Part shown: positions 1 through 32,000 of the stretch, piece by piece
Layout: every line of letters starts with the position of its first letter
Numbering within the stretch: position 1 is the first letter of the stretch
Source: Candidatus Saccharimonadota bacterium
Lineage (GTDB): Bacteria; Patescibacteriota; Gracilibacteria; BD1-5; UBA6164
NCBI GenBank assembly: GCA_965227835.1
Contig: OZ245768.1
Span: forward strand, 1,290,001 to 1,322,000
Direction of reading: 5' to 3'
Length of the DNA: 32,000 bases
Translations under genes and position numbers: made by a program
The notes under the pieces: generated by a model
The model's database searches: none
Seen by the model: the letters and a program-made list of their open reading frames with translations, nothing else
What the model was told of the DNA's origin: nothing

Positions 1-43
1 AAAATTAAGTCAAAATATCAATTAATTATATACACTCAAATCT

Positions 44-106
44 CCCCAGTTTTTATGCTTTATAGTTTATTTTTTACCCTTATATAATTAAAAACTGGGG
101 TTTTAT
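44..106 (+). repeat. 11-bp perfect inverted repeat with a 35-nt spacer, followed by TTTTAT. Possibly a terminator of an off-window upstream gene, or a regulatory hairpin.
   Basis: CCCCAGTTTTT at 44-54 is the exact reverse complement of AAAAACTGGGG at 90-100. A T-run follows at 101-104. The loop is large for an intrinsic terminator. Confidence 0.3.
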
Positions 107-264
107 ATTGATTAAATTAGGTTAAATAAGTCACTTATAAAACACAAAAGATAGGAATATTTTCTATGAAAAGTAGATAGTTTTGATTTCATATATTTGC
201 TTTTTTACACACATATATGTTAAAATTAAATTTAGTTAGATTTTTAATTTATAATTTTTTATAT

Positions 265-3200
265 ATGTCAGAAAATTTGTGATATAGAGAATCAAGAAAA
301 ACTCAAAAAAACAAGGATTTTATACAATCATTAGAAAAAAGCTTAGAAGATTCAAATATAGATACTAGAGAAGCTAAAGAGCTGAGAGAAAAATATGAAG
401 AAATAAGAGAGGCTAGAAATCAAATATTAGCAATAACAAAGGATGAACTGAAATCTCTTGCTAGATGATTAAACATTGATGAAAACTCTAGTTTGGGAAA
501 AACTTTAAATAAGCTTATAGAAAAATCCCAAGATCAGGGTGAGGTAATTAGCAGTCCATCAGCAAGCACTGATGCAGGAATTGCTACCCCTGCACAGGAT
601 ATTACTAATACAGAAAGTATAGAAGATGGGAAAGCGTCTGAACTAGCAAAATGAATAGATTGAGTAGAGTATGACACAGACACAAATAATTATATTTACA
701 AATGAGAAAGAATAAGCAGAGATGATATTGAGAATAAAGATGATCTTATAAACTGGGTAGAAGAAATTGAAGATAAGATAGCCTTAGATTTAGCAAACTG
801 AATAAACTGAGTGGAATATGATGAAAATGGAAATCAATATAAATATAAATTAGAAGAAATAAACAGAGGTGAAATTGAAAATGAAAATGATTTAGAAGCT
901 TGGATAGACAACATAGAAGACAAAATAGCATTGGAACTAGCAAAATGAATAGATTGAGTGGAGTATAACAGAGATTCAAATATTTATACTTACAAATGAG
1001 AAGAAATAAACAGAGATGAAATTCAAGGTGAAGATGAGCTAAAAGCTTGGATTGAAGAGATGGATAAGAAAATAAGAGAATGATTAATAGCAGATTTTTG
1101 AATTGATGAAAACATATCAGAAATAGACAGTTTGGATAAAAGTTTTGCTGAATATGGTTTAGAGGGAGGGATTTTTAATCTTTTAGAAAAATATAATAGC
1201 TATATAGAAGATAAACTATCTTGATTAAAACCTGAAATTTTAGAAAAAATAAAACAATCTATATGAATAAGAATTCTAAATCTTAGGGAATCTATAAATG
1301 AAATGGAAGAAAGAATAGATAGCCTATGAGAACAAGATCAAAAGAGAAACTATCGTTGGATACTAAATTCTAAAATTCAAGAACATTTTTCTGAAATAAA
1401 CAACAAAATACTTCCAAGCGCATTATTATTACTTCAACATACAAATTGAAATATAGATTATGATAAAATAGATTTGAAAAGACCTGTATATTCTAGTCCT
1501 AAAGGACCCTGAGATTTGGGTGGGCAGACTATTTTGAGATATGAAGAATTGAGCACAAAGAAAAAAGAAGAAAAAATAAAATACAAGATAGCACAAATAG
1601 AAGAAATGTTTTCAGCTAGTTTAGATTATAATTGAGAGTTTGATGAATTTTGAATAGAAACATTTAATCAGTCAGGTACTTTGGAAATAGATGAAGAAGA
1701 AGATTTGGCTATTTTTAAAGGTATATGATGAGATAGGGATTCTTTGGCAGATATTGATTTTTTAAATGAAGCGGACAAAGAAATTGAAACTGAGGCTACT
1801 ATCGCATATTTTTCATATGTACTTATTTGTTTGGTTCCCTATATATGAGCTGCTGCAGCTGTTCCTAGTGATTTAGTAGATTTATTCTCAAATGAAGAAT
1901 GAGTATCAAAAATTTTAAGAGAGATGTGAGCTATAAATGAGGATTACAGAATGGAGAAATCTCTAATTGATAATATTTTATGATGAGTTTGATTACTATT
2001 AACGGTTATATGATTGCAATGAATTGCTAGATGAAAAAAACTTGTTAAAGCTTGAAGCAAATTAGATAAAATTTGAGCATGAAGAATAGAAGATTGATTG
2101 ATACAAATGTGAGAAAAAATGTGACTGTCTCAAGAAAAATTGAATAAAGTGTTATCATTTTTTAGAAAAGAAAATATGAGTACGGCAGTTATTTCAAATT
2201 GAGAAGATTTAAGAGTATTTTCTAAATTTGAGAGTTTAGATGAGCTTTGAAAGAAAGATTTTTTATCTAAGAGGCTGGAAGAATTGGAAAAAAATAGATC
2301 TAACCTAAATCCGGAAGAACTAGAGGAAGTAAATATGATACAAAAAATATTAGATGAGGGTAATCTATGAACTGATTCAAAACTACTTAATGAATATATA
2401 CAAAAGTATGTAATTCCTAAAGTTAAATTAGAAAACTTAGCTAGACTTAATAATCTATATCCTAAATGAACTAAAATTCAATTTAAACGCAATGAAAGTA
2501 GATGAAGGAATAATGGTGTAGAAGTAACCTATACTGGAGAAGTTAAGGAAATTAATCAAGATTGAAAATTAGTAGTATGGTGAGAAGTTCCTACTAGACC
2601 CTGAAAAAAAACAAGGTTTTTACTAAATCCTAATGATTGAAGTATAAGAATAATGGAGGATTCACTTGATATTGGAAAAATAGATGAGTGAGTTGCTATC
2701 ATGGAAAAGTTAATGCAAAAATTTCCCTCTTGAAGCAAAGTTGAATTTACTAATCAATCATGAAAAATCCTAAGAGGTGAAATTGTATGACACAATATTA
2801 ACTGACATGTAAAAATATGGGTAAAAGACTGAAGCTCTATTTCACAATATAATTCAAAAGGAGAGGATCTTAATAGTATAAAAATAATAGAAAGAATACC
2901 TTACAAAAAAGATTTTAATGTATGAGATAGAGTTACTATAGAAACATTATATGGAGAATGAGAAAGAAGTATAATTCGTTCTTGAGAAGTTTTAGAAATA
3001 TTTCCTGATTGAAAAGTATTAATTAGAAGAGAATCATCTAGTAATCAGCAATGAGCAAAAATACAGATAGATTTAAATGACCCAAATACGAGAATATCTA
3101 AAATAAGACAGTTTGAAGAAATTGAATATCCTAAGTTACTGGATAGGCTTAAAAATAATATCTTGCAAATAACAGATATTAATTTGAGGAATAAAATAAA

Positions 3201-4632
3201 GGTGCTAATAATTACACCTTTTGAAAAATTGAAAGATCTCAAAGATTTTAGCTCAAAAACTGTAAATCAACTATTAGAAAATGTTTATAAAGTAGAGAAA
3301 TTACTGTTAAATAATTGATCAGATCAAACAAATAATTTATTAAATTCTCTTATTTCTATTAAATCATTTATAAAATGAATTTTAGATAAAAATTCAAAAA
3401 TAATGTGAGTAAAACCGGAAATGATAGAGAAACTTAAAGTCCTAAAAGTTTGAGATGCTATAGAGGTATGATGACAAAAAAACATAATATCCAATATAGA
3501 TTGAAACACAATTGAACTTAGGGTTATTTTACCTGATGACACTATTCTTAAAGATAAAATTAATTTAGATGATTTGGGGAATAACCTTGAATATAGATGG
3601 TTGAATAATGCTAATATTACAAAATCTAGTGATGAAGAAAGGCTATTTAACTCGATATCTGCAGTAGATTCTTTTGAAGAATTATTTAGTACGATAAGAG
3701 CCAATTGAAAAATATGAAAATATAGTCCTAGCCGTATAATTTCTATTATTAAAAAATATGAAAACTGAGAAATAACTGAAATAAATAGAATAACTAGACA
3801 ATGATGACTTAGAGATAAGGTTGCTAGACTAAAAAACTATGATTTTATTAGAGATGATGATACTTTAGCTAAATTATGGCCTCGCGGATTAGATAGTATT
3901 ACTAAACAATGAGCTGTTTGAAATTGTTATTTTGTAGCATCCCTAAATGCTCTTAAAAATCATCCTAGAGGATGAGAAATGCTAAAAAATATGATAAAAG
4001 AAACAAAAGACTGATGGATAGTAAAATTTGCATGACATAATGAAACAATAAAAATAACTAAAAGTTCTTTGGATGAAATGGCTGAAGCAAGACAGTCTAG
4101 TGATAATATATGAGATATAATAATTGAAAGAGCTCATGCTAGAGTTGTAAATAAACAAAGATGATGAAACTCATGAGAAACCATGATGGTTAGAAGGAAT
4201 GGTGATTTAATTCATTCGTGAGGTCAAATGAAGGATACTATAAGATTGTTTTTTTGAAATAGATCTGAAAATACACTATATTATTATAGCGAAGGTAGAA
4301 TTGTGAAATCAAAAGATTTTGAAAGAAGTGAATATATGGCAAGTAAATCCTTAAGAACAATTTTAAGTCGTAATTTGGATGTTGATAATCTAATCACTAT
4401 ATCATCTAAATTTGAAAAATGAAAAACAGATAAATATAGTTATCCTTGAACAGATTTTTATTGAAGAGAAATAAAGATTGTTTACGGGCATGCATATAGT
4501 GTAAGTAATTTTAGTTATAAAGAATGATGGTTTTCCGTAGTTAATCCTCATGATTCTTGAACTGAAATTAGGTTAAAAATAGATGATTTTGATAAATATT
4601 TTAGTGGTATAACTGTATCAAAGTTTAGATAA
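265..4632 (+). CDS. Giant 1455-aa protein. It has an N-terminal charged coiled-coil-like region with 3x49-aa repeats, two central hydrophobic helices, and a C-terminal calpain-like (peptidase C2 / papain-fold) cysteine protease domain.
   Basis: I translated every codon by hand. The frame has no TAA or TAG from 265 to the TAA at 4630 and contains 84 in-frame TGA. C-terminal motifs are QGAVGNCYFVASLNAL (Cys codon 3925-3927), YGHAYSV (His 4489-4491) and VVNPHDSG (Asn 4543-4545), matching the calpain Cys/His/Asn triad context. Hydrophobic segments are IAYFSYVLICLVPYIGAAAAV (about 1801-1863) and LIDNILGGVGLLLTVIGLQGIA (about 1963-2028). An alternative in-frame ATG lies at 217. No Shine-Dalgarno. 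Confidence 0.85.
643..1083 (+). repeat. Three tandem in-frame 147-bp (49-aa) coding repeats inside the giant ORF.
   Basis: Units start at 643, 790 and 937. The unit consensus is LAKGIDGVEY-x-Y-YK-EEI-R-EIE-EDDL-AWIEEIEDKIAL. The copies have diverged at both nucleotide and protein level. Confidence 0.85.
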
Positions 4633-4653
4633 ATTATATTTGTTATAAAAATA

Positions 4654-5526
4654 CTACCCCAACTCTCAAACCAACCTACACCAATAATCTATATCCAAAT
4701 CTTCAGCTCTAGAATTTAAATCTATTCATATATTTTCAAATACCCCAATTAAAAAACTTTTCTCATAACCTCAATTTTCCAAATTTTTAATAAGTTTTTT
4801 ACGAGAAGAAGAAAATCAGATTTTTACAACTCTTAAAAAAAACTCATCAGATAAGCTATTATACTTATCATGAGTTTTAAAAACTATGACACTTGATTCT
4901 ACTTTTGGTTTTGGTATGAAATTATCAGGGGAAACTTTTATTTTTTCCTCGGCATAAGCTTTTTTAGCAACCATCAAAGACAAAACAGAACTTTTGATTT
5001 TTCTATCACTTGATTCTGTTTTTTTTTCGAAAGAATACGAATACTTTTGGCATAATATCCTATCTCATACATCTTTTTGCATAAGTATAACCATATACTC
5101 AGGGCATTTTTTTAAATCATACAAAAAATGTCTTATTATAGGACTTGTAATATAATATGGGATATTTGATATTACTGAATATTTATATATATAACTTAAA
5201 TTTGATTCTCCCAGATTGTATTTTAACACATCCTCATTTTTTATTTCAAAACAAACCCCCTCAGTATCTAACTCTTTTAATCTTACTCTCTCATCCAAAA
5301 TAGAAACCATATTTTTATCAACCTCAACCAAATTTAAACTCAAAGGTTTTTTATAAAGTATCTTTTCCGTCAAACTTCAATAACCAGGTCAAACCTCAAC
5401 TATATTTTCATCTCTTATATTAATCAGTTCACATATATCCTCAAGTATTTTATCGTTAATCAAAAAATTTTGCCCCAAACTTTTTTTTGCTTTTATTCTG
5501 TATTTTTTAATCAAATCTAGGCTCAT
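4654..5526 (-). CDS. rsmA: 16S rRNA (adenine1518/1519-N6)-dimethyltransferase RsmA/KsgA, 290 aa.
   Basis: Motifs seen: GQNFLIND, EVGPGYGSLT (both Gly at 5377-5379 and 5389-5391 are TGA), SNIPYYITSPII, and a C-terminal GIDLNSRAEDL. The frame is scanned clear of TAA/TAG from 4657 to 5064 and from 5374 to 5523, and the segment between is the supplied 5065..5373 ORF. It ends at TAG 4654-4656. Confidence 0.9.
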
Positions 5527-5531
5527 ATCTC

Positions 5532-6671
5532 TTAATCTACATAAATATATCAAACAATTCTCCTATCCTTTAAATCTATTTTTCTGTAAGTAACTTCATT
5601 TAGTTTTTTATAATTCATATCAGATACTATCATATAGTTATCTTTTACCTCCATAACTATAGCTACATGACCATATCTAAGATTATATCATCTACCAGCA
5701 AGAGAAACTATTGCTCATAGTTCTGGTTTAAAACCTCTACCATAAACTACCTTATGTCATTTTGCAGCAGCATTTCTCATCCATTGATTAGCATTTCCCC
5801 TCCAATTAACATTTTTATAAGAAGCAACATAATAGGTACAATTTCCCCATACTCCTGAAAATGGTTTTCTCCATACCAGTTTGTATACTCCTTTAGAATT
5901 TGTATATTGGTTACCTATATATTGTTTATTTTGGTCAACTTTACTATATCTTTTGTTTACAGGAGCTTTATATACTGGTTTTTTTATTATAATTTTTTTA
6001 GCTCCTGGTAGGAAGATTTCTTCTCATATTTTTAATTTTCTTTGCTCATCAAAATCATTGAATTCAAGTATACTATTCTTATCTATTTTATACTTATTTG
6101 CTATGGCTAATAGAGAATCTCATGACTTTATTTTATAAGGAATACCTGAAACAGGAGGGATTTTCAATTGTTTTCAAGGGTTTATTGTATCTGTTTTTAA
6201 ATCATTGTATATCCTTATAGTATCCCAAGAAATACCAAACTTAGATGCTATCTCTGATATTGTATCTCATTCTTCTACCTTATATGTTAAAATTTCATTG
6301 GTTCATTTATAATCCCTGTCTTCGCTTAAAATACCTGTGTCCATTAAAAACTCATCTTGAGTTTCTATAAAGCTATCTCAAGAAGATATTTCTTCTTCTC
6401 TTAAATAATAGGAGCTATAAGTTCAAAGTATTGAGTCTTCATCTATATATCATCTGTAAAAATCAATCTCATTATTGTTATGAATAATTGATGCAAACAT
6501 AGGGTAAAGAGGGATTGATATGAGTAGACAAAGTATAATTATTCTATGAATTAAATTATTCCTCTTAAAAACACTAAAAATTCTGTTTTTTAGTGTTATA
6601 TTTTCTTTTATAGATCTAGAATGTCTATCTATCCTAGCTCTTATATTCACTTTATGTTGATTTTTTCCCAA
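5532..6671 (-). CDS. Membrane-anchored peptidoglycan hydrolase, 379 aa, with an N-terminal TM anchor, two LysM domains and a C-terminal CHAP/NlpC-P60-type amidase-peptidase domain.
   Basis: The TM segment is LIHRIIILCLLISIPLYPMFASII. LysM-like segments are YKVEEGDTISEIASKFGISWDTIRIYN and YKIKSGDSLLAIANKYKIDKNSILEFN. CHAP-like motifs are GNCTYYVASYKNVNWRGNANQW and RYGHVAIV. The start is TTG at 6669-6671, the only start-type codon after the upstream in-frame stop at 6681-6683. I scanned the frame by hand down to the TAA at 5532-5534. Confidence 0.75.
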
Positions 6672-6794
6672 AAAATATTTTTAGTACTAAATATCTCTTC
6701 AAAAGAGTGCAGAAAAATTCTATATTTTCTTTAAAAGAATAAATTTATTAGCAAAAAACGATTATTCTTTTTTATGAATTTTCCAAAGTTTCTT

Positions 6795-7112
6795 TTACTT
6801 AATATCAGTAATTTCTATCTTTGTAAGAGAAGGTCTGAATCCTTTATTTCTAGCATATCTTTTTTTGGCTTTCATTTTAAATACCCTAAGTTTTTCTCAT
6901 TTATAATCTTTTTCTAATATTTTGAAAGATACTTGAGAATCTTCAACTATAGGTGTTCCAATTTTTGTTTCCTCTTTTTCTTGATCATGTACAAGTAATG
7001 CTTGTGTACTACCAGTTTTTTTGTTGTCTGTTAAATTTAGTTTCTTTACTTCAATTACATCTCATTTTTTGATGATAAATTGATTTCAACCTAATTCTAT
7101 TACTGCTAACAT
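6795..7112 (-). CDS. rplU: 50S ribosomal protein L21, 105 aa.
   Basis: The protein starts MLAVIELGGNQFIIKKGDVIEV (a typical L21 N-terminus, with TGA at the conserved GG) and ends ...FKMKAKKRYARNKGFRPSLTKIEI. No rpmA follows. Confidence 0.85.
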
Positions 7113-7192
7113 AAAAAATAATTAATAAATTAAGGGGCTAAAAAGCCACATCTAAAAGAAAATCTTTTCAGCTTATCTTTAATTGGAAAATA

Positions 7193-7267
7193 TGGCTGGG
7201 ATGGAGGGATTCGAACCCCCGAATAACGGAGTCAAAGTCCGCTGCCTTACCACTTGGCCACATCCCA
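7193..7267 (-). tRNA. tRNA-Gln (anticodon UUG), CCA encoded.
   Basis: The reverse complement folds as acceptor TGGGATG/CATCCCA, anticodon stem GCGGA/TCCGT, loop CTTTGAC, T-arm GGGGG-TTCGAAT-CCCTC, discriminator G, CCA. Confidence 0.85.
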
Positions 7268-7412
7268 ATGACTAAGCTAAAATTAAAACCACGTCATTTT
7301 ATAAAACTATAGCTAAAAGTCAAAAAATTTTTAACCCTAGTTTTTGGTCATAATAAATTTATTTATCCTTGGTTTTTACTTGAAATTAAGCCAAGTTTTA
7401 TTTTAAAAAAGT

Positions 7413-7439
7413 TTGACTTAACCCAAATTTAAATATAAT
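7413..7439 (+). promoter_or_regulatory. Putative sigma70-type promoter for the tRNA-Glu / tRNA-fMet / tRNA-CAT cluster.
   Basis: TTGACT at 7413-7418 and TATAAT at 7434-7439. The spacer is only 15 nt (16 if the -35 is read as TTTGAC). The -10 lies about 40 nt upstream of tRNA-Glu. Confidence 0.4.
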
Positions 7440-7478
7440 GCACCAGCTATTTAAAAGTAGTATCCTTTGAGGTATTAT

Positions 7479-7553
7479 GCGGCTATCGTCTAGTGGTTAG
7501 GACATCGGGTTTTCATCCCGGTAACCGGGGTTCGATTCCCCGTAGCCGTACCA
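7479..7553 (+). tRNA. tRNA-Glu (anticodon UUC), CCA encoded.
   Basis: Acceptor GCGGCTA/TAGCCGT (G1-U72 wobble), D-arm GTCTAGTGGTTAGGAC, anticodon arm TCGGG-TTTTCAT-CCCGG, T-arm CGGGG-TTCGATT-CCCCG. Confidence 0.85.
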
Positions 7554-7565
7554 ATTTTATTTCTC

Positions 7566-7640
7566 CGCGGAGTGGAGAAGTGGTATCTCGTCGGGCTCAT
7601 AACCCGAAGATCATAGGTTCAATTCCTATCTCCGCAACCA
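7566..7640 (+). tRNA. Initiator tRNA-fMet (anticodon CAU), CCA encoded.
   Basis: It begins CGCGGAG and ends CTCCGCA-A-CCA, which gives the initiator-specific C1-A72 mismatch. The anticodon arm TCGGG-CTCATAA-CCCGA carries the three consecutive G-C pairs typical of initiators. The anticodon arm is identical to that of E. coli tRNA-fMet and much of the rest is similar, as I recall that sequence. Confidence 0.9.
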
Positions 7641-7714
7641 TTAATTTATTAAATAAGTGGTAAGTAACAAGTAGCTTTAATGTAAGCATAAAGCCTTGTT
7701 TCTTACTACTTTTT

Positions 7715-7791
7715 GTCAGTATAGCTCAGTTGGTTAGAGCGCAGGATTCATATCCCTGAGGTCGGTGGTTCAACTCCACCTACTGACACCA
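7715..7791 (+). tRNA. tRNA with anticodon CAU, either elongator tRNA-Met or lysidine-modified tRNA-Ile2. The two cannot be told apart by eye.
   Basis: Acceptor GTCAGTA/TACTGAC, D-arm GCTC-AGTTGGTTA-GAGC, anticodon arm CAGGA-TTCATAT-CCCTG (A31-C39 mismatch, U32 and U38), variable loop AGGTC, T-arm GGTGG-TTCAACT-CCACC, then ACCA. Confidence 0.8.
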
Positions 7792-7954
7792 TAACTAAAA
7801 TTCTATTTCAACCCTTATCATAAACAAAAACCAAATTTTTAGGAAAATTTGGAAAATGCCTTCTTTAGCAAAAAAGATTATATTTTAAAACAGAATATAA
7901 ATTCTTAAAAAAACTCCTTTATTAATAAAGTAAAAAATCAAAAAAATCAGCAAA

Positions 7955-8509
7955 ATGAAAATTCTTATTATCAACAACAAACTTGATAGTCTCCCTCATT
8001 TTAGAAAATATTTGAAAGGATATGATTTTGATATTATCAATTTTCATAATATAAAAAGGGATGATTATAAGAAATATGACTATATAATACTTTCTTGAGG
8101 TAAAAAATATGAAGTAAACGATAATCCTTGAAAGTATTTGGAAGAGTTAGAATTAATAAAAGAGTGTAATAAGCCTATTTTATGAATATGTCTCGGTCAT
8201 CAACTTATAGCTTATGCTTTTTGAGAAAAATTATCCTCTCTTGATAAATATTATAAATGAATTACAGAAATTAGTGTTTTAAAGCAAGAAAAAATATTTG
8301 AATCAATGAATAAAAAATTTGAAGCAAATATTGATCACAGACGGGTAGTTTCAAGCTGTAAAAAATTTTATGTGATTTGAATTTCGGGTCAATGAATAGA
8401 AGCTATTAAACACAAAAACAGAAATCTATACTGAATACAGTTTCATCCTGAAATCGTTAATTCTAAAGCAAATTCATCTAAGATAATAGAAAATTTTTTG
8501 AAGATATAA
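7955..8509 (+). CDS. Class I glutamine amidotransferase-like protein, 184 aa.
   Basis: Hand translation shows the nucleophile elbow PILGICLGHQLIA (the first G is TGA) and the C-terminal GIQFHPE His/Glu motif. The frame contains 10 in-frame TGA and ends at TAA 8507-8509. Confidence 0.75.
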
Positions 8510-8565
8510 ACATTATAATTTAGAGTTAGATATACAATATCTAGAATTTTTAATCTAAAAATTAA

Positions 8566-8605
8566 AAGGAGAGTTGATTTTTAAATCAACTCTCCTTCTT
8601 TGTTT
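8566..8605. terminator. Bidirectional intrinsic terminator shared by the convergent amidotransferase gene and the 235-aa gene.
   Basis: A 12-bp perfect stem, AAGGAGAGTTGA (8566-8577) with TCAACTCTCCTT (8586-8597), and an 8-nt loop. CTTTGTTT follows on the + strand, and TTTAATTTTT follows on the - strand. Confidence 0.7.
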
Positions 8606-8729
8606 GGCAGTAATTAAATTAAAGGTATCTTGTTTGGAATGAATTTACCTTTATAGTTACTCCCATTTTTAGCTCTAGTAATTCCAAAAAATTTTTTAAA
8701 TTCAAATAAGGAATTATTTTTGAAAATAG

Positions 8730-9437
8730 CTATTCTTTAGAATCAGAAGTATTTTTTCCATCACCATTTTTATTTTCTACTCCCGATTCAGATGAGGAGG
8801 TAGTAGAAATATCATCTGAAGATTTTCTATTATTTCCCTCAAAACCTCTAATAATTTCTGCAAGTCTGGGTTCTTTCATAGCATATTCAAGTATTTTCCC
8901 AAAAGTTGAAACAACCTCAATAAGTTCACTCCCCCAGTCTTGTTCTGAAGACCTATTTTGGTCATCATTACTAGATTTGGATTTCTTAGACTTTCTATTT
9001 TGTTCTTTAACTCTTCTACGGATTTCTTCCTCCACACTATTGAAATTAAAATTTTCAGGTTTTGGAGTTTCTTTTTGATCAACTGAACTTTCTTTCTCAG
9101 GATTTTCAGAATCTTGATCATTTTCAGCCTTAGCTTTTTTATCCTTAAGATAGAGCTCATAAGCCTCTCTGATTTTTTTATCCAGTTCCTTAGCCTCTTT
9201 AGTTTTAAGAAATTCAACGAAATCCTTTAGGGATATTTCTTCGTTTTGTTTTCCTGTTTTATCAGCTTTAAAACCTTCAAAATCCTTAAATATAGATAAT
9301 GTATCTTTGAAAGATTCAGACAAGAATTTTCCAAAGTCTGAACCAAGTTCTCCAACTTTTTTACCAGTTTCTGTATTTTCAACAGCTTTTGAAACAAACT
9401 CTGCAAGATATACAAGAGCAACCAATTTAACAATCAT
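8730..9437 (-). CDS. Hypothetical highly charged, low-complexity protein, 235 aa, with no TGA codon.
   Basis: It is a complete ATG to TAG ORF even under the standard code. All 13 Gly are GGN. A GGAG Shine-Dalgarno lies 7 nt upstream of the ATG (reverse complement of CTCC at 9445-9448). I recognise no family. Confidence 0.75.
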   Translation of the reverse strand: MIVKLVALVYLAEFVSKAVENTETGKKVGELGSDFGKFLSESFKDTLSIFKDFEGFKADKTGKQNEEISLKDFVEFLKTKEAKELDKKIREAYELYLKDKKAKAENDQDSENPEKESSVDQKETPKPENFNFNSVEEEIRRRVKEQNRKSKKSKSSNDDQNRSSEQDWGSELIEVVSTFGKILEYAMKEPRLAEIIRGFEGNNRKSSDDISTTSSSESGVENKNGDGKNTSDSKE

Positions 9438-9526
9438 AACTATACTCCTTTTTGATGATGTTACACAATTACCAAAATCTCTTTAAAAATATGCCTTTAG
9501 GCAGAAAATAGAAATTTTGTAAACCT

Positions 9527-9554
9527 ATATTAAATTTAAAAATTTATTTGTCAA
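9527..9554 (-). promoter_or_regulatory. Near-consensus sigma70 promoter for the 235-aa gene.
   Basis: On the minus strand: TTGACA (9549-9554), a 16-nt spacer, then TAATAT (9527-9532). Confidence 0.6.
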
Positions 9555-9565
9555 AAAAAAAACAT

Positions 9566-9593
9566 TTGACAAATAAAGAAATAAACATATAAT
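9566..9593 (+). promoter_or_regulatory. Consensus sigma70 promoter for the 68-aa ORF.
   Basis: TTGACA (9566-9571), a 16-nt spacer, then TATAAT (9588-9593). The two -35 regions form a perfect 10-bp inverted repeat, ATTTGTCAAA at 9546-9555 and TTTGACAAAT at 9565-9574. Confidence 0.65.
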
Positions 9594-9640
9594 AACTTTT
9601 GTTCTAGATTTTTTTTCAACATAAACAAAAGGAGTATATT

Positions 9641-9847
9641 ATGATCAATAGTATGGAACATGCCAAAATAGTGCAAGCAAGAAGAAAAGCTCAAGGAAAA
9701 AGTGGAGTGTCAAAAGCTGTACGAAACTTCTTGAAGCGTGAAGCTGGAATTACTGGTAGCCAAGGTCGTGCTTATCATTGTGGAAGTGTGGATAAACGTA
9801 CTCTCCGTAATGCCAAGTACCATGCCTTACTCAAAGAGCTTCCATAG
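9641..9847 (+). CDS. Small very basic protein, 68 aa, TGA-free and compositionally atypical (about 42% GC).
   Basis: GGAG at 9631-9634 lies 6 nt before the ATG. The ORF is ATG to TAG. All 6 Gly are GGN. Of 7 Arg, 4 are CGT and 1 is CGA, while the rest of the window uses almost only AGA. I counted 87 G+C in 207 nt. A strong terminator follows. I recognise no family. Confidence 0.6.
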   Translation: MINSMEHAKIVQARRKAQGKSGVSKAVRNFLKREAGITGSQGRAYHCGSVDKRTLRNAKYHALLKELP

Positions 9848-9865
9848 GCATTATGGTAAGTATAG

Positions 9866-9900
9866 AGGTCCTATCTTGTAAAAGATAGGACCTTATTTTA
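9866..9900 (+). terminator. Intrinsic terminator after the 68-aa ORF.
   Basis: A 12-bp perfect stem, AGGTCCTATCTT (9866-9877) with AAGATAGGACCT (9882-9893), and loop GTAA. TATTTTATGATTTTTTT follows. Confidence 0.75.
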
Positions 9901-9919
9901 TGATTTTTTTACAAACTTT

Positions 9920-12085
9920 TTAAAAAATTCTTTTTAAGGATACTCTTCATTTTTCTAAATCAATTTGTATTATTTCAAATTCTACCATCTCTCCTATTTT
10001 TAAAATATCTCATATATTTGAAATTCTTGAACTAGATAGTTTTGATATATGAATCATTCAAGAATTTTTTCATCTGTATTCTACTATAACTCACACACCA
10101 TCTATTATTTTCACTACTTTTCATTTATCTCTATAACCTACTTCAGGTACCCATAAAATTTCTTTTATTTCAGCTATAGCTTTTTCTCATCAAGCTTGAT
10201 CTTTTGCTGTAATACTAGTCCTTCAATCATCTTCTATAGATATTTTTACATTGTAGCTTTCTTCTATTCTTTGAACATTTTCTCATCATTTTCAAATTAC
10301 AGCAGATATTTTAGAAACAGGTACATCTAGAGACATTATAAGTGGGGCATAAGGTGATAATTCTTCAGATACTTTTTCTTGTATACCAAGCATTTTATCT
10401 AAAATATAGCTTGTTGCTTCTTCTCACTGAGTTAAAGCATTTTTAAAAACTTCCATTTTAAGTCATTTGATTTTCACATCAAGTTGTAAAGCTGTAATAC
10501 CTTTTTTTGTTCTGGCTAGTTTGAAATCCATATCTCACAAGAAATCTTCTTGAGCTTGTATGTCGCTAAGTATTTTATAATTTCAGCTTTCTTCATCGTA
10601 TATCATTCACATAGCTACTCAAGCAACAGGGGATTTAATAGGTACTCATGCTTGCATAAGACTCATTGTAGAACCACAAACTGATGCCATGGAGCTAGAA
10701 CCATTACACGTAGTGATTTCACTTACAACTCTTATGGTATATGGAAATTCTTCTTCTGTTGGTAATACTGGAATAAGGGCTCTTTCAGCTAGAGCTCCAT
10801 GTCATATTTCTCTCCTTCATACTCATCTAATCATTCTCACTTCACCTACCGAATATGGAGGAAAATTATAATGATGCATATATCTTTTCGTGCTTTTAGG
10901 CATCATTCCTTCCATAGTGAGTTTATCTTCTGGTCAAGCTAAGGTAACTATTGATAAAGCTTGTGTCATTCCTCTAGAAAAAAGAGCACTTCCATGGACT
11001 CTTGGCAATATTCAAGTTTCTCCCCATACTTCTCTTACTTCATCTAATTTTCTAAGATCAAGTCTTTTATCTTTTTCTAAAATATTTTTTCTGCTTATTT
11101 CTTTTACTCTTTTATATACTAAAGCTCAAACAAAGCTTGAATCATCTTCTTCTAGAATTATATCTTTTGAAATTAATAAATTTTTAAGTTCTATATCTAG
11201 ATTATCAAGTTCTTTTTGAAACTCTTTTTTCCCTTTTCCGTAAAGACATTCTAGTTTTTTCTCATTTAAAAATTCTGAAGCTATTTCATAAAGAGATGTA
11301 TCAGGATTATTATAAGTTGCTTCTATCTCGGGAGTTTCAAACACTTTTTTATACTCTTCTATAAAATCAATTTGAGCATTGCATATATCTTTTATTATAT
11401 TGTGTGCAAATTCAAGTCATTCAAGCATTTTTTCATCACTTATTTCGCTTGCTCAAGCTTCAACCATAGTTATAGCATCTAGAGTTCATGCTACTACTAA
11501 ACTTAGTTTAGAATTATTTTCTTCTTCAAGTTTGGGGTCAAATATGAATTTATCACTAGAGTCCATTATTACTTTAACTCCTGAAACTGGTCATTGGAAT
11601 GGTGCACTTGTCATCATTAAAGCTAGGGATGATGAGCTTATTCACCAGCTTCAAAGATCCTTTTCTCCGGTTGCTGATAATACTGTCACCAGTATTTGAG
11701 TATCATTTATTAATCCTTTCGGAAACATTGGTCTTATAGGCCTGTCAATTAATCTAGAAGTTAAAGTTGCATTATCTGATGGCCTTGCTTCTCTTCTTTG
11801 GAATCTATTTCCTCATATTATACCTGTTGCATAAAATTTTTCTTGAAAATCCACTACTAGTGGGAAAAAATCAGCTTGTTCGTTCAATCATTCTGTTTTA
11901 AATCAAACAGAAGTAAAAATTACATTTCCCTCTGTATCACTCATTGTAACTGAACCTGAACTAAGAAGTCATATTTTTCATGTTTCAAAAAAATATTTTT
12001 TCCCTCATATTTCATAGCTTTTTTTAATAGCTTTTATATGAGGGGCATTTTTGTCCGATATTTGTTGCATAAAAAAAATTTATCA
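9920..12085 (-). CDS. pnp: Polyribonucleotide nucleotidyltransferase (PNPase), 721 aa.
   Basis: The N-terminal part reads [32 protein letters not shown] and the C-terminal S1 domain reads [31 protein letters not shown] checked the whole frame codon by codon for TAA/TAG. The start is taken as the in-frame ATG at 12083-12085. The ATG at 12067-12069 is out of frame. Confidence 0.88.
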
Positions 12086-12103
12086 TATAAATAAATAATT
12101 TTT

Positions 12104-12172
12104 TAGGACAAATAATGAAATAACCCAATAAATAATTTCTTATTTGCTAAGTAATTTCATCATTCGTTGTCC
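12104..12172 (-). promoter_or_regulatory. Long imperfect hairpin in the pnp 5' leader.
   Basis: AGGACAAATAATGAAAT (12104-12120) is an imperfect reverse complement of ATTTCATCATTCGTTGTCCT (12153-12172), with a 32-nt loop. On the coding strand it sits 19 nt upstream of the chosen pnp start. Confidence 0.4.
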
Positions 12173-12350
12173 TTTAAAAATTATTCGTGAGAGAATTATA
12201 TAAAAAGTATTTGAAAATACAAAAATTGATTTTTTAAAATAAAAGATTTTATTTCTAACTCGAGACTTTATAAAATTAAAATTTCCTATACAATACCTTT
12301 TCATATAATTGAAAAATAAAAGCTAATTATTTAAACATTAAAAACATTAA

Positions 12351-14318
12351 ATGAATTTAGAAAACATAAGAAACTTTTGTATTATAGCTCATATAGATCA
12401 TGGTAAATCAACCTTGGCAGATAGGCTTTTAGAAATTACAGGAACTATTGATAAAAGAGAGATGAAACATGGTCAAATACTTGATACTATGGATTTAGAA
12501 CAAGAAAGAGGTATAACCATAAAGTTACAGCCTGTTAGGATGAATTATAAATGATATGAGATGAATATAATTGATACACCAGGACATGTGGATTTTTGGT
12601 ATGAAGTATCAAGGAGTTTAGCTTCTGTAGAATGAGCTCTTTTGATAGTAGATGCTACCCAAGGTATTGAAGCCCAAACCCTTTCCAATGTATATATGGC
12701 TATAGAAAACGATCTAGATATTATACCTATAATAAACAAAATAGACCTCCCTGCATCAAATGTAGAAAAAGTTACAGAAGAAATAGTATCCCTTCTTTGA
12801 TGTGATAAGGACGAAATAATACCTGTTTCTGCTAAAACCTGAGAAAATGTGGAAAAAGTATTAGATGCAGTTATAGAAAGAGTAAAAAAACCAAAAATAT
12901 TTAGTGAAAACGAAAGTCTAAAAAATGAAGATGATGAGCTAAAAGCCTTGGTTTTTGATAGTCAATATGATTCATATAGATGAGTAGTAAGTTATGTAAA
13001 AGTCTTTCAGTGAGAAATAAAAAAATGAGACACTCTTTATTTTCTAAATACTTCTAAAAAAATAGAAGCTTTGGAAGTAGGGTATTTTTCTCCTAAATAT
13101 ATAACTGATGATAAAATATCCACTGGTTCTGTATGATACGTAGTAACTTGATTGAAAAAAATCAGAGATGCAAAAGTGTGAGACACCCTGTGGAAACCTA
13201 GCAATGTAAATTGACCCAAAGATAAATGTGAAGATGCAGAATCTATAGAATGATTTGGTGAAGTAAAACCTTTTATATTTGCAGGTATATTCCCCATATC
13301 AAGTGATGAATACCCTTCTTTAAAAGACGCAGTTGAGAAACTGATACTAAACGACTCTGCACTATCTATAGAACCCTCTGTTTCTCCAGCTTTAGGACAT
13401 TGATATAGGTGCTGATTCCTATGATTACTTCATTTAGATATAGTAAAAGAAAGACTTTTTAGAGAATCATGAATGGATGTGATAATGACTTCTCCTCAAG
13501 TTACCTACAGAATAAAATTATTTTGAGATAAAAGAAGTGAGTATTCTAGGTTTTCTCCTGAAATATTTAAAATATCTTCAAACAAAGATTCCTATGATAA
13601 CAAAAATATTGAAATAGTTAATGATGATCAATCTTTTCAAAGTGATCAAAAAAACAGTGATGTGTATACTTATGCTTATATATCTAATCCAGAAGATCTA
13701 CCACCAAGAGATAAATACATTTCTATAGAAGAGCCTATTTCAAAAATAGAAATAATTAGTCCAAAAGAATATATGTGAGACTTAATGCAATTGTCCCAAG
13801 AAAAAAGAGGTATTTTTAAAAATAGCCAGTTTATAGATTCAGACAGGGTAATGTTGATTTATGAACTACCCACAAATGAGTTAATATGAGATTTTTATGA
13901 TGAAATAAAATCTTTATCATCGGGTTATGCTTCTTTGAATTATGAATTTGTAAAATTTAGGGAAGATGATATGGTCAAACTTGATATATTAATAGCCGAT
14001 GAAAAAATAGATGCACTTGGTTTTATATGCCATAAAAAACAAGCTAATTATATATGATGAAAAATATGTGCTAAGCTAAAAACAAATATACCAAGAGCTC
14101 AGTTTGCTATAAAAATACAAGCTGCAGTATGATCAAAAGTTGTTGCTAGAGAAACTTTATCTGCATTTAGAAAAGATGTTACAGGACATTTGTATTGAGG
14201 AGATGTTAGCCGTAAAAAGAAACTCTTGGAAAAACAAAAAAAAGGAAAAAAGAGGATGAAACAGTTTGGTAGTGTAAGTCTACCTAGTGAAGTTTTTGTA
14301 AATCTACTAAAAAAATAA
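12351..14318 (+). CDS. lepA: Elongation factor 4 (LepA), 655 aa.
   Basis: The protein reads [56 protein letters not shown] (the G of EGA is TGA at 12633-12635), and the C-terminal [23 protein letters not shown] scanned all codons. It ends at TAA 14316-14318. Confidence 0.92.
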
Positions 14319-14520
14319 AAAACCCGTTTGGTTTTTTTATTTTTTTAATAAAGTATGTTATGATGTTATTCTAAATGTTCTAAATACCAAAAATGTGTGC
14401 TAAAAAGGTATAGATTTTTTGCATTAAATAAGGAAGTAATAAGACATATTTATGTAGTTTAAAAAGTAAAATTTTATTATTTTTCTTGATAGTATTTATT
14501 TTAAAATTAACAAAAAAATT

Positions 14521-15270
14521 ATGGATAGAGAGATATTTTATGCTTTGGGAGTTATCTTTGTAGGTTTGTTTTTTGGTTTTTTAGAAAAGTTTTTGAGAAA
14601 GAAAAAGGTAAGCAATAATTATAGGAGAATTATAACATCTATTTTTATAATATTAATATCTGTTTGAATTATAATTGAAACAGGAATAATAAACCTTAGT
14701 GATTTATCTTCAATTTCTTTTTACAAAGAATTATTTCCAGTAATTATAGTTTTTTTATGTTTTTTATGAGCGATATTATTTCATTTAGCAAGGATAAGTG
14801 TATGAAAACTTAATATAGATGTTTTTTGAGAGAACTTTGTTTCTTGAGATGAGATAAATTGAGAGTTAAGTATAAAACTCAAAAATCCCACTAGAAATGC
14901 AAATTTATTTGTTTATCTTAGATGATATGATTATAGACGTAAATCTAGAGGTTGAAGTCGTTTATATAAAAAATATGAAGAAAAAATTATACTTGAAGAA
15001 GATAAATCATTTGAGCCTAACTATGATTTAAAATACAAATTTAGTTTCAAAGCACCTTATCTTCAATGAAAAGGTAATGAAGTAAATAGTTTTTTAGAAA
15101 ACAGTTGATTTAGTGAAGAAAAAAAAGAAAAAATACTAAATACACAAAAAAAGGTACTAGACAGTTTTTGAGATTCTATTAATCGTTGGGCAATAGAAGC
15201 TAGACTTGATAAAAAAGGAATAGATTTATATGAAGATGTAAGAATAATAATTACTAGAAATACTAAATAA
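14521..15270 (+). CDS. Hypothetical membrane protein, 249 aa, with three N-terminal hydrophobic helices and a soluble C-terminal half.
   Basis: I checked the frame by hand. It contains 12 in-frame TGA and ends at TAA 15268-15270. Hydrophobic segments are FYALGVIFVGLFFGF, IITSIFIILISVGIIIETGII and LFPVIIVFLCFLGAILF. No family recognised. Confidence 0.6.
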
Positions 15271-15274
15271 GGAA

Positions 15275-15673
15275 CTAAAAAAATTTAGCATGCCCAATGC
15301 ATTCAGAACCAAAAATAAAATGCCTCTTTATACCTAAACAAGAACAAATTTTTTTCTGTCAATAAAGACCATAGGAGTAACATTTAGGGAATTCGATAGG
15401 AATTAAAAGCATTGTAGAATGTATCAAAATAAAAAAAGCTACAATTATTATATTAATGGCTTTTCTTTTTTTATAAAAAAAATACCAAATTAATAAAGTG
15501 TGAATTAAAACAAATATAATAGTAATAACTCCAAAATGAATTGCTGAATGTATTCCGAAAAATTCATCTCCCGTAAAAGGAATCAAAAAGTAAAGAAATA
15601 AGCTACCAAAAAGAGTTAGAATAAATAACAAAAATTTTTTAAAATCAAATATTTTTTTTATACCCTTTTTCAT
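15275..15673 (-). CDS. Hypothetical small multi-pass membrane protein, 132 aa.
   Basis: The track ORF 15359..15673 ends at a TGA. Reading through it extends the protein by 28 aa to TAG at 15275-15277. It converges on the previous gene with a 4-nt gap. Confidence 0.55.
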
Positions 15674-15797
15674 ACTAAAATTTAAATGTTTCAGTTAAAA
15701 ATTTTACTGGAAGATTTTCTTAATTTTAAATCATTTATTTTTATACATTGAGCTTATCTATTTCAAACACCTTTCAAATAAAATTTACTTCTTTTCC

Positions 15798-17945
15798 CTA
15801 ATCCTCTTCAGGAAGTTTAAATCATCTTTCTTCTCTAATACTTGAGGCAACATTTGTAGGAACTTCTTCATAATGATCAAACTCCATAGAATAAGTAGCT
15901 CTTCATTGAGAAGCAGATCTAAGTTCGGTCATATATCCAAACATTTCTGATAAAGGTACAAAAGCAGAAACTATCTTTGCTTGTCCTCTATCTCACATCT
16001 CTTCTATTCTACCCCTCTTAGAATTTATTTGCCCTATTATATCACCCATATATTCTTCAGGAGTATTTACCTCTATTTTCATTATTGGTTCAAGTAAAAC
16101 AGCTTGAGCTTTTTTACATGCATCCCTAAAGGCTTTAGATGCAGCTATTTTAAATGCAAGTTCACTAGAATCCACGTCATGAAACGATCAAAATGTAAGA
16201 GTAGCTTTTATATCAACCATAGGATAACCAGCTACGAAACCTCTAGCATAAGCTTCTTTTAGACCTTTTTCAACCCCTGGAATATACTCTTTAGGGATTA
16301 TTCATCAAACTATTTTATTTACAAACTTATTTGTAGCCTTTTCTTTTAACTCATTTTTATTATCCTCTTCATCCATTTCCTTGTAAGGTTCAAATGTAAT
16401 CACTACATGACCATACTGTCCTCTACCTCAAGTTTGTTTTGAATATTTATGTTCTACATCACTAGCAGTAACTTTTATTGTTTCTCTATAAGATACTTGA
16501 GGTGATCATACATTACATTCTACATTGAATTCTCTTTTCATCCTATCAACTATTATATCTAAATGTAGCTCTCACATACCCGATATAATGGTTTGTCATG
16601 TTTCTTCATCTGTTTTAACTCTAAAACTTGGATCCTCTTCAGCAAGTTTACTAAGAGCTATACCCATTTTTTCTTGATCTCATTTTGATTTTGGTTCTAC
16701 TGATATAGATATAACTGGTTCTGGAAATTCAATAGACTCTACTAAAAATTTGTCATTCATATCACATAGTGTATCTCATGTCTTTGTTCATTTTAATCAA
16801 ACTATAGCTCATATATTACCTGTTGTAATTTCAGAAATTTCCTCCCTAGAATTAGAATGCATTTGTAAAAGTCTACCAACTCTTTCTTTGCTACCTGTAG
16901 TTGAATTGTATACATAGGATCATGATTTAAGGCTACCTGCATATACTCTGGTAAAACAAAGTGTTCCCACGAAGGGATCAGTAGCTATTTTGAAAGCTAT
17001 TGCAGCCAAAGGAGAATCGTTTGAAACATTTATTTCTTTTATTATTTCACCTGTATCTACATTTTTTACACCAAGTTTTCATTCATTTACATCAAGGGGT
17101 CATGGTAAAAATTCAACAGCAGCATCTATAACCATTTGTACTCAAATATTTTGTAAAGCAGAACCACATGTAACTGCATATAGTTCATTGTTACATACTC
17201 ATTTTCTAAGTCATTTTTTTATTTCTTCTACACTTAATTCTCAAGAATCAAAATATTTTTCCATCAAAGCATCATCCTGTTCTGCAACCTTTTCTATCAA
17301 TTCAAGTCTTAGAGCTTCACATTTATCTTTTATAGAGCTTGGAATTTCTATTTCTGTTATTTTTTCACCAGAATCTCACTGGAAATGATAAGCTTTCATT
17401 TCTATTATATCAACTATTCACTCAAAGGTTTCAGCTGAACCTATTGGGTAAGCTATAGCAACTACTTTGTTTCAAGCAAGTCTTTTCTTGATAGAGTCCA
17501 TAGTCATATCAAAATCTCAACCCATTTTGTCCATCTTATTTACAAAAGCTATTCTAGGAACTGAATATTTATCTGCTTGTTTCCATACAGTTTCTGATTG
17601 AGGTTCTACTCATTGAGATGCATCAAAAACAGCAACTCATCCATCTAATACCCTAAGAGACCTTTCTACCTCAATAGTGAAATCCACATGCCCTGGAGTA
17701 TCTATTATATTTATTTGATGATCTTTCCAAAAAGCTGTAGTAGCCGCAGATGTAATTGTAATACCTCTTTCTTTTTCTTGAGCCATCCAGTCCATTGTTC
17801 ATTCTCAATCATGGGTTTCTCCTATTTTGTGTATTTTTCATGTGTAGAAAAGTATTCTTTCTGTGGTAGTTGTTTTTCAAGCATCTATATGCGCAATTAT
17901 TCATATATTTCTCACATTTTCTAGAGGAATTTTTGCTTTGGTCAT
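15798..17945 (-). CDS. fusA: Elongation factor G, 715 aa.
   Basis: The N-terminus reads [70 protein letters not shown]...DTPGHVDFT. Both P-loop glycines are TGA (17901-17903 and 17877-17879). The full frame is scanned and ends at TAG 15798-15800. No rpsL or rpsG lies upstream and tuf is about 12.5 kb away. Confidence 0.92.
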
Positions 17946-18103
17946 AAAGTTTATTTATTAAAATTATATTTTTGTAAAAAGCCTATCTTTTAGCAATTTT
18001 TATTATTTTTTTATGCATTTAAATAAGTCTTTTTTGCACGGGAATACTAGTAAAAAGTTTGTTAAAGTCAAATTTATGTAAAAGGGGTAAAAATAAAAGA
18101 TTT

Positions 18104-18769
18104 TTATATTTCTTCTATTTCTAGATCTTTTATTTTTTTAAGTATTTCTTTTACTATGAACTCTGATATATTGAAAGATTCTCCTTTATCTATAGAAACA
18201 TTTATGCTTTCTAGAAAGAATGAAAAAACACTTGATGTAAAATTTAGGATACTTTCATCTTTCATGTCCAATAGTTCTATAAGTCTTTTATTTAACAGAT
18301 GAGAATAATCAACTGATACACAAGAAATTATATCTTCAATCCAAGAATTTATTCTGTTTTTTATTTTATCGTCTATGTTTTTATCATCAAAAGCCACTTT
18401 TTCTTCAGATTTATAATCAAATTCTATCAGGGTTATAGAGTTTGATTCTCTGATTTTATTAGATATATCTATATATATCAAAGACACTATTCAAAGCAGA
18501 AAATTTGAAGGGTATCATTTATCTAAAAGTAGAAAAAGCTTTGATAGAATATTATCAAATTTTTTATTTATTATCATTTTTACCAAAAAATTTGCCAAAA
18601 TCATATCAGATTTTTTGGCTTTTTTCTCATCTTTTCTTGTTCTTTGTATTCAAGATCAAGCTTTTCTAATTTGTTCTTTAAATTTTTCAGATACTTCTTT
18701 ACCTTTTTCAGATGAATTTCAAGATCATTCTTGTGATTCTATGTCAGGAGTGAACTCTTCTAAAGACAT
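18104..18769 (-). CDS. Hypothetical protein, 221 aa.
   Basis: Reading through 7 TGA extends the track ORF 18104..18487 upstream to the ATG at 18767-18769. The N-terminus is charged (MSLEEFTPDIESQEGSGNSSEKGKE). No family recognised. Confidence 0.55.
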
Positions 18770-18979
18770 TATTTTTTAATAAATATTTATTTGTGCCTTA
18801 TTATAAATTTTTTTTGTTTTTTTCAAAATTATAATAGGGTTTATGACTATCTGTATCTCTCGTATAGTTTGTGATATTAAGGAAACCCTGAAAAATTCAT
18901 TTAAAAGAAAAATTACATAAATATTCTTGGTAAAAAATACAAGTTTAGTATATTTATGTAGTTTTTAAAATTTTAAAAA

Positions 18980-19867
18980 ATGTATTTAGAAAAACTGAAA
19001 AAATTTTTGGACAAGAAATCTAGTAAAAAGAAGCTTATAGTTGTTTATTGACCTACAGCCTGCTGAAAAACATGACTTTCACTGGATATTTCTAAAAAAC
19101 TTAAAACTGAAATAATTAGCACTGATTCTAGGCAGGTTTATAAAGGTATTGATATATGAACTGCGAAGATAAAAAAAGAAGATATGCTAGGGATAAAACA
19201 CCATATGATTGATATTATAGAAATCTCCCAAAACTATAGTGTTTGAGAATTTAAAAGTGAAGTTTCAAAGATTATAGATTTTTTACACAAAAAAGAAAAA
19301 ATACCTGTTTTGGTTTGATGAACAGGACTTTATATTGACAGTATAATTTATGATTTTGATATACCAAGAATACCAGCAGATTTAGATTTAAGAAATGATT
19401 TAATTGCAAAATCAAAAAATTTTTGAGATAGATGTTTATATGATTATTTATTAGAAATAGACCCAGTATATGCTAAAACTATACATCCTAACAATTTGAA
19501 CTATATAATAAGAGCTTTGGAAGTGAAAATACTTAGTTGAAAATCCAAAGTTGAATTTATCTCAAAAAAAACTTTTAGATACAATACTTTTTTTATAACT
19601 CCTTATGATTGAGATAGAAAAAAGCTGTATGAAAGAATAGATGAGAGAGTTGATATTATGCTTGAAGAAGGATTATTAAACGAACTTAAAAATCTTTTGA
19701 AAAAATACAAAAAAACAGATTTTGGTTTTAAAACAATTTGATATGAAGAACTTATAAGATATATTGATTGAGAATTGAGCTTAGAAGAAGCAAAAACTCT
19801 TATAAAGAAAAATTCTAGAAATTATGCCAAAAGACAGCTTACATGGTTTAGGAAATATTGAAAATAG
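18980..19867 (+). CDS. miaA: tRNA dimethylallyltransferase MiaA, 295 aa.
   Basis: The P-loop reads VVYGPTACGKTGLS with TGA at 19049, 19064 and 19073. ISTDSRQVYKGIDIGTAKI follows. The frame is scanned and ends at TAG 19865-19867. Confidence 0.88.
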
Positions 19868-19950
19868 ATTTTTTTAGAATTGCATAAATTTATACTTAAT
19901 CTCTTGTAATGATAAATAATTCACTAAATTTTTTTCTTAAAAATATTTAA

Positions 19951-21042
19951 ATGAAAATATTAGCATTTGAAACATCTTGTGATGATACTTCTTTAGCGAT
20001 TTTTGAGGATGAAAATCTAGTTTTTATGGAAACAAAAACTCAGATAAAAATTCATAAAGATACAGGAGGAGTTGTTCCAGAGATAGCAGCTAGAATACAT
20101 GCTGAATCAATTTTTAAAATATTAGATAATGTATTGAAAAAATCTTTCATTAAGTTAGAAAATTTGGATTATATAGCTGTTACAAAAACACCTGGGTTAA
20201 TACCTAGTCTTTTAACTTGATTAACAGTTGCCAAGACCTTATGAAACATTTTGAAAATACCTATTATTGAGATAAACCATATAGAATCTCATATTTTTTC
20301 TAACTTTTTAGAAAGGAAAAGACAGGACATAAAATTCCCTCTTGTGTGTTTGACGGTATCTTGATGACATAATGAAATATATTATATGAAAGATATGTTT
20401 TCTATGGAAAAAATATGAGCTACCCAAGATGATTCTGCTTGAGAAGCTTTCGATAAAGTTTCAAAAATGATGTGATTATGATACCCTGGATGACCTATTA
20501 TTAGTAAACTTGCTAAAGAGTATGAAGATTCTCTTGTACTATCAAATAAGAAAAAAGCCATATTTCCAAGAGTATGGCTTGATAAATCTATGCATGATTT
20601 TAGTTTCTCTGGTTTAAAAAGTGCCGTAAAAAGAGAAATTGATAAGAGAATACTTAAAAATGAAGAAATTTTAAAAAAATCTAGTGATTCGTTAAAAAAA
20701 CAAGAGTTAGTTGAAATAAAAAATAGGGGAGAGATTTTATTGACTTTGGGTGACAAAAAAGAAATAGCATATGAGTTTGAAAATGCTGTTACCGAAGTTT
20801 TATCTTACAAATTAATAAATGCTTGATTTGTAAAATGAGTAAAAAATATAATGCTTACAGGTTGAGTTAGTGCTAACAATAAACTTGTGGATTTAGTAAA
20901 CGAAAAATCAAAAAAGGAGGATTTTAGTTTTACATATCCAGCTAAAAAGATTTATTGCTGTGATAATGCTGCTATGGTAGGTATTAATGCTTATTATAGG
21001 ATAAAGTTTTTAGGGGAAAGGGAGTTAGAGCCCTCTGTATAA
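19951..21042 (+). CDS. tsaD: tRNA N6-adenosine threonylcarbamoyltransferase TsaD (Kae1/Gcp family), 363 aa.
   Basis: The protein reads MKILAFETSCDDTSLAIF, INHIESHI, VSGGHNEIY, GEAFDKVSKMMGLGYPGGP and LTGGVSANNKL. The track ORFs 19951..20220 and 20590..20826 are in-frame pieces of this gene joined through TGA. Confidence 0.9.
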
Positions 21043-21111
21043 TTAGCACCTATTAAAAAATAATTTTACAGATAGCCTTTTATAATTAGATTAAAAAATT
21101 GTATTACTGAT

Positions 21112-21480
21112 CTATTTTTTCAATTCACAAATTTTGTTATCATTACAAATAGGCTTTAGTCCAATATTTAGATCTGGATTTATACAATCATAAAAAAATC
21201 CTAATTCTTTTTCAATTTCTCAAGCTTTTTTGTTATAACTTTTCCAACTAGCTTTAGAGTTAGACTTATTTATTGCCTTTGGTCCACCACAACCCCAACC
21301 AGAAATATTTACAATTTTACAATCCTCATCAAAATCACAGTTGATTTTAATATTTGATTTACCATTTTCAAAAGGATAATTTAGGTATTTAGTTTGTTTT
21401 TTATCATCTTTGTAGTTACAGCTTGAAATTATTAGCAAAGATAGTAAGTAAAAAAGTAAAAATAATTTTTTGTTAATCAT
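21112..21480 (-). CDS. Small Cys-rich lipoprotein, 122 aa.
   Basis: The signal peptide MINKKLFLLFYLLSLLIISSC has a lipobox-like ISSC, and 7 further Cys follow. Reading through the TGA at 21220-21222 extends it to TAG at 21112-21114. It starts 10 nt after the stop of the upstream carboxypeptidase gene. Confidence 0.6.
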
Positions 21481-21489
21481 AAATAAATT

Positions 21490-22422
21490 TTATTTTATAA
21501 AATCACTGCATATTTTAATTTCTAAACTATCAGCATCAATGGAAACTTGTGCTCAAATAGGAAGAAAAGCATGTGGTTGATAGTGCCCAAACTCATTGGT
21601 TTTTATTATAGGAATATTGTATTGATAAATAAAATCTACTATTATATCTTCGGCCTCGTTATTTGTATCTTCAAATCAGTTATTATTTCAAATTACAACT
21701 CATTTACAATATTTAAAAAATCATAAATATTTTAATTGGGTTAATTCTGATAAGATTAAACTAGAGTATCAGTTGTATGTCTCTATAAAAAATATAAAAT
21801 CTTTTAAAATTTTTGGAAAATATTTTGTTCCAGCTATTCTTAATAAAGATGATATACTACAGCCAATTAATGTTCCTCTTGCTTTTCATTTTTGTAGGGC
21901 ATATCTATGTTTTATATTAGAAGTTGCAATATTTTTTTCTCATAAAAAAAGCCTTTTATAAAAATATTCTTGAGAGTACTTAAAGTCCATCTCTTTATCA
22001 TTCCCTATTTTAGGATCAGGACCATGGAATCATATGATACCTGTTTGTGAGTAAACAGAGTAAATTAGCATATCTATATCACTTTTTCCTATTATTATTT
22101 TTGGATTTTTTTTTACTTGTTCAAAATCAATAAATTCTAACATTTGTATTAGTGTATTACCACCTTGTAGACACCATATTCAATTAACTTCTTTGTTTTT
22201 TATCATCATATTGAAATCTCTAGCCCTTTCTTTAGGACTTCATCCTGAAGTTTTGAACTTGTCTGTTTTCATAAAATTTTGACTCAATAAGATTTTACAT
22301 CATATACTTTCAATATACGAAATAAAGTTCTTTACAAGAAAGAACTTATCTTTAGTACATGGTTTTGATGGAACAATAATACCAATTGTATTTCCCCTTT
22401 TTAGCTTTGGTGCTAATATCAT
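21490..22422 (-). CDS. LD-carboxypeptidase (peptidase S66, LdcA/MccF-like), 310 aa.
   Basis: The protein reads GNTIGIIVPSKP, IWCLQGGNT, IIGKSDIDML (Ser nucleophile context) and EFGHYQPHA near the C-terminus. The frame is scanned by hand from ATG 22420-22422 to TAA 21490-21492. Confidence 0.7.
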
Positions 22423-22471
22423 ATCTAAAAGTATTTAAAATCATTAATATATAGCTTATTATATTTTTACA

Positions 22472-23266
<795 letters not shown>

Positions 23267-23292
23267 TCAAAAGTATTTAAACTATTATAATA

Positions 23293-23814
23293 TTACCCTA
23301 ATATAGAACTAAACCTTCCCTCACTTATAACTTTTACTACTTCTGTTGCAAGAAAAACTTTTCCATTCATGCAAACATATACTCCATTTTGAAGATGTTG
23401 TAGCTTTGAAATTGCAAAACCTATATTAAAACCACCATCTGACATTGTAAATTCTGCCATTGGTAGCATTGATGCTATAAATATAACCACTTGATCTTTT
23501 CTTTTTAGATTTGCTTGTAAAAATCTAGCAGAATCAGGCATTGTATAAGTACCATGTGTTACTATAATATGTTTATGAGAACTTTCCTCTATTTTCTTCA
23601 ATACACTATTCAAGTCTTCTTTCGTTATTTCGCGACTATCTTTCATACAAACTTCACTAAACTCTATCTTATTCTCTAAGTTAACAGATTCTATATATCT
23701 TGGAATTATAGAATGTTTATTTGGAACGGCTGTATCTTTAGTTGACTCATAATATGAATCAATAGTTCATCCAGTAATAATAAAATGTATAGGTAAAGGT
23801 GTTTTTACCCCCCC
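23293..23814 (-). CDS. Single-domain L-asparaginase-like protein, about 173 aa, whose open frame has no canonical start upstream of its catalytic motif.
   Basis: The frame is open from 23814. It encodes IITGGTIDS (nucleophile Thr motif) and VTHGTYTM (the HGTDT-type motif). The first in-frame ATG is at 23644-23646, downstream of TGGTID. The only nearby ATGs (23819-23824) are in another frame, separated from this one by the G8 run. Confidence 0.6.
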
Positions 23815-24041
23815 CTATCATCATATAGCTTCTTAATCTTATCTATTATATCATGATCTAGGCTAGTTACTTTATTTCAAGCACTATGGGTTATACTTTT
23901 AACTTCAATTTTTTTATAATCATATATTCTAATATCTGGATGATGATCAAGCTCATTAGCTAAATCTCTTATTTTCTCTAAAAAAGAAAAAGCTTCATCA
24001 AAACTATTAAATTCTAGATTTAGTGATAATGGTGTTTCCAT
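23805..24041 (-). CDS. Pterin-4a-carbinolamine dehydratase (PCD/DCoH-like), 78 aa.
   Basis: ELDHHPDIRIYDYKKIEVKSITHSAGNKVTSLD matches the HHP-x5-Y/W...H...D signature. The gene runs from ATG 24039-24041 to TAA 23805-23807. Confidence 0.7.
23808..23815. repeat. C8 (G8 on the coding strand) homopolymer at the pterin dehydratase / asparaginase-like gene junction.
   Basis: I counted the run directly in gtttttaccc|ccccctatca. It encodes the RGG C-terminus of the upstream gene and lies between ATGATG (23819-23824) and the asparaginase-like frame. Confidence 0.9.
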
Positions 24042-24058
24042 AAATTTAAATTAAACAT

Positions 24059-24472
24059 TTAAAGAATTTCTTTATTTTTTTCATTTCTTTCCTCTATAAT
24101 TTTTTTAATTTTATCCATAATTGCTGGGTGAGTTTCAAAAAGTTTTTTTAATGAAAAATCAATAATTACTACCAATACTGAATCTACTAATGCCCTAGTT
24201 CAAGCCATTCTTTTTGACTCATTTCAAAACAAAGCCATTTCTCAAAAAATATTATCTGCTTCTATATGTCACAATATTAAACTTCAATCACTACTGCTCT
24301 TATATACTTCTACTTTTCAACTTTTTAATATATACATAGAATTAGCTAAATCTCACTCAGCGAATATATCCTCTCAAGCTTCCACAAATCTTTCTTGGCA
24401 AAACATTTCAAGAGACTCTATTTCTCCGTTACTTAATTCTCACAAGATATTTATTCAATTTAGTATAGACAT
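24059..24472 (-). CDS. Stand-alone cyclic-nucleotide-binding domain protein, 137 aa, with no DNA-binding domain.
   Basis: The protein reads FAEGDLANSMYILKSGKVEVY, then FGEMALF, then RMAGTRA, which is a typical cNMP-binding cassette. The frame is scanned by hand. Confidence 0.7.
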
Positions 24473-24489
24473 ATTTTAAATTTAAAAAA

Positions 24490-26811
24490 TTAAATATTTT
24501 TTTGTATTTCTATTTTATATATTTCCAAAAGATCACCCTCTTCTACATCCGTTTTTCATTCGAATCTTATTCAACATTCCAAAGGTCATTCTAACTCCTT
24601 TACCTCTTCTATTCATTGCTTTAAAGAAGTTATTTTTCAATCTAATATTTTTTTATCTTTTCTAATAACCCTTGCAAGACAATTTGACTCTATTTTGCTA
24701 TCTTTTTTTAGATCAATTCACAAAATAAGGAATTTTTTATCTGTGTAAAACTTAGCTAGCACGCTTGCATTTCAAAGGAAAATCTCTATCTCTCTTGGGT
24801 CAAGCATTCACGATACTATTTTTTCTATTTTTTCTGTTATATGATATATAATTTTAGAATTTATATATGTTACATCAGATCTTTCAAGAATAGTTTTTGC
24901 ACTTGATACTATATCTATATTGAATCAAACAAGTACAGCTTCAGATGAATTAACCATCAACACATCTCATTCGGTTATATTTCAAACTCAAGAATGAATA
25001 ATAGCTATATTTGTCTCATCTGTTGATAATTTTAGTATAGAAGATTTTATGGCCTCTAAACTACCATTTGTATCAGCTTTAATTAAAACTTTTAATTGTT
25101 TCAAATTACCCGCTTTTATTTTAGACATCAAAACTTCCAATCAGGAAGATTTATTTTTTTCTTCTTGTTTTGTTAGTTCTCTATACTCATCAGCTTTACT
25201 TTTAGCAATACTAGAAGATGATACTACTTGTAATATGTCTCATCAATTTACCACCTTGTCAAGTCATATTATAAGTACAGGATCTCAAGGTAGTGATTTT
25301 AATAGTCATATGTTCTCAAAGTTTTTCATCACTTTTACTTTTCAAAAAGAATCATTACAGACTACATTATCACCTTTGTTTATAGTTCAAGTATTTACTA
25401 GGACTGTAGAAACAGGTCAAAGTGATTTATCAAGATGAGATTCAATTACTGTAGCAACTCAATTTCTATTTGGGTTTGCTTTTAATTCTTTTATTTCAGC
25501 TACCAAAAGTAAGATTTCCAAAAGATCATCTATTCAAAATCAAGTTTTTGCCGATACAGGTACTACTGGAGTATCTCCTCACCAATCTTCAGGAGTAAGA
25601 CCATTTTCAGATAATTGTCATTTAACATGATCGGGGTTAGCTCCTTGTTTATCCATCTTGTTTATAGCTACTATTACAGGTATTCAAGCTTCTTTTGCAT
25701 GTGATATTGATTCTAAAGTTTGGGGTTTTATACCTTCATCTGCTGCGACAACTAGTACTGCTATATCTGTAGCTTTTGCTCCTCTATATCTCATTATTGT
25801 AAATGCTTCATGTCCTGGTGTATCTAGAAATGTTATTTTTTTGCCATTTTGTTCTACTTGATATGCTCATATACTTTGAGTTATACCTCAAGCTTCTCAA
25901 TCTGCTATTTTAGACTTACGGATACAATCCAAAAGAGATGTTTTTCCATGATCTACATGTCACATTATACTTACAACAGGAGGTCTTTCTTCCAGCTTAG
26001 ATGAATCTTCCTCCACTAATAAGTCTGCTATATTTCAAGACATTAATTCTTTTACACTTACTCAACTTGAATTATCTTTTTGTAATTTTACTTCAAAAGC
26101 TTCTGCTATTATAGAAGCTGAATCAAAATCTATTTTTGAATTTATATTAACCATCATACCATTTTTCATAAACTCAGCTATAAGTTTTACTAAGGGTACT
26201 CAGACTTTTTCTGAAAACTCTTTTAGGCTAAATGTTTCTCATATGGTTATGGTTTCTCAAGTACGAACAGTTAAATTTTGTTTTATATCTTCTACTTTCT
26301 TTTCTTCTTTTTTTGTTTTTATAATTTTTTGAGATCTAGTAAAACTTGTGTCTTCTGGTTCTTTATCATAAAACCTAAACTTTCATCTAGTTTTTGTTTT
26401 TTGAAATGTTTTTTTCTTACTGTTATCTTCTTCTTGATTTTTATTTTTAAAATTTTTATTTTTTAATCATCATCTAGGTTTATCTTCTCAGAAATTTTTT
26501 GGTTTAATTGTTTTATTATTTTTGAAGCTAAATTTAGCTTCTTTTTCAACTTTTTTTTCTTCACCTGTATTTTCTACTACATTTACTTTTTGAATTATCT
26601 TTTTTTTAACTACTTTATTTTCTTTATTTGATTCTTTATTATTCGTAGAAAAATCAGAAGAATTTATTGGTTCTTCTGTCTTTTTTACTACTTTTTTTAT
26701 TACTTTTTTTACTTTAACTTTTTGCGAATCATCTTTTTTTCAAGATTTGTTTTCTCAAGAAGTAGACTTTATAGAGCTATAGTAATCGTCTATTATTTTC
26801 TCTTCAGGCAT
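24490..26811 (-). CDS. infB: Translation initiation factor IF-2, 773 aa.
   Basis: The N-terminal region is Lys-rich. The G domain reads [20 protein letters not shown] (first G is TGA at 25960-25962), then DTPGHEAFT, then NKMDK. The whole frame is scanned for TAA/TAG. No nusA lies upstream. Confidence 0.92.
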
Positions 26812-26910
26812 TTTAGGTATTTTTAAATTAACTATTTTGTTATAGTTAAAGAATATAAATTTCAGCTAAAGGGTAGATATCTTGATTTCTACTCTATAGC
26901 TGATTTTTTT

Positions 26911-26992
26911 GAAAAATATAAAATCTTATATTTTTCAAAACATACATTAAAAAATGTTTGGACAAATATAAGATTTTTTGCTTTTTTGTCAA
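26911..26992 (-). promoter_or_regulatory. infB upstream control region with a putative promoter and nested inverted repeats.
   Basis: On the minus strand: TTGACA (26987-26992), a 16-nt spacer, then TATATT (26965-26970). GAAAAATATAA (26911-26921) and TTATATTTTTC (26926-26936) form an 11-bp perfect inverted repeat. AAAATCTTATATTT (26920-26933) and AAATATAAGATTTT (26964-26977) form a 14-bp perfect inverted repeat that overlaps the -10. Confidence 0.4.
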
Positions 26993-27029
26993 AAAATAAG
27001 GGAATTTACATAAAGATAAAAAACTATAT

Positions 27030-28361
27030 TTAGAATAATTTTGAAGTTTTTAAAAGTTCTTTATATCTTCTTCTAAATCTTTTTTTGTTAAACGAATTTT
27101 CTCTATACAATAAACCTAAAAATAAAAACAATAATATGGTTATGTATGTATATTCAAAAACATGAAGAAACATATTCATTACCAAGACAGAAATTATCAT
27201 TAAAAAAATATAAATATTTCTATATAAGTTCTTGAGAATAAGAAAAAATATATATAAAAATAAGGTCAGATAAACTATTCATCATTCTATAAGTATTTGA
27301 ATAAACCGACTCTCAGGTATATAATACCTATCTGTTTCTAAAGTTATCTCAGATTTTATCACTTTTCTATAAGCCGGACCAGAACTAGCGAGTCATGCTC
27401 AAAATGGTTTTTCATAAAACCTATCAATTCCATTTGCCATTCTAGTAATATGTCCGTTTGTAGAGCCTTCCCTAAAAAATACATTGTAAAATTTATCTTG
27501 AAACATATATGATAAACTAGAGGAAATCAATATAAAACAAATTCAAAAAACTATCATATATTTTTTAAAATACTTAATTAAATATTTATAATTTACAATA
27601 AATAATATAAAAGATGATATTATTATTCCAAGCATTGCGGCTCTGCTATATGTCAAAAAAACAAGACAAAACAAAATTGAAATTCAAATAAAAATAGAAA
27701 AATCTTTAATTTTTTTTCTGTTTATATGAAGAAATATACCACTAAATAAAATTAAAAAATATCCCATAGCCAAAGGACTATCCAAAATTCATTGGAATCT
27801 CCTAATTTGACTAGCCTCAACTCATTGATAAATAGGAACCCCTCATCCAAATCAAAATTCTGCTACCTGAATAGTAAATCAAAACAAACTTAAAATCTCT
27901 TCTCAAACTATAAATTTTACCACAATTCACAAAAATAAACTTATAGATCACCAAATCAAAAACAATCTAAGTAAACTAGATATTTTTTCTTTTATCAAAA
28001 CTCTACCATGTCTAAATATTAGAAATACTACAAATCATAAAAAATCATATCTACCACCATAAATTATACTAGAAAATCAAAGTCAATTTAAAATTGTTAT
28101 TGCCAATCAATAAAAAATAAAGGCAAAAATCAAATAATCTATTAAATCAAACTTTATTTTTTTAATATTTTTAGCGAAGAAATATTCATATAAAAGTGAA
28201 AAAAAAAGAAGAATTAGTACTAATTCTTTTATAAAAAAACCAAAGAAACCAAATCCTATTACTTTATCAAAATAAACCTTTATTACTACATAAAATGGTA
28301 ATATAATTATAAGAAATTTGGTAAGTATAGTAAATAGGTTTGTGTCTTTCAAAGATATCAT
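27030..28361 (-). CDS. O-antigen ligase/polymerase-like (Wzy_C family) polytopic membrane protein, 443 aa.
   Basis: There are about 10 or more hydrophobic helices. Motifs seen: LTYSRAAMLG, a loop GHITRMANGIDRFYEKPFGAGLASSGPAYR, and ESRFIQILIEGGIVYL. The frame is scanned by hand through many TGA, from ATG 28359-28361 to TAA 27030-27032. Confidence 0.6.
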
Positions 28362-28373
28362 AATAAATAAATC

Positions 28374-28811
28374 TTATAGATCAGAAAAATCTGCAGGTAT
28401 ATCTTCTATATTATTATCCTGTATATTTGAAGTTCCATAATTATAATCACTTGCTGCAAATATACTGTTTCAAATTTCTTCTATTTTTTCAAGTATTCTT
28501 GCGGGTTTAGCATATCTTTCTACATCTATTCACAAAAGTCTTCACAGTATAGGGAATAGGAATATAGAAGCTACTGTCATTATCAATCAAAAAACGGCAT
28601 ATCTAATAGTATTTATAGCAGGTTTTATTTTATCTTCTTTTCATCATGATAATATAAGTAAAAGCCCCCCATAAAGCACAAACATTATAGATAAAATTCA
28701 TGCTGTTAATACAAAAATAGATATAACCAATAAAACAAAATCTCAAAATTCCATATTGTTAGAGAATATTGCAGAATTAGTTCATCCAAAAGAACCACTA
28801 GATAAATCCAT
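28374..28811 (-). CDS. Small two-TM protein resembling TrbC/VirB2-type (T4SS pilin-like) proteins common in CPR genomes, 145 aa.
   Basis: The core reads FVLLVISIFVLTAGILSIMFVLYGGLLLILSGGKEDKIKPAINTIRYAVFGLIMTVASIFLF. That is TM1, then GG...SGG, then a basic loop, then an I-YA-GL TM2 pattern. The tail is acidic. The gene ends 12 nt before the ligase-like gene starts. Confidence 0.45.
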
Positions 28812-28999
28812 AGAAACTTGAGTTACATTTATAAATTAATAAGAAAGGGGTAAAAATTTCTTCTTAAAGATAAAAATAAATATTTTAGGTAATTTTTACG
28901 AATAAAATTTTTTGAGTTAAAAATTACAAAAAAGATTATTTTTTTAACAGATATGATTTATTTAAATCTATCTTTAAATATATATTTTTTAATCTTAAT

Positions 29000-29245
29000 T
29001 TAATCTAAAACCTTTAAATTTATTCTTTTTTCCATTTTTAATCACAATACTTTAAGTATTGATCTTATAGCATTAACAGTATTTCAAGATTTTCATATGA
29101 TAAGCCCCATATCTTCTGGGTTAATTTTTAGAGTCAAAAGAATACCCAGCTCATCTTCCTGTCTATTTATTTCTATATCCCCAGGATTTTTTACCAGATT
29201 TTCTATAAGAAATTTTAGAAAATCCACTTCTTTTTCTACGGCCAT
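29000..29245 (-). CDS. KH-domain RNA-binding protein (YlqC/KhpA, UPF0109), 81 aa.
   Basis: The protein reads LVKNPGDIEI...GLIIGKSGNTVNAIRSILKV (the GxxG KH motif). It sits downstream of rpsP, as in many bacteria. Confidence 0.8.
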
Positions 29246-29284
29246 TTTTTAAATAGTTATTAAATATAATATAGACCTTATTAT

Positions 29285-29324
29285 AACAAAAAAAATAAAA
29301 GCTTCAAGTTAAATAGAAGCTTTT
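29285..29324 (-). terminator. Intrinsic terminator or attenuator between rpsP and the KH-protein gene.
   Basis: AAAAGCTTC (29297-29305) and GAAGCTTTT (29316-29324) form a 9-bp perfect stem with a 10-nt loop. On the minus strand A-TTTTTTTT-G follows. Confidence 0.5.
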
Positions 29325-29340
29325 ATTAAAAAATTATTGT

Positions 29341-29580
29341 TTATATAGCTATATTATTGGTTTTTACTAGCTTTTCTACCCTTGGTGATAGAAGTGCACC
29401 ATTTGATATAAATTTTTTTATTCTATCTAAATTCTTTAATTTAAATTCTTTGGTAAAAGGATTATAAAAGCCTAAAACCTCTTTATATCAGTGTGTAGAT
29501 GATTGTTTATGTTCAGTTAAAACAACTCTAAAAAATGCACTGTCTTTTTTTCATACTCTTGATAATCTTATCTTTAACAT
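29341..29580 (-). CDS. rpsP: 30S ribosomal protein S16, 79 aa.
   Basis: MLKIRLSRVGKKDSAFFRVVLTEHKQSSTHGYKEVLGFYNP is a typical S16 N-terminus. Confidence 0.88.
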
Positions 29581-29635
29581 ATTTATTATTTTAGTATTAT
29601 AATTTTAAATTATTTTTAATATATTATTTATAATA

Positions 29636-29721
29636 TGGTGCCCAGACCGGGAATTGAACCCGGACTACCAAAGGTAACGAGATTTTAAGTCTCGCGTGTC
29701 TACCAATTCCACCATCTGGGC
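29636..29721 (-). tRNA. tRNA-Leu (anticodon UAA), type II with a long variable arm, CCA encoded.
   Basis: The reverse complement is GCCCAGATGGTGGAATTGGTAGACACGCGAGACTTAAAATCTCGTTACCTTTGGTAGTCCGGGTTCAATTCCCGGTCTGGGCACCA. The anticodon arm is CGAGA-CTTAAAA-TCTCG. Confidence 0.88.
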
Positions 29722-29753
29722 TTATTAAAATCATTAGAACTAAAAGGCTTTAC

Positions 29754-29951
29754 CTAGGTAAGCCCTTTTTTTCTTAAAATTCTAAGACCTTTAGCTGAAA
29801 CTCTTATTCTAAAGGTTAAACCTGTATAGGGGTCTTTTATATTTTTATAAAAAAGATTTGGTAGAAATTTTCTTTTAGTAGCTCTCATAGAGTGACTTCT
29901 TCTATTTCATACTGTTGTTTTTTTTCAGGTTATTTGGCATATTCTAGACAT
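29754..29951 (-). CDS. rpmB: 50S ribosomal protein L28, 65 aa.
   Basis: [33 protein letters not shown]...RVSAKGLRIL matches the L28 pattern as I recall it. Confidence 0.85.
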
Positions 29952-29974
29952 CAAGTATCTTTTAAAATATAAAT

Positions 29975-30298
29975 TTATATAGTCTTTTCAGATATTTCAA
30001 TACCTATTCAACTAGGTATATTTACACTTTGTAACAACTCTAATGTTTGAGAGTTAGGTTCTAAAATTTCTATAATTCTTCTATGTCTTCTTATTTCAAA
30101 TTGCTCTCTTGAATCTTTGTTTACAAAAGTAGATCTGTTTACTGTTACTTTTTGTATTTTAGTGGGTAGAGGCACAGGACCTACAACTAAAACTCAAGAA
30201 TCTTTAGCTAGTAATACTATTTTTTTTACAGCTTCATCTAATAGTTTATGGTCAAAAGATTTTATTCTAATTCTAATTTTTTTACTACTTTTTGGCAT
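29975..30298 (-). CDS. rpsJ: 30S ribosomal protein S10, 107 aa.
   Basis: The protein reads IRIRIKSFDHKLLDEAVKKIV...GPVPLPTKIQKVTVNRSTFVNKDSREQFEIRRHRRII. Confidence 0.88.
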
Positions 30299-30340
30299 AA
30301 TATTTTATTTTAAATAACACTTAAATATAAGCTAATGAAT

Positions 30341-30363
30341 GAACCTTTAATTGCTAAAGGTTC
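30341..30363 (-). other. 9-bp perfect hairpin in the tuf-rpsJ spacer, with no U-tract.
   Basis: GAACCTTTA (30341-30349), loop ATTGC, TAAAGGTTC (30355-30363). Confidence 0.4.
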
Positions 30364-30397
30364 AGTACATCAATTTATATTTGGAATATATTTATAA

Positions 30398-31594
<1,197 letters not shown>

Positions 31595-31651
31595 AATATT
31601 TTTGGTTAATTATTAAATTAAATGTAAAATTTTGGGTAAAATTGTGGACTT

Positions 31652-31679
31652 ATTATAGTTTTTTTTGTTAAAAATCAAA
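31652..31679 (-). promoter_or_regulatory. Putative promoter of tuf.
   Basis: On the minus strand: TTTGAT (31674-31679), a 16-nt spacer, then TATAAT (31652-31657). It lies about 58 nt upstream of the tuf ATG. Confidence 0.4.
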
Positions 31680-31687
31680 CGAAAAAA

Positions 31688-31774
31688 CTATTTAGCTCTT
31701 TTTCTCATTTTTTTCTCTATAATTTTTATAGCTCTTCTTAGTTTTTTATGAGCATATGTTCTTAATCTAGGCAT
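31688..31774 (-). CDS. Possible 28-aa very basic micro-ORF (MPRLRTYAHKKLRRAIKIIEKKMRKRAK).
   Basis: It runs from ATG 31772-31774 to TAG 31688-31690. It is in the same frame as the upstream 69-aa ORF, separated from it only by TAA-AAT. No family recognised, and it may not be translated. Confidence 0.25.
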   Translation of the reverse strand: MPRLRTYAHKKLRRAIKIIEKKMRKRAK

Positions 31775-31777
31775 ATT

Positions 31778-31987
31778 TTAAATTTTGTTAAGATTTATTT
31801 TATATTTCTTAAGTTTTGCTAAAACTATAGTTAAAGCATTAGAAAGCCATTTGCTTTCTCATTCAAAAGATACTCTTTTTTGCAATTTTTTATAATGATT
31901 TATAGCTTTTGCAACTTTTGTTCAGCTTTTAGGTCATTTTTTATTAACTGCATAGTTGAGTCTTCTAGGTCTTTTATTAGCAGGCAT
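31778..31987 (-). CDS. Hypothetical small basic protein, 69 aa.
   Basis: It runs from ATG 31985-31987 to TAA 31778-31780 and contains 3 in-frame TGA. The N-terminus is MPANKRPRRLNYAVNKKGPKSGTKVAKAINHYKK. It does not match the ribosomal proteins I can recall (L35, S20, S21, L33). Confidence 0.35.
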
Positions 31988-32000
31988 ATTTTCTAATAAT

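What the first reader, a model, noticed from the sequence alone, without database searches (positions are those of the whole stretch)
265..4632. Giant 1455-aa protein joining a repeat-bearing N-terminus, a central two-helix membrane hairpin and a C-terminal calpain-like cysteine protease
The C-terminal 240 aa or so carry the calpain-type catalytic context: GNCYF Cys at 3925-3927, GHAYSV His at 4489-4491 and VNPHD Asn at 4543-4545. I see no N-terminal signal peptide. Two adjacent hydrophobic helices lie mid-protein at about aa 513-533 and 567-588. This is the layout seen in membrane-inserted effectors and large surface or toxin-like proteins. Several short beta-rich segments between aa 750 and 1100 resemble SH3/KOW-like repeats; that is a weak impression only. 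In an episymbiotic CPR lineage, a large protease-tipped protein is a candidate host-interaction factor.
Basis: partly seen in the sequence, partly recalled or inferred. Interest (0 to 1): 0.7.

Follow-up and report, generated by a model that had tools for sequence, protein, structure and literature searches.

The report
Swappable-tip toxin with calpain-like protease
This 1455-residue gene from a recoded (UGA = glycine) ultra-small bacterium belongs to a previously undescribed family of modular toxin or effector proteins: a conserved helical "delivery" region ending in a membrane hairpin carries interchangeable C-terminal enzymes, and here that enzyme is a calpain-like cysteine protease.

Summary
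Read with genetic code 25 (UGA = Gly), 265-4632(+) is one 1455-aa ORF. It has a 49-aa x2.9 N-terminal repeat, exactly two hydrophobic helices (aa 511-533 and 567-588), no signal peptide, and a C-terminal papain/calpain-type module. Q1215, C1221, H1409 and N1427 are invariant or nearly so in 35 homologues. The confident AlphaFold model (pLDDT 86.8) best matches the calpain-8 catalytic domain.

The gene belongs to a larger family. An exhaustive search found 36 proteins that share only the ~370-aa helical scaffold plus hairpin (aa ~265-640) and carry other C-terminal cargo. Pfam confirms Zeta toxin, RelA/SpoT, an ABC1-type kinase and Metallophos among these. The RelA/SpoT member is followed 5 nt downstream by an HD_4 hydrolase gene, a classic immunity arrangement.

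A near-identical strain is 99.7% identical up to the codons for KSSDEERL. Identity then drops abruptly to random, with an unrelated C-terminus. This is the signature of a polymorphic toxin.

The scaffold matches no Pfam family and no PDB structure. Calpain-cargo members mostly lack an adjacent immunity gene. The export route and the target are unknown.

Verdict: a new variant of a known kind (polymorphic toxin systems), found mainly in UGA-recoded organisms, with one named hit in a Gracilibacteria MAG.

The parts
265..4632 (+). Whole gene: 1455 aa under genetic code 25, with 84 TGA = Gly codons and a TAA stop
   Evidence: The same gene is in public databases as P0001, mistranslated with code 4 (W for G).
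265..639 (+). N-terminal charged, helical leader (aa 1-125). It has no signal peptide. The first ~40 aa are shared with P0012 and P0084.
640..1058 (+). Tandem 49-aa repeat, 2.9 copies (aa 126-265). Length is variable between strains: L001 lacks 78 nt here.
1057..2184 (+). Conserved family scaffold (aa ~265-640), made of long helices and ending in the membrane hairpin. It is shared by 36 proteins with different C-termini. Motifs include YRWILNSKIQ..FSEINNKILPSA (nt 1351-1422) and FLNEADKEIE (nt 1759-1797).
   Evidence: AF2 model pLDDT 74.3. No PDB fold or sequence match. No Pfam match.
1795..1863 (+). Hydrophobic helix 1 (aa 511-533)
   Evidence: conserved in L002 and family members
1864..1962 (+). 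Conserved acidic inter-helix loop (VPSD..DL.S..EG ... YRMEK), net charge -4
1963..2028 (+). Hydrophobic helix 2 (aa 567-588), followed by the basic cluster RGKKLVKAGSKLDK (nt 2029-2070, net charge +5)
2455..3111 (+). Three beta-rich segments R1-R3 (aa 731-799, 819-877, 883-949). They are probable small beta-barrel (SH3/Sm-like) repeats. Weak evidence.
3442..3606 (+). Pre-junction small beta-rich domain R4 (aa 1060-1114), conserved in L002, L003 and P0003
3622..3645 (+). Junction motif KSSDEERL (aa 1120-1127). The DNA recombination breakpoint relative to strain L001 lies at nt 3641/3642.
3646..3837 (+). Helical subdomain at the start of the cargo module (aa 1128-1191; '...ITR..GLR.KV...'). It precedes the protease in nearly all homologues.
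3838..4629 (+). Calpain-like papain-fold cysteine protease domain. Gln1215 = nt 3907-3909, Cys1221 = nt 3925-3927, His1409 = nt 4489-4491, Asn1427 = nt 4543-4545.
4654..5553 (-). Convergent ksgA/RsmA (RrnaAD) gene starting 22 nt after the toxin stop. It leaves no room for a downstream immunity gene. Its 3' part is duplicated in strain L001 as a scar of cassette exchange.

Best explanation
The gene encodes a member of a polymorphic toxin/effector family found mainly in UGA-recoded organisms (code-25 type; one named hit in a Gracilibacteria MAG), with a minority of members in standard-code organisms.

Shown:
1. The ORF is real under code 25.
2. Its last ~250 aa form a calpain-like papain-fold cysteine protease with an intact Gln-Cys-His-Asn set.
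3. Residues ~265-640 form a conserved helical scaffold ending in a two-helix hydrophobic hairpin. At least 36 proteins share it, and their C-terminal ends differ. These ends include bona fide toxin domains (Zeta toxin, RelA/SpoT).
4. In a near-identical strain, the ~330-aa C-terminal module has been replaced by unrelated sequence at a sharp breakpoint just after a conserved KSS[DN]EERL junction.
5. At least one family member (RelA/SpoT cargo) has the matching neutralising enzyme (an HD-type hydrolase) encoded immediately downstream.

Inferred:
- The N-terminal scaffold is the export and targeting part.
- The hairpin inserts into a membrane, either the producer's as an anchor or the target's as a translocation device. 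T6SS prePAAR/TMD effectors and colicin or diphtheria-toxin translocation domains work in this way.
- The beta-rich linker spaces the parts or binds the envelope.
- The C-terminal enzyme acts in the recipient cell. Here it would cleave target proteins.
- Calpain-cargo members generally lack an adjacent immunity gene. The protease may therefore be harmless to the producer, either because it is directed at a foreign host or prey or because it is kept latent until delivery.
For: Code 25 and the ORF.

Calpain-like protease:
- Pfam PF00648 is hit by 3 of 3 close homologues, best E = 5.1e-7.
- The top PDB sequence hit is calpain-5, aligned at both the Cys and the His motif.
- Q1215, C1221 and H1409 are invariant and N1427 is >= 90% conserved in 35 sequences.
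- The AF2 model has pLDDT 86.8 and pTM 0.84.
- The Foldseek top hits are the calpain-8 catalytic domain (E = 6.4e-4, prob 1.00, 307 columns) and m-calpain.

Shared scaffold with different cargo:
- The exhaustive phmmer search gave 95 hits in two disjoint classes, 36 to the scaffold only and 58 to the cargo only.
- The scaffold extent is aa ~265-640.
- Cargo identified: Zeta_toxin 8.8e-17, RelA_SpoT 4.4e-11, ABC1 2.6e-7; Metallophos plus FHA, and a second calpain-like type.

Strain-level swap:
- L001 is 99.7% identical over 2665 nt. Identity is 100% in the last 250 nt and ~30% immediately after nt 3641.
- A duplicated ksgA fragment marks the exchange.
- The junction motif is conserved at 37-38% overall divergence.

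Immunity:
- An HD_4 gene lies 5 nt downstream of the RelA_SpoT member.
- A 130-aa ORF lies 10 nt downstream of the Zeta member.

Taxonomy: most hits are Trp-inflated code-4 mistranslations. The only GTDB representative hit is a Candidatus Gracilibacteria MAG.
Against: - There is no immunity-like gene next to this gene (22 nt to convergent ksgA), nor next to the calpain-cargo relatives L002, L003 and L008.
- There is no signal peptide, no recognised secretion-targeting domain, and no secretion apparatus adjacent, so export is not demonstrated.
- The basic cluster after helix 2 suggests the cargo end would sit in the producer's cytoplasm if the hairpin inserts there.
- This protein's own Pfam score is just below the curated cutoff.
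- The Foldseek TM-score to calpain is only 0.42.
- The structure models had to use the Trp-for-Gly mistranslated sequence.
- The strain-level swap rests on one low-coverage (~4x) contig.
- No orphan cassette carrying the junction motif was found.
Confidence: 0.62

Rival explanations
1. It is an intracellular conflict module (fused toxin-antitoxin or abortive-infection type). The membrane-anchored scaffold senses a trigger such as phage or envelope stress. The variable C-terminal enzyme then acts on the producer's own cytoplasm, and nothing is exported.
For: - There is no signal peptide or known secretion domain.
- The positive cluster after helix 2 favours a cytoplasmic C-terminus.
- Zeta-toxin and RelA/SpoT-with-HD pairs are also classic toxin-antitoxin modules.
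- No secretion genes are adjacent.
Against: - PADLOC finds no defence-family match for the protein.
- Replacement of the C-terminal module at a conserved junction between near-identical strains, together with long variable N-terminal and linker regions containing repeats, is typical of exported polymorphic toxins.
- Calpain-cargo members lack any adjacent antitoxin, which would be dangerous for a self-targeting toxin.
Confidence: 0.15
2. It is a resident surface or membrane protein of the producer, an adhesin or 'feeding' protease. The calpain-like domain degrades host surface proteins or processes the producer's own envelope proteins, and the protein is not translocated into another cell.
For: - Giant membrane proteins are reported as typical of the Absconditabacteria surface and are proposed to mediate host attachment (PMC8080830).
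- The protein has a hairpin anchor, repeats and beta-rich modules.
- Peptidoglycan hydrolase genes lie nearby in the window and in L009.
- The absence of an immunity gene fits an extracellular protease.
Against: - Sister proteins on the same scaffold carry enzymes that only make sense inside a cytoplasm (Zeta toxin, RelA/SpoT alarmone synthetase). One has a signal-less HD hydrolase partner.
- With two helices and no signal peptide, both large flanks lie on the same side of the membrane. The charge distribution does not favour the outside for the C-terminal part.
Confidence: 0.13
3. The calpain-like domain is a self-processing ('releasing') peptidase rather than the toxic cargo. It would cut the protein to release the N-terminal or linker part.
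For: Papain-like domains in polymorphic toxins are often releasing peptidases (PMC3482391).
Against: - The domain is at the extreme C-terminus with nothing downstream to release.
- It occupies the same position as the Zeta-toxin and RelA/SpoT cargo in sister proteins.
- It is itself the swapped module.
Confidence: 0.05
4. It is not a real gene: the frame is a chance or degenerate reading frame riddled with stop codons.
For: There are 84 in-frame TGA codons, and table 11 shows no ORF.
Against: - TGA = Gly is proven in EF-Tu.
- All housekeeping genes of the window carry TGA.
- There are 95 homologues.
- The structure model is confident.
Confidence: 0.01

Closest known systems
Polymorphic toxin systems (Zhang, Aravind et al. 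2012, PMC3482391), e.g. CdiA, Rhs/YD and LXG toxins
   Same: - Modular order: a conserved N-terminal part, a linker with repeats, a short conserved junction motif, then a variable C-terminal enzyme.
- The C-terminus is replaced by recombination between close strains.
- Cargo types (RelA/SpoT-like, Zeta-like kinase, papain-fold peptidases) and a downstream neutralising gene are seen in sister members.
   Different: - The N-terminal scaffold matches none of the catalogued trafficking modules (signal peptide, TpsA, PAAR/VgrG/Hcp, WXG/LXG/LDXD, MuF, PrsW, MafB, TANFOR, BetaH; PMC9424270) and no PDB fold.
- No secretion system is linked to it.
- Calpain-type cargo is not listed in the 2012 survey (0 mentions).
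- This locus and most calpain-cargo relatives have no adjacent immunity gene.
T6SS prePAAR/Rhs and Tse6-type effectors with N-terminal transmembrane helices (recalled from my own knowledge of Quentin et al. 2018 and Ahmad et al. 2020; the 2018 paper is cited within PMC9424270)
   Same: - Hydrophobic helices inside a soluble, exported toxin are thought to insert into the target membrane and help the C-terminal toxin cross it.
- Small chaperone genes are often adjacent. Small helical ORFs sit directly upstream of the toxin in L004 and L005.
   Different: - There is no PAAR, Rhs or VgrG domain, and no T6SS is expected in these monoderm-like organisms.
- The hairpin is mid-protein, at the end of a 370-aa helical domain.
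- A chaperone role for the upstream ORFs is untested.
Calpains (MEROPS C2, Pfam PF00648), e.g. human calpain-8 catalytic core 2nqa and calpain-5 6p3q
   Same: - The Gln...Cys (QG.VGNC[YW]F[VL]A), His (GHAY[SA]V) and Asn (NP[HW]) motifs occur in the same order.
- The best structural and sequence matches in the PDB are calpains.
   Different: - Identity is only ~11-13%, and the TM-score is 0.42.
- The Pfam score is borderline.
- No penta-EF-hand, C2-like or other calpain accessory domains are present.
- Ca2+ dependence is unknown.
- The domain is preceded by a family-specific helical subdomain.
toxSAS / Tas1-type RelA/SpoT toxins with hydrolase immunity, and Zeta-epsilon systems
   Same: Sister members of the family carry these exact toxin domains, with a same-strand gene immediately downstream (HD_4 in L004).
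   Different: Here these domains are C-terminal cargo on an ~800-aa scaffold protein rather than small stand-alone toxins. The window's own protein carries a protease instead.

Membership tests
Polymorphic toxin systems | The same N-terminal region is joined to different C-terminal toxin domains in related proteins | tested here: met
   36 scaffold-only hits carry unrelated C-termini, including Zeta_toxin, RelA_SpoT, ABC1, Metallophos and a second calpain type.
Polymorphic toxin systems | C-terminal module replaced by recombination between closely related strains, at a conserved junction | tested here: met
   Window vs L001: 99.7% identity, then ~30% after nt 3641. The KSS[DN]EERL junction is conserved in L002 and L003. 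A duplicated ksgA fragment is left as a scar. This rests on a single low-coverage contig.
Polymorphic toxin systems | Cognate immunity gene immediately downstream of the toxin gene | tested here: not met
   At this locus there are 22 nt to the convergent ksgA. It is also absent in L002, L003 and L008. It is met in sister members: HD_4 lies after the RelA_SpoT cargo, and a 130-aa ORF lies after the Zeta cargo.
Polymorphic toxin systems | N-terminal domain that specifies a known secretion route | tested here: not met
   No signal peptide. No Pfam or NCBIfam match at the N-terminus. The scaffold model has no PDB fold match and no PDB sequence match.
Polymorphic toxin systems | Stand-alone (orphan) toxin cassettes near the full-length gene | tested here: inconclusive
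   L001 has an extra 343-aa ORF between the duplicated ksgA copies, but it lacks the junction motif and has no homologues. L003 may be a truncated copy.
Calpain / Peptidase C2 (PF00648) | Score at or above Pfam's gathering cutoff | tested here: inconclusive
   This protein scores 17.7-23.2 bits against a cutoff of 23.8. All 3 close homologues hit the family, best E = 5.1e-7.
Calpain / Peptidase C2 (PF00648) | Catalytic Gln-Cys...His...Asn in papain order within calpain-type motifs | tested here: met
   Q1215, C1221 and H1409 are invariant and N1427 is >= 90% conserved in 35 sequences. The Cys and His motifs align to those of calpain-5.
Calpain / Peptidase C2 (PF00648) | Calpain protease-core fold with the catalytic residues adjacent in space | tested here: inconclusive
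   The fold is supported: the top Foldseek hits are calpain-8 and m-calpain (prob 1.00, TM 0.42).
Calpain / Peptidase C2 (PF00648) | Ca2+ regulation and accessory domains (C2-like, penta-EF-hand) | tested here: not met
   No such Pfam domains are found in the protein. Ca2+ dependence itself is not testable here.
LXG / T7SS toxins | N-terminal LXG (or WXG100) domain | tested here: not met
   No LXG or WXG hit at E <= 1. The scaffold profile finds no solved LXG structure.
LXG / T7SS toxins | Small helical targeting-factor genes directly upstream | tested here: inconclusive
   Homologous 106- and 114-aa helical ORFs lie directly upstream of the toxin gene in L004 and L005. The window holds only 264 nt upstream of the gene, and these contain no ORF.
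Anti-phage defence systems (PADLOC) | Match to a known defence-system protein model | tested here: not met
   No PADLOC family matches the 1455-aa protein.

The most novel reading that the evidence does not exclude
The helical scaffold plus hairpin would be a previously unrecognised, lineage-specific protein-delivery device. It might be self-translocating or might work through the unusual CPR type IV secretion or pilus machinery. Ultra-small epibiotic or predatory Gracilibacteria and Absconditabacteria would use it to inject a rotating set of enzymes into the bacteria they live on. The calpain-like members without immunity genes would be host- or prey-directed effectors, and the RelA/SpoT and Zeta members would be aimed at kin competitors.
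Probability: 0.2. Interest if true: 0.85.

Novelty: new variant of a known kind. Interest (0 to 1): 0.64.

Why it matters
How CPR/Patescibacteria epibionts and predators damage or exploit their bacterial hosts is largely unknown, and no effector repertoire has been defined for the UGA-recoded lineages.

This family gives concrete, testable candidates:
- a conserved delivery-like module with no known relatives;
- recognisable toxin cargo with matching immunity in some members;
- a calpain-type protease cargo not catalogued among polymorphic-toxin domains in the 2012 survey.

There is also a practical lesson. Public databases hold these proteins only as code-4 mistranslations (Trp for Gly). This hides their domain content from routine annotation, and none of the entries carries a name or a precomputed Pfam domain for the calpain module.

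Tried and rejected
- Table-11 ORF listing shows nothing at the locus. This is explained by code 25.
- Code 4 (TGA = Trp) was rejected: EF-Tu and the calpain motif require Gly.
- The word-indexed homologue search with the full protein found only the gene itself and one strain variant, because low-complexity words crowded out true relatives.
- The same search with a hairpin alignment found nothing, not even the gene itself.
The Trp version (a substring of P0001) had to be used instead.
- The profile of 3 C-terminal modules against PDB sequences gave calpain-5 on top, but not significantly (E = 0.16).
- NCBIfam gave nothing meaningful.
- A strict hairpin DNA pattern in GTDB genomes gave 0 hits. 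A relaxed pattern gave 1 hit.
- The junction DNA pattern in JGI metagenomes gave 0 hits. The hairpin pattern gave 2 hits.
- The alternative C-terminus of L001 and its 343-aa neighbour have no Pfam, NCBIfam or family relatives.
- The scaffold has no PDB fold or sequence relatives.
- PADLOC has no match for the protein.
- Literature searches found no description of toxins in Gracilibacteria or Absconditabacteria.
- The source organism of the window could not be named: look-ups gave no accession or name.


Full report

With the standard bacterial code the region has no long ORF. The frame 265-4632 has 84 TGA codons and no TAA or TAG before its terminal TAA. The window's GC content is ~27%.

All housekeeping genes in the window (EF-Tu, EF-G, LepA, PNPase, IF-2) also carry many in-frame TGAs. 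I masked TGA as X in EF-Tu and aligned it to solved EF-Tu structures. Every alignable X falls on a Gly of E. coli EF-Tu, so the organism uses code 25 (UGA = Gly). That is the code of Absconditabacteria/SR1 and Gracilibacteria (PMC8080830).

The gene shows the same thing internally. The two G's of QGAVGNC are TGA and align with the G's of calpain-5 QGQVGNC. The ATG at 265 is the likely start, because homologues P0012 and P0084 begin at the equivalent residue.

- Cys1221 = nt 3925-3927
- His1409 = nt 4489-4491
- Asn1427 = nt 4543-4545

Hydropathy shows exactly two hydrophobic segments (aa ~511-535 and ~566-590) and nothing signal-peptide-like at the N-terminus. Tandem Repeats Finder confirms a 147-nt (49-aa) unit in 2.9 copies at 640-1058.

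**2. The C-terminal module is a calpain-like cysteine protease.**

- Pfam Peptidase_C2 is the only notable hit. It is borderline for this protein: 17.7 bits for the full length, and 23.2 bits (E = 4e-5) for the module alone, against a cutoff of 23.8.
- Two homologues at 37-38% identity (P0003, P0004) were found and retranslated with code 25. All three sequences hit Peptidase_C2, with a best E of 5.1e-7.
- A 3-sequence profile places calpain-5 on top in the PDB, aligned at both the Cys and the His motif, but the hit is not significant (E = 0.16).
- In a 35-sequence alignment of diverse homologues, the invariant columns are Q1215, C1221, H1409, Y1411 and P1428. N1427 is >= 90% conserved. This is the papain/calpain Gln-Cys-His-Asn set.
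- AlphaFold2 with this alignment gives a confident model (mean pLDDT 86.8, pTM 0.84).
- The best PDB matches of the model are the catalytic domain of human calpain-8 (E = 6.4e-4, prob 1.00, 307 columns, TM 0.42) and m-calpain. Other papain-fold enzymes follow.

Three caveats apply. The tool only accepted the Trp-for-Gly mistranslated sequence. The TM-score is moderate.

**3. What the rest of the protein is.**

The public databases hold this gene only as P0001, a code-4 mistranslation with no name and no domains.

An exhaustive phmmer search with residues 471-1455 of P0001 gave 95 significant hits in two disjoint classes:
- 36 proteins match only the region around the hairpin.
- 58 proteins match only the pre-junction and protease region.

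BLASTP shows that the shared part extends over aa ~265-640 of the window protein in almost all of the 36. This is a ~370-aa scaffold with conserved motifs (YIE..L..L, RWI[IL]N.KI...F..[IV]NNK..PS, G.FDE, LLNE.DK.IE) ending in the two hydrophobic helices and a basic cluster.

The scaffold has no Pfam or NCBIfam match. Its AlphaFold model is all-helical with moderate confidence (pLDDT 74.3, pTM 0.71). It has no significant fold match (best E = 2.8) and no significant sequence match in the PDB.

Most members show inflated Trp (4-9%), which marks them as code-4 mistranslations from UGA-recoded organisms. Eight have normal composition and come from standard-code organisms.

Only one of 185,579 GTDB representative genomes matched the hairpin DNA pattern, a Candidatus Gracilibacteria MAG. 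Two JGI metagenome contigs also matched it.

**4. The C-terminal ends of scaffold proteins are interchangeable toxin-type domains.**

I restored Gly in the post-hairpin regions and scanned them with Pfam. The hits above curated cutoffs were:
- Zeta_toxin in P0023 (E = 8.8e-17)
- RelA_SpoT in P0024 (E = 4.4e-11)
- an ABC1-type kinase domain in P0028 (E = 2.6e-7)

One search added Metallophos with FHA and a sub-threshold PG-binding hit in P0047, and a second calpain-like type in P0061 and P0031. Many other C-terminal ends have no match.

In the contig encoding P0024, the next gene starts 5 nt downstream on the same strand and encodes an HD_4 protein with the HD...ED hydrolase motif. This is the arrangement known for toxic alarmone synthetases and their hydrolase immunity or antitoxin partners (established knowledge). 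The 2012 survey lists RelA/SpoT-like domains among polymorphic-toxin cargo (PMC3482391).

The Zeta-toxin member is followed 10 nt downstream by a 130-aa acidic ORF in two independent samples.

**5. The cargo has been swapped between near-identical strains.**

Contig L001 (ENA ERZ25074195) matches the window at 99.7% over 2665 nt, with 9 differences. Identity is 100% over the last 250 nt before nt 3641 and ~30%, the random level, immediately after.

The break lies in the codons for KSSDEERL. After it, L001 encodes an unrelated ~245-aa C-terminus with no detectable relatives.

Downstream, L001 has a 90%-identical partial copy of the 3' part of ksgA, then a 343-aa ORF with its own start, then the full ksgA. 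This looks like the scar of a cassette exchange that used ksgA as the right-hand homology.

The junction motif KSS[DN]EERLFN and the small beta-rich domain before it are conserved in L002 and L003, although the cargo is only 37-38% identical.

**6. Differences from a textbook polymorphic toxin.**

This gene has no room for an immunity gene. The convergent ksgA stop is 22 nt away. Calpain-cargo relatives L002, L003 and L008 are likewise followed by convergent genes. Only L007 has a same-strand ORF, 526 aa long and 157 nt downstream.

There is no signal peptide and no recognised secretion domain. No secretion apparatus is adjacent. The nearest hint is a sub-threshold T4SS-pilin-like ORF ~24 kb away. 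The substrates of the CPR T4SS are unknown.

Charge distribution is -6 before helix 1, -4 in the loop and +5 after helix 2. This suggests the cargo end would be cytoplasmic if the hairpin inserts in the producer.

The 2012 survey never mentions calpain. It lists nine other papain-fold toxin clades, most without assigned immunity proteins. The catalogued N-terminal trafficking modules do not include anything like this scaffold.

**7. Most likely mechanism.**

Shown: a modular protein family with a conserved helical scaffold plus hairpin and variable enzymatic C-termini. Some of these are proven toxin families with matching downstream neutralisers. One strain-level cargo exchange is documented. 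The cargo here is a calpain-like protease with an intact active-site set.

Inferred:
- The scaffold mediates export or targeting.
- The hairpin anchors the protein or inserts into the recipient membrane to pass the cargo across.
- The beta-rich repeats (weak evidence) act as a spacer or as envelope-binding modules.
- The protease cleaves proteins in the recipient.

The missing immunity gene is most simply explained if the protease is harmless to the producer, either because it has a foreign target or because it is latent until delivered. That would fit a host- or prey-directed role in an epibiotic lineage, but this step is speculation.

Rivals (an intracellular toxin-antitoxin or abortive-infection module, a resident surface protease or adhesin, a releasing peptidase) are listed with their evidence. 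None is excluded by experiment. The first is the most serious, because export has not been shown.

**8. Novelty and verdict.**

I found no description of this family or of toxins in Gracilibacteria or Absconditabacteria in the searchable literature. The kind of system (polymorphic toxins) is well known. The delivery-like scaffold, the calpain-type cargo and the lineage are new. I therefore rate it a new variant of a known kind, with moderately high interest.

Its interpretation is right about the protease and the toxin-like layout. It did not see the modular family, and its host-interaction claim remains untested.

Noticed in passing
window 1-32000 (e.g. EF-Tu 30398-31594 -, EF-G 15798-17945 -, IF-2 24490-26811 -): The whole window uses genetic code 25 (UGA = Gly), with up to 42 in-frame TGAs per housekeeping gene. 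No tRNA-Gly(UCA) lies in the window. The only tRNAs are Gln, Glu, Met x2 and Leu.
   Followed up: yes
window 28374-28811 (-) and 27030-28361 (-): A 145-aa two-TM protein gives a sub-threshold hit to PF18895 T4SS_pilin (22.2 vs 26.6 bits). It lies next to a Wzy_C O-antigen-ligase-like membrane protein. It could be part of the CPR T4SS, which is a conceivable export route for the toxin.
   Followed up: partly
window 5532-6671 (-); L009 3770-5743 (-): A LysM x2 + CHAP peptidoglycan hydrolase lies two genes from the toxin gene. In the Gracilibacteria MAG, a sequence motif typical of M23 peptidases (not scanned with Pfam) marks the gene directly upstream of the homologous toxin gene. Cell-wall hydrolases may be functionally linked to the family.
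   Followed up: no
L001 3334-6261 (relative to window 3642-4643): The near-identical strain carries an unrelated C-terminus, then a 90%-identical partial duplicate of the ksgA 3' part, then a 343-aa ORF of unknown function with its own promoter-like region, then the full ksgA.
   Followed up: partly
L001 ~669 vs window 900-976; window 977-3641: L001 lacks 78 nt (26 aa) inside the N-terminal 49-aa repeat array. By my comparison of the P0001 and P0002 sequences, most of the 9 point differences in the shared 2665 nt appear non-synonymous. The contig has only ~4x coverage, so errors are possible.
   Followed up: no
L005 5767-5769 and L006 (same sequence context): The Zeta-toxin family member is split into 166 + 578 aa by the same in-frame TAA in two independent samples. 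It may be a pseudogene, a programmed readthrough, or a genuinely split gene.
   Followed up: no
L003 96-98 and 1383-1385: This calpain-cargo relative has an in-frame TAA right before the junction and lacks hydrophobic helix 1. It may be a degenerate or orphan copy, or an assembly error.
   Followed up: no
L004 2436-2756 (+); L005 4923-5267 (+): Homologous small helical proteins (106 and 114 aa) are encoded directly upstream of the toxin genes. This is reminiscent of targeting factors or chaperones of LXG and Esx effectors. The window starts too close to the gene to tell whether it has one.
   Followed up: partly
family members P0008, P0011, P0012, P0013, P0019, P0028, P0030, P0032, P0037, P0048, P0052, P0061, P0072, P0074, P0075: A recurrent ~60-aa module 'AHN[IV]G...Y...EI.EK..IL..AGF...E.R.LM.NGI.G' sits between the scaffold and the cargo in many members. 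It is absent from the window protein, and its function is unknown.
   Followed up: no
window 3646-3837 (aa 1128-1191); P0009, P0011: A ~65-aa helical subdomain with the motif 'IT...GLR.KV' precedes the protease domain in nearly all homologues, including those from standard-code bacteria. It is duplicated in P0009 and P0011. It may be a regulatory or substrate-recognition element.
   Followed up: no
L010 196-2934 (-): A 912-aa multi-TM ORF follows, on the same strand and ~50 nt downstream, a family member whose C-terminus is glycine-rich and hydrophobic. This C-terminal type is shared by P0010, P0017 and L009. This subfamily may work differently, for example as a membrane-acting cargo.
   Followed up: no

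What the first reader, a model, noticed from the sequence alone, without database searches (positions are those of the whole stretch)
8566..9900. Terminator-insulated divergent gene pair that is TGA-free, Shine-Dalgarno-led and driven by consensus promoters, unlike every other gene in the window
Nearly every other CDS here uses TGA for Gly. I counted 19 TGA against about 22 GGN in tuf, and 84 TGA in the giant ORF. Even the tiny ribosomal protein genes contain TGA. The 235-aa gene (13 Gly) and the 68-aa gene (6 Gly) contain none. They are therefore the only genes translatable under both code 11 and code 25. They are also the only two genes with a clear GGAG Shine-Dalgarno. I checked the 20-25 nt upstream of about 20 other starts and saw none. 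The pair has TTGACA-16-TATAAT and TTGACA-16-TAATAT promoters and lies between the two strongest GC-containing terminators in the window. Possible explanations are recent acquisition from a standard-code donor (host bacterium, phage or plasmid), a module kept code-neutral on purpose, or a specially translated high-expression module. I cannot tell these apart from the sequence alone.
Basis: partly seen in the sequence, partly recalled or inferred. Interest (0 to 1): 0.8.

Follow-up and report, generated by a model that had tools for sequence, protein, structure and literature searches.

The report
Imported TGA-free gene pair, Gracilibacteria
In a bacterium that reads TGA as glycine and hardly ever uses ribosome-binding sites, two adjacent orphan genes avoid TGA and carry their own textbook promoter, ribosome-binding site and terminator, most likely because they arrived recently from a mobile element that uses or tolerates the standard code; what they do is unknown.

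Summary
Gene A (8730-9437, minus strand, 235 aa) uses TGA for 0 of 13 Gly codons, and gene B (9641-9847, plus strand, 68 aa) for 0 of 6. The window average is 58% (P = 1.3e-5 and 0.0055). Both have the same leader, AAAAGGAGTATA, 4-5 nt before the ATG; no other of 25 genes has one. B has the only 12/12 sigma-70 promoter in 32 kb. The two flanking hairpins are the strongest terminators in the window.

"Unlike every other gene" is overstated. An asparaginase fragment (23293-23646) is also TGA-free, and three or four other genes are TGA-poor.

Both proteins are orphans, with no relatives in any protein, virus, metagenome, phage, plasmid or PDB search. Both also use synonymous codons differently from native genes, including tuf and fusA.

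Across 295 ORFs from 23 related Gracilibacteria loci, having no TGA and having a Shine-Dalgarno motif go together (Fisher P = 2e-5). One relative, CP042461, has a similar islet.

Best reading: a self-contained, moron-like cassette imported from a standard-code or code-11/25-compatible mobile element. A high-expression native module is rejected, because tuf, fusA and the ribosomal protein genes are rich in TGA. Function remains unknown. This is a new member of a known kind and of moderate interest.

The parts
8564..8599 (.). Bidirectional intrinsic terminator: a perfect 15-bp stem (AAGGAGAGTTGATTT / AAATCAACTCTCCTT) with T-rich tracts on both sides. It ends gene A's transcript about 130 nt after the stop codon, and also ends the convergent GATase gene.
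   Evidence: I8: 15 nt, 100% complementary. It is the longest stem among all terminator-like sites in 32 kb.
8730..9437 (-). Gene A: 235 aa with a TAG stop. 0 TGA in 13 Gly codons. Predicted helical with long disordered stretches, rich in Lys, Glu, Ser and Asp, with a hydrophobic N-terminal helix. Orphan.
   Evidence: - ORF and TGA counts.
- Coding periodicity: GC1/2/3 = 0.46/0.31/0.18.
- Codon bias: NNT/(NNT+NNA) = 0.73.
- No family match.
- Finds only itself in 5.8 billion and 1.84 billion protein libraries.
- AlphaFold pLDDT 43.
9440..9451 (-). Shine-Dalgarno leader of A: AAAAGGAGTATA on the minus strand, with AGGAG 7 nt before the ATG.
   Evidence: It is unpaired in the predicted fold of the 5' UTR.
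9527..9554 (-). Promoter of A: TTGACA-16-TAATAT (10/12 match). The predicted 5' UTR is about 83 nt.
9521..9599 (.). Mirror-image promoter region: a 35-nt imperfect inverted repeat. Its core, TTATTTGTCAA / TTGACAAATAA, contains both -35 boxes. It is a candidate operator (inferred).
   Evidence: I1, 71% complementary; both arms start TTGACAAATAAA.
9566..9593 (+). Promoter of B: TTGACA-16-TATAAT (12/12 match). The predicted 5' UTR is about 41 nt.
   Evidence: the only 12/12 match in 32 kb; 0.085 expected per 32 kb.
9626..9637 (+). Shine-Dalgarno leader of B: AAAAGGAGTATA, with AGGAG 6 nt before the ATG.
9641..9847 (+). Gene B: 68 aa with a TAG stop, followed by in-frame TAA and TAG within 7 codons. 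0 TGA in 6 Gly codons. Very basic (15 Lys+Arg against 4 Asp+Glu), with three predicted helices. Orphan, and not annotated in the public protein collections.
   Evidence: - ORF and TGA counts.
- GC 42%, GC1/2/3 = 0.54/0.44/0.28, and a codon-usage outlier.
- No homologue anywhere.
- AlphaFold pLDDT 62, helices at 4-18, 25-34 and 52-65.
- No Rfam match, and fold z-score -1.3.
9865..9894 (+). Intrinsic terminator of B: a 13-bp stem (GAGGTCCTATCTT / AAGATAGGACCTT) followed by ATTTTAT. It starts 18 nt after the stop codon and sits just before the 3' end of the convergent pnp gene (9920).

Best explanation
The 1.3-kb segment is a self-contained, horizontally acquired two-gene cassette. Its build resembles a phage moron: each gene has its own promoter, ribosome-binding site and terminator.

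It most likely came from a mobile element (phage, plasmid or similar). That element either uses the standard code or is code-11/25-compatible, and it belongs to a world where Shine-Dalgarno initiation and hairpin terminators are normal.

On this reading, TGA is missing because it was a stop codon, or was avoided, in the source. Too little time has passed for synonymous GGA-to-TGA changes to build up.

How it works in the present host:
- Shown: two back-to-back consensus sigma-70 promoters sit in a palindromic spacer and would drive divergent transcripts.
- Shown: identical AAAAGGAGTATA leaders sit at ideal spacing from the ATG.
- Inferred: these leaders give SD-dependent initiation in a genome whose own genes start without SD.
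- Shown: hairpin terminators insulate the pair from the convergent GATase and pnp genes.
- Inferred, weakly: B is a small, basic, three-helix nucleic-acid-binding protein that may act on the palindrome covering both -35 boxes. A is a helical, disordered, charged protein of unknown role.
For: - TGA depletion is significant and limited to the reading frame.
- Both genes use synonymous codons unlike native genes, including the highly expressed ones. B scores -2.0 bits per codon against -1.03 to -1.29, uses CGT/CGA for 5 of 7 Arg, and has 42% GC. A has an NNT bias of 0.73 against 0.49 (P = 8e-5), where tuf is 0.54 and fusA 0.50, and uses TTA for 1 of 14 Leu against 40%.
- SD, a consensus promoter and strong terminators occur nowhere else in the window.
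- No copy lies near pnp in 54 related loci. The pnp-to-rplU interval varies in content between relatives.
- In 295 ORFs from 23 low-GC code-25 loci, TGA-free genes with at least 5 Gly are rare (6). Four of the 6 have an SD-like motif, against 7 of 262 other genes (Fisher P = 2.3e-5). The pooled TGA share of Gly is 0.17 in strong-SD genes against 0.69 in genes without SD.
- Two of the six (a DapD-like gene and an S8-like peptidase) resemble known enzyme families by inspection only, without a profile search; the other four are small proteins with no recognised family.
- CP042461 (L047) has a comparable islet. It holds small TGA-poor orphans, back-to-back TTGACA promoters, 9 terminators against 1.9 expected, and an ATGA start/stop overlap that works only if TGA is a stop.
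- In the window itself, the other TGA-free or TGA-poor ORFs are a truncated asparaginase and an adjacent SDR, which also look imported.
- Code-11-compatible phages without in-frame TGA have been predicted to infect Gracilibacteria (PMC10746230).
Against: - No donor or homologue was found in any collection, so transfer is inferred only from composition and signals.
- The trinucleotide signature of the whole segment is not an outlier (rank 70-101 of 307 windows).
- There are no phage or mobility genes, no att-like repeats and no tRNA-fragment duplication at the borders.
- The related genomes are distant (pnp at most 75% identical), so absence at the locus says little about when the pair arrived.
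- The source genome beyond this window could not be surveyed.
Confidence: 0.6

Rival explanations
1. The module is kept TGA-free by selection and is not simply young. It could belong to, or derive from, an element that shuttles between the code-25 bacterium and standard-code bacteria. Alternatively it could be expressed where tRNA-Gly(UCA) is absent or limiting, for example in a host or prey cell. In either case it must stay readable in both codes and carries universal sigma-70, SD and terminator signals.
For: - Both stops are TAG, not TGA, and B has three in-frame non-TGA stops within 7 codons. This matches the description of code-compatible phages (PMC10746230).
- The bulk composition of the segment is host-like. 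A's codon use outside Gly lies at the edge of the native range. This suggests long co-residence with AT-rich hosts while TGA stayed absent.
- SD-like, TGA-free small secreted proteins are conserved between two oral Gracilibacteria (L043 4007-4300 and L017 4413-4706).
Against: - There is no evidence of mobility, of a second host, or of conservation of A or B anywhere.
- With 19 Gly codons, a recent arrival explains zero TGA without any selection.
- Published Gracilibacteria prophages are rich in TGA.
- The L043/L017 orthologues have only 1-3 Gly codons, so they say little about TGA avoidance.
Confidence: 0.2
2. A native, lineage-specific, highly expressed or specially translated pair. It would use SD-dependent initiation as a regulatory class, as rpsU does in Bacteroidetes, and would avoid TGA for translational speed or accuracy.
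For: Very strong expression signals. The segment's trinucleotide composition is native-like. Gracilibacteria often lack bS21 (PMC9297842), so an unusual SD regime is conceivable.
Against: - Highly expressed native genes do not avoid TGA: tuf 19 of 41, fusA 33 of 62, rplU 3 of 7, rpmB 4 of 7, rpsJ 2 of 4.
- Those genes have no SD and do not share the codon biases of A or B.
- No orthologue exists in any related locus or database.
- B does not match bS21.
Confidence: 0.1
3. ORF B is not a gene. On this view the promoter-to-terminator unit (about 9600-9895) encodes a small structured RNA, and the higher GC reflects RNA structure.
For: GC is 42% in a 27% genome. B is absent from public protein annotations. 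The transcription unit is short and cleanly bounded.
Against: - No Rfam family matches, even at E up to 10.
- The fold energy z-score is only -1.3.
- The SD-ATG geometry is perfect and identical to that of A.
- Codon-position GC falls 0.54, 0.44, 0.28, as in coding sequence.
- The stop codon lies 18 nt before the terminator.
Confidence: 0.05
4. Assembly chimera or contamination: a 1.3-kb piece of a standard-code organism wrongly joined into the contig.
For: Foreign-looking signals and codon use.
Against: The segment sits inside a 1.49-Mb contig, between native TGA-rich genes. Its intergenic flanks are AT-rich and its trinucleotide signature is host-like. It shares its terminators with the neighbouring convergent native genes. 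This could not be tested without reads.
Confidence: 0.03

Closest known systems
Phage 'morons' and other autonomous accessory transcription units (promoter, gene, terminator) inserted between resident genes
   Same: Each gene has its own strong promoter and its own intrinsic terminator. The codon use is atypical, the function is unknown, and the pair is inserted between unrelated housekeeping genes.
   Different: It is not inside a recognisable prophage, and no phage genes lie within 32 kb. It has two divergent genes sharing a palindromic promoter region. Morons are defined within phage genomes.
Code-11/25-compatible phages predicted to infect Gracilibacteria and Absconditabacteria (Liu et al. 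2023, mBio, PMC10746230)
   Same: No in-frame TGA, non-TGA stop codons, and several stops close together at the end of B. The genes can be read in both codes, in the same host phylum.
   Different: These are chromosomal genes with no phage hallmark genes. There is no sequence similarity to any phage record or viral contig. That paper found integrated prophages of these hosts to be rich in TGA.
Genes acquired laterally by Gracilibacteria from organisms outside the CPR (for example, the region discussed in Sieber et al. 2019, PMC6851277)
   Same: A foreign-looking segment in a code-25 genome.
   Different: Those genes have recognisable homologues and were reported to show alternative coding throughout. 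A and B have no homologues and no TGA.
SD-led rpsU (bS21) autoregulation in SD-poor Bacteroidetes (from my own knowledge, not checked here)
   Same: A small basic protein gene is one of the very few with a strong SD in a genome that otherwise starts translation without SD.
   Different: B does not match the bS21 profile or E. coli bS21. Its codon use is non-native, and it is not conserved.

Membership tests
Horizontally acquired islet / moron-like unit | Own promoter and own terminator around the cargo gene | tested here: met
   12/12 and 10/12 promoters, and 13-16-bp hairpin terminators on both sides.
Horizontally acquired islet / moron-like unit | Composition or codon use differs from resident genes | tested here: met
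   B is an extreme codon outlier with 42% GC. A has an NNT bias with P = 8e-5 and no TGA. However, the segment-wide trinucleotide signature is not an outlier.
Horizontally acquired islet / moron-like unit | Absent from the same locus in related genomes | tested here: inconclusive
   It is absent from 54 pnp-anchored loci. The closest has only about 75% PNPase identity and synteny is poor.
Horizontally acquired islet / moron-like unit | Identifiable donor or homologues elsewhere, or mobility genes or att repeats | tested here: not met
   No homologue in any collection. No direct repeats at the borders.
Code-11/25-compatible phage genes (PMC10746230) | No in-frame TGA and non-TGA stop codons | tested here: met
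   0 TGA in 19 Gly codons, and both stops are TAG.
Code-11/25-compatible phage genes (PMC10746230) | Phage context (hallmark genes, PHROG or viral-contig similarity) | tested here: not met
   PHROG matches have E of 0.006 or worse, to families of unknown function. Nothing in viral contigs or phage records.
Ribosomal protein bS21 (for B) | Match to Pfam Ribosomal_S21 or to solved bS21 sequences | tested here: not met
   No Pfam or NCBIfam hit at E up to 10. No PDB hit. BLASTP against E. coli bS21 gives E = 11.
Known defence or toxin-antitoxin systems | Profile match to a component | tested here: not met
   PADLOC gives none at E up to 1. Pfam gives none.
Structured small RNA gene (for the B unit) | Rfam match, or folding energy well below shuffled sequences | tested here: not met
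   z-score -1.3.

The most novel reading that the evidence does not exclude
Gracilibacteria carry a recurrent class of small, SD-led, TGA-free orphan cassettes that selection keeps readable in both the standard code and code 25. These cassettes would be cargo of elements that move between the code-25 epibiont and its standard-code bacterial host. The universal promoter, SD and terminator signals would let them be expressed on either side of the 'genetic-code firewall'. The pair studied here would be one such cassette.
Probability: 0.12. Interest if true: 0.85.

Novelty: new member of a known kind. Interest (0 to 1): 0.4.

Why it matters
In a code-25 organism, the share of Gly codons written as TGA works as a built-in marker of foreign or recently arrived genes. 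This pair is a clean example: foreign expression signals (SD, consensus promoter, hairpin terminators) and absence of TGA travel together. A small survey suggests the same link holds in other Gracilibacteria.

That bears on how far an altered genetic code really acts as a barrier to gene flow. TGA-free genes enter without needing repair. The result also gives annotators a simple screen for imports, namely TGA per Gly combined with an SD motif.

If the absence of TGA proved to be maintained by selection, it would point to genetic elements living on both sides of a code boundary.

The finding does not reveal a new mechanism, and the function of the two proteins remains unknown.

Tried and rejected
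- Family searches for A and B against Pfam, PHROGs, NCBIfam and PADLOC gave nothing significant.
- Word-indexed search of 5.8 billion proteins: B has no candidate and A finds only itself. Full HMMER search of 1.84 billion representatives with A found itself plus one low-complexity repeat protein.
- An exact look-up showed that B is not in the protein collection.
- The contig could not be retrieved by look-up, and the source genome is not among the GTDB representatives. A genome-wide survey of the source was therefore impossible.
- Viral and metagenome contig scans found nothing for either protein.
- tblastn and blastn against phages and plasmids gave only noise: E of at least 1, or 37-41-nt AT-rich matches. 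Several weak B hits fell in Microviridae VP4 regions at E 2-7, and I treat them as compositional.
- PDB sequence searches found nothing.
- AlphaFold single-sequence models had pLDDT 62 (B) and 43 (A), too poor for fold searches, so none were run.
- The bS21 idea for B was rejected.
- The small-RNA idea was rejected.
- A riboswitch or attenuator in A's 5' UTR was not supported: only a weak hairpin, z-score -0.6.
- No att sites or tRNA-fragment repeats were found at the borders.
- Similarity of B to a basic 111-aa protein in the L047 islet was not significant.
Full report
**What the window is**

The window has 27% GC and uses genetic code 25 (TGA = Gly). Long conserved genes (pnp, lepA, fusA, infB, tuf, tsaD, miaA, ksgA) are open only if TGA is read through. 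The PNPase aligns end to end, at up to 75% identity, with Gracilibacteria MAGs and genomes when code 25 is used. The source contig is 1,489,121 bp and is held by NCBI/ENA. It is not among the GTDB representatives that were scanned; the best PNPase match is about 70-75% identical.

**Checking the observation**

The two genes:
- Gene A is 8730-9437 on the minus strand, 235 aa, with a TAG stop.
- Gene B is 9641-9847 on the plus strand, 68 aa, with a TAG stop.

TGA use:
- Outside the pair, 372 of 642 Gly codons (58%) are TGA.
- A has 0 of 13 (binomial P = 1.3e-5) and B has 0 of 6 (P = 0.0055).
- The depletion is limited to the reading frame. A has 0, 2 and 22 TGA in its three frames.

Expression signals:
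- Both genes carry the same leader, AAAAGGAGTATA, 4-5 nt before the ATG.
- Of the 25 other genes, none has AGGAG or GGAGG at SD distance. The only near exception is a doubtful TTG start of ksgA inside the preceding gene.
- B's promoter, TTGACA-16-TATAAT, is the only 12/12 match in 32 kb. About 0.085 such matches are expected per 32 kb.
- A's promoter, TTGACA-16-TAATAT, is a 10/12 match. The two -35 boxes lie in a mirror-image repeat, TTATTTGTCAA...TTGACAAATAA.
- The hairpins at 8564-8599 and 9865-9894 are the longest and most GC-rich terminator-like sites in the window. The remaining sites are short and mostly inside genes.

So the anatomy is real and well beyond chance.

The ORFs at 22472-23218 (2 of 15), 15275-15673 (1 of 10) and 21112-21480 (1 of 8) are TGA-poor.

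**Are these real genes?**

Both show the fall in GC from codon position 1 to 3 that is typical of coding sequence in this genome: A 0.46/0.31/0.18 and B 0.54/0.44/0.28.

The B unit has no Rfam match, even at a permissive threshold. It folds no better than shuffled sequence (z = -1.3). The SD-ATG geometry and a stop codon 18 nt before the terminator argue for an mRNA.

B is nevertheless missing from the public protein collections.

**What the proteins are**

Neither protein matches Pfam, PHROGs, NCBIfam, PADLOC or PDB sequences.
- A finds only itself among 5.8 billion clustered proteins. Among 1.84 billion representatives it finds itself plus one low-complexity artefact.
- Neither protein has a relative in IMG/VR contigs, JGI metagenome contigs, GenBank phages or PLSDB plasmids.
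- Single-sequence AlphaFold models are poor. B has pLDDT 62 with three helices. A has pLDDT 43, helical with long low-confidence stretches. I ran no fold searches because these models are too unreliable to give meaningful matches.
- B is strongly basic, so a nucleic-acid-binding role is a reasonable guess.
- I tested the attractive idea that B is a divergent bS21, which Gracilibacteria often lack (PMC9297842). It failed.

**Origin**

Three lines of evidence point to import.

1. Codon use.
- B is by far the most atypical gene in the window, at -2.0 bits per codon against -1.03 to -1.29 for all others. This holds even with Gly excluded.
- B uses CGT/CGA for 5 of 7 Arg, against 3% natively and 0 of 20 in tuf. 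It uses GTG for 3 of 4 Val and GCC for 3 of 8 Ala.
- A looks closer to native overall but has the highest NNT-over-NNA preference in the window: 0.73 against 0.49 (P = 8e-5). It has almost no TTA Leu (1 of 14 against 40%).
- tuf (0.54), fusA (0.50) and the ribosomal protein genes (0.47-0.48) do not show this bias, so it is not an expression effect.

2. Signals.
- SD motifs, a consensus promoter and hairpin terminators are absent from native genes here. They are the norm in standard-code, low-GC bacteria and their phages.

3. Comparative context.
- Neither gene occurs in 54 pnp-anchored loci.
- The interval between pnp and tRNA-Gln/rplU holds different genes in those relatives that keep this loose synteny (L005, L017).
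- I called 295 ORFs in the 23 low-GC code-25 loci. Of the 268 with at least 5 Gly codons, only 6 have no TGA. Four of those 6 have an SD-like motif, against 7 of the 262 others (Fisher P = 2.3e-5).
- The pooled TGA share of Gly is 0.17 in strong-SD genes, 0.42 in weak-SD genes and 0.69 in the rest.
- Two of the TGA-free genes look by eye like a DapD-type acyltransferase and an S8-type peptidase; the rest are small proteins, some with signal-peptide-like N termini. I did not run profile searches on these.
- In the complete genome CP042461 (L047), the first 4.8 kb of the locus is a comparable islet. It has small orphan genes with few or no TGA, back-to-back TTGACA promoters (one of them 12/12), and 9 terminator-like hairpins against 1.9 expected. 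It also has an ATGA start/stop overlap that only makes sense if TGA terminates.
- Within the window, the other TGA-free ORF is a truncated asparaginase, matching profile positions 52-164 of 193. It sits next to a TGA-poor SDR. That looks like another, older or decaying import, this time without SD.

**What argues for caution**

- No donor is known.
- There are no mobility genes or att-like repeats.
- The trinucleotide signature of the whole segment is unremarkable.
- The relatives are too distant to date the insertion.

The host-like bulk composition, together with the strict absence of TGA, fits a source that lives with AT-rich Gracilibacteria but avoids TGA. That is the class of code-11/25-compatible phages described by Liu et al. 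(PMC10746230). Whether the lack of TGA reflects youth or selection cannot be decided from 19 Gly codons.

**Rejected reading**

A native high-expression module does not fit. The most highly expressed native genes use TGA freely, lack SD motifs, and do not share the pair's codon biases.

**Mechanism (best guess)**

- Divergent transcription runs from mirrored consensus promoters.
- Translation starts by SD pairing, on leaders that are predicted to be unpaired.
- Hairpins shared with the convergent neighbours terminate the transcripts cleanly.
- B may bind the palindrome spanning both -35 boxes and regulate the pair. This is inferred only from its size, its charge and the divergent layout.

**Verdict**

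The finding is genuine and neatly illustrates gene import across a code boundary. It is best filed as a new member of a known kind: an acquired orphan cassette. It is not a new system. Interest 0.4. The more novel reading, cassettes held code-neutral by selection, has about 12% probability and would be of high interest if true.

Noticed in passing
window 22472-23646 (minus strand): This looks like a second imported patch. An ORF of 117 aa (23293-23646) has 0 TGA in 8 Gly codons and matches only positions 52-164 of the 193-position asparaginase N-terminal domain, so it is a truncated gene or pseudogene. Next to it is an SDR/FabG-like gene with only 2 TGA in 15 Gly codons. Neither has an SD.
   Followed up: partly
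L047 1-4800 (CP042461.1, Candidatus Gracilibacteria bacterium 28_42_T64, about 276.8-281.6 kb): An islet of small orphan genes with few or no in-frame TGA. It has back-to-back TTGACA promoters at 3549 and 3576 (one a 12/12 match) and 9 terminator-like hairpins against 1.9 expected. At 3915-3922 an ATGA start/stop overlap works only if TGA is read as a stop. No Pfam or PHROG matches.
   Followed up: partly
23 low-GC code-25 loci (L001-L053 subset): Across 295 ORFs, SD-like leaders are rare (15 genes) and strongly linked to a low TGA share of Gly: 0.17 for strong SD, 0.42 for weak SD and 0.69 for none. The TGA share of Gly combined with an SD motif may be a general marker of imported genes in Gracilibacteria.
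   Followed up: partly
L043 4007-4300 and L017 4413-4706: Orthologous 97-aa proteins with signal-peptide-like N termini in two oral Gracilibacteria (HOT-871 and GN02-872). Both have an SD-like leader and no TGA, which suggests that some SD-led genes persist across species.
   Followed up: no
window 217-4632 (plus strand): A giant 1471-aa ORF with 84 in-frame TGA. It has N-terminal repeats of about 45 aa (LAKGIDGVEYD...). Its C-terminal region gives a borderline match to calpain-type cysteine peptidase C2 (E = 4.6e-5, 23.1 bits against a cutoff of 23.8) and includes a QGAVGNCYF motif.
   Followed up: partly
window 7479-7791 and 7193-7267: A tRNA cluster (Glu-UUC, Met, Met on the plus strand; Gln-UUG on the minus strand) lies about 0.8 kb from the cassette. 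The 98-aa 'ORF' at 7483-7779 (minus strand) is an artefact of this cluster.
   Followed up: yes
L019 3563-3641 and L020 4693-4771: ARAGORN labels these as tRNA-SeC with anticodon TCA. In these code-25 genomes they are presumably the tRNA-Gly(UCA) that decodes TGA.
   Followed up: no
window 24059-24472 (minus strand): A cyclic-nucleotide-binding-domain protein of 137 aa uses TGA for 10 of its 11 Gly codons, the highest share in the window.
   Followed up: no
window 5526-5575 (minus strand): The longest ORF of ksgA/rsmA starts at a TTG preceded by AGGAG, inside the 3' end of the upstream LysM-peptidase gene. The ATG nine codons downstream is the more likely start, so this is probably a chance SD-like match.
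   Followed up: no
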